A stretch of DNA of 64,000 bases from Trueperaceae bacterium (GCA_965214405.1 OZ243956.1:128001-192000), one strand, 5' to 3'; positions 1 through 64,000 are shown, counted from the first letter of the stretch. Notes: a model not told the origin generated them from the sequence alone. Numbers and translations: made by a program.

Positions 1-70
1 GCGTTAACAAAACAGCTTGGTGAGCGTGGGGAGCCCCCACCGTTGCAGAACTCCCCATTCACCACTAGCC

Positions 71-1300
71 TTATTGGTTAAGCAGCGCGTTTACCGTCGT
101 TTCGGCGTCGGCAAGCGCTTCTTCGGCGCTTTTTTGGCCCAGCATCGCCTCGCCAAAGGCGCGGCGGATTTCGTCTTTGATGTCCTGGCGCACCTGGTTG
201 TCAAAGGAGCGGTCAATTGAGTTGGCCTGGATGCAGCGCGCGCGACCCTCTAAGCTTTCCTCATCGGAGCAGAAGAAAGGGTCCTGGGCGGCCTCAATGG
301 TCGAGGGGAAAATCGACACAAGCTTGGCGAACTCGAGCTGATTAGCGTCGTTCGTGACCCAGTTGGCGAGTTCGATGGCTAAATCAATATTGTCGCTCGC
401 CTTGGGCACGACCATGTTCTGAATCGCGTTGGGGATGATGCCCGTCGCGGTCTGCGGGTAGGGGGCCAGCCCTAAGTTGGCGTAAACCTCGGGGCCGTCC
501 GACTCGACGGTGCGCAGGAACTGCGGCCCCGTGACGAGCATGGCCGACTGGCCGCCCGCAAAGTCGCCGATGGCTTTCTGGTAGTCGAAGTTAATCGCGT
601 CCTGGCTCACCGCGCGGCTCTCGACCGCGTCCACATAGGTCTGGAGCGCGGCGACGCCCGCTTCGGTAGCGAAAGCCGCCTCGGTGCCCGCCTCGGTGAG
701 AATCGGCACGCCGTTCTGGACGAGCCAGTCTTCGGGGAAGGGCAGGGGCGCGACGCCCTCTAAAAGCGTCGCCTCGCGGATGGTCTGGGCCATGCTGATG
801 GCATCTTCATAATTCTCGGGGGGCGCTTCGGGGTCTAGGCCCGCCTGTTCCAAAATCGCTTTGTTGTACATCAGCACCGTGGGCGCCTGATACCAGGGAA
901 ACGCGTACACGTCGCCGTCCACCGAGCTCGACTCGAGCAGCGAGGGAAAGTAGATCGACAACTGCTCTTCCGTGGCCCTTTCGCTCAGATTCACGAGCGC
1001 GTCCTCTCTGGCGGCCAGGAGCATCCTCGAGGTGTTCAAATTGACCACGTCGGGCGCTTGGCCCGCCGCGACGGAAGCGAAGAACCTGTCCGGGAAGCCG
1101 CCGTCGGGCAGGTCTATCCAGTTGACGGTGACGCCCGGATGCTCGGCCTCGAAGCCCTGAATCACGCCGTTTATGTAGTCGTCAAAGGTCGGGGAGAGGG
1201 CCAGGGTCCACATCTCCAACTCGGTATTCTCCTGCGCGAGGGCGGGCGTCACCCCCAGCGCCACGAAAAAGATTAGGCTTAACAAAACTTTCTTGAGCAT
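71..1300 (-). CDS. Sugar ABC transporter substrate-binding protein (family 1)
   Basis: Signal peptide ending ALA-Q; 'FEAEHPGVTVNW', 'AGQAPDVV' and 'YAFPWY..LMYNK' motifs; SD GGAGG upstream. Confidence 0.85.
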   Translation of the reverse strand: MLKKVLLSLIFFVALGVTPALAQENTELEMWTLALSPTFDDYINGVIQGFEAEHPGVTVNWIDLPDGGFPDRFFASVAAGQAPDVVNLNTSRMLLAAREDALVNLSERATEEQLSIYFPSLLESSSVDGDVYAFPWYQAPTVLMYNKAILEQAGLDPEAPPENYEDAISMAQTIREATLLEGVAPLPFPEDWLVQNGVPILTEAGTEAAFATEAGVAALQTYVDAVESRAVSQDAINFDYQKAIGDFAGGQSAMLVTGPQFLRTVESDGPEVYANLGLAPYPQTATGIIPNAIQNMVVPKASDNIDLAIELANWVTNDANQLEFAKLVSIFPSTIEAAQDPFFCSDEESLEGRARCIQANSIDRSFDNQVRQDIKDEIRRAFGEAMLGQKSAEEALADAETTVNALLNQ

Positions 1301-1386
1301 TAAAACCTCCTCTACAGCCTCAGAGCGTTGGGTAGACGCGCCCGCCGCAAAACAGAAGAGACCGACCGGCGCGCTAGGTAACAGGG

Positions 1387-1430
1387 CTGTATGTACATAC
1401 AGTATGACGTTTGGAGGAAGTTTTTGTCAA
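1387..1430 (-). promoter_or_regulatory. Sigma70-like promoter (TTGACA-18-CATACT) with a perfect 16-bp palindromic operator CTGTATGTACATACAG at 1387-1402
   Basis: Minus-strand TTGACA at 1430-1425 and CATACT at 1406-1401; the palindrome overlaps the -10/start region. Confidence 0.6.
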
Positions 1431-1528
1431 CACACCCCTTTTGTGGAGTAGAACTCCAAAAGTTGGTAACCTGGTGGTGAGGCTTTGAGGTCTCGGCGCA
1501 ACGTTCAGAAAACCGTTATCGAAATGCG

Positions 1529-2584
1529 TTAACGCCCGTCGTCTAAGGGTAGGTCCTCGAGGGCGTTAAAAAGCGCCCGACGCGCGCCTAAGGGAGCTTT
1601 AGCGACGATTACGTTGTCGTCGCCAAAGGTGCGTAGCGCCAGCGCCTCGCGCTCTAAAGCCACATAAAGCGCGCTGACCCTGCCGGGAAAGCGTTGCGCG
1701 AAAAGCTCCTTCGCGGTGCCGAAAAGCCCCTCCGCCTCGCCGCAGGTCGCGCCGGGACCCGCCGAAAGTAGATAGCCCACCGCCACCGCCGTGACTGCGG
1801 GGCACGCCTCTTTGATGCCTTTGATAAACTCCTCGTGCCGCCGCCGCTCGTCGGTTAAACGCGCCGCCTCGGTGAGCGCGTTGCTTACGGGCAGGTTGAT
1901 GGCGGGGCGCGCGGGCGGGCGGTAAGGCAGCACCCGAAAGTCGCTCTCGGCGAGCAGCAGGATGTGCGCGAGCGCCCCGAGTCCCTTGACGCCGCTCCCG
2001 CCGTAGCCGCCCATAGATACCTCAGCAGGAATCTCGGCGTGAAGGATTTTACCGCCCTCCAAATAGAGAAGCCCCTCGCGCCCCGCCGGGCCGAATTCCA
2101 ACATCCCGTTTTGACCCGCCAGCCCCATCATCTCCAAAAGACCGTCGAGGGGAACGAGCGAGGTGTTGCCCGAGAGCGGCGTCTCTTTCGCGCCCGCGCT
2201 CGGCTTAGCCACCACAGAGGGCAGCTCGAGCGTCTCGTGTTCGGTCGGGTTTGTGGGCCGTGGCAGCGAACCCGGCGGCGGCGGAAACGGCAGCGTGTCG
2301 GTTGGGTCGGCGTGGCGGTGCCCCCTATCGGTCTGGGTGTTGCCAATCACATAAAAAGGCAAGTCGGGCGAAAGCCGCCGCGTCCAGGCCAAAAAGCCGC
2401 CCACGCTCGCGCCGCGCACGAGTTCGTCACAAAAAACCGCGCTGTAGTGAACCTCGCGCAGGCTCTCCAACGCCTCCCGCGGATTCTGAAACGAATTCAC
2501 CTGCCACCCCACCTCGGCCAGCGACTTTTCCAGGGTCTTGAGCCGATTATAGATCGTGGCAATCACCAAAGCTTTAGTCCCCAA
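1529..2584 (-). CDS. Receiver-like domain + DUF4388 domain protein with a possible C-terminal roadblock-like domain
   Basis: N-terminal CheY-like pattern (..AVFCDE..); 'LSGNTSLVPLDGLLEMMGLAGQNGMLEF..GLLYLEGGKILHA' typical of DUF4388. Confidence 0.65.
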   Translation of the reverse strand: MGTKALVIATIYNRLKTLEKSLAEVGWQVNSFQNPREALESLREVHYSAVFCDELVRGASVGGFLAWTRRLSPDLPFYVIGNTQTDRGHRHADPTDTLPFPPPPGSLPRPTNPTEHETLELPSVVAKPSAGAKETPLSGNTSLVPLDGLLEMMGLAGQNGMLEFGPAGREGLLYLEGGKILHAEIPAEVSMGGYGGSGVKGLGALAHILLLAESDFRVLPYRPPARPAINLPVSNALTEAARLTDERRRHEEFIKGIKEACPAVTAVAVGYLLSAGPGATCGEAEGLFGTAKELFAQRFPGRVSALYVALEREALALRTFGDDNVIVAKAPLGARRALFNALEDLPLDDGR

Positions 2585-2895
2585 GACGCACCGGCTCCTC
2601 TCCCCAACTTGGTTCTACAGCGGCTTTCGAAAATATTGAGCTCGTTCAACATAGCTTATTCGATATAAGTACCATTACTGTAACTGCGGTCTAGACGGTT
2701 ACAAATTGATGGCTCAAACCAGGGTGTTGTCTACTACCAAATTTTACGTCTCAGGCTCACCTTTTATCCTCCCCGAGTGCTTCCAGCATCTATTGTTAAG
2801 TAGCGGGGGTCAAAGGGATGTACGAAACCCCGCAGCGTCCCCCGAGAGTTAGAAACACCTCCAAAGCGCGTCTCGAGGGGTTACAATGAGCCACT

Positions 2896-3759
2896 TTGAA
2901 GCTGGCTATCATCGCGGACATCCACGGCAATTTGCAGGCGCTCGAGGCCGTACTCACCGATATTAGAGAACAGAAAATAGACACCGTCATCGTCAACGGG
3001 GACATGGTCAACCGCGGTCCCAGCAACGTCGAGGTGATGGAACGCGTGACCGGCGAGGGGCTGCCGATGACGCTCGGCAACCACGACGACCTCATGCGCA
3101 AGTGGGTGGACCGCGACGCGGACATCCCGCCCCTGTGGTTTGAAGACCCCTTTTGGGACGGCACCGCCTGGTGGGCGGCGCGGGGGCTTCAAAGGGCGGG
3201 CTGGATTGACACCTTTAGAACCTTGCCTATGACGCACGCCGTCACGCCCAAGGGAGCACCGAGTTTGCTTCTCTCGCACGGCTCGCCCCGGCACTACCGC
3301 GAGGGCTACGGCAAGTTTTTGACCGACGCGGACATTGAGGGCATCCTCGAGCTCACCCCCGCGGACGTCCTCATCGGCTCGCACACGCATAGCCCCATAG
3401 AGCGCCGCTGGAGCCGTTATCTGGTCCTCAACACAGGCGCCGTCGGCACGCCCTTTAACGGCGACCCGCGCGCGCAGTATCTTGTCATGCACCTTCAGGA
3501 CGGCGAATGGGCACACGAGTTCCGGGCCGTGCCCTATGACCGGGCGGGGGCGCTGAAAGCGTTTGAGACGAAGGGGCTGCTCGAGGAGGGCGGCCTAAGC
3601 GCCCGCATCTTTTACGAGGAACTCCTCTGCGCCCGCTCCTTTCTGACGCCCTTTCTCATGTGGACCGAAAAACAGGGCATACCGCAGGATGAAGAGACCT
3701 GGGCGCGCTTTAAGAAAGCCTTTGCGGACCGTTTTTGCGAGGAGGCCGGGGCGCTCTAG
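2896..3759 (+). CDS. Calcineurin-like metallophosphoesterase
   Basis: DIHGN, GDMVNRGP, GNHD, HGSP, SHTH and NTGAVG motifs; TACAAT 8 nt before the TTG start. Confidence 0.9.
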   Translation: MKLAIIADIHGNLQALEAVLTDIREQKIDTVIVNGDMVNRGPSNVEVMERVTGEGLPMTLGNHDDLMRKWVDRDADIPPLWFEDPFWDGTAWWAARGLQRAGWIDTFRTLPMTHAVTPKGAPSLLLSHGSPRHYREGYGKFLTDADIEGILELTPADVLIGSHTHSPIERRWSRYLVLNTGAVGTPFNGDPRAQYLVMHLQDGEWAHEFRAVPYDRAGALKAFETKGLLEEGGLSARIFYEELLCARSFLTPFLMWTEKQGIPQDEETWARFKKAFADRFCEEAGAL

Positions 3760-3818
3760 CCCAAGAGACAGTGAAACCCGTCTAAAGCGCCCTCGGCAAA
3801 CTTCACACCCTCGCCTGA

Positions 3819-4055
3819 CTACAAGCCCGAAAGCTCGTAATTTTTGGCGATGAACGACTCCCACTCGCTCGGCACGTCCTCCTCGGTGTAAATTGCCGAG
3901 ACCGGGCAGACGGGCACGCACGCGCCGCAGTCGATGCACTCCTCCGGGTGGATGTAAAACTGGTCGTCGGTTTCGTAGATGCACTCGACCGGGCACACGT
4001 CCACACAAGACGAATCTTTGGTGCCGATGCAGGGTTCGCAAATGATATGAGGCAT
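3819..4055 (-). CDS. fdx: Dicluster (7Fe-type) ferredoxin
   Basis: C-x2-C-x7-C-x3-CP and C-x2-C-x2-C-x3-CP motifs; SD AAGGAG. Confidence 0.9.
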   Translation of the reverse strand: MPHIICEPCIGTKDSSCVDVCPVECIYETDDQFYIHPEECIDCGACVPVCPVSAIYTEEDVPSEWESFIAKNYELSGL

Positions 4056-4229
4056 GTACAGCTCCTTTCTCTCGTAGGCTTCACAACATGTTCCGCACGC
4101 CCCCGAAAGACGGGACGCCCCTCATTATTACCACGCCGGGCGCGCCTCGAGCGGGCGCTTTTCTCACCATTACGGACGGCGGGAGGTTGTCAGAAACTTC
4201 TGTGGTGAGGTTAGGCTCGAGAAAGGGAG

Positions 4230-4297
4230 GAGTACCGAGTGCCGAGTATCGGGTCGAAAGTAGATGTCTCGGTACTCACTACTCTGGACTCGGTACT
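4230..4297. repeat. Intergenic heptamer-based inverted repeat (GAGTACC / GGTACTC family); related copy at 36714-36750
   Basis: 'gagtaccgagtgccgagtatcgggtcgaaag...ctcggtactc...ggactcggtact' versus 'gagtaccgagtcgaagg..caggactcggtact'. Confidence 0.6.
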
Positions 4298-4371
4298 GTC
4301 TTCACCTCGAGCGCCCCAAGTAACGCATTTCATTGACAAACCATTCGGAGCAAAAATGGTAGCTTTGCTTT

Positions 4372-5847
4372 GTGCCACGCTCGAGCAAACTGACCTTTGA
4401 ACGGGGCACCCTAGTCGTCCACCCGCCGCCCAAGGGCAAAGCCTGGATCGACTTTGTCACCTGGGACGACCGGATCGAGAAGTTCCGTTTGCCCGCAAAC
4501 CGCTACCGGGGCTTCTTAGAGGCGATGGGGGCGGAGGGCGTCGCGGTCACGGACAAGGCCAAGGGCTTTGGTGAGGTCAACTTAAGTCCGGCGACGGCCA
4601 AAAAGCCCTACCCCCATCAAAAAGAGGCGCTTAATGCCTGGACCCAAGCCGGGCGGCAAGGCGTGGTGGTGCTGCCCACGGGCGCGGGCAAAACGTATCT
4701 GGCGCAGCTCGCCATGCAGGCCACGCCCCGGCACACGCTCATCCTGGTCCCGACGCTTGACCTCATGCACCAGTGGTATGCGGGGCTGTTAGCAGCCTTT
4801 CCCGACGCGGACATCGGCCTTTTGGGGGGCGGGTCCAAGGACAGAACGCCCATCCTGGTCTCGACTTATGACAGCGCCGCCATCCACGCCGAGACGCTGG
4901 GCAACCGCTACGGGCTGCTCATCTTCGACGAGTGCCACCACCTGCCGGGCGAGTTCTACCGGGTCATCGCGGAGTATTCCATCGCCCCCTACCGCTTAGG
5001 GCTCACCGCGACGGTCGAGCGGAGCGACGGCAGGGAGAGCGATTTGGACGCGCTCGTCGGCCCCGTCGTGTACTACAAAACCGCCGCCGACCTTTCCGGC
5101 GACGCGCTCGCGGAGCACCGCATCGTCCAAATTAAAGTGAAGCTCTCCGAAGCCGAGCGGGCGCGCTACGATGAACTCATCCGTACGAGAAACAACTTTT
5201 TGGCCGAGCAAAATATCCACTTGGGTAACCTCGTGGGCTGGGGGATGTTCGTCCGCGCGAGCGCCCGCTCGAGCGCAGGCCGCGCGGCCATGCTCGCGCA
5301 CCGCGAGGCTCGAGCCATCGCTTTTGGCACCGAGGGCAAGCTGCGGGTCTTGTCCGACTTGCTCGCGCAGCACTACCCGGCGCGCACGCTCGTCTTTACC
5401 GACGACAACGCGACGGTCTACCGCATCTCGCAGTCCTTTCTGATTCCGGCCATCACGCACCAGACCAAGGTCAAGGAGCGGCACGAGACGCTTGATAAAT
5501 TTCGCAGCGGCGACTACCCGACGCTGGTGACCTCCAAAGTTTTGAACGAGGGCGTGGACGTGCCCGAGGCGAGCGTGGCGGTGGTGCTGTCGGGGACGGG
5601 CTCGAGCCGCGAATACGTCCAGCGCTTAGGGAGAATTCTACGCAAGGGCGAGGGCAAGCTGGCGCTCCTTTATGAAGTCGTCGCCGAAGACACCAGTGAA
5701 GAGGGCGTGTCGAAAAGGCGACGCGCCGAACGGAAGCCGCCCCCAGGGCTTCAGAAAAAGCTTCACGCGAATGAGAAGAACGCGCAGAGGCCGCTCGAGT
5801 TCGAGCCCATTTCCGAGGACGACACCCTGTCCATCGAGGATTTGTAG
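4372..5847 (+). CDS. XPB/Rad25-like SF2 DNA helicase (short, archaeal-type architecture)
   Basis: PYPHQ Q-motif, LPTGAGKT, DECHH, LGLTAT followed by ERSDG (RED-like), LNEGVDVP, QRLGRILR. Confidence 0.9.
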   Translation: MPRSSKLTFERGTLVVHPPPKGKAWIDFVTWDDRIEKFRLPANRYRGFLEAMGAEGVAVTDKAKGFGEVNLSPATAKKPYPHQKEALNAWTQAGRQGVVVLPTGAGKTYLAQLAMQATPRHTLILVPTLDLMHQWYAGLLAAFPDADIGLLGGGSKDRTPILVSTYDSAAIHAETLGNRYGLLIFDECHHLPGEFYRVIAEYSIAPYRLGLTATVERSDGRESDLDALVGPVVYYKTAADLSGDALAEHRIVQIKVKLSEAERARYDELIRTRNNFLAEQNIHLGNLVGWGMFVRASARSSAGRAAMLAHREARAIAFGTEGKLRVLSDLLAQHYPARTLVFTDDNATVYRISQSFLIPAITHQTKVKERHETLDKFRSGDYPTLVTSKVLNEGVDVPEASVAVVLSGTGSSREYVQRLGRILRKGEGKLALLYEVVAEDTSEEGVSKRRRAERKPPPGLQKKLHANEKNAQRPLEFEPISEDDTLSIEDL

Positions 5848-7061
5848 TGCTGCCCTCGCCCCTGCTGATGTACCGCTACAACGGTGAAGAGTTAGCGCCT
5901 AAAAGGCTCGAGCTGGACCGGGCCAACCTGGCCGTGGCGAACGAGACTATCGCGCTCTTCCGCGAGCGTCAGGGGTCGCGGCGAGGGGAGCTTGACGAGC
6001 AGTTGCAAGTGCTCGAGGGTGAAGGCACCGACTACCGCATTAAACGCGGGCTGGCGCACATCCTTACTAATTCCTTTAGCACTTTTGAGACGGTGAGCCC
6101 CTTAGAGCCCCCCATCTTACGCGAACGCGTCTTCGCGCACGCCGCCGCCGCGCTGCCCGCGCCGCACAACGCGCGCGCGACCTTTGAATATGTCGCCTAC
6201 GCGCTTTCTCAGGACTTGGGCCGCGAGGTGCAGCCCCAGGAGGTTGAACGGGGCCTCTACGCCGACCTGGCCGAGAACCAAATTATGACCGACTTTGACG
6301 CGCCCGCGCCCGAGGCGCTGCTGCACCGCTACAACCTCGCGCAGGCGCAAGGTGTCCTTTACCGCGCCAAGCAGGTCGTCTTGACCGCGCACCGCAACGA
6401 CCCCGGCGAATACAAGCTCCTCTTTCGCTACCTCAAACTCTTCGGCCTGATGAGCTACATCGAGGGCGACCCCGACCACGGCTTTACCATCACGATTGAC
6501 GGCCCCGCGAGTCTTTTCGGCTCGAGCACCCGCTACGGCCTCTCCCTAGCCAAGATGCTCCCCGCGCTCCTCCACGTGACGCGCTGGAGCATGGTGGCCG
6601 AACTCAAACCAAAAACCCGCTACGACGGCACCACGACGCCCGCACGCTTTACGCTTCAATCGGGCTGTGGCCTCGTCTCGCACTACCCGCCCGGCAAGAC
6701 GTACGACAGCATGGTCGAAAAGTCTTTCGCCGAGAGGTGGCAAAAAACGGACACGGAGTGGAAGCTCGAGCGCGAGGTGGATTTAGTCTCCATCCCCGGC
6801 AGCGTCATGGTCCCCGACTTCCGGCTCGTCCACCCCGACGGTCGGTCGTTTTTGTTGGAAATCGTCGGCTACTGGCGTCCAGAGTATTTGAAAAAGAAGT
6901 TCGCGCAAATCCGCAAGTCGTTTCGTGACGACATCATCCTGGCCGTGTCCGAAAAGCTCAACTTGGAAAACGCGGGCATCAAGATTGAGGACGTGCCCGC
7001 AAAAATTGTGTGGTTTAAGGAGCGGGTGATTCCTAACGGGGTGCTGTCGCTGCTCGAGTAA
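5847..7061 (+). CDS. DUF790 family (Bax1-like) endonuclease
   Basis: 'LYADLAENQ', 'RYNLAQAQGVLY', 'DGPASLF..STRYG', 'DSMVEKSF' and 'PDF...LEIVGYW' PD-(D/E)xK-like motif; GTG start overlaps the helicase TAG. Confidence 0.85.
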   Translation: MLPSPLLMYRYNGEELAPKRLELDRANLAVANETIALFRERQGSRRGELDEQLQVLEGEGTDYRIKRGLAHILTNSFSTFETVSPLEPPILRERVFAHAAAALPAPHNARATFEYVAYALSQDLGREVQPQEVERGLYADLAENQIMTDFDAPAPEALLHRYNLAQAQGVLYRAKQVVLTAHRNDPGEYKLLFRYLKLFGLMSYIEGDPDHGFTITIDGPASLFGSSTRYGLSLAKMLPALLHVTRWSMVAELKPKTRYDGTTTPARFTLQSGCGLVSHYPPGKTYDSMVEKSFAERWQKTDTEWKLEREVDLVSIPGSVMVPDFRLVHPDGRSFLLEIVGYWRPEYLKKKFAQIRKSFRDDIILAVSEKLNLENAGIKIEDVPAKIVWFKERVIPNGVLSLLE

Positions 7062-7075
7062 GGTAACTTGGACTA

Positions 7076-7417
7076 TCACGACAAATCACGAATCTCCACA
7101 AGTGCTTCACCCGCCTCAAACAAGGACAGCGCCTTTTTGAAAGTTTCGGTCAGCACCTTTTTCATCCGCGCGTTCGTCGTGTTACCTAATGTCACTAAAA
7201 GAATTTGAGGAGGCGGCCCGTACTGCTCGAGCAAGCTCACAAAGTCACTGTCTTTAGTCATGACCACCCCTGATGCGGTTCGCGCAGCCTCAAATATCTC
7301 CTTGTCAGCGGCGTCTCGGTAGCCTAGATATTTGACCGAATACGCTTCAACTTCAAACGTTTCGCTAAGCCAAGGAGCCAGCACAGGTGACAGTTGTGCG
7401 TCTATCCAAAAGGTCAC
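7076..7417 (-). CDS. DUF5615 PIN-like toxin (VapC45-like)
   Basis: 'FWIDAQLSP', 'D.EIF..A', 'VMTKDSDF' and 'PPQIL' motifs; 4-bp overlap with the DUF433 gene. Confidence 0.85.
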   Translation of the reverse strand: MTFWIDAQLSPVLAPWLSETFEVEAYSVKYLGYRDAADKEIFEAARTASGVVMTKDSDFVSLLEQYGPPPQILLVTLGNTTNARMKKVLTETFKKALSLFEAGEALVEIRDLS

Positions 7418-7650
7418 GCGGCAAGAACAGGGTGGTTTAACCGACGCGACGCAAACGCGAGAGAGGCGGTAATGTCTTCAGGTTCTAAGTCAGGCAGCTC
7501 TTCAATCACTTTTTCAGGAGAGAGACCCGCGGCCAGTAAATCGAGAACGTCAATCACGCGGATACGCATCCCCCTGATGCAAGCGCGCCCCCCGCACTGT
7601 TCGGGGTTGATGGTGATTCGTTCTAGGAGGTTGCTCGAGCTTTTGCTCAT
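7414..7650 (-). CDS. DUF433 antitoxin (VapB45-like)
   Basis: 'RITINPEQCGGRACIRGMRIRVIDVLDLLAAG..PDLEPEDI'; TATAAT 6 nt before the ATG. Confidence 0.9.
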   Translation of the reverse strand: MSKSSSNLLERITINPEQCGGRACIRGMRIRVIDVLDLLAAGLSPEKVIEELPDLEPEDITASLAFASRRLNHPVLAA

Positions 7651-7814
7651 GAGATTATTATACCTGCGCCAGACTTAAAAGTTTATTTTCGCATTTTCAT
7701 AACGGGTACATCCTTCGCTACGCATAATTAGCCACTGAACTCCTGTACACTGAGATAAGCTGCACCAGTTTGAGAAGCATGAACCAGTCTAAGAACTCCC
7801 ATTAGGTGCATAAG

Positions 7815-8626
7815 CTACCAATGCAGTAGTACCCGCAAGCAGATGAGGATAGCCGAGACGGTGGCGTAAGCAAGGTAATGTTCCGCTTTCCGTTCGTAGC
7901 GGACTACTAGCCCTCGGAAGTTGTCCTGCCAAGCATTGACCCGTTCCACTTGCCAACGCCTTTTGCTGGCCGGGTACAGCTTCGGCTTCGGCCCCTTCTG
8001 ACGACGCTTGCCTCTTCTCTTTCTTTCGGGTACGGAAGCGCGGATGCCCCGAGCCCGCAGAGACTGCCGGAGGTCACGACTGTCGTAGGCTCTGTCCATA
8101 GCAACTTCTAAAAGTCGGGTTTTGGGACGCCCTCGCCCCGCTTTAGGAACACGTACCTTCGCAAGAACATCAAGAGCCACACTTGATTCGGCGGTGCTGG
8201 CGCTTGCCAGAGACAAAGCGACCGGAATGCCGTGGGCTTCGTTGGCGACCATTAAAGTAGAGCCTTTCCCTTTGTAGCCGTAGTCGATGCGGTTGCCCCC
8301 CTTTTTGCAGGGACAAAGCTCCCATCTAGCGCGCCTTCTCCGAGGTTGAGCTTTCCTTCTTTATCAAGCAGCCCCAGAAGCTCCTGGAAAAGCTCATCCC
8401 ACACCCCTTCTTCCGTCCAGCGCCTCAGCCAGTAGTAGACGGTACTACGTGCAGCATACGCCTCTGTTCTCGGGAGGTCTTTGTACCTTACCCCCGTCTT
8501 GAGCCGGTAGATGACGCTGTTCAGCACCTCTCTATCGTGTTCCCGGCGGCGTCCGGTAGAGGGTTGTGGAGGAAGCAGCGGTTCGAGAATCTCCCACTGC
8601 TCATTGGTGAGCTTAGCATCGTTCAT
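7815..8626 (-). mobile_element. IS5-family transposase encoded as two ORFs joined by a probable -1 programmed frameshift
   Basis: orfA 'LTNEQWEILEPLLP...GRRR..REVLN..Y..KTG..Y.DLP...STVY.WLRRW..GVW'; orfB 'DRAYDS...RWQVERVNAW..FR.L..RYER'; minus-strand A5G6 run at 8306-8296 fuses ..PAK to KGGNRIDYGYKGKGSTLMVANE. Confidence 0.9.
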
Positions 8627-8670
8627 GGCTCTACACTATTCACCTACTCAAACTTTTATGCGTTCTTGGA

Positions 8671-9234
8671 CTACTTCTCCATGAAAAGGTACCTGAGCAA
8701 CAGTCTCACCGTTCTCAGCAGCCTCGTAACAAAACCTCTCATTTTCAGCGTCTTATAGCATTCGGTAAACGCTAGGATTTTCTGGCCACTCGGAGCTAAA
8801 CGGAGCGTCCTTACCAAAATCGGAATGGTCAGAGAATCGCTAAAACCCATGATGTTGGTGACGAGCAACCCTTCCAGAGTTTCCGGTAACGATTCTTCCT
8901 CGAGTTCCACCTCAGCGTGGGCTGTAATAAGCGCCTCTTCCAAACGCTGCTGCCGCGCGGCTTGAAGCATTCCTAGCGCCCACGCGACCTGTTCAACATG
9001 ATTTTTCTCAACTAAAAATAAGGTTTCCGCAGCGCCACCCAAGATGAGCATCCTCGAGCCGGAATCTGACTCTTCGATAGCTTTAGCGAGGATAATAACG
9101 GCTTCCGGTGCTAAATTGCCCTTTACAACTTCTCTCTGCAACGCCTCATCGACGAGTGCAGCATCCTCTCGTTCCTCTTGCCCGAAATACTGTGAGAGCC
9201 CCCCAAACTCTTTAGTTCCAGATAATTTGCTCAC
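8671..9234 (-). CDS. Hypothetical protein (lower-GC orphan)
   Basis: 187-aa ORF; TAAAGT 6 nt before the GTG; no family recognised. Confidence 0.55.
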   Translation of the reverse strand: MSKLSGTKEFGGLSQYFGQEEREDAALVDEALQREVVKGNLAPEAVIILAKAIEESDSGSRMLILGGAAETLFLVEKNHVEQVAWALGMLQAARQQRLEEALITAHAEVELEEESLPETLEGLLVTNIMGFSDSLTIPILVRTLRLAPSGQKILAFTECYKTLKMRGFVTRLLRTVRLLLRYLFMEK

Positions 9235-9542
9235 GCGTAAACTTTAACAGTGTCTTATAGAGTTGTCAACTTTAGAGTTACATATAATTATTTTTTGGAC
9301 TAACAATAACGCCCACACCCAAACAAACTCTGTCTGTTAAAGCATATAGCTTGACAAAAACTAAACATAAGTATAAATTAGCAGTTAGTGCTAAGGAGAT
9401 ATATCTCAAGGAGGTAACTAAAGAAGGAGAATATAGAGTCCTTGTTAGCTAACTAGAGGCTGCTCTCAATCTTGGTTAGGAAAAGGAACATGGCTTTCCT
9501 CTCAGTTCGTCCGCGAGTACGAACATTTTAGAAAGGTTACTT

Positions 9543-9944
9543 ATGGCTACAAAAAGTATGACAGGAAGTGCTTCAAATAGGCGGCAGAGGGAGCGGAAAG
9601 CTTCAAAAGTTTCTGTCAAAACCTCAGTTGGTGAACCGGGTAAGCGGACGCGCGTCCCCTCGCCCCAAGAGCTTGTCCTCTTAAAACTCCTTATTGCCGA
9701 CCCCGAGAAGTGGAGCTACGGGTACGAACTGTCTCAACTTCTTGCAGTTGAACATCCAACGGTGTACAACATCCTCATTCGCCTTCACAAGAACGGTTAC
9801 TTGGAAAGTCAGTGGAATATAGAGTCAGAAGGTAGACCCAGACATCAGTACAGACTTACTCCCCAAGGTGTCATGTACGCAGCTCAGCGGTTTGCCAATG
9901 CTCCTTTTGCAACAAGGGAAGAGGCTGAGCGCCTGATTGGCTAA
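9543..9944 (+). CDS. PadR-family transcriptional regulator
   Basis: 'SYGYELSQ..V.HPTVYNILIRL.K.GYLESQW..GRPRHQYRLT.QG'. Confidence 0.85.
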   Translation: MATKSMTGSASNRRQRERKASKVSVKTSVGEPGKRTRVPSPQELVLLKLLIADPEKWSYGYELSQLLAVEHPTVYNILIRLHKNGYLESQWNIESEGRPRHQYRLTPQGVMYAAQRFANAPFATREEAERLIG

Positions 9945-10083
9945 ACCTTGAAGGAAAATAGCGATGAAAGTTGCTGGTTTTTCTGTGAGAAATTGCAACC
10001 TTCCGTCCTCAATTTTAGGAGACAAAGCCTTTCGCGTAGGCCAAACATGCGCTTCTTTAGGTTCGCTGTGGGAAAATGGAAAA

Positions 10084-10377
10084 ATGGAAAAAACCCATCC
10101 CGACCCGCTCCCCCACGAACAGCGCCGCGCCCGCCGACCCTTGGGAGCGGAGAAGTTGCGGCGCTCTAAAGACCACCGCCTCGTTGCGGGCGTGCTAGGG
10201 GGTATCGCCGAGTTTGTGAACTCGAGCCCCGCTACGGTGCGCGTTATCTACCTTTTAACGGTGCTTTTCACAGGCGGGCTGATGCTCCTCTCTTACCCGC
10301 TTCTCTGGCTCTTGCTGCCGGGTCCCGAAACGCGTTCTTCACAAGAGGCTCGAGGAACGGACACGTCAGCGCCGTAG
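10084..10377 (+). CDS. PspC domain protein
   Basis: 'LRRSKDHRLVAGVLGGIAEF...VRV' plus a transmembrane segment; start moved to ATG 10084. Confidence 0.8.
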   Translation: MEKTHPDPLPHEQRRARRPLGAEKLRRSKDHRLVAGVLGGIAEFVNSSPATVRVIYLLTVLFTGGLMLLSYPLLWLLLPGPETRSSQEARGTDTSAP

Positions 10378-10431
10378 ACGCCACTTCTGTATACAGGTAG
10401 AGGTTTCACCGACTAACGATGTTGGGTTGGT

Positions 10432-11208
10432 TTAGCTCGTTTCCAGGACCTCGAGCGCATCCCCCACCCGGAGCGTTCCCCGCCCCTGGTGAAGGTAGTT
10501 GTGACCGAACCACACCTCGTTACCCACCTTGCGGTAACGCGCGAGCGTCTTTAGAGGCTCCTTGCTCGTCTCCGCCGTCGCCTGGTCTACCGTGACGAGC
10601 GCGCAGCGTACGCAGGGGCCGGTGCTGCAAAAGGTCACGGGGCCGATGCGAAACACTTTCCAGCGGTCCTCGGCAAAGGCGTCGCAGCCGCTGACGACGA
10701 GGTTAGGACGAAAGCGGTTCATGGGAACGGGCGCGTCCAAACGCCCGTTGAGGTCTGCCAGAGACGCCTCGGACACGAGGTGAAAGGGGCTGCCGTCGGC
10801 GAAGTTGAGGAGCGTATCGGGGTGATGATTCATGGGGCGTAGCGACGCGTCGGGCATGTAGACGAGGCGGTAAGAGCCTTTCAAAAAGGTGCTAAACCAG
10901 TCCGTCGCTTCCTCTAAAACTACGGCGGGAACGAGTTCACTCCATACATGGGCCGTAAGCCCCTCGACCTCGAGCGGCAGCTCGAGCGCGACCATGCCGG
11001 GCGCGGTGAGCTTCAAACAGTCCCCCAACGCCACCCCGACCTTGGCGAGCGCCGGGTGGGTGCGCTGCGTGACGAGCATCCCTGCATCGTCCACCACCAT
11101 CCAGCGGCGGTCAAACTGAGGGCCGCGCGTCACGACCTCCATCTCTTTAACGGAGATACCTGAGGCCGATTTGATGGGGTACACGTAAAGTTGACTTAGG
11201 ACCGGCAC
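10432..11208 (-). CDS. MOSC domain protein (YcbX/mARC-like)
   Basis: 'LYVYPIKS', 'DRRWMVVD', 'FADGSP', 'RFRPNLVV' and 'CVRC' motifs. Confidence 0.92.
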   Translation of the reverse strand: MPVLSQLYVYPIKSASGISVKEMEVVTRGPQFDRRWMVVDDAGMLVTQRTHPALAKVGVALGDCLKLTAPGMVALELPLEVEGLTAHVWSELVPAVVLEEATDWFSTFLKGSYRLVYMPDASLRPMNHHPDTLLNFADGSPFHLVSEASLADLNGRLDAPVPMNRFRPNLVVSGCDAFAEDRWKVFRIGPVTFCSTGPCVRCALVTVDQATAETSKEPLKTLARYRKVGNEVWFGHNYLHQGRGTLRVGDALEVLETS

Positions 11209-11248
11209 GGTTTACACCTCTCACTTAATGGCCTAACATTCTGGTCTT

Positions 11249-11878
11249 TCAAAGCTGCCGCCCCAGATAAAGGGCGTGCGGATCACCAGAGCCGACCCGC
11301 AGGAGTTCGGTAAAGCCGAGCTTTTTGTAAAAGCCCTCAGCTCGAGTGTTCGTAGAGCTCATCCCCAAATGCACCGCCGAAGAGCCACGTTCGCTCAGAG
11401 TGTCCAGCAGCGTGTGCATGAGCCGCGCGCCCTGCCCCCGGCCCTGGGCACGGGGCAGCAGGTCAATGTGCAGGTGAGACGGGTAAGGACGGAGCGCCGG
11501 GTAAAACGTCGCGTAGCCCGCCTCGAGCGGATGGTGCATGATGTGATAGAGCCGTTCAGTACGGCTCCAGCCCTCCGGGTCGCCCGCGGGGTCGGGAAGG
11601 TCTTGCTGGAGCCTGGGCAACCATTCGCTGAGCAGCGCTTGGTAAAAGGTTTTCGTATCAAACGCGCCCAGGATGTACCCGCAGACGCCCGCCTCGTCCT
11701 CCAACATGAACGCCAATTCAGGCTCGAGGGTCGCGTACGGCCCCGCGTAGAGGTGGCCCAGCGCCTTGGGGTCGTCATACAAGTGCGTGGCGTCCTCGCC
11801 CGAGTCGCCTGTTTTCAAGCAGATATCGTAAACGGCTTCCAAATCTCTGGGTTGATAGGGGCGAAGGGCAAAGCTCAC
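11249..11878 (-). CDS. GNAT acetyltransferase resembling the O-GlcNAcase pseudo-HAT domain (OgpAT-like)
   Basis: 'LRPYQPRDLEAVYDICLKTG', 'FMLEDEAGVCGYILG', 'PSHLHIDLLPRAQGRGQG', 'N.RA..FYKKLGF'; likely start is GTG 11878, not 12127. Confidence 0.85.
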   Translation of the reverse strand: MSFALRPYQPRDLEAVYDICLKTGDSGEDATHLYDDPKALGHLYAGPYATLEPELAFMLEDEAGVCGYILGAFDTKTFYQALLSEWLPRLQQDLPDPAGDPEGWSRTERLYHIMHHPLEAGYATFYPALRPYPSHLHIDLLPRAQGRGQGARLMHTLLDTLSERGSSAVHLGMSSTNTRAEGFYKKLGFTELLRVGSGDPHALYLGRQL

Positions 11879-12119
11879 CCTTCCTCCAGGGGCAAAAGCC
11901 GCCGGAGCCTGGCAACAAAGCCTGCAACGTGAGTTAGCGACGCCCTTTTGGACGTGCGGAAAGGACTGGGCGAAGGGCTCGAGCCCCGCCGCGCCGCATA
12001 GCCCATCATGGTGTTGAGGCCCACGCCTCCATGGAGGAGAGGAGCTCGAGGCACCTTTCAGCCGTCCAGGGTCTGCTGTAAAAGCCTTTGATGACGCCGT
12101 TGAGAGGGGGTGAGGACAT
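11875..12119 (-). pseudogene. Internally deleted, frameshifted GH84 O-GlcNAcase/beta-N-acetylglucosaminidase gene remnant
   Basis: From ATG 12119: MSSPPLNGVIKGFYSRPWTAERCLELLSSMEAW / frameshift / GLNT..., ending ...AGFVARLRRLLPLEEG* with its TGA overlapping the GNAT GTG. Confidence 0.75.
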
Positions 12120-12257
12120 AGCGTCAATATAACAAGACTCGAGGTTATCCAACCTAGATAGCGTTAGGACGCTAGCGCCTAAATGTTCTCTTTAGACGCA
12201 ACGATTTGAAAACACGATTGTGTTTTTGTGAGACGAACGCGCGCAATTCTCGCACAG
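12045..12257. repeat. About 213-bp imperfect direct repeat, copy 1 (GH84 5' end plus upstream region)
   Basis: Aligns by eye to 13114-13329 from CTCGAG through 'ttcagccgtccagggtctgc..aaaagcctt.gatgacgccgttgagagggg' to 'ctcgcacag'. Confidence 0.9.
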
Positions 12258-12370
12258 AGATATAGACAATTGGTCTGTCGGGACACCATTCTAGTAACGA
12301 AGTTTTGCGCTAAAACAGCATCACATATGATACTATAAACGATTATGGGGTCGTCGGATGTTGACGCATA

Positions 12371-12793
12371 ATGCGGGTGGTGTTCGACATAAACGTGCTG
12401 GTGGCAGGCTTGCGCTCCAAGCGAGGGCTCAGTTATCAGTTGCTCGCCAACCTGACGGCGCTGCCTATCGAACTATGCGTGTCCGTCGTGCTGGTGCTCG
12501 AGTACGAGGCCGTCCTGAAGCGCCCTGACATGGTGCCCCTCACCCACGCACAGATTGATACCTTCCTAGATTTCCTTTGCGCGCACACGCTGCACCCGGC
12601 CATCAACTACCTGTGGCGGCCCTTTTTGGATGACCCTAACGACGACATGCTCCTTGAACTCGCCGCCAACGCAGGCGCCACCATCGTCACTTACAACCTC
12701 AAGGACTTCAGGGGGAGCGAGACCTTAGGCGTCAACGTCATCGACCCCGCCGAATTGGTCCGCACGCTCGTCAAGAAAGGATGGACCCCGTGA
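12371..12793 (+). CDS. PIN-family toxin
   Basis: 'RVVFDINVLVAGLRS', 'LEYEAVL', 'DPNDDMLLELA', 'IVTYNLKDF'. Confidence 0.9.
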   Translation: MRVVFDINVLVAGLRSKRGLSYQLLANLTALPIELCVSVVLVLEYEAVLKRPDMVPLTHAQIDTFLDFLCAHTLHPAINYLWRPFLDDPNDDMLLELAANAGATIVTYNLKDFRGSETLGVNVIDPAELVRTLVKKGWTP

Positions 12794-13059
12794 GCAGTCT
12801 AAACCTACACCTGCCCGACTATCTCCACAACCATATCCGCGAGCTTGCCAAGCGCGAGGGCGTTTCGATCAATCAGCTCATCACCCTGGCGGTGGCCGAG
12901 AAGGTTTCGGCGCTGGACGCGGCGTCCTACTTGCAAGAGAGGGCGAGCCGGGCTGACGCGGACGCCTACCAAGAGGTATTGAGGGCCGTGCCGGATGTCC
13001 CGGCTGACGAACGTGACACCATACCTGAGGATTTACAGGGCTTATTTAGAAAGTTATAA
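12790..13059 (+). CDS. Ribbon-helix-helix antitoxin
   Basis: 'LNLHLPDYLHNHIRELAKREGVSINQLITLAVAEKVSAL'; GTGA overlap with the toxin gene. Confidence 0.85.
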   Translation: MSSLNLHLPDYLHNHIRELAKREGVSINQLITLAVAEKVSALDAASYLQERASRADADAYQEVLRAVPDVPADERDTIPEDLQGLFRKL

Positions 13060-13113
13060 GACTAGCCTTGCAAAACGCCGATGCTGATAAGGGAAATTAT
13101 GACCTGTGGGAGG

Positions 13114-13189
13114 CTCGAGGCGCTGTTCAGCCGTCCAGGGTCTGCCGGTAAAAGCCTTCGATGACGCCGTTGAGAGGGGTCGAGGACAT
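13114..13189 (-). pseudogene. Second GH84 5' fragment, truncated
   Basis: From ATG 13189: MSSTPLNGVIEGFY / one extra C / GRPWTAEQRLE; similarity stops at CTCGAG 13114-13119. Confidence 0.75.
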
Positions 13190-13329
13190 GGTTAGGTCAA
13201 TACACAGGACTCAAGGTTATCCGACCTCAATAAAGTTAGAACGCCAGCTCCTAGTCATTCTCCTTAAACGCAACAGTTTAAAAACACGGTTATGTCTTTG
13301 TGCGGCGAACGCGCGCGTCTCTCGCACAG
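13114..13329. repeat. About 216-bp imperfect direct repeat, copy 2
   Basis: Matches copy 1 at 12045-12257. Confidence 0.9.
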
Positions 13330-13367
13330 CAAAATCGCAGACTTGAAAGGCAACAGGTCTGCCCATG

Positions 13368-15734
13368 TCACTCGAATGTGAGCGTCTCCCGCACGGGCAG
13401 CTGCGTCGCTTGTCTGACGGGCCACCAGCACGCGAGCACGGTCAGTGCGGCAGCCAGCAATACCCATAGGCCGACAGCGGTAGGGACAACGACCGTGGGC
13501 ACCTCGACGTGTAACCCGTGCTCGCCGACCAGATACGCCGCCAGGGCGGTGAGCGGCAGGGAGAGGACACCCGCCAGGACCACGCTCACGGTTGCGACTG
13601 ATACGCCCTCGAGCAAGACCACACGCCTTACCGCGCCTCGACTTGCCCCCAGCGCCCGCATAACGCCGATTTCCCTGGTCCGCTCGAGCACGTTCAGGCT
13701 CATGCTCGTCGCCAGCCCGAGCCCGCCGACCAGGAGCGATACGACAGCGATAACGCTCAAAAGGATGAGCAGGATCAGAAAGTGATCGACCATCGAGCTG
13801 CGCAGCACCCTAAGGGTCATCAGAAAGCTTGGGAACCAGCCAGCGCTGATGATCTGCTCTTCTAAGGCGGTTGCGACCCGCGCCTCTTCCCCAGGAACCG
13901 TCCGGACGCGGAGCGCACCCGCGACCTCCTCCTGTCCGAGCAGCACCGTCATGGTTGCAGCGTTGGTATAGAACCCCGGTGGCGACACGTCATCCATCAC
14001 CCCCACGACCTCTACCGGCGTCGCGCGGCCTGCCACCACGAGATTCCGCCGCGCCCCTAGCTCCAGCCCCGGCTCCGCCGCCTGCAGGTTATGGCTCACC
14101 ACCACAGCCCCCTGTTCTTCGGGTTGAGGCCAGCGCCCCTCAGCAACAACGGGGTCAAAGAGTTTTGTGTCAGCGGAAGGGGCCAGCACGCTGTAGCGTC
14201 CTGTGCCGACGAGTTCTCCCGCGTCCTCGAGCCCGACCGTCGCTAGCACGTGGCCCCACGCCTCCGCCTCGACCACGCCGGGCACAGCCCTAGCTCTTTC
14301 CAGGAGCGGCTTGGTCGGGGCGAGCCCGAGGAGCCTAAGGTCGATGTCATCACTACGCGTCGCCAGAGAGGTGTCAACGGCTAGCAGGAGCCCCCGGTAA
14401 ACGTTCGCCGTCGTCATCAACATCGCCCCGCCCAGGGCGAGGGCGGCTAGGGTCAGGCCGGTCCGCCAAGGGCGGCGCAGGCTGTTGCGGAAGGCTAAGG
14501 TGAGGGTGCGGTCAGCGGGGATCAGGGAGAAGGACCGGACCCACGCTCGTCCCATATAAGGTCGTAGTCCGCTGTCCTGGACTGCTTCTCGCACGCTCCG
14601 CCGCGCTGCGCGGATCACCGGACCCGCCGCCGCAAACAGGGGCCAGCCGAGCCCGACGAGGGCGACCACGAGGAAAACCCAGGCGGGCACCGCGAAGCTG
14701 CTGACCCCTAAGTTGAGCTGCCCGGCGGCGAAGCCCGCAAAGGCGCGGGCGAGGAGTGCGCCAAGAGGCAGCCCCACGGCTACCGCGGTGGCGGCGATAA
14801 GGAAGACGAAGGCGAAGTAAAGGGCTACGATCTGCCCCGAGGCCGCCCCCACCGCTTTCATGACCCCGACCTGCCGTACCTGCCGGGCGAGCGTGCCCGC
14901 CATCAGGTTGGCGACCAGGGTGCCGCTAAAGACGAGCGTGGCCGCGCTGAAAAGCTGTAAGAGCAGGATCAACGTCGCCATGTGGTCGGCGTGGGGGTGT
15001 TCTCGCACCGGCACCTCGACCCGCCGGACCTCCCGACCTTGTTCGGTCAGCCAAGCCGTCAGCGTCGCCGCGAGGCGGGTGGCTTCCTCCCGGCCGCTCC
15101 CCTCGGGCAAGAGGACGCGCAGTTCGTCGAGCTGCGGCCCGGTGCCGAGCCGGGCGAGCGTTTCGGGCGTGACATAGATATAGCCCACGTTGTCCTGCCA
15201 ACCCGGAGCCACGCCGGGATCGTGGACGACGCCACTGATCTGCAGCTCGGTGACATCACCCCCCGGCACCCGCAACCGTAACGCCTTGCCGACGTCAACG
15301 TTAAGAACGGGAAGAGCCGAACGCTCCGCCAGGGCGCTCCCCGTCTCAGGAGGCCAAGCGCCGCGCTCAGACCGGAAGGTCGACACGCGTAAGTTGCCGA
15401 AGTCCGGCACGACGAAGACGAGCAGGGTGCGCCAGTCGCCCGGTGCCACCTCCGCGCGAGCCCGGACGACGCGGCGCGCCTCCGCCGCTTCTACGCCAGG
15501 TTGCTCCTCTACACGCGCTGCCAGAGTTTGGTCCGCCGACTCGAGCCACAGCACGATACTCGCTGGCTTTCCGCTCAGGAAGCTCGTTCCGATCTCGCGG
15601 TCGAGGACGACCTGCGCCGAGACCGCGGCCATGAGCGCGGCGGTGCTGACAGCAATAGCGAGGGCGACCAGAAGGGCGCGGACGGGGTTTTCCCGCACGT
15701 CACCCCAGACCTTGCGCAGCCGGGGCGACATCAC
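13368..15734 (-). CDS. MacB/FtsX-like ABC transporter permease (duplicated domain)
   Basis: Two FtsX repeats, 'RQVGVMKAVGA' and 'ERTREIGVMRALGAS'. Confidence 0.9.
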   Translation of the reverse strand: MMSPRLRKVWGDVRENPVRALLVALAIAVSTAALMAAVSAQVVLDREIGTSFLSGKPASIVLWLESADQTLAARVEEQPGVEAAEARRVVRARAEVAPGDWRTLLVFVVPDFGNLRVSTFRSERGAWPPETGSALAERSALPVLNVDVGKALRLRVPGGDVTELQISGVVHDPGVAPGWQDNVGYIYVTPETLARLGTGPQLDELRVLLPEGSGREEATRLAATLTAWLTEQGREVRRVEVPVREHPHADHMATLILLLQLFSAATLVFSGTLVANLMAGTLARQVRQVGVMKAVGAASGQIVALYFAFVFLIAATAVAVGLPLGALLARAFAGFAAGQLNLGVSSFAVPAWVFLVVALVGLGWPLFAAAGPVIRAARRSVREAVQDSGLRPYMGRAWVRSFSLIPADRTLTLAFRNSLRRPWRTGLTLAALALGGAMLMTTANVYRGLLLAVDTSLATRSDDIDLRLLGLAPTKPLLERARAVPGVVEAEAWGHVLATVGLEDAGELVGTGRYSVLAPSADTKLFDPVVAEGRWPQPEEQGAVVVSHNLQAAEPGLELGARRNLVVAGRATPVEVVGVMDDVSPPGFYTNAATMTVLLGQEEVAGALRVRTVPGEEARVATALEEQIISAGWFPSFLMTLRVLRSSMVDHFLILLILLSVIAVVSLLVGGLGLATSMSLNVLERTREIGVMRALGASRGAVRRVVLLEGVSVATVSVVLAGVLSLPLTALAAYLVGEHGLHVEVPTVVVPTAVGLWVLLAAALTVLACWWPVRQATQLPVRETLTFE

Positions 15735-16492
15735 CTCACCACCTGTGCGCTCGGCTGCCGAACGACGCGGCCGTCCTCGAGCCGGATGACGCGATCAGCT
15801 TGCCGCGCGATCGACTCGTCGTGGGTCACGACCACGAGCGTTTTGCCTTCGGCAACCAGCACGCCGAACAGCTCAAGGACCGCCCCGGCGGTCGCCGTGT
15901 CGAGGTTGCCTGTGGGCTCGTCGGCCACCAAGATAGGCGGGTCGTTGGCGAGGGCGCGGGCGACGGCCGCCCGCTGCTGCTGCCCGCCGGAGAGCGTGGC
16001 GGGCAGCTTCGCCCCCTGGTCGGCGATGCCGACCGCCTCGAGCAGGCCCTGCGCCCGCCTTTGGCGTTCTCGCCGGGGCACGACCTTGAGGAAGTCCATC
16101 GCCAGCAGGACGTTCTCGAGCACGGTGAGGGTCGGCAGGAGCTGGAAGAACTGGAACACCACCCCGACGTTGCAGCCCCGCCAGCGGGCGAGGGCGTCCT
16201 CGCCGAGGCCGCGCAGTGAGGTCCCGGCGACGGAGACCTCCCCCAAGGTCGGGCGGTCGAGCCCGGCAATGAGGTTGAGCAGTGTCGACTTGCCGCTGCC
16301 CGAACGCCCCAACACGGCGATCAGCTCGCCGGGCGCGACGGCCATACTGACCTCCTTCAAGGCGGTATAAATTTGGCCCGACGGGAGCTTGTAAGCTTTG
16401 GTCACGGCTGTGAGGTATAAGAGGGGCTCGAGGGGGGCGCCGAGGGCGTCGGTTATCACTTCGGGCTGCGCTTCTGTCTTGAGGTTAACCAC
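15731..16492 (-). CDS. LolD/MacB-like ABC ATPase
   Basis: GRSGSGKST, LSGGQQQR, ADEPTGNLD, VTHD. Confidence 0.95.
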   Translation of the reverse strand: MVNLKTEAQPEVITDALGAPLEPLLYLTAVTKAYKLPSGQIYTALKEVSMAVAPGELIAVLGRSGSGKSTLLNLIAGLDRPTLGEVSVAGTSLRGLGEDALARWRGCNVGVVFQFFQLLPTLTVLENVLLAMDFLKVVPRRERQRRAQGLLEAVGIADQGAKLPATLSGGQQQRAAVARALANDPPILVADEPTGNLDTATAGAVLELFGVLVAEGKTLVVVTHDESIARQADRVIRLEDGRVVRQPSAQVVR

Positions 16493-17081
16493 GCCCTACC
16501 TCGTGTTTGCCGGGGGTCCATCCCTGAACCCCCAAGTGCTGCTGAGCGAAGTTGTATGGGTCGGGCTCGAGCGCCGTCGCGAACGTATCGTTCCAGCGGT
16601 TGAGAAAGCCCATCAAGGCGACCGTACCGACGATGTCCACAATCTGTCCCTCGTTGAAGTGTTGCTTCAGGTCGTCGAAGTGCCCCGCGGTCACTGCGTT
16701 GGGCAAAACCGAGGCGTCGCGGGCGAGCCGCAACGCGGCACGTTCCGCTTCTGAAAAGCGGGCGTCCGTCTCGAAGTCCCAAGCGGCGGCGATCTTCGCC
16801 GGGTCAACCCCGGCAACCGAAGCCTGGCGCGCCCCGTGTGCTTGGCAGTAGCGGCAACCGGCGGCGGTGCTCGCGACCTGCACCACAAGCGTCCGCAGGG
16901 TGGGCTCAATACCACCTCGGATGACGGCGTGGGCGAGCCCTAAAAAACCGCGCACGAGTTCGGGGCGGTGCGCCATCGTGTAGACGGTGTTGGGGACGAA
17001 GCCGAACGAGGCGTAAGCCTGCTTCGCTAAAGGTTCAAGGTCGCCGAGTTGGCCCGGCGGAACGGGTTTGATATAGCTCAT
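16485..17081 (-). CDS. AhpD/carboxymuconolactone decarboxylase family protein
   Basis: 'FGFVPN..MAHRPE', CRYC..H motif, 'F.NRWND'; start ATG 17081 after GGGAGG. Confidence 0.85.
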   Translation of the reverse strand: MSYIKPVPPGQLGDLEPLAKQAYASFGFVPNTVYTMAHRPELVRGFLGLAHAVIRGGIEPTLRTLVVQVASTAAGCRYCQAHGARQASVAGVDPAKIAAAWDFETDARFSEAERAALRLARDASVLPNAVTAGHFDDLKQHFNEGQIVDIVGTVALMGFLNRWNDTFATALEPDPYNFAQQHLGVQGWTPGKHEVGRG

Positions 17082-17165
17082 GAAAACCTCCCAGAAGGAG
17101 CAGACGGTCGGTTTGTGCGCCAACCTCATCTGCCCCTTCTTTAGTTTTCTGCTATGCTGCGTGAA

Positions 17166-17846
17166 ATGGAGAAGAGCCCTTCACCCAGCCCGGCCCGCGA
17201 GGTCACCCACCCCGAGGCGACCCGGCTGCTCACCGACATGACCGGCCTGCGCTATTTAGAGCCCTTCTTCGGGCAACCCCGTACCGTGAGCGAGGCGGCG
17301 GCCCTGCTCGAGGTGAAACCCAACTCGCTCCTCTACCGGGTGCGCCGGTTCGTGGAGCTGGGTCTGCTCACGGTCGTGTCGGAGGAGGCTCGAGCGGGAC
17401 GCGCAGTCAAGCGGTACAAAACCTCCGCGGAGGCGTTTTTCATTCCCTTCGCGGCGACCGACGCCCTCACCCCGGAAGCGTGGCTGCTGCGTTGGGAGCG
17501 CGATCTCCAGGATCAGCTTGTGCAGAGCGCCCTGACGAACAGCGAGGAGCCGCCGAGCACGTGGGGGCTGAGGATCGGGCTCGGCCAAGACGGGCTACTC
17601 AATGTGTACCCGGCGTCGCAGGACGGGCGGCTGGTGATGTTCGGCTTGGAGGCCGACCGGGCCGCGACGCTGCTGGGCTGGAACACGGGGCTTTACCTCG
17701 ACTACCCGGCAGCCAAGGCGTTCCAGCGGGAGCTTCACGACTTAATCCAGAAATACTACCGCAGGGGCGGGGCTCAGCAGTACGTCCTGCGTGTAGCCCT
17801 GGCACCCCTGCCGAGGCAGACGGTGCCGCCGCTCTTCACAATTTGA
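17166..17846 (+). CDS. Winged-helix (ArsR-like) transcriptional regulator
   Basis: 'TVSEAAALLEVKPNSLLYRVRRFVELGLL..GRAVKRY'; extended -10 TGcTATGCT 7 nt before ATG 17166. Confidence 0.75.
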   Translation: MEKSPSPSPAREVTHPEATRLLTDMTGLRYLEPFFGQPRTVSEAAALLEVKPNSLLYRVRRFVELGLLTVVSEEARAGRAVKRYKTSAEAFFIPFAATDALTPEAWLLRWERDLQDQLVQSALTNSEEPPSTWGLRIGLGQDGLLNVYPASQDGRLVMFGLEADRAATLLGWNTGLYLDYPAAKAFQRELHDLIQKYYRRGGAQQYVLRVALAPLPRQTVPPLFTI

Positions 17847-18139
17847 GGAGTATGGAGTGAACGCCTCAGCACAGTGGCTTCACAACATCACGCCGTAGTG
17901 CTCGAGGAGGGCCGCGTACGCGGGGTATGTTACTGCCTTCGTGAAGTTATCAGCACATTGACTAAAATGACGCCTCTCAGCTTTTTGAGTTTCTACCCTG
18001 GATAAGAAGCGAAAGATTTAAGGTGCGCTAAAAGCCAAGGCGCAGAAGTTTCAAGTCGGACTACGGGCCTTCTCACGCATAAAGATGCGCCCTCACCAAA
18101 GAAAGCAACTTTAACGCTGGGATGACATCACGTATTACC

Positions 18140-19189
18140 TCACCCCTGCGCCGCCTCCCTCACCCCCCTCACCAACTCCGGGTGCTTCGCCTCGGCGTCG
18201 GGATAGTAGAGCACGCAGCGCGCGTAGTGCCCCGGCGCGGCCTCGACCATGTCGGGCAGGCGCGCGTTGCATTCGGCGTGGGCGAAGGGGCAGCGCGGCG
18301 CGAAGGGGCAGCCGGGGGGCAGGTCGGCCAAATCGGGGATGTCGCCGGTGGCCTGTAGGGTCTCGGGCTCCAAACCCGACTCGGGCTTGGGCGCGGCCTT
18401 TTTGAGGAGCTGCGTGTAGGGGTGCTTGGGCGTGTTGATGAGGCCGCTCGAGGGTCCCACCTCCATCAGCCTGCCCGCGTACATCACCGCGATGCGGTCG
18501 CTCATGTAGTGCGCCCCCGCGAGGTCGTGGGTGATGAAGAGGAGCGACAGCCCCTCCTGCTCCTTGAGGTCCAGAAGCAGGTTCATGATGTCGAGCCGGA
18601 TGGACACGTCGAGCATCGAGGTGGGCTCGTCGGCCAAGACGAGCTTGGGCTCCACCGCCAAGGCCCGCGCGATGCCCACGCGCTGCCGCTCGCCGCCCGA
18701 GAGTTCGTAGGGGTATTTGTCGATGTAGCGCTCCGCGGGTTTGAGGCCGCAGCGCTCGAGCAGCGCCTTCGTCTCCTCCCGCACGTTCTTACGGGTGGCG
18801 AGGCCGTGGACGAGCAGCGGGCGCTTGAGGATGTACGAAATCGGGTAAACGGTGTTGAGCGATGAAAAGGGGTCCTGAAAAATCATCTGGACCCGCTTGC
18901 GGTAGCGCCGCAGCGCGCGCCCGCGCAAGCCCGCGGGGACGGTTTCACCCGAGAGCGCCATCTCGCCCGCGGTGGGCTCGTAAAGTCTGGCGATAAGCCG
19001 CGCGACGGTGGACTTGCCCGAGCCCGACTCGCCGACGAGCCCCAGCACCTCGCGTTCGCCGATGGTTAAGTCGATGTCGCCCACCGCCGGGACCTTGGTC
19101 GAGCCGAACATGCCGCCCAGAACAAAAGTTTTGCTGAGGCCGTGAGCCTCAAACACGGGCGTTCCGCTCTCTTCTCCCGTGTAACTCAC
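18140..19189 (-). CDS. Opp/Dpp-family ABC ATPase (OppF-like)
   Basis: GESGSGKST, FQDP, LSGGERQR, HPYT, GCPFAPRC. Confidence 0.95.
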   Translation of the reverse strand: MSYTGEESGTPVFEAHGLSKTFVLGGMFGSTKVPAVGDIDLTIGEREVLGLVGESGSGKSTVARLIARLYEPTAGEMALSGETVPAGLRGRALRRYRKRVQMIFQDPFSSLNTVYPISYILKRPLLVHGLATRKNVREETKALLERCGLKPAERYIDKYPYELSGGERQRVGIARALAVEPKLVLADEPTSMLDVSIRLDIMNLLLDLKEQEGLSLLFITHDLAGAHYMSDRIAVMYAGRLMEVGPSSGLINTPKHPYTQLLKKAAPKPESGLEPETLQATGDIPDLADLPPGCPFAPRCPFAHAECNARLPDMVEAAPGHYARCVLYYPDAEAKHPELVRGVREAAQG

Positions 19190-21153
19190 GCTGGCAACGC
19201 TCCCAGCTCGCCGGGCTGCACCAGCGCCTCTTCCCGGTCATGCGCGGCCAAGAGTGCTTCGTCATAGAGGTGACAAGCGGTGGTGTGACCCTCCACCACT
19301 TCACGCAGCGGCGGCGTCACGGTGTCGCAGAGCCCTTCCAAGCGCCAGGCGCAGCGCGCGAAAAAGGGGCAGCCGGTGACGGGCTTGCTGAGGTCGGGCG
19401 GCTTGCCGGGGATGCCGTGCAGCCTTTCGCGCGCCCCCACGAGGGGCGGAAAGGCGTGCATCAGCCCCTGCGTGTAGGGGTGCAGCGGCTCGGCGTAGAG
19501 CTCGCGCGAGGGGGCCTTTTCGATGACCGTGCCCGCGTACATGATCATCACGCTGTCGCTTATTTCGACCAACAGGGAGAGGTCGTGGGTGATGAAGATG
19601 ATGGCGATGCCCAGCTCCTTGCGGATGACGTCGATTTTTTGCAAGAGCGTGCGCTGCACCACCACGTCGAGCGCGGTGGTGGGCTCGTCCATGAGGATGA
19701 GGTCGGGCTCGAGCGCAAGCGCGATGGCAATAACCGCCCGCTGCTTCATCCCGCCCGAGAGCTGGTGCGGGTAGGCGTCTAAGTAGTCGGGGGAAATGTC
19801 CACGAGTTCAAAAAGTTCTCGCGCGCGTTTGCCTAAAGCCGCCTCGTCCATCCGCGTGTGCGCCCGCATCGCGTCGTAAATCTGCGTGCGGATGCGCGTC
19901 ACCGGGTTGAGGACGTTCATCGAGGCCTGGAACACGACCGAAAAGTCGCGCCAGCGCATCCCGCGTAACTCTCGAGCCCCCACCTTGGCGAGGTCCTTGC
20001 CGCCTAACCACACCTCACCTCCCAAAATCTCGCCGGGCGGCTTGAGGAGCCGGGCGATGCCAAACGCGAGCGTCGTTTTGCCGCAGCCCGACTCGCCCGC
20101 GACGCCCAAGAATTCACCCCGCTCGAGCGTTAGGTCAACGTCCCGCACCGCGCGCACGGTCCTGTCGCCCAGCACGTAGCCCGCGCTGAAGTCTTTGACC
20201 TGCAAAAGCGCGTCGCTGTTGGGTTGTGGGGTGGACCGGATGGGTTGTGCAGCGGAGGACGTAGCAGATATGCCAACGGGCGTAGGCTCGAGCGTCCGCG
20301 CCCGCTTGGGTTTTTTTGCACCCTGAGAGCGCAGCTTCGGATTGGTAATCTCGTCAATCGCAAAGTTAAGCAGCGCGAATGAGGTGCCCAACAAGGCGAT
20401 GCAGAGCCCCGGCGCGACCATCCAGGCCCACTGGCCCATCAGGAACGCCTGGTTGTTCTGCGCCCAGTAGAGCATCGTCCCCCAGGTGGTGATGCCCACG
20501 TCGCCAAGGCCCAGAAACTCGAGGCCCGCCTCGCTAAGAACCGCAAAGAGCGCCGCCCCGAAAAAGTTGGCCGCGATGAGCGAGAGCATGTTGGGCAAGA
20601 TTTCGGCAAAGATAATGCGCCCGCCCCCCTCGCCCGCCACCGTCGCCGCCTGAACAAAATCACGGTTCCGCAGCGTCAGCATCTGCGAGCGCAGCACTCG
20701 AGCGCCCCAGGCCCAGCCGGTTATGGCAATCACAAAGATGATGGGCAAGACCCCGCTGAGGCTGATATAGGCCGCGATGACGATAAGGAGCGGCAGCCCC
20801 GGAATCACCAGAAAGATGTTGGTAAAGGTGGACAAAACCTCGTCTATCCAGCCGCCGTAGTAACCCGCCACGAGCCCAATCAGCACAGAAATAAACGTCG
20901 CCACCGCGCCAGCCAGGAGCCCCACGAGCAGCGACAACCGCGTGCCCCAGACGAGTTGCGAGAAGATGTCTTGCCCTAATGCCGTCGTCCCCAAGAGATG
21001 CTGCGCACTCGGCGGCTCGAACGGGAGGAAGGTCATCTCCGAGGGCGAGGCGGGCGCCAGCCAGGGTGCGAAAAGAGCCACGAACGCGAAGGTCGCCAAA
21101 AGGGCGAGCCCAAGCTGCGACTTGCGGTTGTAAAGAAGCCGCGACCAGTCCAC
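19186..21153 (-). CDS. Fused Opp-family permease (OppC-like) and ATPase (OppD-like)
   Basis: 'HLLGTTALGQDIFSQL' and transmembrane helices, then a linker, GESGCGKTT, LSGGMKQR, HPYT, GCPFFARC. Confidence 0.9.
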   Translation of the reverse strand: MDWSRLLYNRKSQLGLALLATFAFVALFAPWLAPASPSEMTFLPFEPPSAQHLLGTTALGQDIFSQLVWGTRLSLLVGLLAGAVATFISVLIGLVAGYYGGWIDEVLSTFTNIFLVIPGLPLLIVIAAYISLSGVLPIIFVIAITGWAWGARVLRSQMLTLRNRDFVQAATVAGEGGGRIIFAEILPNMLSLIAANFFGAALFAVLSEAGLEFLGLGDVGITTWGTMLYWAQNNQAFLMGQWAWMVAPGLCIALLGTSFALLNFAIDEITNPKLRSQGAKKPKRARTLEPTPVGISATSSAAQPIRSTPQPNSDALLQVKDFSAGYVLGDRTVRAVRDVDLTLERGEFLGVAGESGCGKTTLAFGIARLLKPPGEILGGEVWLGGKDLAKVGARELRGMRWRDFSVVFQASMNVLNPVTRIRTQIYDAMRAHTRMDEAALGKRARELFELVDISPDYLDAYPHQLSGGMKQRAVIAIALALEPDLILMDEPTTALDVVVQRTLLQKIDVIRKELGIAIIFITHDLSLLVEISDSVMIMYAGTVIEKAPSRELYAEPLHPYTQGLMHAFPPLVGARERLHGIPGKPPDLSKPVTGCPFFARCAWRLEGLCDTVTPPLREVVEGHTTACHLYDEALLAAHDREEALVQPGELGALPA

Positions 21154-22140
21154 TTACGCCCCCCGGCTCCGCACCCGCGGGTCGAGGAGCGAATAGGCCA
21201 CGTCCGCGAGAAAGTTCGCCACGAGCACCGCCAGCGTGATAAAGAGAAAGATAGCTTGCATCAGCGGGTAGTCAAGACTGACGACGGCCTGATAAAGGTA
21301 GTAGCCGATGCCGGGATAAGAAAAGACGATTTCGGTAAGTAAAGACCCGCTCACCACGAAACCCAGCGCCATCGCAAACGCGGTAAAACTTGGCAGAATC
21401 GCGTTGCGCGCCGCGTACTGGAGCATGACCCGCTGAGTAGAGAGACCCTTAGCGTGTGCAAACGCGATGTAGTCCTCACTAAGGACGCCAATCAAGTTGT
21501 TACGCATCGTGAGGAGCCAGCCGCCCATCGCGGTCACGATGATGGTCAGCGCGGGCAGGACGCTGTGGTAGAGCACGCTGCTTATCCAGGGCCAGCCCGA
21601 ACCCCGCACCACCTCGTTGCCGTAGCCGCCGCTCAGCGGGAACCAACCCAAAAGATAAGAGAACACATAAAGCGCAATCAGAGCGAGCCAAAAGTACGGC
21701 ACGCCGTTTAGAAAAAGAGAGGCCAGCACCAGCGAATCAGCCCCCGCGGAGTCGCGCCGCCAGCCGGAAAGAATGCCCAGCAGCGTACCCAAAATAAAGG
21801 CGAGCAGCGTGGTGACCCCGACGAGCGCCAGGGTCCAGGGCACCGCCTGCGCCAGCACCGAACTCACGGGCGCGGGAAAGTAACCCAATGAAACGCCGAA
21901 GTCCCCAGTCAGCATCCTTTTCCAATAGTTAAAATATTGTATCAGCGGGTTGGCGTTCGTCTCGAGCCCGAACGCCGCCCGAAGCGCTTCCGCCGCCGCG
22001 GGCGAGAGCCGCCCCTGGTAGCGCGCCAGCATCACCCCGATGGGGTCGCCCGGAACCAAGAGGGGGAGCACATAGTTAATCGTCAGAGCCGCCCAACCCG
22101 TCACGAGCAGCAAAGCGAGTTTGCGCAGCAAGTAGCGCAC
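21154..22140 (-). CDS. Opp-family permease (OppB-like)
   Basis: 'PGDP', 'GDFGVS', 'EDYIAFAHAKGL', 'EIVFSYPGIG', 'DYPLMQ'. Confidence 0.95.
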   Translation of the reverse strand: MRYLLRKLALLLVTGWAALTINYVLPLLVPGDPIGVMLARYQGRLSPAAAEALRAAFGLETNANPLIQYFNYWKRMLTGDFGVSLGYFPAPVSSVLAQAVPWTLALVGVTTLLAFILGTLLGILSGWRRDSAGADSLVLASLFLNGVPYFWLALIALYVFSYLLGWFPLSGGYGNEVVRGSGWPWISSVLYHSVLPALTIIVTAMGGWLLTMRNNLIGVLSEDYIAFAHAKGLSTQRVMLQYAARNAILPSFTAFAMALGFVVSGSLLTEIVFSYPGIGYYLYQAVVSLDYPLMQAIFLFITLAVLVANFLADVAYSLLDPRVRSRGA

Positions 22141-22288
22141 GAGTTCGTACCTCCTACAGCTTCGGTTACCCTGCGCACAAGTTATCTGGTCAGGGGATGG
22201 GGAGTGGAGGGATAGGGAGAGGAGTTTTTAACCTTCTCCCCACCTCCTCTACCCTCCTGTCAATCTCCGTCACACTGTGCCGGGACGC

Positions 22289-24010
22289 TTACTTCAGATG
22301 AATCTCGCGGAACATGAGCAGCCCCGCGGCGCTGTCGTCCGGGCCGCCGTCGGTGTAGGGATTGTCCGCCGTGGGCCAGCCCGTAAAGTTCGACAAGTTG
22401 TAGTTCGAGAACTGCACCCGGTCGGTTAAGGGCACGTAAGGCACCTGCTCGACAACCACCGAAGCGATGTCGCTAATGGCCTGCTTTTGGGTGGCCTCAT
22501 CGCTGCTGCTGCGGTAGGTCTCTAACGCCTGCGTGATCGTCGGGTCGGTAAAACGCGAAAAGTTCGAGGCGGCGAGTTCGCCCACCTCCGCCGAAAATTC
22601 GGGCGCGAACGACTGGTTGTAGAGATAGTAGGGCGTCGGGCCGTTGCCCCAGCCCCACGAGATCGCCATGTCGTAGGTGCCGCTTTGGAGCGCGCGCGAG
22701 TACGAGCCCCAGTTCTCTTGCTGAATGGTCGTGCTGATGCCCAGAGCCTGCAAATTCTGAGAGATGATCTGCGCCATCGTGATGAAGTCGGTCCAGCCCG
22801 CGCCCACCAGGATGTTAAAGGTCGGCAGCGCGTCGCCTTGGGGGTCGAGCAGCGTGTCACCGTTCAGGGTGTAGCCCGCCTCGGTCAGCATCGCCCTGGC
22901 CGCCTCGGGGTCGTAGCCGTAGTTCGCTTCGGCGAGGGACGCGTCGAGCCACACGTCTTGTTGCGACGGGATGATGCCGGTTGGGTCCGCCGGGCCGACC
23001 GAGGTGCCCGCGTAAGCCTTGGCGGCCAAGTCAGCTTTGTCAATCGCCATCGCAATGGCCTTACGCAGCGCCACGTCGTCAAAAGGGGCCTTGGCGGTGT
23101 TTAAGAAAAGGATGTTGTCGTTGTTGACGGGCCACCAATATTGGTACAAGTCGGGATTTTTGGACGCGTAGGTCCGCTCGACGTTGGAGATGTTCGAGTA
23201 GGCGTAGTCCGCTTGATTGCTCAGCAGCAAGAGCAGCGAGGCCTGGTTGCTGTTGGTCACCTGCCAGGTGACGCCGTCGATATAGGGCTGACCGGAAAGC
23301 CAGTAGTTCGGATTCTTGACCACCTTGATAAGCTGCGGCGCGAACGAGTCGAACAAAAAGGGACCCGTCCCGACCGGGTTCTCATTGGTCGCCTCGGCGG
23401 GATTGTCGATACCCGACCAGACGTGCTCGGGCACGATGAGCTGCCCCGCGATGCCGTTGCCGTTCGCAAAAAGCGGCGTGTTGGGTTCTGAAAAGCTGAA
23501 GACCATGGTGTTGGCGTCGGTCACCTCGACGCTCCCCAGACCCAAGGCCCATAGCCCTTTGGTGTCCAGGGCCGGGTACTCTTTAAGGTAGTTAAAGGTG
23601 AACGCCACGTCGTCGGCACTGAAAGGTTCGCCGTCGCTCCAAGAAACGCCCTCGCGCGTCCCGACTGTAAGCGTCAGGGTGTCGTCGCTCCACTCGTATG
23701 AGGTGCCGAGCAGGGGGACCACGTCGCCGTTAAGCGTATTGACAAAAAAGAGCGGTTCATAAATGAGCGGCGTCGCGGGCAGGTTCTGGCCCGCCGTGCC
23801 GAAGGGGTTTAGGTTAAAGGTGTAGCTGCCCGAGTCGCGGGTGACTTGCAGGGTCCCGCCGGTTTTAACAGCTTCTTGCGCGCCCACCTGAGCCGAAAAC
23901 GCCGCCACCACAAGCGCCACAACGAACGCCGCAGCAACGAGCACGCGGCTGACGCTTTCATAGGGAGTCCACCCGACGTTTTTTACTGCGCTACCGATTG
24001 GTTTACTCAT
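22289..24010 (-). CDS. Family 5 (Opp-type) substrate-binding protein, probably oligosaccharide-binding
   Basis: 'IYEPLF', 'WSDGEPFSADDVAFTF', 'PVGTGPF', 'GWTDF'; start ATG 24010 after AAGGAG. Confidence 0.85.
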   Translation of the reverse strand: MSKPIGSAVKNVGWTPYESVSRVLVAAAFVVALVVAAFSAQVGAQEAVKTGGTLQVTRDSGSYTFNLNPFGTAGQNLPATPLIYEPLFFVNTLNGDVVPLLGTSYEWSDDTLTLTVGTREGVSWSDGEPFSADDVAFTFNYLKEYPALDTKGLWALGLGSVEVTDANTMVFSFSEPNTPLFANGNGIAGQLIVPEHVWSGIDNPAEATNENPVGTGPFLFDSFAPQLIKVVKNPNYWLSGQPYIDGVTWQVTNSNQASLLLLLSNQADYAYSNISNVERTYASKNPDLYQYWWPVNNDNILFLNTAKAPFDDVALRKAIAMAIDKADLAAKAYAGTSVGPADPTGIIPSQQDVWLDASLAEANYGYDPEAARAMLTEAGYTLNGDTLLDPQGDALPTFNILVGAGWTDFITMAQIISQNLQALGISTTIQQENWGSYSRALQSGTYDMAISWGWGNGPTPYYLYNQSFAPEFSAEVGELAASNFSRFTDPTITQALETYRSSSDEATQKQAISDIASVVVEQVPYVPLTDRVQFSNYNLSNFTGWPTADNPYTDGGPDDSAAGLLMFREIHLK

Positions 24011-24239
24011 AACACTCCTTTGCTGTAGTTTGAGTATGTCTAAGGCCGCGTCGGCAAACGTAGAAAGTTTAGCTGTGCTAAAGCTTGTGCGACCTCGCCC
24101 GCCTATGTACCCTCCACCTCGAGCCGCCAACAAACCCGGCGCAACCGCTATGACATACTGACTTAAACGGAGTTTACCACTTTTGAAAACGCTGCAATCT
24201 TGTGACGTGCTACGAACAGGCTTTTATCATCCACTCCTC

Positions 24240-24473
24240 GAGCCTGGCCTTACTCGTCAGTTCCAACATAAGGTTGAGTCTCCCCCCTATTGCGTTTGGC
24301 TCCTCACCACTCTTACCCTTGCCTACCCGGCTTTTTAAGTTCAAGAGGCTTGTTCGGACTGGTACTCGGGTGGCGCAGGCCACGCCCGGTCACCCAGGGA
24401 TGCTCGCGCACGGATTCGGCCTTACGCCTGACGGAACAACATACAAAACAAGGACCGAGTTTGGCACGGGCTT
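24240..24473 (+). ncRNA. Candidate 6S-like rod-shaped ncRNA (core about 24260-24437)
   Basis: Nested helices found by hand with several G-U pairs on the + strand, a central bubble, and an upstream TATCAT at 24225-24230. Confidence 0.55.
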
Positions 24474-24499
24474 CTTGATCTCAGGATTCGGTACCGACG

Positions 24500-25600
24500 C
24501 TAATCCGCCGCCGACGGCTCCCGCTCCGAGCGGTACCAGCGGCTGCTCACGTAGTAGTCGCGGTAGAGCAGCGTCAAAAAGGCCGCGACGGGCACCGATA
24601 AAATCGCGCCCACCACGCCGAACAAGGCCGAGCCCGCGAGGATGGCGACGATGATGGTCACGGGGTCGATTTCGATGGTCTGCGAGTAGACGAGCGGCGT
24701 CAAGATATTGGCGTCGATTTGCTGAACCAAAATGAGCACGCCCAGCGCGCCGAGTACCGAGCCAAAACCCGCGGTAAAGGCAAACAGCGCCGTGGGTATC
24801 GCGGCGATAACCGGTCCGAAAAAGGGAATGAGGTTGGCAACGCCCGCAACCACGCCGAGCCCGATGGCGAGCGGGATACCCAGCAAAAAAAGTCCGAGTC
24901 CCGTGAGCACGCCGACCATCACGGCGATAAGAAGCTGACCCCGGATATAGCCGCCGACCGCGAAGCTCACCCCGCCCATGATTTCCTCGACGCCGGGCCG
25001 GTAGCGGTGCGGGAAGGCGCGCAGAAACGAGCGGCTGTAGTGGGGGTAGTTGTAGAGCAAGTAAAGCGTCAGCACGAACACGATAAAGGCCTGAAAGCCG
25101 CCCCCGCCAACCGCCGAAACCCAGGTGAGCACGCCGCCCCCGGCACCCGCGCTTTCTAAAGACGGCAGCACCTGCGTCGCAATGCCCTGCGCGAGCCGCT
25201 GCAAGGTAACAAAAACCTGCTGAAAGAGCGCGCCAAAGCTCGGGTCAATCTGGCGGCTGATAAGGTAGGGCAGTTCCTCGACGGTGCTAATAAGGGTGGG
25301 AAGCTCGCCGGTAAAAACCGTGAGTTGCGCCGCCAGTTGAACGCCCAAAAGCCACAACAGGCCCAGTGACGCGAGCAAAAGGAGCACCACGATGAACACG
25401 CCAAAGGAGCGGTGAAAGTCGCGGCGCTCGAACCACGACACCAAGGGGTTGAGCAAATAGGCTATCAAATAGGCTATCAGAAAGCTTGCCCACACCGACT
25501 GAGTCCGCACGAGCAGCAAGTAAACAAGGACCGCCACGAGCAACCCCACGAGCACGCGCACGTAGGGATTGGCCCAAATTTGTTTGAGCGCGCCTACCAT
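24500..25600 (-). CDS. AI-2E family (PerM/TqsA) transporter
   Basis: 'AYLLNPLV', 'GYIRGQL', 'IPFFGP', 'QQIDANILTP', 'GAILSVP'. Confidence 0.92.
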   Translation of the reverse strand: MVGALKQIWANPYVRVLVGLLVAVLVYLLLVRTQSVWASFLIAYLIAYLLNPLVSWFERRDFHRSFGVFIVVLLLLASLGLLWLLGVQLAAQLTVFTGELPTLISTVEELPYLISRQIDPSFGALFQQVFVTLQRLAQGIATQVLPSLESAGAGGGVLTWVSAVGGGGFQAFIVFVLTLYLLYNYPHYSRSFLRAFPHRYRPGVEEIMGGVSFAVGGYIRGQLLIAVMVGVLTGLGLFLLGIPLAIGLGVVAGVANLIPFFGPVIAAIPTALFAFTAGFGSVLGALGVLILVQQIDANILTPLVYSQTIEIDPVTIIVAILAGSALFGVVGAILSVPVAAFLTLLYRDYYVSSRWYRSEREPSAAD

Positions 25601-25663
25601 TGTGTTATCACCCTCTGTTGTGTTATCACCCTCTGTGTTATCACCCTCTGTGTTATCACCCTC
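25601..25663. repeat. Four copies of a 15-bp tandem repeat TGTGTTATCACCCTC abutting the AI-2E start codon
   Basis: Copies start at 25601, 25619, 25634 and 25649. Confidence 0.95.
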
Positions 25664-25915
25664 GAGCCTCCTTTATTCACCTTATGCACAAGCCGTTAAA
25701 AATAGTGAAAACTTGTCCAAAAGTTTGAAGGAGAATGTAGAACACAGGATGCTCGTTTGATTCTCCCTCTCCTATTTCCTAACTTTACCCCTGAACCCAA
25801 TCTACAAAAAATCTTGCGTAGGGTGAGATATTTATGCGCCACCCTGCGCCGCCCTACTCCACCATCACACGCAATGACGCCTGCCATAACCCCTTCCATC
25901 ACTTGACGCACTGGA

Positions 25916-27037
25916 TTAGGGCAGCCGCCACGCCATCCCGGCGTCTACCGCCGTAATTACCTTGAGCTGGTTGTCGACCGCGTCGGCGACCAAATAGAAA
26001 GTATATACAGCCCCCGGCACGAGGATAAAGCCGGGCACTTCGATGATAATGTTTTGGCTTTCCACCTCCCGCACCACCAGCGTTTGCGCGCCCGACGGGA
26101 CGGGAACGTATTCGCTCGTGTTGGGAAACGAAAGGCCTTGGGCGAGCGTGACACCAGACGCCGCAGGCACCCCGGCCCCGCCGGTCCCGTTTCGCGGTCC
26201 CCCCGGCAAGGCGCTCGTGACGGTCACCGCGGGCGCGATAGAAGACGCGTGGACCACGCGCACGAATATGTTTCCGGCGATGGGCGGCCAGCCCAGAAAT
26301 TCGTCGCGGTAGAGTTGCAGCTCGACCTTTTGCCACGAACCGCCCGGATTGCGAAGGTTGGTGGTGAGGTCGGGCTGCTCGAGCGCCTCTGAAGGTTCCT
26401 GAAGCCTTTGCAGCGTGGCGGAGAGCGTGGCGGTGACGTTCGGTTGAACCTCGACCTCGTAGGTGGTGCTCTGGTAGCCCGCGCGCTGCGCGCTCACGGT
26501 GTAGCCGCCCGGCACCAGGTTCTCCTGAAGCGCGTCCCCCTGGAGCGTGACGCTGTAGCCGCGCGGCCCGACGAGGGTAAAAACGGTGTCGTCCGGGTCC
26601 ACGTTGACGCTCAGCGCGCCCCGCTCCTCCTCGACGGGCGGGGGCTCGTAAAAGCCTACGTAGTTGAGCGTGTAGTACGCGCCCGCCTCGAGCGTGACAA
26701 AAAGCGTCACCGGCTCCAGGGTCCGCGTGGCCCTGCTCGCGCGGGGCGGCGCGTCCGACACGCCTCCGGTACCCGCAGCCGCGTCCAGACCGACCTCCAG
26801 CTCCTGCGGCAGACGGTGCGCGAACACCCGGAGTTCGTGCCTCCCCGCGGGAAGCAACAGATAGCCGGTCACGTCGCTAAAGGCCACATCCCTGAGGACG
26901 AGCTCGTCATCCACCACCAAGTCCACGAGCGGCGCGTCGGGCGACAGGTGCGCCAAACGCAACCCGCTGAGCGGCGCGTCTTGGGCAAACGCGCCGCTCC
27001 AAAAGAGTAGAGCAGTCAGAAATAAGGTGAGGAACAT
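25916..27037 (-). CDS. Secreted DUF4397 domain protein with an internal PEGA-like domain
   Basis: Signal peptide; 'LRLAHLSPDAPLVDLVVD', 'VRVVHAS'; 'LVPGGYTVSAQRAGYQ'. Confidence 0.75.
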   Translation of the reverse strand: MFLTLFLTALLFWSGAFAQDAPLSGLRLAHLSPDAPLVDLVVDDELVLRDVAFSDVTGYLLLPAGRHELRVFAHRLPQELEVGLDAAAGTGGVSDAPPRASRATRTLEPVTLFVTLEAGAYYTLNYVGFYEPPPVEEERGALSVNVDPDDTVFTLVGPRGYSVTLQGDALQENLVPGGYTVSAQRAGYQSTTYEVEVQPNVTATLSATLQRLQEPSEALEQPDLTTNLRNPGGSWQKVELQLYRDEFLGWPPIAGNIFVRVVHASSIAPAVTVTSALPGGPRNGTGGAGVPAASGVTLAQGLSFPNTSEYVPVPSGAQTLVVREVESQNIIIEVPGFILVPGAVYTFYLVADAVDNQLKVITAVDAGMAWRLP

Positions 27038-27099
27038 GCGCACCTTAAAGGGTAAGGATAACGCCCACCGCGAAACTTGTGTTGGTCCTGACAGGCGCG

Positions 27100-27369
27100 C
27101 TACTCCCGCTCGACAAAGCGGACGACGACGGTTTTTTCTTTGCCCTCGTGGTGCCACTTGGTCACGCCCCGCTCGAGCTTGGCAAAAAAATCCTCGATGA
27201 GGCTGCCCCACTCGCTCATGGCCCCGTCGATGCGAACCTCGAGCGTTCCGCCCCCTATAAGCTCCGCAATCTCGTCAGCGTCGCGGTCGCGTATGGTCTC
27301 GAGCTCCAACACCTCGTTACTTTGCGCGCTCTCTAACGCGGGCGCGGGTGTTTCTACAATTTTATCCAT
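27100..27369 (-). CDS. Hypothetical protein
   Basis: 89-aa ORF with SD GGAGG. Confidence 0.6.
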   Translation of the reverse strand: MDKIVETPAPALESAQSNEVLELETIRDRDADEIAELIGGGTLEVRIDGAMSEWGSLIEDFFAKLERGVTKWHHEGKEKTVVVRFVERE

Positions 27370-27592
27370 TATGCCTCCCTACATGGCTTACGTTGCTTAC
27401 GTTTTGCCGAGGCTTGGCCTGCGTTTCCAAACAGATCCGAAAGAAGCGCCTTGGCAACGCTCACTATATCTTTCTAGAAAATGCGCCGCTGTGACGCCGT
27501 CCTCATCCGGCGAAAGCGCCCCCTCAGGTTCAAGCTCAGGTTCAAGCTCAGGTTCAGACAAGCTCGCGCTGGGCAAGTCAGGTTTGAATGCG

Positions 27593-28099
27593 TCAAGCCG
27601 AGGAGCGCTCGAGCAAGCGGGAAAGCTCCGCCAGGGTGGAGAGCGCGTCGCGGTCATTGTCGCGGAGTTGGGCCTCGAGCGTAAACAGACTGCTTTCTAA
27701 CTCCGGCCAGGTGGCGCTCGAGCCGTAAAGGTGCTCTAAACTGTTGTACAGAACATCGTAGTCGACCACGAGCAGCGACAGGTCGCGCTTCGCCGCCGCC
27801 TCGGCCCGGAACGAGGCGAGGCGCGCCATCACCTCCATAAAGAGAAGCTGGTCTTGCATCCCCTCGATTTGCGGCGCGCTACTCACCGACAGCGCGCCTT
27901 GGGGCGGCAGCGCCTCGCGCAGCCGGTTGGTGCGGTAGAGCCAGAAGCCGCCGCCCGCCGCGAAAAAAAGCAGCACCACCACCACCCAGGGCAAAATCCG
28001 CTTGGGCCGAATTCGCAGGCGCTTGAGCCGCCCCCTAAGCGCTGTTCCGACCCGCTCCCTTCTCGATGAAATTTCTTTCACAAGGTCCGTGTCTCTCAT
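27593..28099 (-). CDS. Hypothetical single-pass membrane protein
   Basis: One transmembrane segment; TAGGCT 6 nt before the ATG. Confidence 0.6.
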   Translation of the reverse strand: MRDTDLVKEISSRRERVGTALRGRLKRLRIRPKRILPWVVVVLLFFAAGGGFWLYRTNRLREALPPQGALSVSSAPQIEGMQDQLLFMEVMARLASFRAEAAAKRDLSLLVVDYDVLYNSLEHLYGSSATWPELESSLFTLEAQLRDNDRDALSTLAELSRLLERSSA

Positions 28100-28353
28100 G
28101 GCGTCAGCCTAGCACGCACGCCCGCGTATCGAAGGTGCGCTTTTGTAAAAATATCTGCAAGACTTAAGAAGGCGCCTCTTGCTTCCCCGGCTTGTCACGC
28201 GGACGGGCTCGAGCGCCGTCACCCAACCTCTATAAAAGGCCGTAAAAGGCGTTTGTCGAGGAGGTCAATTTACGCGCGCAGATACCTGTTATAAAAGAGA
28301 TGTGACGCTCGCCTCTTTCTCCCACCCGAACGTCGGGGCTTCGGGGCGCTGAG

Positions 28354-29547
28354 GTGGCCCGCATCGTCTACGCGCTCTGCGGGGAGGGGCGCGGGCACCT
28401 CTCGAGGACGCTGGCCGTGGTCGAGACCTTGCGCGGCAGAGGTCACGAGATCATGTTTTGTTGCGGGGGCGCGGCCAGGGAGACGCTCGAGGCCGGGGCT
28501 AAACACGGTGAAACTAGCGACGTGCTCTCTGTACCCGCCTTGGGTCAAAGCGTCAGGGACAATCGCGTCAATTTTTTCGAGACGGTGCGCCGCAACCTAG
28601 CCCCTATCCTTTTCAAACCCGAAATCGTGCGGGGGCTGGCAAGGCGTTTGGAGGCGCTCGAGCCTGCTGTGCTCGTGACCGACTTCGAGCCCTTTAGCGC
28701 CCTCGCCGCGGAGCTTATCGGCCTGCCCACCGTGTCCCTGAACCGTCAGCAGATTCTCACCGAAACCCGCCCCAGGGTACCGCGGGCGCACTCTCTTAAC
28801 GCCGCCCTGACCGCGGGCGTGGTGCGGCACATCACGCCGCGACGACCCGCGCACGTTATCCTGCCCTCTTTTGCCCCCCCCTCACCGCCCCGCCGCCCCG
28901 AGCGGGTCAGCCTGGTGCCGCCCATCATCCGCGCCGCGGTGCGAACGCGGACGCCGAGTACGGGCGAGCACGTCGTCGTCTACACCAACCACGTGGGGGC
29001 GGCGGAGGTGCTGGGGGCGCTGCGCGGTTTAGACCAGCCTTTTGTGCTTTTCGGTTTCGGTCAGGAGGTTGGGCAGAGCGAACGAGGCGGCAATTTGACG
29101 TTTGAGCCGCCTTCCGAAGGGGGTTTTCTGGACGCGCTTACGAGCAGCCGGGGCGTGATTTGCACGGCGGGTTTTACGCTTCTTAGCGAGGCGCTTTACC
29201 TGGGCAAACCCATTCTGGCGGTGCCCAACCGCGGCTCTTTCGAGCAGACGCTGAACGCGCTCGAGCTGGCGCGTAAAGGCTTAGGCGAGACGGTGATCGG
29301 ACGCTCGCTCACCAGGGAGGACGTGACGGAATTTTTAAGAGCATCAGGAGCGTTGCGGCAGCCACATTTTCGTCCCGGTAACGACGCGGCAGCCGACATT
29401 ATCGAGAGGGTGATGGGTGAGCGGGAGCTGAGAAGAGAACGGGTGGAGGATGGGGGCAGGGGCCGTCGCCCCGTAACCACGTCTATACCCTCGTCACTCA
29501 CCTCTGCATCCACGTCCAAAGCCGCTCACAGGGTACTGGGAACGTAA
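28354..29547 (+). CDS. GT-B glycosyltransferase (MJ1255/VC2487-like)
   Basis: 'YALCGEGRGHLSR', 'TDFEP', 'CTAGFTLLSEALYLGKPILAVP..FEQ.LNA'. Confidence 0.88.
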   Translation: MARIVYALCGEGRGHLSRTLAVVETLRGRGHEIMFCCGGAARETLEAGAKHGETSDVLSVPALGQSVRDNRVNFFETVRRNLAPILFKPEIVRGLARRLEALEPAVLVTDFEPFSALAAELIGLPTVSLNRQQILTETRPRVPRAHSLNAALTAGVVRHITPRRPAHVILPSFAPPSPPRRPERVSLVPPIIRAAVRTRTPSTGEHVVVYTNHVGAAEVLGALRGLDQPFVLFGFGQEVGQSERGGNLTFEPPSEGGFLDALTSSRGVICTAGFTLLSEALYLGKPILAVPNRGSFEQTLNALELARKGLGETVIGRSLTREDVTEFLRASGALRQPHFRPGNDAAADIIERVMGERELRRERVEDGGRGRRPVTTSIPSSLTSASTSKAAHRVLGT

Positions 29548-30596
29548 TGACGCGTGTTCTCCTGCTGTCGCTCCTTTTTAGCGTCTTGGGCGTTGTCGCG
29601 GTGCTCTTCGCGCTCGGGGGGCCGCAGGACTTGAGGGCGTTATCAGAAATTCCTTTTTGGGCCTTTGGCGGCGGCCTGGGGCTGCTCGCGCTCAACTATC
29701 TCTGCGGCGCGCTGCGCCTCTCCCTGCTCACGCGCACGCTCGGTGAACCTCTGGGACTCCGGCAGGCGTGGCAGGCTTACGTGCTGGGCCGCTTTGGCGC
29801 CGCGGTAACGCCCAGCGGCAGCGGTTCGGTGCCCGCGGTGGCGCTGACGCTTGTGGGGCGCGGCCTCTCCCCCGAGCAGGCCTGGTCGGTGCCGCTCTAC
29901 ACCTCCGTGCTGGACCTGTTCTTTTTCGCCTGGGCAGCCCCGCTCGCCGTGCTTACGGCCCTCAACGCGCTCCCCGGCGTGTCGCTTAGCCCCTGGCTCG
30001 CGCTGCTCCTGGCGGCTCTTTTTCTCGGCAGCGGCTACGGACTGGCTTACCGGCTAGGAAGCCTCACGCGGCCCGTGTTTTGGCTCTTCTCGTTCTCGCC
30101 GCTTCTGCGCTGGCGGAGAGGTGCGCTGCGCGCACTTTGGCGCACCTCGAGCGCCCTCGCCACGATGCGCGGGGGCGGCCCCTTGCGCGGTCTCCTTTTG
30201 GGGCTGCTCACGCCGCTCATCCACGGCTCGAGCTACGCGATTTTCTTCCTTTTCGCCCGCGCTCTGGACCTCCACACGCCGCCCCTCTTTTCGCTCGCCG
30301 TGGTGCTTTTATCGTCCGTGGCTTCGTTCGCGGTGCCCACGCCGGGCGGGAGCGGGGCTTTGGAGGTGATGGTGGGTCTCGCTATTGGCCGCTCCGCCGA
30401 CGCGGGGGTGAACCCGGCACTCGCCCCGACTGTCACCGCCAACGTAACCGCCAACGTAACCGCCGCCGTGATCGCCTGGCGCTTGACGAGCCACTACAGC
30501 AACGTGGTGGTGGGCGCGGTTTTGGGTGGTCCGCTGCTGGGCCGTCTGCTCGAGTTCGGCAAGAGGTCCGAAGGACCCCAAGCGCCCGCGCCGTGA
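29547..30596 (+). CDS. Lysylphosphatidylglycerol synthase TM-domain / flippase-like protein (UPF0104)
   Basis: 'AVTPSGSG', 'PTPGGSG.LE', 'WRLTSHY'; overlaps the glycosyltransferase stop. Confidence 0.82.
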   Translation: MTRVLLLSLLFSVLGVVAVLFALGGPQDLRALSEIPFWAFGGGLGLLALNYLCGALRLSLLTRTLGEPLGLRQAWQAYVLGRFGAAVTPSGSGSVPAVALTLVGRGLSPEQAWSVPLYTSVLDLFFFAWAAPLAVLTALNALPGVSLSPWLALLLAALFLGSGYGLAYRLGSLTRPVFWLFSFSPLLRWRRGALRALWRTSSALATMRGGGPLRGLLLGLLTPLIHGSSYAIFFLFARALDLHTPPLFSLAVVLLSSVASFAVPTPGGSGALEVMVGLAIGRSADAGVNPALAPTVTANVTANVTAAVIAWRLTSHYSNVVVGAVLGGPLLGRLLEFGKRSEGPQAPAP

Positions 30597-30892
30597 GCGT
30601 TTGCTTTGAGACGCCGACCTTCACCCCCCATGACCTTCACCCCCTCACTGTGCGCGCCGCTATGTTGCTCAGGGAGAGCCTGCTAAGCTTAGGGGGTGCG
30701 GTTTTGGCGCGGCAGCGTTTTTGAAGCTCGTCCGTCAGCCATAGCCGTGACTTCAGCCGCTTTTATCTTGATGGCGTTTTTATGGGAATGAGCAAGTTTA
30801 TAGGAATGAGCAAGACCAAAACTATTCTGAGACCTGATGAGACCCGGTAAACCTGAGAACCAAACTGTACAACGTAACGGTTAGGAGAGAGC

Positions 30893-32524
<1,632 letters not shown>

Positions 32525-32757
32525 GGACGACAGACAAAAAAACAAGCGCACCTGCTCGAGCGCTTACGCGGACTCAAAAGCAGGTACGCTTGCTTGTTCC
32601 CCTCACCACACTGCCCCCCGGCGAAGAGCTTGAGGTAACTATACGCGGCCTTCGCCCCTTGGAACAGGGGAAAAAATACTACTAAAACAAGTACCCCCCC
32701 CCTTACCAACCACTACCACTTTTGGTATACTCGGTTGCGGGAAAAATGGGGGGATTT

Positions 32758-33015
32758 GTGAATAGTGAAGAGTTGCTGGACCACATCTTTGAGGCGGTGC
32801 AGACAGCGTCGCTGTGTTTGCATACGATTGGAGAAGGGGGCGCTGACACCGTTTCCCTAGAAACATCTTTAACGGCACTTCATAACGAAGCATTGGATGC
32901 GTTTTTCAAGGGGGACCGGGGGACGTTGCGCGCGCTCCACCGGGAGGTGGGCGGGCTGACGCGGGGGCTGCTCGAGCGGGCCTACGGCAGGAAAACGGTG
33001 GCCGTCATCCTCTGA
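32758..33015 (+). CDS. Hypothetical protein
   Basis: Short helical ORF; start uncertain (32722 or 32758). Confidence 0.4.
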   Translation: MNSEELLDHIFEAVQTASLCLHTIGEGGADTVSLETSLTALHNEALDAFFKGDRGTLRALHREVGGLTRGLLERAYGRKTVAVIL

Positions 33016-33175
33016 CTTTTTTGTGAACCCTTCTGTGGACTGTTCTGTGGGCTGTTGAAAAAGCGGGTTAACCCCCTTAACTTGGTTCATGAGAAAGGTT
33101 CACGGGGGGCTGTTACCGTCAACCTGAGTGGGTAACTTCAAAGGTAAGGCCCACGCATCGTCAGGAGTGTAAGAT

Positions 33176-34534
33176 ATGAAGTTAAACCGGTTTTTTACGT
33201 CCTTATATGCCGCGCTAATTTTTAGCGTCGGCTCAGTGGGCCTGTTGGGCGCGACCACCGCCTTTGCGCAAACAGGGGGCGCGACGGGGGGTGCGCAGGC
33301 CATCACGGGCCTTTCGGACGGGGCGCTGCTCGAGTACGAACAAAACACCATCAGCATCGTAGAAGAGTATAGCCCAAGCGTGGTGGCGGTAAACCTTACG
33401 GTGCAGGGTGAGCCCGTACTGCCCGAAGGATACGAGGAGTTTTTTGACCAAGTACCCGAGCAGTTCCGCCGCTTTTTCCAGCAGCCCGAACAGGGTCCCG
33501 CCCCGCGGCCGCAACAAGGCAGCGGTAGCGGCTTTGTGGTAGACGACCAGGGTCGCATCATCACCAACTACCATGTGGTGAGGTCGGCGCTCCAGGAGGA
33601 AAGCGTCGAGCCACGCGAGGGTGCCGAAATCACCGTGACTTTTCCGTCCTCCGACGAGGAGTTCCCGGTGCGCGTGGTGGGGGCCAACCAGACTTACGAC
33701 CTCGCGCTCTTAGAGCTTACCGACCCCGACGCGCTGCCGCAGGCGGTCCGGGAAGTTGTGCCCATCCCCATCGCCGACTCCGACGAGGTGCTGGTAGGTC
33801 AGAAAGCCGTTGCCATTGGCAATCCTTTCGGGTTTGCGACCACGGTTACTCAGGGCGTCGTGTCGGGCGTTTCCCGCACGCTCCCCGGCGTCGGCGACCA
33901 GAGTGTAGGCTACAACATTCCTCTTATCCAGACGGACGCGCCCATCAACCCCGGCAACTCAGGCGGGCCGCTACTCAACTCGAGAGGCGAACTCATCGGC
34001 ATCAACACCGCTATCATTCCCAACGTCGGCATCACGGGTGAACGCGGCAACTTAGGGATAGGCTTCGCGGTGCCCGCCAACTTCTTGGCGAGCAACCTCG
34101 CGCAGCTTGAAGAGGGCGGCCTTATCAACCTCCAGTCGAGGGCGCGTTTGGGTATAGGCATTGCCAGCGTGCAGGACTACCCCGCAAACGTCCGCGAAAG
34201 GCTCGACCTGCCCGAGCAAGGCGTGGTTATCCTCCAGGTCGAGCCGGGCAGCGCCGCCGAGGCCGCGGGCCTGCAGGGCGGCGACATCGAGATCATGATC
34301 GAAGGTCAGGCCGTGCCCGCGGGCGGCGACGTGATCCTCGCGGTGGACGGCGCCGAGGTCACGGACCCGAGCGAGCTCCAAAACCTCATTTTCAGCCGCG
34401 GCGAGGGCGACACCGTCGAGCTCCGCATCTTGCGGGGCGGCGAGGAGCAGACCGTCGAGGTCACGCTCGCCCGCGTGCAGCAGGATGAAGCGGACGAAGA
34501 AGGCGGCGGGACCGGCGGGAACAACGGCAACTAA
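33176..34534 (+). CDS. HtrA/DegP-family serine protease with one PDZ domain
   Basis: GSGF, TNYHVV, DLALL, IQTDAPINPGNSGGPL, C-terminal PDZ. Confidence 0.95.
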   Translation: MKLNRFFTSLYAALIFSVGSVGLLGATTAFAQTGGATGGAQAITGLSDGALLEYEQNTISIVEEYSPSVVAVNLTVQGEPVLPEGYEEFFDQVPEQFRRFFQQPEQGPAPRPQQGSGSGFVVDDQGRIITNYHVVRSALQEESVEPREGAEITVTFPSSDEEFPVRVVGANQTYDLALLELTDPDALPQAVREVVPIPIADSDEVLVGQKAVAIGNPFGFATTVTQGVVSGVSRTLPGVGDQSVGYNIPLIQTDAPINPGNSGGPLLNSRGELIGINTAIIPNVGITGERGNLGIGFAVPANFLASNLAQLEEGGLINLQSRARLGIGIASVQDYPANVRERLDLPEQGVVILQVEPGSAAEAAGLQGGDIEIMIEGQAVPAGGDVILAVDGAEVTDPSELQNLIFSRGEGDTVELRILRGGEEQTVEVTLARVQQDEADEEGGGTGGNNGN

Positions 34535-34555
34535 GCCGAGCGGAGCCAGCAGACT

Positions 34556-34585
34556 GTAGGGCGCACGAAAGCGCCCTACTTTTTT
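34556..34585 (+). terminator. Intrinsic terminator after the HtrA gene
   Basis: GTAGGGCGC-acgaaa-GCGCCCTAC followed by T6. Confidence 0.9.
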
Positions 34586-34661
34586 GTCGAGCCTCTACCG
34601 TTGGGGCGCGTTTCTGCGGGTAAGGGTTCAAAAGCGGGAGAGGGTGAACGTCACGCCCTTT

Positions 34662-36632
34662 TCAGGCGTGCGCCCCGAACCACTCGAGAATCGCCTCCAA
34701 CCGCTGAACTCTCCTGTCGGGCCTACCCGAACGCGACAACTCGTGGCCCTCACCCGGAAACCTGATGAACTTGGTGTCTACTTTGCCGATACGTTTGAGC
34801 GCGATAAAAAACTGCTCGGCTTGCTCGACGGGGCAGCGGTGGTCCTCTTCGGCGTGGATGATGAGCGTGGGCGTACTGACGTTGTTCACATATTTGAGCG
34901 GACTCTGCTCCCACAGCCTCTCAAGATTCTCCCACGGGTTGCCCGCGACCTCCAACTCGCCAAAGCGGTAGCCGATATCCGACGCGCCGTAAAATGACAA
35001 CCAGTTGCAGATAGAGCGCTGCGTGACCGCCGACTGAAACTCGTCGGTATGGCCGACCAGCCAGTTCGTCATAAAGCCGCCGTAGGAGCCGCCGGTGAGG
35101 TGCATGGGTGCTTTGGTGTCGGCTCGAGCCGCGCGCGCAATCGTCAGCACGTCGTCCGCGTCGATGGTGCCGTAGCCGCCCAGCATGGCGGTGGCGAAGT
35201 CTGCGCCGTAAGACGAGCTTCCCCTCGGGTTGCCAAAGACCACTGTGTAGCCCGCCGAGGCGAGAAGCTGAAACTCGAGATAAAAGCCGTAGCCGTAGTT
35301 CGTGTGCGGGCCGCCGTGAACCTGGAGCACCAGCGCTTTGTCCTTGCGCGGCTTTGAAGGTGCTAACGTCCAATAAGCGAGCGTCGGCCCGCCCTCCGCT
35401 TGCGCTTCATGCGCCTGCACCTCGCTCAGCCGGTACTTTTCAACAAACGCGTCGTTTACACTGCTCAGCCTGCGCTCTTCGACCTGCCCCTCCTCGCGCC
35501 CGCGGTAAAAAAGTTCGCCCGGTTGATGAGGCGTCTCGGCGGTAAAGAGAAACGCGCCCGCCGCGTAACGAAAGCTCGTGACGACACGCTCTTCATCATC
35601 CAGAGGTTTCAAGCCCCCCGTCTCGACGTCCACCGCCGCAAGGCCGCTGCGCCCTTCTCTGTTCGCGTTGATGTAGACCGTGCGCGCGTCTGACCACTGC
35701 GGGATACTCAGCAGCGCGCCGTAACGGCTGTCGCCGCCAACGCTCGGCGCGGCGTCATGGTCGTGCGACAGCAGCCGCGCCGCGCCCCCGCCGCTGGGCA
35801 CGAGCCAGAGCCCCGTGGGCGACGCGAAATTATCGCCGTCTGTCGGCGCAAAAAAAGCGACGTGCTCCCCGTCCGGCGAGGGTGAGGGCGAGGAGGTCAT
35901 CGTAGGACCTTTAACAAGCGCTTTCGCCTTGCCGCCCTTCGTCGGCAGCCGCCAGATGGAACTCTCCCAGCGGTCGTCCGCCTCTACATTTTTGGCTCCG
36001 CTAAAGTAGAGCGCGCCGCCGTCGGGGCTGAAAACGAGCCCGCTCGGGTCGCTTTTTAGCTTGCTCAGAACTTTAGCTTTGCGCTTCTCCACATCAAAAA
36101 GATAAATCTGCGCGGGCTCCGCGGCGCGAAAGCCTACGCCGTCGTTTTTGTAAAACATCCGCTCGATGACGCGGCCCCGGCCCGCCTTGGCGTCCTCGTC
36201 CTCCCAATCGCCACGCGACACGAACGCGAGTCGGTCTCCTTCCGGATGCCACGCGAACGCTGACACCCCCGCCTTGTACTCCGTCAGCCTTTCGGCCTCT
36301 CCCCCGGCGAGCGGGATGAGGTAGAGCTGCGGCTTGTCCTCCTCCTCCCGCTTGGATAAAAACGCCAGGTGAGCCCCGTCCGGAGAAAAGCGCGGCTGCG
36401 TGTTGCTTTTGCCCGTGCGGATAAAGGGGCGCGAGGTGTTTTCACGGAGGTCGTAAAGGTGGATTTCGGAGCGGTAGAAGGGGGGTTTGGGAGGGCTCGA
36501 GCCCTCCCCACCTTCCTCCGGCGTCTCAATCACCGTGTGAACCGCAGCGGCAAGTGCTCCGTCAGCACTCAAAACAGGGTCGGAGAGAAAGGTGAGTTCA
36601 AAAAGCGCGTCGGGTTTAATTTTCTTTGCCAT
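34662..36632 (-). CDS. S9 family peptidase (acylaminoacyl/dipeptidyl peptidase)
   Basis: Beta-propeller repeats, HGGP, GGSYGG, D.RCP, E.HELSRSG; TAGACT 6 nt before ATG 36632. Confidence 0.95.
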   Translation of the reverse strand: MAKKIKPDALFELTFLSDPVLSADGALAAAVHTVIETPEEGGEGSSPPKPPFYRSEIHLYDLRENTSRPFIRTGKSNTQPRFSPDGAHLAFLSKREEEDKPQLYLIPLAGGEAERLTEYKAGVSAFAWHPEGDRLAFVSRGDWEDEDAKAGRGRVIERMFYKNDGVGFRAAEPAQIYLFDVEKRKAKVLSKLKSDPSGLVFSPDGGALYFSGAKNVEADDRWESSIWRLPTKGGKAKALVKGPTMTSSPSPSPDGEHVAFFAPTDGDNFASPTGLWLVPSGGGAARLLSHDHDAAPSVGGDSRYGALLSIPQWSDARTVYINANREGRSGLAAVDVETGGLKPLDDEERVVTSFRYAAGAFLFTAETPHQPGELFYRGREEGQVEERRLSSVNDAFVEKYRLSEVQAHEAQAEGGPTLAYWTLAPSKPRKDKALVLQVHGGPHTNYGYGFYLEFQLLASAGYTVVFGNPRGSSSYGADFATAMLGGYGTIDADDVLTIARAARADTKAPMHLTGGSYGGFMTNWLVGHTDEFQSAVTQRSICNWLSFYGASDIGYRFGELEVAGNPWENLERLWEQSPLKYVNNVSTPTLIIHAEEDHRCPVEQAEQFFIALKRIGKVDTKFIRFPGEGHELSRSGRPDRRVQRLEAILEWFGAHA

Positions 36633-36806
36633 AGGCACAGTCTAGCAGCTTAGAAGTAGCGAGGTTTTTGGCATAAATTTTTCAGAGCGGTCAAAAGAGA
36701 AGTGCCGAGAAATGAGTACCGAGTCGAAGGTGTACTCAGGACTCGGTACTTTAATCTATGCAAAAGAGCTTTAACAGCCTCCTCAATGACGCTCATGCTC
36801 GACGCT

Positions 36807-37529
36807 TTACTCCCGCGCCCGCACCACCGTATAGAGCAAAATCCCCGCCGCCACCGACGCGTTGAGCGCTGCCACCTTACCGCGCATCGGCAGGCCGATG
36901 AGGTCGTCACACTTGTCGCGCACCAAGCGGCGCATCCCCGTGCCCTCCGAGCCAATCACCAGGGCTGCCGCGCGGTCCCAGTCGATCTCCTCCGGTCCCT
37001 TTTCCGCGTCGCCCGTCGCGCCGTAGAGCCAGACGTTGCGGCTTTTGAGCCCGTCCATGTAGCGCGGCAGGTTCTTGACCTGCACCAGCGGCAGGTGCGC
37101 GCTCGCCCCCGCCGAGGTCTTAGCGACCACCGCCGAGAGGGGTGCGCTGCGCCTTTCTTCGGTCACCACGCCGTGCGCGCCCAAGACCTCGGCGCTGCGG
37201 ATAATAGCCCCGTAGTTGCGCGGGTCGCTAATCTGGTCGAGCAAAACGAGCAAGAGCCTTTCGCCGCGCCCTTCGGCAAGGCGAAAGGGCTCCTCCGGGT
37301 CGGCGTAGGTCAGCTCGGGCAGGTCGGCGGCGATACCCTGATGGCGCGTCGTCTTGAGGCTCTGGTCAAGGGTGATGCGGGGCACGTGTTCGACGGGCAC
37401 GTCCTGCTTTTTGGCGAGCGCCTCGAGCTGCTTGACCGTCCCCGGCTGAAGCCCCTGCGCCAGCAAGAGACGCTCCACCGTGCCCTCTTGCAACGCCTCG
37501 ATGACCGCGTTTTTACCGTAGATAATCAT
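36807..37529 (-). CDS. rlmB: 23S rRNA (Gm2251) 2'-O-methyltransferase
   Basis: 'IYGKNAVIEAL', 'HQG', 'DPRNYGAIIRSA', 'GSEGTG', 'LNASVA'. Confidence 0.93.
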   Translation of the reverse strand: MIIYGKNAVIEALQEGTVERLLLAQGLQPGTVKQLEALAKKQDVPVEHVPRITLDQSLKTTRHQGIAADLPELTYADPEEPFRLAEGRGERLLLVLLDQISDPRNYGAIIRSAEVLGAHGVVTEERRSAPLSAVVAKTSAGASAHLPLVQVKNLPRYMDGLKSRNVWLYGATGDAEKGPEEIDWDRAAALVIGSEGTGMRRLVRDKCDDLIGLPMRGKVAALNASVAAGILLYTVVRARE

Positions 37530-37616
37530 GAGGTTCACTATAGCGTTTAGATTGCGAAGCCGGGAGGTGTCAAGGTTCATAGCCTAAATAACTTTAGACC
37601 CCTAAACTGAACAGGC

Positions 37617-38234
37617 ATGTACCATACTTTTTTCGTCCCAAAGTATAATTGGCCGACTACAACGAATGGAATTGTCATACTGTCTGTCTTTTTCGGACTC
37701 CTACTTTTTATAGGTTTTGACCCATCAGAAGCAGGCGGCTGGGTCTTCATAGGTTTTATATTCTTGTTTCTTTTCTGCGCCTATTATCTTCCTAGATTTT
37801 ATGAAATTGAGTTCAGTGACGTTATAACTGTTCGCTTCCCTTTGGGGAGGAAAAAAGTTTACGCCTACAGCGAGGTCCGCCAGATACACGAGAACTATAT
37901 ACGCATGAAAAAGGGGCATTTCTACCTTCGAAATGGCTATCAGATGAACATTAGCAATAGGGACGAACTCCTGCGTATCTTCCAGGCTCTGCTTGAAACA
38001 GGCGTTATTACTAAGGACCAGTTAATGACTGAGGAGGAATTGCGTCTCGAGCGCCAGAAGGGACTCCAAGACGTAGCCATCATCACCGCGCTGGCTGTGC
38101 CCATTTGGTTGATTCTGCTTGTCTCTGGCGTTTTGCCACAGAACGACGCAGCTTTTCCAATACTAAGCTTGATATGGCTCGTTTTCTGCCCGTTCGTCCT
38201 TTTCATCAGGCGTAAGCAGGAGAAAGAGAGCTAA
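37617..38234 (+). CDS. Hypothetical four-TM membrane protein (lower GC)
   Basis: Two N-terminal and two C-terminal hydrophobic segments. Confidence 0.65.
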   Translation: MYHTFFVPKYNWPTTTNGIVILSVFFGLLLFIGFDPSEAGGWVFIGFIFLFLFCAYYLPRFYEIEFSDVITVRFPLGRKKVYAYSEVRQIHENYIRMKKGHFYLRNGYQMNISNRDELLRIFQALLETGVITKDQLMTEEELRLERQKGLQDVAIITALAVPIWLILLVSGVLPQNDAAFPILSLIWLVFCPFVLFIRRKQEKES

Positions 38235-38315
38235 AGCTATCCAGTTGTGTCTACGTCTAAAAGCTAAAGGAATTAAAGAAGGTTTGACTCACAAGCACGT
38301 CCTCACCCTCCAATC

Positions 38316-38419
38316 TGCTATACTCCCTCCTATGAAACGGATGATGCAACCCAGCCCTGGAGCCGGATAGGTACGCCACCTAACCGTCACAGGGCGCTTT
38401 GCAAGCGCCCTTCTTTTTT
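38316..38419 (+). promoter_or_regulatory. metG promoter and leader-peptide transcription attenuator
   Basis: TGcTATACT 38316-38324; uORF 38332-38370; antiterminator 38354-38395; terminator 38391-38419. Confidence 0.8.
38332..38370 (+). CDS. Leaderless Met-rich leader peptide MKRMMQPSPGAG
   Basis: ATG 7 nt after the -10 box; tandem Met codons at positions 4-5. Confidence 0.75.
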   Translation: MKRMMQPSPGAG

Positions 38420-38436
38420 GTGCCCTTAACGGAGGA

Positions 38437-40425
38437 ATGATGACCACAGAACCCTTGATGATAGACACGGACGCCCCCAAAACCAGAGCCACCTACTACG
38501 CCACCACCCCCATCTTTTATGTAAATGCCGAGCCGCACATCGGCCACGCCTACACGACGACGCTGGTGGACGTGGTCACGCGCTTTCACCGCCTCAAAGG
38601 AGACGACACCTACTTTTTGACGGGCACCGACGAGCACGGCGAACGCATTTATCAAGTGGCGACCTCGAAAGGACAAACGCCTCAAGAATATACGGATGAG
38701 GTTGCAGCCAAGTTCCGTAACGTCTGGGACAGTTTAGGCATTCACTACGACGAATTCATCCGCACCACCGAAGAGCGCCACAAAAAGGTCGTAAGCGAGA
38801 TTTTGCAGCGCGTTTACGACAACGGCGACATCATCTTTGGCGAGTACGGCGGGCTCTACTGCGTGGGCTGCGAACGTTACTACACCGAAAAGGAGCTTGT
38901 GGACGGGCGGTGTCCGCAGCACGACATCAGGCTCGAGTACCGCAGCGAAGAAAACTACTTCTTCCGCATGGAAAAGTACCGCCCCTGGCTGCGTGAGTAC
39001 ATCGACGTGAACCCCGACTTCATCCGGCCCGAGCGTTACAAAAACGAGGTTCTGGGCATCCTGCGCGAGCCCATCGGCGACCTCTCCATCAGCCGCCCGC
39101 GTGAGCGGGTGCCGTGGGGTATTCCGCTGCCGTGGGATGAAAACCACGTGACCTATGTGTGGTTCGACGCGCTTATCAATTATTTTTCGGCGCTCGAGAG
39201 TGGCGGCTTGACCGAACGCTACTGGCCGCATGTGGAGCACTTTATCGCCAAGGATATCCTCAAGCCTCACGGCGTCTTCTGGCCCACCATGCTCAAGTCG
39301 GCGGGGCTGCCTCTGTACAGGCACCTCAACGTTCACGGCTACTGGCTCGTGGACGGCGGCAAGATGAGCAAATCGAAGGGGAACGTCGTGCGCCCCCTCG
39401 ACCTCAAGGACAAGTACGGCAACGACGCCTTTCGCTACTACCTGCTGCGCGACATGACCTTTGGCCTGGACGCGACATTCAGCGAGGTGGGCTTGGCCGA
39501 GCGCATCAACTCGGACCTGGCGAACGACCTGGGCAACCTCCTAAACCGCACGCTGGGGATGCTCGGGAAATATCGCAACGGAGTAGTCAAGGGGCCGGGG
39601 GAGCTTCTGCCGATTGACGAGGCGCTGCGCGACACTTTCACATCTCTTCCCAAAACCGTCACCGAACACTTTGACCGCTTACAATTTGACCGGGCCATCG
39701 AGAGCGTGCTGGAGGGCGTGCGCGCGGCGAACAAGTACATCGCCGAGACGCAGCCGTGGGCCTTGGCGAAAGACGAGGCAAAGGCGGAGCGTTTGGACAC
39801 GGTGCTCTACACCTGCGTTGAAGCGTTGCGCTGCGCGTCCATCCTGCTCGACCCTGTGATTCCAAACAAGGCGCAGGAGTTGCGCGAACAGCTTGGCTTG
39901 GAGACGCTTTACTACGATTTGGGCAAAGCCTCGAGCTGGGGCGACACGCCCGCCGACACCCAGACAAAGCCGGGCGACCCGCTCTTTCCGCGAATTGATT
40001 TGGAGGCGCTGCTCAAAGAGGTGGTGCAGGAGGAGAGAATGGCGGAGGACGGAACTAAACCCGAAAGCAAGCACGTAGAACATAAGGAGATAGAGCACAA
40101 GGACGAGGTGACGATTGAGGACTTTGCGCGGCTCGAGTTCCGCGTCGCCGAAGTTGTGGACGTAAAGCCTCACCCCAAGGCCGACAAGCTCCTGGTGCTC
40201 TCAATCAAGCTCGGAAACGAGGAGCGCACCATCGTCTCGGGCATCCGCGAGTGGTACAAACCCGAAGAGTTGACGGGCAAAAAGGTCATCATCGTCGCCA
40301 ACTTGAAACCCGTGAAGTTGCGCGGCGTCGAGTCGCAGGGGATGATTCTGGCGGCGGAGGACGAGACCGGCTTGAGCGTGGCAACCCTGGACCGTGATAT
40401 CGCCTCGGGTAGCGAAGTGCGGTAA
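38437..40425 (+). CDS. metG: Methionine--tRNA ligase with C-terminal tRNA-binding (Trbp111-like) domain
   Basis: HIGH, YVWFDAL, KMSKS, 'RTIVSGI..ANLKP.KLRGVESQGMILAA'. Confidence 0.98.
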   Translation: MMTTEPLMIDTDAPKTRATYYATTPIFYVNAEPHIGHAYTTTLVDVVTRFHRLKGDDTYFLTGTDEHGERIYQVATSKGQTPQEYTDEVAAKFRNVWDSLGIHYDEFIRTTEERHKKVVSEILQRVYDNGDIIFGEYGGLYCVGCERYYTEKELVDGRCPQHDIRLEYRSEENYFFRMEKYRPWLREYIDVNPDFIRPERYKNEVLGILREPIGDLSISRPRERVPWGIPLPWDENHVTYVWFDALINYFSALESGGLTERYWPHVEHFIAKDILKPHGVFWPTMLKSAGLPLYRHLNVHGYWLVDGGKMSKSKGNVVRPLDLKDKYGNDAFRYYLLRDMTFGLDATFSEVGLAERINSDLANDLGNLLNRTLGMLGKYRNGVVKGPGELLPIDEALRDTFTSLPKTVTEHFDRLQFDRAIESVLEGVRAANKYIAETQPWALAKDEAKAERLDTVLYTCVEALRCASILLDPVIPNKAQELREQLGLETLYYDLGKASSWGDTPADTQTKPGDPLFPRIDLEALLKEVVQEERMAEDGTKPESKHVEHKEIEHKDEVTIEDFARLEFRVAEVVDVKPHPKADKLLVLSIKLGNEERTIVSGIREWYKPEELTGKKVIIVANLKPVKLRGVESQGMILAAEDETGLSVATLDRDIASGSEVR

Positions 40426-40501
40426 GAATTAGCGTGGGGAGATAGGGTGTAGAGGGATAGGGAGAATACTCCCCATCTCCTCCGCCCCTCTGCCCCCTAT
40501 C

Positions 40502-42550
40502 TCAAATCACCCGGTCATTCCCGCCGTCAACCGGAATCTGCGCCCCGGTGGTTTTGGAGAAAGCCGGACCCGCGAGCGCCAGCACCACCTCGGCGACGCT
40601 TTTCGAGGTGATTTCGGTGCGGAGCAGGTTTTTGGTGCGGTACTGCTTGACGGTAAGGCCGTAGTGCTCGGCGCGCTTTTGCAAAACTTCTTCAGTCCAA
40701 ATGCCGGTGTCAAAGACCGCGTCGGGATGCACCACGTTGACGCGGACGCCGTCAGGGGCAAGCTCGAGCGCCGCCACCCGCGCAAGCTGCGTGAGCCCCG
40801 CCTTGGCAACCGAATAGGCCCCCGCCCCCGGACCGGGTGCCGCAACGTTCTTCGAGCCGACGATGATGATGGTCGCGTCCGTACTCTGCCGCAGATGGGA
40901 GATGCTAGCTTTTATGAGCCGCTGGTGACTTGTTAAGTTGACCTCGAGGCTTTGTGACCACGTGTCGTTCTGCATGTCCTCGAGCCTCTTACTAGGCGGA
41001 AAAATCCCCGCATTGCTCACAACGATATCAAGCCTACCGAAAAGGCGCACCGCCTCGTCCACCGCTTCCTGTAGCGCGTTCTCGTTGGTCACGTCGCAGA
41101 CGAAGCCCTTTTGCATCTCACCGCGAAAGATAGCTTCCACATCAGATTGAATATCCAGCGCCACCACCGCCGCGCCCGCTTCGGAAAAAGCTTCGGCGCA
41201 CGCCCTGCCGATGCCGCTCGCCGCACCCGTGACCAGCGCGACTTTGCCCGCGAAAGGAAGGGCGGGTTTGGAGGAAGGCCTCAAACTTTGCGAACGGCCC
41301 GCCAGCTCCTCACGCACAACGTCAAGAAGCGCGTCTACGGTGGTGATGTGGGCGCGGTTGGTTATCCAGCTCGAGCCGATACGCACCGCCAAACGTTCAG
41401 CCACCGCCCGCGCTTCTAAATTCTCAATACTGCCTAAGTCCCACACACTCACAATGCCCATCATCCGCCGCAGCATCTCGCAGCCGCCGTGCCCGGCGCT
41501 GTCTTGTAGGACGCGCGTTAGGTAAGCCTTTTGGTAGGCGCGAAACGCCTCTTCGCCTCCGGTAAAGTCCCAATACGCCTTGCGGTCGGGGTCAGTCTGG
41601 TGGTGCGCCGTCCACAAGCGTTCGAACTTCTCGCTAAAAAGTTCCCAGATGTTGCGGACTGTGTCCAGCAAGTAATCCTGATATTCCCTTCTCGCCTCCT
41701 CGTCGGGGGTATGAGCTACGTGCGAGAGAGCGTTTAGAACAAGGTTGGCGAACAGGGTGCCGATGTCGTAACCCATCGGGCCGTAAAAGGCGAACTCGGG
41801 GTCGATGACCTTGGTGTCGCTTTCCGTCACCATCAGGCTGCCCGTGTGCAGGTCGCCGTGGAGGAGCGCCTGCGCGTGGGTCATGTAATTATGTTTAAGT
41901 TCGGCGATGGCAGCTTTGAGGAGGCCGTTCGTCCGGATTGACTGCACTTGGGGCTCGAGTTCCGGGTTCCACTGGTTTTCGGGAGAAGTTTTATAAGGGT
42001 TCGTGTAGACAAAATCCTCTTGCAACTTGCAAAGGTGCGGGTTGATAAACATTTTCTGCCGCGCCTTTTTCCCCTCGCCGCTTAGGAAAAGGTCGGAGGT
42101 GTGGAAGAGGGTCTGGGCGAGGAAGTGTGAGATATGCTCAGCAAACTCCGGGAAACGTTCTCGAGCCACCAGAGGCTTACGCATCACCTCATGCTCGCTC
42201 AAGAATTCCATCACCACCACAGACATGTCTTCATCGTGGTCATAAACCTTGGGCACAAGCCCCGGCGTGAGGTCGTTGTAGAACCTCAGCGCCTGCGTTT
42301 CGAAGCGCATCCGCTCGCGCGACAGGGGCCACGAATCACCCGCCACGCGCAGGTAAGGGAGCGCCTGCTTAAGCACCGCCGCCTCGTTTGGTTTATCAGG
42401 ATTACGGAGGATGAAAACTTGGTTGAGGTTACCATCGCCCACCTCGCTAGCGGTGAGGTTGAAAGAGGAAAAGACCTCGCGCAGCGCCTTGCGCTCACGG
42501 ACATACTCGAGCACCGACGCCTCAGTAAGTGCTTTGTAAGACATGGTCAC
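40502..42550 (-). CDS. mtnK: S-methyl-5-thioribose kinase fused to a C-terminal short-chain dehydrogenase
   Basis: EVGDGNLN, KQALPY, HGDLHTGS, IDPEFAFYGPMGYD, E.LRR..G; from about aa 433 TGAASGIG, NAG, YSVAK, 'TTGAQIPVDGGN'. Confidence 0.88.
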   Translation of the reverse strand: MTMSYKALTEASVLEYVRERKALREVFSSFNLTASEVGDGNLNQVFILRNPDKPNEAAVLKQALPYLRVAGDSWPLSRERMRFETQALRFYNDLTPGLVPKVYDHDEDMSVVVMEFLSEHEVMRKPLVARERFPEFAEHISHFLAQTLFHTSDLFLSGEGKKARQKMFINPHLCKLQEDFVYTNPYKTSPENQWNPELEPQVQSIRTNGLLKAAIAELKHNYMTHAQALLHGDLHTGSLMVTESDTKVIDPEFAFYGPMGYDIGTLFANLVLNALSHVAHTPDEEARREYQDYLLDTVRNIWELFSEKFERLWTAHHQTDPDRKAYWDFTGGEEAFRAYQKAYLTRVLQDSAGHGGCEMLRRMMGIVSVWDLGSIENLEARAVAERLAVRIGSSWITNRAHITTVDALLDVVREELAGRSQSLRPSSKPALPFAGKVALVTGAASGIGRACAEAFSEAGAAVVALDIQSDVEAIFRGEMQKGFVCDVTNENALQEAVDEAVRLFGRLDIVVSNAGIFPPSKRLEDMQNDTWSQSLEVNLTSHQRLIKASISHLRQSTDATIIIVGSKNVAAPGPGAGAYSVAKAGLTQLARVAALELAPDGVRVNVVHPDAVFDTGIWTEEVLQKRAEHYGLTVKQYRTKNLLRTEITSKSVAEVVLALAGPAFSKTTGAQIPVDGGNDRVI

Positions 42551-43652
42551 GCTCAGGAAAAAGTTCCAGAATACCCGCTTCGCTCGCCTCGCACACGCCC
42601 CGCTCGGTGATGAGGCCGGTGACGAGGCGAGAGGGCGTCACGTCAAACCCGTAGTTGCGCGCGGGCGAACCCGGCGGGGTGACTTGCACACTCACGAGTT
42701 TGTCCTCATACAAGCCTTCGACGTGGGTGACTTCACGCGGGTCGCGTTCCTCGATGGGCGTTTCTCGGACGCCGTCGCGCATCTCCCAATCAAAGGTTGA
42801 GGAGGGCAGCGCGGCGTAAAAGGGGACGTTGTTGTCTCGAGCCGCCAACGCTTTTAAGTAGGTGCCGATTTTGTTACCCACATCCCCCGTCCGGGTCGTC
42901 CGGTCACTGCCGACAATCACCACGTCCACCAGCCCGTGCTGCATGAGGTGGCCCCCGGCGTTGTCCGTCACCACCGTGTGCGGCACCCCGTGCTCGCCAA
43001 GCTCCCAAGCGGTGAGGCGCGCGCCCTGGTTGCGCGGGCGGGTTTCGTCCACCCAGACGTGGAGGGGGACGCCCTGGTCAAAAGCGGCGTAGATGGGCGA
43101 GGTCGCAGAACCGTAATCTACAAAGGCGAGCCAACCCGCGTTGCAGTGGGTGAGGATGTTGACAGGCTCACCATTTTTATGTTCAGCGATGGCTTCAATC
43201 AGCCCCACCCCGTGCTCCCCGATGCGGCGGCACGCGTCGGCGTCCTCATCGGCGATGCGTTGGGCACCCTCGAGCAGCCCCCCAAGCATCGCCTCAACAC
43301 TCCCCAAGCCTTCAACCGCTCTGAGAAGGCGTTTCACCGCCCACTCGAGGTTCACCGCCGTCGGGCGCGTCACCATCAAGCGTTCGCCCGACGTTCGTAA
43401 GTGAGCCAAAAACGCATCCGGATTTTCGTTTTCGGCCTCGAGCCCCGCCAGCAGCATCCCAAATCCCGCCGTCGCGCCGATGAGTCCCGCCCCACGCACC
43501 TGCATCTCCCGAATGGCGTAAGCGGCCTCGTCAACCGTGCGGAGTTCGACCACCTTGAACACGTGGGGAAGGCGGCGCTGGTCGATAACCTTGACCGTGC
43601 GCGTGTCCGGCTCGAGCCACACAGTGCGGTAGGGAGTACCTGCAACGTTCAT
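42522..43652 (-). CDS. mtnA: S-methyl-5-thioribose-1-phosphate isomerase
   Basis: DQRRLP, VRGA, RPTAVNL, THCNAG, DETRP..QG..LT, NKIGTY, FDVTP. Confidence 0.95.
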
Positions 43653-43664
43653 CAGCCGCGCACC

Positions 43665-44558
43665 TCAGCCTCTAACTTCTACGTTGGCTTGCTGCTCGAG
43701 CGCCTTTATCATCGCCGAGGCGTTCTCCTCGCCCCAGCCGCCGTTCACCGCCGCCTTGATGGTCTCGCGGGTGCTCACGGTGGCGGGGATGGGGGAATTT
43801 AAGTCTTCGGCAAAGCGGGCGATGAGGTTGGCGTCTTTGAGCATGTGTTTGAGCGCGAACGAGGTGGAAAAGTCGCGCTCGATAAGCGCGCCCCCGACGC
43901 CGTCGAAGATGGGCGAGCGGAAGTCGGTCACGTGGAGCACGTCGAGCACGTCACGCGGGTTCAAGCCCGCCTTGGTCGCCAGAATCATGGCCTCGCCCAG
44001 GGCCTCGAGCTGCGCCGCCACAATCAAATTGCCTACGAGCTTCATTGACGTACCCTTGCCCACGTCGCCCATGTGGTGAACGGTTTCGCTTAGGTGCTCG
44101 AGAACGGGCTTGACCTTGTTGAACGCCTCTTTCTCACCCCCGACGATAATCCAGAGTCCCGCGTTGGCAGATTCATTTTTGCTGCCGAACACGGGCGCGT
44201 CGAGAAAGGAAACGCCCTTCGCGCTGTACGCCTCTCCTTCGCGGCGGCTCAGGTTGGGATGGACGGTGCTCATGTCCACGGCGATTTGGCCCTCGCTGAC
44301 ACCCTCTAAAACCCCGTTCTCCCCAAAGACCACCTCCTCCACCGCCACGTCGTTGCTGAGGCAGTACATGATGAGGTCGGCCCCCTTCACCGCTTCGGCA
44401 GGCGTGTCGGCTCGAGCTGCCCCCTCCTTAACCGCATCCTCCGTTTTATCCTCGCTGCGGTTCCACACGGTTACGTCGTACCCGGCCTTGAGGAGATTGC
44501 CCACCATCCCCTGACCCATGATGCCCAAACCGAGATACGCAATTTTTTGAATCGTCAT
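43665..44558 (-). CDS. NAD(P)-dependent beta-hydroxyacid dehydrogenase (GarR/HIBADH family)
   Basis: [19 protein letters not shown], 'F.LKHM.KD'. Confidence 0.9.
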
Positions 44559-45184
44559 TTCGTCCCTTCGACAACGGCTTCTAAAAGAATCACCAGCGCG
44601 GCGCAGCCGGGGTCCACTCGGCCCTCGGTGCGTTCGCCTACCCAGCCCGCGCGGCCTATTTTGCTGCGTTGGGGGGTGACGGACTCGAGGCCCGCCCTAG
44701 CCGCCGTCACCATCTTTTCTCCGGCTTCTTGTAGACTCTCGCCCCGCTGGACGGCTTCCGAAAACGCCGCCGCCGCCGGGTGGAGCGCGTCAATTATAGT
44801 CTTGTCGCCCGGTTTGGCCTTGCCCCGCTCTTGAATCCCTTGGTCGGCAGCGTGAAGCATCTCCGCTACGTCTTCGGAGGTTAGCTCGCTCTTACCCTTG
44901 GCAACCTTGCCCGCGCGCATGAGGGCGGTGGCTAAAAGTGTGCCCATTGTGGAGGAGGCGGCGCGGTTGACCGCCATGCCCGCCGAGGCGATGTAGCTTC
45001 CTAAGTCGTCCTCCGGCGGCGTTTGTAGATAGGACTCGAGCGCCGCCGCCGCTTTAGACGCAGTTATCCCCAAGTCGCCGTCACCCACCGCTTGGTCGAG
45101 TTCGGTGAGGTAATCGCTTTTCGCGTTAAGCCCCGCCGCCCCGCGCCGCAGCGCCTCCGTCACGTCCCTTCCCGTTACCGTCAT
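44555..45184 (-). CDS. dhaL: Dihydroxyacetone kinase-like subunit L (DAK2)
   Basis: [29 protein letters not shown]. Confidence 0.9.
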
Positions 45185-45185
45185 C

Positions 45186-46184
45186 CTAAACCTGCGTAAA
45201 GAACGGCGTCCGCGCGGGCGCGTCCAAAAGGCGCGTCAGCTCGTCATCAAGCCGAAAAATCGTGAGTGAGGCTCCGGCCATCTCCATCGAGGTCGCGTAC
45301 TCGCCGACATAGGCGCGGTGGACGCTGATGTCGTGCTCGCTTAACAGGTCGTGAACCTTGCGGTACATGATGTAAAGCTCCTCGGGCGGGGTCGCGCCGA
45401 GACCGTTGACCATTACCGCGACGCGGTCTCCCGCCGCCGGTTTTAAGTCGTCCAGAATGGCCGTCGTCATGCGCTCGGTGATTTCGTCCGCGCTTTGTAA
45501 CTTTTCGCGCTTCATGCCGGGCTCACCGTGGATGCCCATGCCGATTTCCATTTCATCTTCGCCCAGCGTAAAGCCGGGCTTGCCGACGCGCGGCACGATG
45601 CAGGGCGAGAGCGCGACGCCCATCGTACGGAGGTTGGCTAAAGCTTTTTCCGTCGCCTCGGCCACCTCGTCAAGTGACGCGCCCTCGTCCGCCTTGGCCC
45701 CGGCGATTTTGAACGCAAACACCATCCCCGCAACGCCCCGCCGCCGCTCGGCCTCCTCTGGCGGCGCGGAGGCCACGTCGTCTTTGACCAAGACGGTACG
45801 AGTTTGAATGTCCTCGAGGTCGGCCATCTCGGCGGCCATATCGAAGTTCATCACGTCGCCGCCGTAGTTGCCGTAGATGTAGAGGACGCCCTTACCGCCG
45901 TCAATGCGCTTGGTGACTTCCAGCATCTGCTCCGAACTCGGACTGTTAAACACGTCCCCCACCGCGCACCCGTCGAGCATCCCCTTACCGACGTAGCCCA
46001 AAAACATGGGTAAATGCCCCGAGCCGCCCCCCGTCGCCAGCCCCACCTTGCCCGCCACGGGCGCGTCGGTTCGCACGACGGCGTGAACATCTTCTGCATA
46101 AGAGTACACATCGGGATGCGCCTTGAAAAGCCCGTCCAGCACCTCCGGGACAAAGTCTTCGGGTTTATTGAGAATCTTTTTCAC
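45186..46184 (-). CDS. dhaK: Dihydroxyacetone kinase-like subunit K (DAK1)
   Basis: [47 protein letters not shown]. Confidence 0.92.
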
Positions 46185-46217
46185 CTTGCCTCCTTCACCC
46201 AATCTAACACCGCGCCC

Positions 46218-47237
46218 TCACCCGCTCCCCCCACGCCCGCCGCGTCTCAGCCTCCCCAGACTCACCACGCTCATCACAATCACGATGAGGAGCAGCGCGC
46301 CCCACACAAACTCCTTGGCGAAGTTGCTGAAGCGCAGGATGTTGAAGCCGCTCGAGAGAAACTGGAGCGACAGCACCGCCAGAAACACCCCCGCCACCTT
46401 GCCGAAGCCGCCGTAGGGGTTGACGCCGCCCAGCACCGCAATCAGGATGGTGAGGAGCAAATAAGAGGAACCGAAGTCCGCCTTGGCCGAGTTCGCCCGC
46501 GACATCATGATGACGCCCGCGACGGAAGACAGGAGACCGCAAAGCATGTATGTCCGCACGATGAGCCGGTCGTTGTCGAGCCCCGCGAAACGCGCCGCTA
46601 ACGGGTTCGTCCCCAGCATGTAAATCTTTTCGCCAAAGGGGGTGCGGTTGAGCACCACCGCCACCGCCACCGCCGCGACGGCGAACACGATAAAAGGCAC
46701 CGGAAAAGGCCCCAGCGAGCCGTTGCCGACCACGCTGAACTCCCTCGGAAACCCCAGCACCGCCCGCCCCCCGGTGAGGCCGATGCCGATGCCCATATAC
46801 ACCTGCGAGGTGCCCAGCGTCGCCAAAATGGGCGGGATGCCGAGGCGGGAGATGAGCAGGCCGTTAATCGCGCCCGCCGTGAGTCCGGTGGTGAGCGCAA
46901 TCAAAATAGCTAAGAAGATGGCGGTGGTGGGCTCGAGCCCCCCCATCCTCAACACAAATGCCCCAAAAATCCCCGCCAAGTTGGCTGCCCCGATGATGGA
47001 CAAGTCAATCCCGCCCGTGAGCATCGAGAGCATCATGGCGAGCGAGAGAATCGCAAACTCGGGAAACTGAAACGCCATCGAGCGCACGTTCTTGAGCGTG
47101 AAAAACTCGTCGGGGCGCGCCACACTCATGACAGCGAAAATACCCGCGGTGATAAAAAGGAGTCGCACCAGCCCGATGTCTTTGGGAATGAGGCTGCGCC
47201 AGGTGAACCCGCTCCGGCCCTGCGACGTGCTCTGCAC
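46218..47237 (-). CDS. CUT2 sugar ABC permease
   Basis: GGIDLS, PILATLGT, G.N..AARFAG, 'AVLGGV...GG.G'. Confidence 0.92.
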   Translation of the reverse strand: MQSTSQGRSGFTWRSLIPKDIGLVRLLFITAGIFAVMSVARPDEFFTLKNVRSMAFQFPEFAILSLAMMLSMLTGGIDLSIIGAANLAGIFGAFVLRMGGLEPTTAIFLAILIALTTGLTAGAINGLLISRLGIPPILATLGTSQVYMGIGIGLTGGRAVLGFPREFSVVGNGSLGPFPVPFIVFAVAAVAVAVVLNRTPFGEKIYMLGTNPLAARFAGLDNDRLIVRTYMLCGLLSSVAGVIMMSRANSAKADFGSSYLLLTILIAVLGGVNPYGGFGKVAGVFLAVLSLQFLSSGFNILRFSNFAKEFVWGALLLIVIVMSVVSLGRLRRGGRGGSG

Positions 47238-48239
47238 CTAAACCGCCCCCGCCCGTCGCCCCGCGCGCAGGCTCTGGTACGCGGGAACGCCCGTCCCGAG
47301 GAGGATGAGCAGGCCGATGATTAAATTCTGCCAGACTGACGGGATGCCCAAGAGAATCAAACTGTTGTTGATAATGACAATCAGCGCCACCCCCAACAGC
47401 GTCCCCAGAATCGTGCCGTGCCCGCCCGTGAGCCGCGCCCCGCCGAGCACGACGGCGGCGATGACGGTCAGCTCGAGCCCCACTAAATCAAACGGGTCCG
47501 CCGTCCGCGTCAGGGCCGCGTGGATGATGCCCGCGCCGCCGGAGAGCAGCCCCACAAAGCCGTAGATAAAAAACTGCACCCCGACCACGTTGATACCCGC
47601 GCGCCCCGCCGCGACCCTTGAGCCCCCCAGCGCGAAAATCTGCCGCCCCAGCATCGTCCGGTAGAGGATGAACCAGACCAAGACCACCGCGCCCACCAGG
47701 AACAAAAACGCGGTGGGCAGGGCGTAAAAAAACCCGTTGTCGGTGGTGAAACTCAGCAGCTTCGCCCCCCAGACCTCCCGCAGCCCGTCCGGCACGCGGG
47801 TGATGCGGTTGCTCCCCACAAAGGTGAGCAGGAAGCCACGAAAGAGCGAGAGCGTCCCCAGCGTGACGATGAGCGTCGGCAGCTTAAAGAGCGCGATGAA
47901 GACGGCGTTAAAGAGTCCCAATCCCAAACCGATGAGGCAGGCCAGAACAAAAGCAACCGCGAACGAGCCGCCCAATCCCGTGGCGATGACGATTTTCGTC
48001 GCCGCGTAGAGCGCAAAAACCGCCACCGCGGTAAACGATACATCAATGCCGCCCGAGATGAGCACCAAGAGCACCCCCACCGCGAAGATGCCCATCACGA
48101 TGCTCCCGCGCAGGAGGTCGAAGAGCGTGCCGAGGCTGAAAAAGGCGGGGCTCACGAAGCTGGCGACGATGCAGTAAGCGACGATAATGGCCGCGACCAG
48201 CGTTTCGTTGCGTTTGAAAAGTGCCTTAAACCCTGACAC
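47238..48239 (-). CDS. CUT2 sugar ABC permease
   Basis: GGIDVSF, IVTLGT, '[17 protein letters not shown]'; start uncertain (GTG 48239 or 48293). Confidence 0.9.
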
Positions 48240-49770
48240 TGGTTCCTTCTGCAGGGGCTCGAGCCTCACCCACAGCTTCACCCACAGCCTCACCGCTCAG
48301 TTTTTGCGCGAGCGAGTCGTCCGTCACCTCGTCGCGCGCCAGCGCCTCGGTCACGCGGCCCGCTTTCATGATGAGGATGCGGTGGCAGTTGCCCAACAAC
48401 TCGGGGATGTCGTCCGAGACGATGATAACGCCCATGCCGCCCCCCGCCAAGTCCGCGATAATCTCGTGGATGTCCGCCTTGGAGCCGATGTCCACACCCA
48501 CGGTAGGGCCGTTCAGAATCAAAATCTTTGGCTTAGTAGCGAGCCAGCGCGCCAGCACCACCCGCTGCTGATTGCCCCCCGAAAGGCTCTGCACGGGCTC
48601 CGCGGGCGACGGCGTGACGATGTTGAGCCCGTCCACCCAGCGCGCGGTTTCTTTGCGCAGCGCCCGCCCGTCCACGAACCCCGCTCGAGAGAGCGCGTCC
48701 ACCTTGCTCACGACGATGTTGCGCCCGATGGACTGCTCCAAAAAAAGCCCTTCGGTGAGCCTGTCCTCGGGTACGTAGCCGATGCCTACGCGCAGCGCGT
48801 CTTGGGGCGAGCGGATGGTGACGCGGCGGCCCTCGACCTCAAGCCCCCCCGACTCAATCGGCAAGAGACCAAAAAGCGCCTTGGCTAAGGCTGTCCGCCC
48901 CGAGCCCAAAAGCCCCGCCACGCCCAGCACCTCCCCGCGGTGAAGCTCGAACGACACGCCCGAAAACGCCGCCCCCGCGCTCAAGTTGCTCACCTTGAGG
49001 AGACTCCGCCCCCGCTCCCCGCCGCCCGCCACGCCGTGAGCCGCACTCAGCTTGCGTCCGGTCATGTGGTAGGCGAGCGATTCGTAAGTAAACTCCGACG
49101 CGTCGCCGTCGGCCACCTTCTCGCCGTTGCGCAAGACGGCGATTTTCTGCGACACCTCGAACACCTCGTTGAGCTTATGGCTCACGAACAACACCGAAAC
49201 CCCGTCAGCCTGCAACTTCCCGATAATTTGCAAGAGCGAACGCACCTCCCGCTCGGTGAGCGCGGTGGTGGGCTCGTCCATGATGATGAGTTTGGCGTCG
49301 GCTAGGAGGGCTCTCGAGATGGCGATGAGCTGCTTGTCCGCCACGGGCAGCGTCTCCACGGGCGCGTCGAGGTCTAAATCCACCCCCACCTTGGCGACGG
49401 CCTCCTCCGCCAGCCTGCGCACGCGCCGCCAGTTCATAAAGCGCCGCCCGGAGGCGAGTTCCTGGTTAAAGGCGATATTCTCCGCCGCCGTGAGATTGGG
49501 GAAAAGCGAAAAGTCCTGATAGATGATCTGCACGCCCTCGCGGATGGCGTCTCGGGGACGCAAACTCTTGTAGCGCCTCTCGCCGATGACAATTTCGCCC
49601 GCGTCGGGTGGATGCGCGCCCGCGATAATCTTTATCAGCGTGCTCTTGCCCGAGCCGTTCTCGCCCGCCAAGCAGCGGACCTCGCCCCGCCCGATGTCCA
49701 GGCTTACGTCGGAAAGCGCCTGCACGCCCGAAAAAGATTTGCTGATGTTGCGAACGCTTACGAGTGACAA
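48226..49770 (-). CDS. CUT2 sugar ABC ATPase (two domains)
   Basis: GENGSGKST, MDEPT, PEDR, LSGGNQQR. Confidence 0.95.
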   Translation of the reverse strand: MSLVSVRNISKSFSGVQALSDVSLDIGRGEVRCLAGENGSGKSTLIKIIAGAHPPDAGEIVIGERRYKSLRPRDAIREGVQIIYQDFSLFPNLTAAENIAFNQELASGRRFMNWRRVRRLAEEAVAKVGVDLDLDAPVETLPVADKQLIAISRALLADAKLIIMDEPTTALTEREVRSLLQIIGKLQADGVSVLFVSHKLNEVFEVSQKIAVLRNGEKVADGDASEFTYESLAYHMTGRKLSAAHGVAGGGERGRSLLKVSNLSAGAAFSGVSFELHRGEVLGVAGLLGSGRTALAKALFGLLPIESGGLEVEGRRVTIRSPQDALRVGIGYVPEDRLTEGLFLEQSIGRNIVVSKVDALSRAGFVDGRALRKETARWVDGLNIVTPSPAEPVQSLSGGNQQRVVLARWLATKPKILILNGPTVGVDIGSKADIHEIIADLAGGGMGVIIVSDDIPELLGNCHRILIMKAGRVTEALARDEVTDDSLAQKLSGEAVGEAVGEARAPAEGTSVRV

Positions 49771-49873
49771 AATAGTCCTTCAAAATAGTTTGGGGATGCA
49801 GATGGGCTTTGTGGAAGTAGCTTTAAATTACCCCCACGCAAGAAACTTAGAGGGTGTCGAGCATCCATTGCCT

Positions 49874-49972
49874 CCCCCCTTAACAAGGGGGGACCGAGGG
49901 GGGATTTGTTCTGACCGGCTTTATAGGGAGGTGACAAAAGCAAATCCCCCCAACCCCCCTTATTAAGGGGGG
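49874..49972. repeat. MITE-like inverted pair of CCCCCCTT-n3-AAGGGGGG hairpins
   Basis: 49874-49908 is an imperfect reverse complement of 49941-49972. Confidence 0.75.
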
Positions 49973-50007
49973 CTTCCGTAGGAACTCGAGCCTTTTTCGA
50001 ATACCCT

Positions 50008-50985
50008 CTAAAAGTCGTAATTCGCCAGATTTTCTTCGGTGACCGTGACCCACGCCTGACCGTAAATCACCTTGCCCTCGACGGTCACGCTTTCATAACC
50101 GGGCTTGCCGAGGTCGTCGCCGGTTTGGATTTCTTCACCTTGCAAAACCCTGTTCACCACGTCCAGCGTCACGTAACCCGCCAGCGCGGGGTCCCAGAAG
50201 AACACCGCGTCCACCGCGCCCGTCTCGATGTACTGGCCGCCGATGGAGGGGAGGCTGGTGCCCATCACGCAGGTCTGGTCCTCGAGCCCGCGCTCCTCAA
50301 TCACCTGGCCGATGCCCGCCACGTCGGTTGAGGCGCTGCCTTGGAAGCCTTTAATGTCGGGATAGGCGCGCAACACCTCTCGAGCGGCGTCGGCGGCCTG
50401 GCCCACGTCGTCGTAGGTCTCGTTTTTGGAGCCCACCTGCGTCATGTCGGGGTAAGCCTCCTGCTGCCGCTCGACGGCCCCGTCCACCCAGTCGTTATGG
50501 GTTTCAGAAGTCAAGGAACCGACAAACACCGCATACTCGCCCTCTTCGTTCATGCACTCGGCGAGCTGGTCCATGAGGTACGCGCCGTACTCGCGGTTGC
50601 GAAAAGCCTCCACGTCGTAGCTCACGTTCTGCTGGCTCGGCGCCTCGTGCGTGACCACCACGATGCCCTGCTCCTGCGCCCTGGCGAAAACGGGCTCCAT
50701 CGCCTCGGGCGAAAAGGGCACCACCGCGATGGCGTCCACCCCTTGCGCGATCATGTCCTCGACGATTTGCACCTGCAAGGCCGCGTCCGCCTGCGCCGGG
50801 CCGAGCTGGTAGACGTCCTGGCCGGTTTCCTGGGCGTACTCGTTGACGCCCTCCTCCATGCGGTCGAACCACTGGATGCCGCTGATTTTGACGATCATGG
50901 GGATGGTGACGGTGTCGTCTTGGGCCAGCACGCTTGGGACAACAAGCGCGGCGGCGAGCAGGGTGATAAGAAGTCCTCGTTTCAT
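50008..50985 (-). CDS. Periplasmic binding protein type 1, LsrB/RhaS-like sugar or AI-2-type SBP
   Basis: 'VKISGIQWFDRMEEG', 'DAALQVQIVED.IAQGVDAI', 'WDP..AG'; signal peptide. Confidence 0.8.
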   Translation of the reverse strand: MKRGLLITLLAAALVVPSVLAQDDTVTIPMIVKISGIQWFDRMEEGVNEYAQETGQDVYQLGPAQADAALQVQIVEDMIAQGVDAIAVVPFSPEAMEPVFARAQEQGIVVVTHEAPSQQNVSYDVEAFRNREYGAYLMDQLAECMNEEGEYAVFVGSLTSETHNDWVDGAVERQQEAYPDMTQVGSKNETYDDVGQAADAAREVLRAYPDIKGFQGSASTDVAGIGQVIEERGLEDQTCVMGTSLPSIGGQYIETGAVDAVFFWDPALAGYVTLDVVNRVLQGEEIQTGDDLGKPGYESVTVEGKVIYGQAWVTVTEENLANYDF

Positions 50986-51182
50986 GCGTCCTCCTTAGGA
51001 ACAGCCTGAGTGAGTCGTGACGTTTACGATGTAAAGAGTTACAGCCGCTTCGTCGTCACCTCCCTCGCAAAACAGCGCGGCTTTCGGTCAGCTTAGGATG
51101 ACGTGCGGCAGAGGTTAAAGAAGGATTAAGAGCACCACTTAAAACGCTTTCGCGGCCCTTTACTTCAACCTTTAATCCGGTA

Positions 51183-51198
51183 TGACAGGATGCTGTCA
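51183..51198. promoter_or_regulatory. Palindromic operator candidate TGACAG-n4-CTGTCA upstream of the sugar/mtn operon
   Basis: Perfect 6-4-6 inverted repeat about 200 bp upstream of the SBP start. Confidence 0.45.
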
Positions 51199-51281
51199 CG
51201 CCCTCCCAACTAAGCTAACTGGTGGAGTGACTATAACATGGGGATGGTTGAGAAGGGCAAGAGGCTCGAGCCTTCGTTAAA

Positions 51282-51305
51282 AACAAGGGGTTGCAACCCC
51301 TTGTT
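51282..51305. repeat. Dispersed 24-bp perfect palindrome AACAAGGGGTTGCAACCCCTTGTT, copy 1 of 3
   Basis: Identical copies at 57837-57860 and 62539-62562. Confidence 0.95.
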
Positions 51306-51392
51306 TGGGGAGCGCATCGTTGCCAAAAGAGAAAATCGTTTTTGCGCGCTTACCAAGCGCGCTCGAGGATTTCTTATAACGACGTTGAAACT

Positions 51393-51770
51393 TTACTCCC
51401 CAAACGACAACATCTCTATCCGGTAACCGTCGGGGTCGTTAAACCAAATTTGCAGCGCGCCGTCGCCGCGCCTGCTGGGTCCGCGCGTCACCTCAACGCC
51501 TCTACTTTCCAAATACGCTTTTGCCTTGACCACGTCATCAACCTGCAACGCCAGATGGTATGAGTGGCGCTCCCTATCGCGGTTCATCGTGTCCAGCATG
51601 AGGTGAAGTTGCCCCTCACCCAACGCGAACCAGGCGACGGGAAAATCCTGGGCGGGAGGAGAGAGGCGGGGCAACTGAAGAACGTCCCTGTAAAAGGCGA
51701 CCGAGGCGTCAAAGTCGCGGGGGTAGAGGGACACGTGGTTTAGGGCGTGAACGTGGATAACGTCTGCCAT
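51393..51770 (-). CDS. VOC/glyoxalase family protein
   Basis: 'LNHVSL..DFDASVAFY..VL', 'HLAL.V.D', 'F.DPDGYRIE'. Confidence 0.9.
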   Translation of the reverse strand: MADVIHVHALNHVSLYPRDFDASVAFYRDVLQLPRLSPPAQDFPVAWFALGEGQLHLMLDTMNRDRERHSYHLALQVDDVVKAKAYLESRGVEVTRGPSRRGDGALQIWFNDPDGYRIEMLSFGE

Positions 51771-51813
51771 GCTTCACCTCGCCCAGAGTTTACCTCACGG
51801 GTTCAGAGCGTAA

Positions 51814-53295
51814 TTAAGACGGCACGCTCGAGCGCCCCCGCGCGCTCACGGCGGGTTTGTGCTCAGCTTTTTTTTGGTGCAGCGCGGGCAGCAAAACGGT
51901 AAAGACCGTGCCCTCGCCCAAGCGCGACTCGACGCTCACCTCGCCGTGGTGCTGCTGCACGATCCAGCGCACGATGGCTAAACCCAGCCCGCTGCCGTTG
52001 CCCCGCGTCGAGCGCGCGCCGTCAACGCGGTAAAAGCGGTCGAAAAGGTGCGGGATGGCCTCGGGGGGGATGCCGGGGCCGTTGTCCAAGACCTCGAGCC
52101 GCACCATGTTCTTTTCCCCCAAGAGCGACATCGTGATACTGTCCGCCCCCGCGTTGAGCGCATTCTGGACGAGGTTTAAGACCACCTGTTTGAGCCGCGC
52201 CGCGTCGCCCGACACCTCGACTAAAGGCTGGGGCGTGGACACCCGGATGCGCGCGTGACCCGCCACGGGCGCGAGTTCCATGTGGAGGGCCTCGAGCACC
52301 TCGACCAAATTCATCGGGTGCCGGTCAACGGTAAAGCCCGCGTCGGCCCGCGCGAGTTCTAGGAGGTCATTCACAAGCTTCGCCATCCGTTCGCCCTCGC
52401 GCCGGATGACCGTGAGTGAATCCGTTTGCTCGGGGCTCGGTTTGGTGCGCCGCAACAAGTAATTGGCGTGGCCCGTGATGGCCGTAACCGGCGTGCGGAG
52501 CTCGTGCGAGGCGTCGGCGGTAAAGCGGCGCTGGGTCTCGAACGATTCCTCGAGCCTATCCAACATATGGTTTAGCGTGACCGCCATCTCCTGCACCTCG
52601 TCGCGCGAACGGGGCACAGGCACCCGCTGCGACAGCTCGGCCCCGCTCACCTGCGCCGCCGCTTTAGTCACTTTTTTGACGGGTAGAAGAACTTGCCTTG
52701 AAAGAATATAGACGCCCAGTGCAAAAACGGCGAACGCGCTTAGCGAGGTGTAAAGGAGCAGGCGGCGGAGCTGCGCCAACCGCTCGGTGGGCAGGGGTAA
52801 ACCAACGAAGAGCGCCACAGGCGCAGGTGGCACGTCCAGATCTAGCCGGTTGTCGGTTCGCATCGAGGCTAGCGCGGACAAGACGAGCAAACGGCTGCCA
52901 CCCTCGAGTTGTACCCGCCCGAAAGCAAAGCTTTCTTGCACAAGCTCTTCGTACACGTTGTCGCTTAGAGCTCGAGAAATACTCTCCGTGGTCGGGTTGC
53001 CGCGCATAGCGGTAAAGGTAAAGCTGTCGCGGATGTCCTGAACGCTAAGTTCATTGATACGTTCGGGCGGCAGCCAAAGAAGGCGGGATTCAAAATAAAT
53101 ATCTCGCGGCAGCGTCTTGACGCCCTCGTTGAGAAAGTCGCTCGAGCGAAGCTGTGCAATCGCCTGGATTTCACGTTCTTGAAGATTCTCTACCAAAGAC
53201 CGCTGCGTCAAAAAATAAACGGTCGCGGACACGACGATCAAAACAAACGCCAAAAAGAGCGTAAAGAAAAGAGTTAATCTGAGTCTTAGGGGCAC
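51814..53295 (-). CDS. Membrane sensor histidine kinase (two TM, HAMP, HisKA, HATPase)
   Basis: ASHELRTP, NLVQNA, DNGPGI, FDRFYR, GSGLGL. Confidence 0.95.
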   Translation of the reverse strand: MPLRLRLTLFFTLFLAFVLIVVSATVYFLTQRSLVENLQEREIQAIAQLRSSDFLNEGVKTLPRDIYFESRLLWLPPERINELSVQDIRDSFTFTAMRGNPTTESISRALSDNVYEELVQESFAFGRVQLEGGSRLLVLSALASMRTDNRLDLDVPPAPVALFVGLPLPTERLAQLRRLLLYTSLSAFAVFALGVYILSRQVLLPVKKVTKAAAQVSGAELSQRVPVPRSRDEVQEMAVTLNHMLDRLEESFETQRRFTADASHELRTPVTAITGHANYLLRRTKPSPEQTDSLTVIRREGERMAKLVNDLLELARADAGFTVDRHPMNLVEVLEALHMELAPVAGHARIRVSTPQPLVEVSGDAARLKQVVLNLVQNALNAGADSITMSLLGEKNMVRLEVLDNGPGIPPEAIPHLFDRFYRVDGARSTRGNGSGLGLAIVRWIVQQHHGEVSVESRLGEGTVFTVLLPALHQKKAEHKPAVSARGRSSVPS

Positions 53296-53413
53296 CGCAC
53301 GCTTCCTTTACAAGTTTTTTGGACGCTTTAGAAGCGTCAACTAATCCGCGTCACATCTCGTTTGCAGCCGTCGTCAAGCTTTTGTCGCCACTTCCGCCTG
53401 TCCCCTCGAGCCG

Positions 53414-54091
53414 CTACTCCTCGCGCAGCACGTAACCCACGCCGCGCACCGTGTGAACAAGGCGGCGTTCGCCGTCGCCCTCGAGCTTGCGGCGCAAATA
53501 GCCCACATAGACGTCGACGACGTTGGAGCCGCCCGTGTACTCGGGCCAGACTTTCTCTTCTATCTCAAAGCGGTTAAAGACCTTGCCGGGGTTGCGCGCG
53601 AAAAGCTCCAACAGCTCGAACTCCTTGGCCGAAAGCTCGATGCGGTGACCGTCACGGAACACCTCGCGCCCGTCTAAGTTCATCACTAAGTCGGCCACGC
53701 GCACCTCGCCTGTGACCGCCGGGTTGACGCGGCGCAGGTGCGCGCGCACGCGGGCCAAGAGTTCTTCGATGGAAAAGGGCTTGACCAGGTAATCATCCGC
53801 GCCCGAATCAAGCCCCGTCACCTTATCGTCGACGGAGTCTTTGGCGGTAAGGATGATGATGGGCGTGTTGCTCGTTTTGCGGATGCGGCGCGCGACCTCG
53901 AGCCCGTCCAACACGGGCAGCATGAGGTCCAGCACGACCAGGTCGGGGTTCAGTTCGCGGAACTTCGACAGGCCGGTGACGCCGTCATAGGTGACAACCG
54001 TGTGATAATTTTCGGCCTGAAGCTCCAGGTCGATAAATTTGGCAATCTCTTTTTCGTCCTCGACAATAAGAATCTGCGGTTTGCGGTCCAT
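53414..54091 (-). CDS. OmpR/PhoB-family response regulator
   Basis: VEDE, LDLMLP, KPF, '[13 protein letters not shown]', 'TVRGVGY'. Confidence 0.96.
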
Positions 54092-54236
54092 GAGGCGATT
54101 ATAGCGGGCATTTGATGAGAGACTTGATGAGAGGATGACAGTTTCTTGAGCGTTTCTCTAACTTTTCTCACTTAAGGCAGTGGGGGAGTGGTCAGTGAAT
54201 AGTGGTTAGAGGAATCTCATCACTACCCATTATCCA

Positions 54237-54725
54237 CTAATCACTGTCCAAGGGCACCGTCTCCTGAATGATGATGGGATTTTCCAGCACCCGCGCCGCC
54301 CAGGCCTGCGCGCCGGGGAGGGAATGGTCGCGGTAGTTGCCGCACTCGAGTTCGCTGCAACCGGGGATGGGGCCGGTGTGGGTGGTGACGGCCTTGAGGG
54401 CGTCGGTAAGGGCGTCTCGCACCGCCTCCTCATCGGGTTCGCCCAACGTGGTGAGATAGAACCCTGTACGGCAGCCCATCGGGCTCGCGTCGATGATGTC
54501 GGGGAGGCCCGCGCGGAGGTAGCCCGCTATGAGGTGTTCGATGGTGTGCAAGGCGGCGGTGGGAATCTCGGCCCTGTTGGGCTGAACGAGGCGCAGGTCG
54601 AACTTGCGCACCTCGTCGCCCTTGGGGCCGACGTAGCGACCCGCTAAGCGCACGTAGGGCGCGCGGACTTTGGTGTGGTCGAGGTTAAAGGATTCGACTT
54701 TAGGGGTTTTGGCGGTTTGCGTCAT
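54237..54725 (-). CDS. luxS: S-ribosylhomocysteine lyase
   Basis: ESFNLDHTKVRAPYVR, HTIEH, PMGCRTGFY, CGNY..H. Confidence 0.97.
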   Translation of the reverse strand: MTQTAKTPKVESFNLDHTKVRAPYVRLAGRYVGPKGDEVRKFDLRLVQPNRAEIPTAALHTIEHLIAGYLRAGLPDIIDASPMGCRTGFYLTTLGEPDEEAVRDALTDALKAVTTHTGPIPGCSELECGNYRDHSLPGAQAWAARVLENPIIIQETVPLDSD

Positions 54726-54756
54726 GGTGTTGACTATACCGCAGGTGTGGGCAACT

Positions 54757-55719
54757 TCAGTAACCGCGTTCTTTGTCTACAACGTGGTGCAAGGGTTCTC
54801 CAGCTCGGTAACGCGTCAAGTTGTCCAGGAAAATTGCAAACGCCCGCTCGGTGTAGCGAGGTGAAGAGCCCGAATAGTGCGAGGTGATGATGACGTTTTT
54901 CATGTTCCACAGCGGCGAGGTTTCGGGCAGCGGCTCCTCTTCGAATACGTCGAGCCCCGCCCCGGCAAGCCCTCCTTCCGACAACGCCTTGACGAGCGCC
55001 CCCTCGTCCACCACGCCGCCCCGCCCGATGTTGATGAGGTAAGCGCTCCTTTTCATCGCCCGAAACTCTTCCCCGCCCATCATGCCGCGCGTCTCTTCGG
55101 TTAAGGGCACAGTCAGCACCACGGCGTCCGCGTCGGGAAGGAGGTCGCGCAATTGGTCCGTCCCCGCCATTTTTGAGACGTTCGGCGCGTCTTTCGACGG
55201 GTCGTTGCGGACACCCCACACGGTCATGCCAAAGGCGGTAGCGAGCGCGGCGACGCGCTCGCCGATTTCGCCCACGCCGACGAGCAGGAGGGTTTTGTTC
55301 GTAAGTTCAAACACCGGCACGTCGTCTTCGCCTAGCCACGCGTGCTCCTTTTGGGCGCGCAGCGCGGTGGGGAGCGCCCTGGCGAACGCCAAGAGGAGCG
55401 CGAACACGTGCTCGCTGATGGGCACCGCGTGGATGCCCGAGACGTTGGTGAGGATGAAGTCGCTCGAGCGCACTTCAGGATAGCGCAATAACCAGTCCGC
55501 CCCCGCGCCCCACTGCTGAAACCAGCGCAGGTTGGGCGCTTGGGTGAGCAGGTCGCGCGGGAAACTCCCGGCGACGACCTCTATCTCCCCCAGCCTCTCC
55601 TCTATCTCCTCTTGGTCTTTGCTCACCACCACGTCTAGGCCGGGCGCGCCCTCGCGCACCCGCGCCACCTGCGCTTCTGTAAGCGCGCCGGGCTCGAAAC
55701 CGAGCAGCAGCGTCGCCAC
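54757..55719 (-). CDS. D-isomer-specific 2-hydroxyacid dehydrogenase
   Basis: GAGAD, GVGEIG, NIGRG, LDVFEEEPL, TSH. Confidence 0.92.
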   Translation of the reverse strand: MATLLLGFEPGALTEAQVARVREGAPGLDVVVSKDQEEIEERLGEIEVVAGSFPRDLLTQAPNLRWFQQWGAGADWLLRYPEVRSSDFILTNVSGIHAVPISEHVFALLLAFARALPTALRAQKEHAWLGEDDVPVFELTNKTLLLVGVGEIGERVAALATAFGMTVWGVRNDPSKDAPNVSKMAGTDQLRDLLPDADAVVLTVPLTEETRGMMGGEEFRAMKRSAYLINIGRGGVVDEGALVKALSEGGLAGAGLDVFEEEPLPETSPLWNMKNVIITSHYSGSSPRYTERAFAIFLDNLTRYRAGEPLHHVVDKERGY

Positions 55720-55901
55720 CTTAGGCTCCGCTCCGAGCGGTTCGCCTTACCCCGTCCGGCTTCAGCACCACTTTTCGCACGACCGTAAGCATGTCAGCAC
55801 CCTCTCCCGTCCTCTTGCCATCCACACTATACCGGTGCCAGGAGGTGGGTGTCACGCCATCTGGGGAAAGATTAATCTTTTTGAGGGTAGTTTATACAAG
55901 G

Positions 55902-56273
55902 TCAACCAAAAACAGCTTCGCGTTGATTTAGACCGCTCGAGCCACCCTCGCCCGTGCGCCGCGCCAGTTCCTGACGGCCCAGGACGAAGAGTTCGTAATC
56001 CTCCAAAGCAGCCGCGCCGGTCGTGATGGCCGTTTCCGCCTTGGCGACAACTTCGACCAGCGCGCCGTTCGGGCACGCCTCCAACCAGCGGCTCAGGGCG
56101 ACGCCGCTCACCACGCGCCCCCACGGGGGATGGACAAACGGTTTTGAACGGGCTCGAGCCCGCCCCCGAGTTCCTGTTTGCGCGTAGATGCAGCCGTACA
56201 ACGTGCCCTCGAGTAAGAGGTGTTTGGTTTTTGCCTGTTGTCTTGATGATGTGCCATAAAACCCCCCAAACAC
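55902..56273 (-). CDS. Hypothetical protein (start uncertain)
   Basis: C-terminal 70 or so residues look protein-like; no family recognised. Confidence 0.3.
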   Translation of the reverse strand: MFGGFYGTSSRQQAKTKHLLLEGTLYGCIYAQTGTRGRARARSKPFVHPPWGRVVSGVALSRWLEACPNGALVEVVAKAETAITTGAAALEDYELFVLGRQELARRTGEGGSSGLNQREAVFG

Positions 56274-56439
56274 CTGTAAACCTTCTCACGACACAGGTGT
56301 TTCGCTCCGTTATTAAATCAAACGGCGCGGGGGGAGGCTAGGGGTGCGTGTACTTGTTTTTGGGTATACGCGGTAGTTAACTCTGTTAGAGCAAAAAACC
56401 GTTACGGTCAAACGTGTGAAAATGAGGGGCCAGCGCCTT

Positions 56440-57723
56440 CTACAGCCCGACTAAGCCGCGCTCTCGAGCCCACACGACCGCCTCGGCGCGAGAGCGCACC
56501 CCGATTTTGTCGTATACCACCGAGATGTAGTTACGCACCGTTTGCCGGGCGATGCCGAGCGCCGCGCCGATGTCGTCGTTGCTCGCGCCCGTGGCGATGC
56601 GCTCCAAGACTTCGCGCTCGCGGGGGGTGAGTTCGGCCACCTCCGCCATGTCGGTTTTACCCGCGCGGAGTTGCGCCAACTTTTCCATCACCGAGCGCGA
56701 GAACCAGGCGGTGTCGGTCATCACGACCTGGATGGCCTGCATGAGCTCTTCTTCGGTGCGCTTGCGCCCGGTGATGTCATAAAACATGTGCAGCCGCCCC
56801 TCGCCGCCGTCTAGTTGGATAGGGGCCGCCGAGGCGAGCACGTCGCGCACGTCGCCCCCCTTGGTCCTTACCTGAAGCTCTAAGTCGTGAAAGCTCCCGT
56901 AATCTCCCGCCACGTCCCCCGCCGCCAGTTTTTCTAAGTCCGCGGGCGAACCCCACAAGCCCAGTTCATCCGCGCTCCGGCCCAGCGCCTCGTCGCGGCT
57001 GTAGCCCGTGATGGTCTCGAAGCTCCGGTTCACGTCGGCTAAAAGGCCCTCCGGAGTCACGAGCACGGCGGCCACCGGCCCGGCGCGAAAGGCCTGGGAG
57101 AAGCGCGCTTCGGAAGCCCGCAACGCCTCCTCCATCGTGACGCGTTCGGAAATGTCGCGCAGGAGCCAGCGCAGGCCGACCCTTTGCCCGTCCTTGACGA
57201 TCGAGCCCACCTTGAGCAGCACGACGGGCTCCTGCTCGGTGCGCGTCCGCAGCCGCACCTCCCAGCCGTCGAGCGGGTCGCGCGCGTCTAACTGCTCGAG
57301 CTTTTTCTTAAAGTCCCGGCGCGTGTCCGAATCCAGATACGACGGCAGCGGCTTGCCCACCAAAAAATGCTCCTCGATGCCGAACAGCTCCGCGGCGGCG
57401 CGGTTGGCCTCGCGGATGGCGCCCCGCACGTCGGTCACCAAGTAGCCGTCGGGCGCGAACTCGAACAGGTCGCGGTAGCGCGCGCGCTCCTCTTCGACCA
57501 GAAGCTGCGATAAGACAAGCGTCTCGTTCTGCTCGCGCAGCTCCTCTTCGGCCACGCGCAACTCTTCCAAGGCCGTCGAAAGCTCCTGAAAGGCGTTTTT
57601 GATGCCCCCGACACCGTTTCCAACACCGCCCTCGCCGCTGCTCTCCACCCCATCGAGCTCACCCTCGAGCCCCAGGATATGCTCTTGTAAACTCTCGAGC
57701 TTCTGCACAAACCTGTCCTTCAT
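56440..57723 (-). CDS. Coiled-coil + two PAS + LuxR-type HTH regulator
   Basis: 'ELSTALEELRVAEEELREQN', two PAS/PAC domains (DISER, DITGR), 'LTPREREVL..IA.G.SN..I..L.I...TV'. Confidence 0.9.
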   Translation of the reverse strand: MKDRFVQKLESLQEHILGLEGELDGVESSGEGGVGNGVGGIKNAFQELSTALEELRVAEEELREQNETLVLSQLLVEEERARYRDLFEFAPDGYLVTDVRGAIREANRAAAELFGIEEHFLVGKPLPSYLDSDTRRDFKKKLEQLDARDPLDGWEVRLRTRTEQEPVVLLKVGSIVKDGQRVGLRWLLRDISERVTMEEALRASEARFSQAFRAGPVAAVLVTPEGLLADVNRSFETITGYSRDEALGRSADELGLWGSPADLEKLAAGDVAGDYGSFHDLELQVRTKGGDVRDVLASAAPIQLDGGEGRLHMFYDITGRKRTEEELMQAIQVVMTDTAWFSRSVMEKLAQLRAGKTDMAEVAELTPREREVLERIATGASNDDIGAALGIARQTVRNYISVVYDKIGVRSRAEAVVWARERGLVGL

Positions 57724-57836
57724 CTGCTCCCGCCCCTATCATTTCTTCAGCACAAAGTTGTTAAGAAGTGAAATACCTATACCAATAGTACAAGTTTACC
57801 ACACCCGCCGTAAGCGGATGCTAAACACATCTAACC

Positions 57837-57860
57837 AACAAGGGGTTGCAACCCCTTGTT
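57837..57860. repeat. 24-bp palindrome, copy 2
   Basis: Identical to 51282-51305. Confidence 0.95.
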
Positions 57861-57904
57861 TTCCCATAACCCATAGCCCAGTCCATACGCCAGCCTATAC
57901 CCCG

Positions 57905-58231
57905 CTACTCCGGCTCGTTCTGCTCTTCGGCCACCTCCTCGCGCACCCCCGCCTCCACTTCGGTGGTGCGAACTTTGTCCTCGAGCGCGTGCAAGTCGTC
58001 CTCGAGGTGATGCACCTCCCCCTCCAACCGCTTCGCCGTCTTCTCGACTTTTTTGGTAATGGCCCGCGCCTCCGCCACCTTTTCGGCCAGCCGCTCCGAC
58101 TTTTCGCGTAAACGCGCCGCTTCAGTCTCGAGCTTCTTTATCCCCCCCTCGTCCGCCTCTCCAGCTATCTCACCAGACGCCCCGTACGCCTCTTCCCCTT
58201 CTTCTTTTACCCTTCTCTCTTCTTCCCTCAT
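57905..58231 (-). CDS. Small acidic coiled-coil protein
   Basis: ATGA overlap with the cheR stop; Glu-rich heptads. Confidence 0.55.
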   Translation of the reverse strand: MREEERRVKEEGEEAYGASGEIAGEADEGGIKKLETEAARLREKSERLAEKVAEARAITKKVEKTAKRLEGEVHHLEDDLHALEDKVRTTEVEAGVREEVAEEQNEPE

Positions 58232-60162
58232 CCCCCCTCCTTCCGCTCCTCCATGAGCAAAATCACGCCCCGCAGCGCGTCGTCAAACGAATCCATCGCC
58301 GAGACCATCACGCGGCAGGTGATGGATCTGCCGCGCCTGTTGACCGCGTCCAGCGAGAGCGCCTCGGGCTGCGAGCCGTCCGCGAGCAGGGTCCGCACGG
58401 GCGCGCGCAACTGTTCAACCGGCAGGCCGATGTCGAGCGCGAAAATAGACCTGCCGACGACCTCGTCCGCGCGCAGGCCCCACAGCTCCTCGGCGTGGGT
58501 GTTCCAGATGTAGATGTTGAGGTGGTGGTCTAAGACCACCACGCCCGCCTGTAAAGACGACAGAATCGCGTTTAAGAAGCCGTTCATGCGGTCGATTTCG
58601 TCGGTGCGGCGGCGCAGCTCGTCGTTCATCGTTTCTAACTCTTCGTTGGTGGACTGCATCTCCTCGTTCATGGTTTCTAGTTCTTCGTTGGTGCTCTGGA
58701 GCTCTTCGTTGGTGGTTTCTAACTCTTCGATCGTGCTCTGGAGCTCTTCGTTGGTGGTTTCTAACTCTTCATTAGACGACTGAAGCTCCTCGAAGGCGGT
58801 CTCGAGCGCGCCGTTGGCGGCCTCCAACTCGTGCTGGAGCCTTTTATGCGCCGTGACGTCTTGGAAGATGATGCTCGCGCCCAAAAACGCGCCCTCCCCG
58901 CCGTTTTCGTTGATAAGCGGCACCACCCGCACGTCAAAGTAGCGCGTGCCGTCCGCGCCGCTTTCGTCGCCTCCTTCCTCGCGTCCTCTGTCACGGCGCA
59001 ACGCGACGCCGTTGAGCTTGACGGTCTGGCGCTCCTTGAGCACTTTGTCTAAAGGTGTACGCAGGTCAACGGGGGTATAGGAAAATTCCAGGTCGCTAAA
59101 GGGCGTGCCGACGTGGTCATGGGTGAGGCCGAACACGGCTCGAGCGCGCTCGTTAATGAGCGCCACCCGCCCGCGCGCGTCCACCACCACCTGCGCCTCG
59201 GGGGCCACGTCGAAGCCTATTTCACGCAGCCGCACCTCGCGCGCCACGCGCCGCCCCGCCTCCTCCGTGCCCGCTTGCGAGAGCACGAGCAGCCGGTCGC
59301 GCAGGTTCGCGCGCTCGCGCGTGACGAAGACCCGGTGTTTGAGGCTCAGGGGCGCGAAGAGCTCGTCTTGCGAGAGCATTTCGGCCTTGCCCAAAAAGAG
59401 GACGCCGCCGCCGCGAAGCGCGAAGTGAAAGCGGGCTAAGAGCCGCCCCTGCACCTCGCGGTTAAAGTACATGAGCGTGTTGCGGCACACGAGCAGGTCC
59501 AAGCGCGAGATGGGCGCGTCTTGCACGAGGTCGTGCTTGCCGAAAATGACCGAGCGGCGCAGGTCGTTGCGGAAGGCGTAGCCGCCCGCTTCACTCTCGA
59601 AGTAGCGTTCGCGCAACCTTTCGGGCACGTCCTTGACGCGCTCTAAGCTGTAGCGCCCGACGCGCGCCTTGACAAGCTCTTCTTCGTCGGCGTCGGTCGC
59701 GTAGATTTTGACGCGCTGGCGGCAGCCCTCGGTCCCCAGCGCCTCGGCGAAGAGCATGATCAGCGTATAAGGCTCCTCGCCCGTCGCGCAGCCCGCGCTC
59801 CAGATGCGGATGGGGTCGTCGCCCGCGCGTTCTATCAAGTCGGGAATCACCCGGTCCGCCATATACGCCCAGGCCTCGGCGTCCCTAAAAAAGCCCGTCA
59901 CGTTAATCAGCACGGTGTTGAGCAGCGCGCTAAATTCGCCCGGATGAACCTCTAAATAGTCGATGTAGGCGTCGTAGCTCTCGACCTTGACGCCGCCCAT
60001 GCGCTTGTGGACGCGGCGGCGCAGGGTCGGGCGCTTGTAACCCGTTAAGTCTAAGCCGCGCTTGACTTTGAGAAACTCGAGCAGTTCCTCAAAGCGCTTC
60101 GCGTCACCCGGTGAGGCGCGCGGGATGCGGGGGCTCGAGGGGGCGTCTTCGGGGGGGCTCAC
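58228..60162 (-). CDS. CheR-type methyltransferase + PAS + Glu-rich coiled coil + PAS
   Basis: INVTGFFRD, WSAGCATGEEPY, ATD, CRNTLMYF, LFLG.AE; (ELQSTNEELET)n repeats. Confidence 0.92.
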   Translation of the reverse strand: MSPPEDAPSSPRIPRASPGDAKRFEELLEFLKVKRGLDLTGYKRPTLRRRVHKRMGGVKVESYDAYIDYLEVHPGEFSALLNTVLINVTGFFRDAEAWAYMADRVIPDLIERAGDDPIRIWSAGCATGEEPYTLIMLFAEALGTEGCRQRVKIYATDADEEELVKARVGRYSLERVKDVPERLRERYFESEAGGYAFRNDLRRSVIFGKHDLVQDAPISRLDLLVCRNTLMYFNREVQGRLLARFHFALRGGGVLFLGKAEMLSQDELFAPLSLKHRVFVTRERANLRDRLLVLSQAGTEEAGRRVAREVRLREIGFDVAPEAQVVVDARGRVALINERARAVFGLTHDHVGTPFSDLEFSYTPVDLRTPLDKVLKERQTVKLNGVALRRDRGREEGGDESGADGTRYFDVRVVPLINENGGEGAFLGASIIFQDVTAHKRLQHELEAANGALETAFEELQSSNEELETTNEELQSTIEELETTNEELQSTNEELETMNEEMQSTNEELETMNDELRRRTDEIDRMNGFLNAILSSLQAGVVVLDHHLNIYIWNTHAEELWGLRADEVVGRSIFALDIGLPVEQLRAPVRTLLADGSQPEALSLDAVNRRGRSITCRVMVSAMDSFDDALRGVILLMEERKEGG

Positions 60163-60195
60163 GGGTCTCCTGTCTCTCTAGGGTTGGAGTTCAAC

Positions 60196-60828
60196 TCAGG
60201 CGCTCCCGCGTGGTGCGTGAGCCTGGGCGGGCTCTACAAAAGCTTCTACGGCGGCGGCAATTTCTTCCAAGGATAACACAGCGTCCACCGCGCCCGTGCC
60301 AATGGCGGCTTCGGGCATCCCGGGATGCTCGGCGCTCTCTTCGGACTGCGCGACAACCCGCCCCCCCGCCGCCTTGACCGCCAGCACGCCCTGCGCCCCG
60401 TCGCGGCCCGTCCCGGAGAGCACCACCGCGAGCGCGCGAGGCCCGTAGATGAGAGCTGCCGACGCGAATAGTTCATCCGCGGAAGGCCGCACGTACTGCG
60501 TGCGCGCCGTGCGCGTGAGCGTGAGCGCGCCGCCGCCCTTGATAAGAAGGTGAAGGTCGGGCGGCGCGCAGTACACGGTGCCGCCGCGTAAAATCTCCCC
60601 TTCCTCCGCCGTTTTGACGCCAAGAGGCGTTTCCCGCGCCAAAATCTCCACTAAATAGCTCGGATGGTCGGACGGTAGATGCAACACCACCAACACCGCC
60701 GCGCTCAAATCTGCGGGCAGCGCTGCCAAGAGCATAGTAATCGCGTTCAGCCCCCCCGCCGACGCCGCCACCGTCACGACGAAGGGCGCGACCACCGGGG
60801 GAGCCGCTCGAGCGGCGCGCGAAGTCAT
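60196..60828 (-). CDS. Stand-alone CheB-type methylesterase domain
   Basis: AASAGG (Ser), LHL (His), RPSAD, SGTGRDG (Asp), GMP. Confidence 0.9.
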   Translation of the reverse strand: MTSRAARAAPPVVAPFVVTVAASAGGLNAITMLLAALPADLSAAVLVVLHLPSDHPSYLVEILARETPLGVKTAEEGEILRGGTVYCAPPDLHLLIKGGGALTLTRTARTQYVRPSADELFASAALIYGPRALAVVLSGTGRDGAQGVLAVKAAGGRVVAQSEESAEHPGMPEAAIGTGAVDAVLSLEEIAAAVEAFVEPAQAHAPRGSA

Positions 60829-60893
60829 TTAGATGGAGTGGTTAGTGGTGAGTGATGAGTGGTTAGAAAAAACTAACCACTAGCCACTCACCA

Positions 60894-61997
60894 CTAATCA
60901 CTGCCCTTCACGGCGCTAAGCACCCCTTCAGGCCCGTTTCCCTGCGGCTCCACGACTTCCGTTTCCGTTAGCAGCGTCTGCCGGATGAGGCGCGCGTGCT
61001 CTTGCGCGGTGCGGGAGCGCTCCAAAAAGCGTAGGGCCGAGCTTTCGTGACCGCGCTCGAGGGCGCGTCCGTAGAGCCGGGCCGAGAGAGCCGCCGTTTC
61101 CTCGAGGGCGGTCAGCGCGGTCCAGAGTGCGGTTTCAAGCGCGCCCGTTTGTTCCGCCAGGAGGCTCTGCGCCGTAAAAGCGTGACCCACACGGCAGCGA
61201 AAGCGCGGCAGCTCGCGGTCAACTTCCCAGAGCACGCCGCCGCACTCCGGGCAGGAGAACGAGGAGGGCACGCCGGGTTTGTCTTGGCGCTCGAGGGCGT
61301 CCACGTCGAACTCCGCGATGTCGGCTTCATAGGCGAGTTCTTCGCCCGTGTCCTCGCCCGTCGTCTGTCCTGAGTTTTGATTTGAACCCTGTCCGTTTTG
61401 TCCTGAGTTTTGGGGCACCGCCTCCTCTACTTCCTCCCCCACCAACGAAACCAACAGCGCGGCCAGTTCGGTCACGGGCGCGACAAAATCCACGGGGGCG
61501 TGCTCAATAGCGCTCCGCGGCATAGAATTATAAACTGCCTCCGCCGGGTCCTGAACCACCGCCAAACCGCCCTGCGCCTTGATCACTCGTAAGCCCGCCG
61601 TGCCGTCGTCCAACATCCCTGACAGCACCACGCCGATGACGCGCGGCCCGTAGGCACTGGCCGCCGTGCGAAAAAGCGGGTCGATGGCGGGCCGGTGCCC
61701 GTTCTCCCGCGGCCCCCGCACCACGCGCACCCGGCCCCGCTTGACCAGCAGGTGCTTGTCGGGCGGCGCGACGTAAAGCCGCCCCTCCCGGATCTCCTCG
61801 CCATCCTCGGGATGAAACGCGGGCAACGCCCCCGCGCGGCTCAAAATCTCGGGCATCATGCTCCTGCCGTGCGCGCTCACGTGCAACGCCACAAACACCG
61901 CCGCCGGAAACCCCACGGGCAGCCCCGCCACCAGCCTTGACAGCACCTCGACCCCGCCCGCCGACGCGCCTAGCACGATGATATTGCGTTTTGCCAT
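60894..61997 (-). CDS. CheB-type methylesterase with a C-terminal CxxC...CxxxH domain
   Basis: GASAGG, LHV, RPAIDPLFR, SGMLDDG, SMP; CPECGG..FRCRVGH. Confidence 0.92.
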   Translation of the reverse strand: MAKRNIIVLGASAGGVEVLSRLVAGLPVGFPAAVFVALHVSAHGRSMMPEILSRAGALPAFHPEDGEEIREGRLYVAPPDKHLLVKRGRVRVVRGPRENGHRPAIDPLFRTAASAYGPRVIGVVLSGMLDDGTAGLRVIKAQGGLAVVQDPAEAVYNSMPRSAIEHAPVDFVAPVTELAALLVSLVGEEVEEAVPQNSGQNGQGSNQNSGQTTGEDTGEELAYEADIAEFDVDALERQDKPGVPSSFSCPECGGVLWEVDRELPRFRCRVGHAFTAQSLLAEQTGALETALWTALTALEETAALSARLYGRALERGHESSALRFLERSRTAQEHARLIRQTLLTETEVVEPQGNGPEGVLSAVKGSD

Positions 61998-62103
61998 TCG
62001 TTTCCCCTACCCGTTTCTTGACGCTTTGTAACAGTGTACGCTTTTAAGCCGTGACGAGTGAGCGGTAAGCGATTAGATTTTTCTAACCCCTATCCGCTCA
62101 TCA

Positions 62104-62514
62104 CTACCCGCTGCTCTCAAACAGTACCACCGCCTCGCCCTCCAACACCCGCTCGCCCCGCCCGTTGGTGCAAACCGTTTCCAAAGTATAAATGCGCCCC
62201 TTCGCTTTTGTGACGGTGACCGTCGCGGTGACCGTGTCACCGATAAAAACGGGCGCAACGAACTTGAGCGTTTGTGACAAGTAGATGGCCCCCGGCCCCG
62301 GCAGCCGCGTCCCAATCACCGCCGACACGAGGCCCGCCGCGAACACGCCGTGCGCGACGCGCCGCCCGAAGCGCGTTCCTTTGGCGTAAGCTTCGTCCAA
62401 ATGAAGCGGGTTCACATCTCCGGTAAGGTGCGCGAACGTCACCACGTCCTCCTCGGTAATGGTGCGGCTTAGGGAGGCGGAGGCGGGGGGCTCGAGCTTT
62501 TCAGGGGTTGACAT
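62104..62514 (-). CDS. MaoC/PhaJ-like (R)-enoyl-CoA hydratase
   Basis: 'GDVNPLHLD..YA..TRFG.R.AHG', 'LPGPG.IY..Q.LKF..PV.IGD'. Confidence 0.92.
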   Translation of the reverse strand: MSTPEKLEPPASASLSRTITEEDVVTFAHLTGDVNPLHLDEAYAKGTRFGRRVAHGVFAAGLVSAVIGTRLPGPGAIYLSQTLKFVAPVFIGDTVTATVTVTKAKGRIYTLETVCTNGRGERVLEGEAVVLFESSG

Positions 62515-62538
62515 GCGGTCTCACTCTCGAGGGGTTCA

Positions 62539-62562
62539 AACAAGGGGTTGCAACCCCTTGTT
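62539..62562. repeat. 24-bp palindrome, copy 3
   Basis: Identical to 51282-51305. Confidence 0.95.
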
Positions 62563-62641
62563 ACCCGTGGCACATGGGGAAGCAAACATCTACACGGTCA
62601 CTCAATAAGTATAAGTAGGGCAGGGAGAATCAAATTGTTAC

Positions 62642-63793
62642 CTAAAGCGCCTGCAACTCCTTGACCGCGGGCAGCGCGGTCGCCCCCTCAAACGCGTTCA
62701 CTTCCTCGATAAACCGCTTGAAAAGGTAGCTCGCGTCGTGCGGGCCGGGGCTCGCCTCGGGGTGGTACTGGACGCTAAAGACAGGGTAGCGCACGTGCGC
62801 CATGCCCTCCAAAGTACCGTCATTCAAGTTGATATGCGTCGCCCGGAACTGTCCGCCGGGGATGGAGTCGATATCCACCACGTAATTATGATTTTGGCTG
62901 GTGATTTCGACCTCGCCCGTGACGAGGTTTTTGACGGGCGTGTTGGCCCCGTGGTGACCGTGCTTGAGCTTGTGCGTGGTGCCGCCCACGGCTAAGCCCA
63001 AAAGCTGATGGCCCAGACAGATGCCGTAGGTGGGCAGCAGGCCCAGGAGTTGCCACACCGTGTCGTGCGCGTATTTGGGACCGTCGGGGTCGCCGGGGCC
63101 GTTGGAGATGACCAGGCCGTAGGGGTTCAGGGCCATAATCTGCGCCGGGGTCGTTTGCGCGGGCACGACGATGACTTCTGCACCCGCCTGCTCGAGCTTA
63201 TACACAATCGAGTGCTTGATACCGAAGTCGATGACGGCCACCCTGGGGTTGTCCTTGAAGGTCGGGCGGGCGTAGGGCAGGGGCGTCGTCACCTCGGGCG
63301 TCATGTCGCGCCCGTCGATGTCGGCGTGGGTTTTGGCCTCTTGGATGAGGTCGGCCTCGAGCGCGTCATCGGTCTTCCCGTGATAAATCACGCCCTTGAC
63401 CACGCCCCCGACGCGCAGCCGCCGCGTAAGCGCGCGCGTGTCGATGCCCTCGATGCCGACAATCTTGTGCCCCTCCATAAAGCTCTGCAAATCCTGGTTC
63501 GAGCGGTGATTCGAGGCCACGCGTGAAAACTCGCGGACGATAAAGCCTCGCGCAAAAGGCTTGTTCGACTCCATGTCATAGACCGATACGCCGTAGTTGC
63601 CGATGTGCGGATAGGTCATCAGCACGATTTGCCCGTGATAGGAGGGGTCAGTCAGGATTTCTTGATAGCCCGTCATCGAGGTGTTAAAGACCACCTCGCC
63701 AACCGTCTTGCCGTGATAGCCAAAGGCGTAGCCGTAGTAGACGGTGCCGTCTTCTAAAGCCAACACCGCGGGAGGTTTGTTCAGGAGCGCCAT
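62642..63793 (-). CDS. carA: Carbamoyl-phosphate synthase small subunit
   Basis: [45 protein letters not shown]. Confidence 0.98.
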
Positions 63794-63960
63794 AGCCACC
63801 TCACTCTCATTAAAAAGAGTGTAGCACTCGAGCCGCGCGCATTCGGGGGGTGAGGGACATTTCGAACAGCCTCAAAAAGAAGGTTGAAAGGTCCTGCTCG
63901 AGCCTTTTGGTCCTTGTGTTTCTTCGGTAAAGCCCCCTTAGCAGCCCGCGTTCAAGTCGC

Positions 63961-63996
63961 AAAAAAGACCTCGGGCGGCGAACTGCTCACGAGGTT
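63961..63996 (-). terminator. Intrinsic terminator of a minus-strand transcript starting beyond the window
   Basis: Minus strand ACCTCG...TTCG...CGAGGT followed by C and T6. Confidence 0.6.
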
Positions 63997-64000
63997 TGCC

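Follow-up and report, generated by a model that had tools for sequence, protein, structure and literature searches.

The window, by which we mean the whole stretch of 64,000 nucleotides analyzed here from a Trueperaceae bacterium (GCA_965214405.1 OZ243956.1:128001-192000), contains on its minus strand an intact gene for an OGA-type GNAT acetyltransferase. The start of this gene overlaps the end of a GH84 remnant, and a MOSC-domain gene lies downstream. The genome of the window is called G000 below, and its main counterpart in comparisons, a genome of the same genus, is called G001. These three genes are represented by the following features.

11249..11878, minus strand: intact OGA-type GNAT acetyltransferase of 209 amino acids, with a GTG start and a QGRGQG acetyl-CoA loop (PDB matches, Pfam, dN/dS, and conserved columns)
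11875..12009, minus strand: C-terminal fragment of GH84 (MMGYAARRG...RLRRLLPLEEG, then stop), the end of the stalk region (tblastn); its TGA overlaps the GNAT start
12021..12119, minus strand: N-terminal fragment of GH84, codons 1–33 (MSSPPLNGVIKGFYSRPW...MEAW) (tblastn and a weak match to Pfam NAGidase); its frame continues to a stop at 12006-12008
10432..11208, minus strand: MOSC-domain gene, 40 nt downstream of the GNAT gene (Pfam MOSC 6.2e-27, MOSC_N 2e-26), in the same order in G001

An open reading frame of 292 amino acids spans 11249..12127, and its Pfam GNAT domain is confined to residues 203–275, within the last 90 residues. As judged from alignment, this frame is a mechanical over-extension: the PDB homologues of the acetyltransferase and the proteins of 17 relatives align starting at the GTG at 11878. 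The 292-amino acid ORF is thus mis-called as an annotation; the gene encodes 209 amino acids, and the 245 nt upstream belong to a GH84 pseudogene. An earlier note on this DNA, made from the sequence, had described a 245-nt remnant hidden beneath the over-extended frame, and both the remnant and the strings quoted for it are present on the minus strand, from 12119 to 11875. The remnant is read in two frames. Frame A begins with the ATG at 12119, proceeds through MSSPPLNGVIKGFYSRPWTAERCLELLSSMEAW and then ASTP, and stops at 12006-12008 (minus strand). Frame B, which is one base off frame A, reads GLNTMMGYAARRG...AGFVARLRRLLPLEEG and ends in a TGA at 11877-11875 (minus strand); this TGA overlaps the GNAT start codon (GTG, 11878-11876), as the earlier note had also stated.

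The two pieces had been assigned to the N- and C-termini of a GH84 enzyme, and a tblastn search with the GH84 protein of G001 bears this out, with agreement far above chance. Residues 2–38 of that protein match window positions 12131-12021 (78% identity, E 8e-14, frame -3), and residues 400–440 match positions 12003-11881 (61% identity, E 4e-8, frame -2), with no match in the window between the two. The C-terminal motif of the remnant also aligns with human OGA, with ...RLRRLLPLEE of the remnant corresponding to ...FQRLLPID preceding the human pHAT domain. The N-terminal piece resembles Pfam NAGidase (PF07555) weakly, covering profile positions 2–25 of 295 (14.2 bits, E 0.028), and the search of the whole genome gave 10.9 bits; both scores are under the curated cut-off of 25 bits. 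No further PF07555 match was found in this genome, a 4.5-Mb single contig that is 96% complete. The catalytic Asp-Asp pair of GH84 enzymes sits in a (β/α)8 barrel. The remnant has no such pair, the FDDI region falling within 1059 nt that are missing from the window. Descent from a GH84 gene is evident from the two tblastn matches to the syntenic gene of G001, and by this homology of its remaining pieces the feature is a GH84 pseudogene and not a GH84 enzyme.

An intact counterpart and the map of the deletion

G001 has the same gene order as the window, namely MOSC, GNAT, and GH84, followed by PIN/RHH genes on the other strand. Its GH84 gene is intact and encodes 441 amino acids (436 counted from the ATG). 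The protein scores 296 bits against PF07555 and matches human OGA at 1.3e-99 and OgOGA (2XSA) at 6.1e-94, the latter over residues 6–426 with FDDI aligned. Its ILFDDI segment aligns with LLFDDI of human OGA, and 'GLVAKLRRLLPLE' from its C-terminus aligns with human OGA 'GLAGEFQRLLPID', in keeping with the motif that the earlier note had placed before the human pseudo-HAT domain. On these alignments the G001 gene is a genuine OGA-type GH84. Five further relatives have an intact GH84, 36–52% identical to that of G001, and the window therefore represents the derived, deleted state. The two-gene ancestral locus that had been postulated thus has an intact example in G001, with the same neighbors.

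The deletion was mapped from blastn breakpoints and base-level alignment; a global alignment with free gap extension was discarded, as it scattered the remnant over the G001 gene. In blastn, window positions 12900-12010 correspond to positions 3184-2287 of the G001 locus (L003) with 88.8% identity, and positions 12004-10757 correspond to L003 1216-1 with 79.9% identity, leaving ~1.07 kb of G001 unmatched. Two lesions are placed as follows.

12009..12010, minus strand: junction of the large internal deletion (blastn breakpoints and base-level alignment)
12020..12022, minus strand: run of GGG, which is GGGG in G001, a loss of 1 nt (pairwise DNA alignment)

The segment missing at the junction is L003 2286..1228, which amounts to 1059 nt or exactly 353 codons, in frame. 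No microhomology was seen at the junction in the alignment with G001. Another 6 nt of the G001 sequence are missing just past the junction, and the remnant contains a +4/-4 pair of indels relative to G001. The split of the remnant over two frames results from the one G gone from the GGGG run. The net loss relative to G001 is 1066 nt (1059 + 6 + 1), close to the 1 kb of hydrolase sequence that had been estimated.

Upstream of the remnant, a toxin-antitoxin-like gene pair lies between the two copies of a repeat.

12371..13059, plus strand: PIN (12371-12793) and ribbon-helix-helix (RHH, 12781-13059) toxin-antitoxin-like pair (Pfam PIN_3 3.1e-14; RHH-type matches weaker and mostly below cut-offs)
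13113..13329, minus strand: second, older copy of the GH84 5' end and its upstream region, with an ATG at 13189 and ~25 codons (repeat search, tblastn match at 13189-13114, and four-way alignment with G001)

The repeat is direct, ~215 nt in length (12044-12257 versus 13113-13329), and 79–93% identical over three ungapped segments. It contains the promoter region and the first ~25 codons of GH84, and also occurs in G001, at L003 3389-3492. The second copies of G000 and G001 share private changes, and the duplication of the GH84 5' end therefore predates both the split of the two lineages and the large deletion. The layout might reflect a single-crossover (Campbell-type) insertion of the toxin-antitoxin module, although this is a guess. 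The region of the PIN/RHH pair is 88.8% identical in DNA between G000 and G001 (dS 0.22–0.30), and the GNAT/MOSC side is less similar (79.9%, dS 0.46–0.49). Synteny ends past the second copy; the 18 kb of G001 compared contain nothing equivalent to the gene for an FtsX-type permease that follows in the window (13368-15734). The spacing of the repeats (~1070 nt) is near the net loss of 1066 nt, and recombination between them was considered as the origin of the deletion. Two observations led us to reject it: it is the PIN/RHH pair, and not the deleted segment, that lies between the repeats, and no microhomology was seen at the junction.

Putative signals for expression of the acetyltransferase

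The surviving ends of the GH84 gene contain two putative expression signals.

12126..12131, minus strand: TATATT, a -10-like box 6 nt (GACGCT) upstream of the remnant ATG and a putative leaderless promoter (sequence, alignment, and genome-wide spacing)
11882..11887, minus strand: GGAGGA, a Shine-Dalgarno-like sequence 3 nt before the GNAT GTG (sequence; conserved in G001)

The promoter region occurs in four aligned copies in G000 and G001 together, and 'TATATTGAC' is invariant in three of these; copy 2 of G000 has TGTATT. Throughout this genome, the pattern TANNNT before the first start codons of long ORFs peaks at a gap of 6 nt (267/4860, 5.5%), which is an approximately tenfold enrichment over the background of 0.53% per position; gaps of 5–7 nt account for 542 of the 4860 long ORFs. 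The gap between TATATT and the remnant ATG is the commonest leaderless spacing in the genome. The enrichment suggests that leaderless mRNAs are common in this organism. The -10-only spacing resembles that of the leaderless promoters of Deinococcus deserti, in which, according to passages of the study describing them, 47% of mRNAs have the initiation codon at their very 5' end, preceded immediately by a -10 box and with no conserved -35 element (PMC4007540).

There is no good -35 hexamer ahead of TATATT, and a simple scan for sigma-70 promoters and terminators found neither on the minus strand between 10300 and 13500. We gave this negative scan no weight, since leaderless promoters of the -10-only kind appear to be in use in this organism. 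Transcription probably still starts at or near 12119 from TATATT. The transcript may yield a nonsense product of 37 residues that ends 128 nt ahead of the GNAT gene, which would itself be translated from its own GGAGGA-GTG ribosome site. The MOSC gene is possibly co-transcribed with the GNAT gene.

The acetyltransferase, its relatives, and its setting

The acetyltransferase matches Pfam Acetyltransf_1 at 3.7e-10. Its best match in the PDB is SsAT of Streptomyces sviceus (4BMH; 7.6e-46, query residues 3–207 versus 58–255), and OgpAT of Oceanicola is matched almost as well (3ZJ0; 1.6e-45, query residues 17–195). The C-terminal domain of Trichoplax OGA is matched at 7e-22 and residues 715–916 of human OGA at 5.9e-21, versus 1e-5 or worse for ordinary GNATs. 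The alignments to 4BMH and 3ZJ0 are continuous through residues 70–130, and the protein thus has the family-specific insertion. It also has the P-loop pattern Q/R-x-x-G-x-G/A, with QGRGQG aligned to QGRGYG of SsAT and QGRGVG of OgpAT. Q145, G148, and G150 are invariant among 18 homologues, and at columns conserved at 90% or more among these 18 the protein has the consensus residue throughout (30/30 invariant and 10/10 near-invariant columns). No family specific to GNATs of this type was found in NCBIfam. The earlier note had expected the protein to group with OGA-type acetyltransferases and to retain its acetyl-CoA motif, and in both respects it was correct. By these comparisons the protein is nearer to the bacterial enzymes that bind acetyl-CoA than it is to the pseudo-HAT of eukaryotes.

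The earlier note had also proposed dN/dS as a check on the acetyltransferase. Compared with G001, the ratio is 0.26 for the GNAT gene (at dS 0.49) and 0.12–0.18 for neighboring genes, versus 0.76 for the N-terminal piece of the remnant (33 codons only) and 0.65 for the C-terminal piece (42 codons only); as pairwise values these span both lineages, the period after the deletion is not separable in them, and the constraint on GNAT would say little if the deletion were very recent. The only indel between the GNAT gene and the G001 copy is one of 12 nt, in frame, and there is no stop codon. In a maximum-likelihood tree the GNATs of G000 and G001 are sisters (100/99 support), and the near equality of their branches (0.15 versus 0.13) indicates no acceleration after the loss of GH84.

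Among 40 relatives, GH84 occurs in six, all six of which have a close GNAT homologue. The GNAT gene lies immediately downstream of GH84 in four of the six (G001, G015, G019, and G024), and in the other two (G002 and G006) the two genes are on different contigs. A further 14 relatives have a close GNAT homologue (E <= 1e-48) and no GH84 match, including one genome (G004) that is 67% complete. Relatives with a close GNAT homologue and no GH84 match therefore number 14 of 20, a distribution that fits the hydrolase-independent function suggested in the earlier note.

Among public loci, the best 80 found with a GNAT alignment were considered, of which 78 were assessable and two were not. A full GH84 lies directly upstream on the same strand in 38 of these best 80, and in two more (L048 and L068) the contig ends within GH84 and leaves its C-terminus, so that GH84 and GNAT are paired in 40 of the 78 assessable loci and the GNAT is without an adjacent GH84 in 38 of 78. 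Within this set, paired loci come mostly from Verrucomicrobiota and Acidobacteriota, with some from Trueperaceae, and lone GNAT loci include those of Deinococcus, Trueperaceae, and Actinomycetota. In the window, only a vestige persists of the arrangement of a GNAT gene directly 3' of GH84 on the same strand, although the TGA/GTG overlap is still present. A search at E <= 0.05 of 57 loci that lack an intact GH84, including the two with the cut C-terminus, revealed no further GH84 remnant. A candidate in locus L039 (25% identity, E 0.031) was rejected, as it looks like chance.

The neighbors of the paired genes bear on their possible role. In G015 (locus L013), GH84 and GNAT are clustered with genes for a SIS_2-domain protein and a BadF/BadG-type ATPase, and in G019 (locus L023) with SIS_2; these genomes represent two other genera of the same family. 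The two clusters suggest an amino-sugar context for the intact locus, as read from gene content. An open frame of 498 amino acids in G019 raised the possibility of a GNAT-SIS fusion, which was rejected because the frames resolve into three separate genes. In other genera the neighbors of GNAT are unrelated. An example is genus g28 (L020, L025, and L027), which belongs to another family of the same order and has a conserved trio of MerR, GNAT, and GGACT (gamma-glutamyl cyclotransferase-like) genes, with no GH84. No GT41 OGT (PF13844) was found in G000, G001, G015, G019, or G024, and a eukaryotic-type O-GlcNAc cycle is thus not indicated in these five genomes.

The arrangement is similar to that in Oceanicola granulosus, which the earlier note had described as having the hydrolase and the HAT-like protein in separate neighboring genes. 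This agrees with the account given in passages of Rao et al. (2013, PMC3814719), by which OgpAT is encoded immediately downstream of OgOGA, in the order of the human domains. As in O. granulosus, the window has a GH84 gene followed by a separate gene for an OGA-type GNAT, in human OGA domain order. Unlike in O. granulosus, just 245 nt of GH84 remain in the window, divided between two frames, and only the acetyltransferase half is predicted to be functional. The hosts differ as well, that of the window being a member of the Deinococcota that resembles Trueperaceae in its nearest named loci, and O. granulosus an alphaproteobacterium. The acetyltransferase resembles SsAT in having the long insertion and the QGRG-x-G acetyl-CoA loop aligned. 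According to passages of He et al. (2014, PMC3919268), SsAT binds acetyl-CoA and has an acceptor pocket suggestive of a small polar molecule. With the pseudo-HAT of human and metazoan OGA (MGEA5), the window protein shares a homologous fold and the same order relative to GH84, although the bacterial genes are separate and those of human OGA are fused. Passages of three papers describe the eukaryotic pseudo-HAT as having no P-loop and not binding acetyl-CoA (PMC3814719; PMC3919268; PMC12494797), unlike the window protein, which keeps QGRGQG. We found no paper in the literature on GH84 with acetyltransferase and pseudogene together. Our best guess is that the protein N-acetylates a small molecule, possibly an amino sugar, and that it can work without the hydrolase.

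Decay of a split-OGA locus

We consider it very probable that the locus is a decayed split-OGA operon, in which GH84 is dead, the GNAT is intact and hydrolase-independent, and the remnant serves as a leader. An artefact of assembly or sequencing would instead leave GH84 intact in the organism, or would at least make the frameshift at the G-run a sequencing error, homopolymer runs being prone to error. Sequencing runs X1 and X2 both contain the stretch and are probably the source of the assembly; two further runs from the same study or with the same species label (X4 and X5) have next to no cover of it. One X1 contig departs from the window at 12020, where it has a GGGG run and continues, by hand translation, as ...GLNTYLYAPK, the intact form as in G001. 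A relative carrying the intact gene thus co-occurs in that sample, and such related sequence in the runs might seem to favor an artefact. However, a contig of 340 nt from X2 (depth 22.6) covers 11780-12119 without any difference and bridges both the junction and the G-run, a result that shows consistency but does not count as independent proof, since the runs and the assembly probably share one sample. In X1 the dominant depth is ~100, and the genome is a single contig. The many substitutions relative to G001 in the flanks of the remnant are not those of a chimera of G001-like reads, and the deletion of 353 codons removes the catalytic domain even without the frameshift. We give an artefact almost no credence.

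Two biological alternatives concern what the remnant and the GNAT gene now do. The remnant might be useful in its own right, encoding a small leaderless peptide (37 amino acids, MSSPP...EAWASTP) or forming an RNA leader that regulates GNAT expression. Its ATG is at the modal leaderless distance from the -10 box, so the short frame is probably translated, and the old gene has been retained at its 5' end as well as at its 3' end. The peptide, however, consists of the first 33 codons of GH84 plus four out-of-frame codons, and within EGFYGRPW it carries K in place of E and S in place of G, both at sites where the other GH84 sequences seen are conserved. Its frame has the dN/dS of 0.76 given above, its stop 128 nt before the GNAT start leaves no translational coupling, and the 57 other GNAT loci searched that have no intact GH84 contain no comparable remnant. 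A useful peptide or regulatory leader is thus very unlikely. The other alternative is that the GNAT gene is itself being lost, the deletion being recent, the operon vanishing piecewise, and the GNAT intact for lack of time. The inability of pairwise dN/dS to isolate the period after the deletion leaves room for such decay, as does a GNAT value somewhat above that of the neighbors. Against it, the remnant has accumulated at least four further indels relative to G001 and has dN/dS values that suggest a long neutral period, whereas the GNAT gene, 2.5 times longer, has over the same divergence acquired one in-frame indel and zero stops. Its branch length equals that of the G001 copy, every conserved column is kept, and many relatives retain the GNAT without any GH84. 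We regard ongoing loss of the GNAT as unlikely.

Under the preferred reading of a decayed operon with a working acetyltransferase, the ancestor would have had a bacterial two-gene split-OGA operon, consisting of a GH84 β-N-acetylglucosaminidase followed by an OGA-type GNAT. After the split from the G001 lineage, an internal deletion took 353 codons of GH84, including the whole catalytic barrel and its Asp-Asp pair. This left the hydrolase dead, with the promoter-proximal 100 nt and the last 135 nt of the gene as survivors. With these ends the putative leaderless -10 box and, for the GNAT gene, a ribosome-binding site have been retained, and the remnant is therefore most likely only a transcribed 5' leader for GNAT and perhaps MOSC. 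Selection for GNAT expression would explain which parts of GH84 survived. The GNAT itself would be a still working acetyl-CoA-dependent acetyltransferase, with a role that does not need the hydrolase. Its constraint after loss of the hydrolase, together with its occurrence alone in about half of the examined loci, argues for a hydrolase-independent function. It is rather doubtful that selection has preserved the GH84 ends solely for the expression signals that they give to GNAT and that the role of GNAT is fully independent of GlcNAc hydrolysis.

The pairing of GH84 and then GNAT has been known since 2013 and is widespread, and the present case is one of ordinary gene decay in a known locus. 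It also shows the halves of a split OGA naturally uncoupled, which makes it a modest pointer for OGA evolution, and it provides two genomes for a natural comparison. If the GH84 ends have indeed been preserved solely as expression signals, with GNAT fully independent of GlcNAc hydrolysis, G000, which has lost the hydrolase, would stand to G001, which retains it, as a natural knock-out to its wild type. The two could then help to identify the acceptor of this GNAT family and, through it, what the domain did ancestrally before it became the pseudo-HAT of human OGA.
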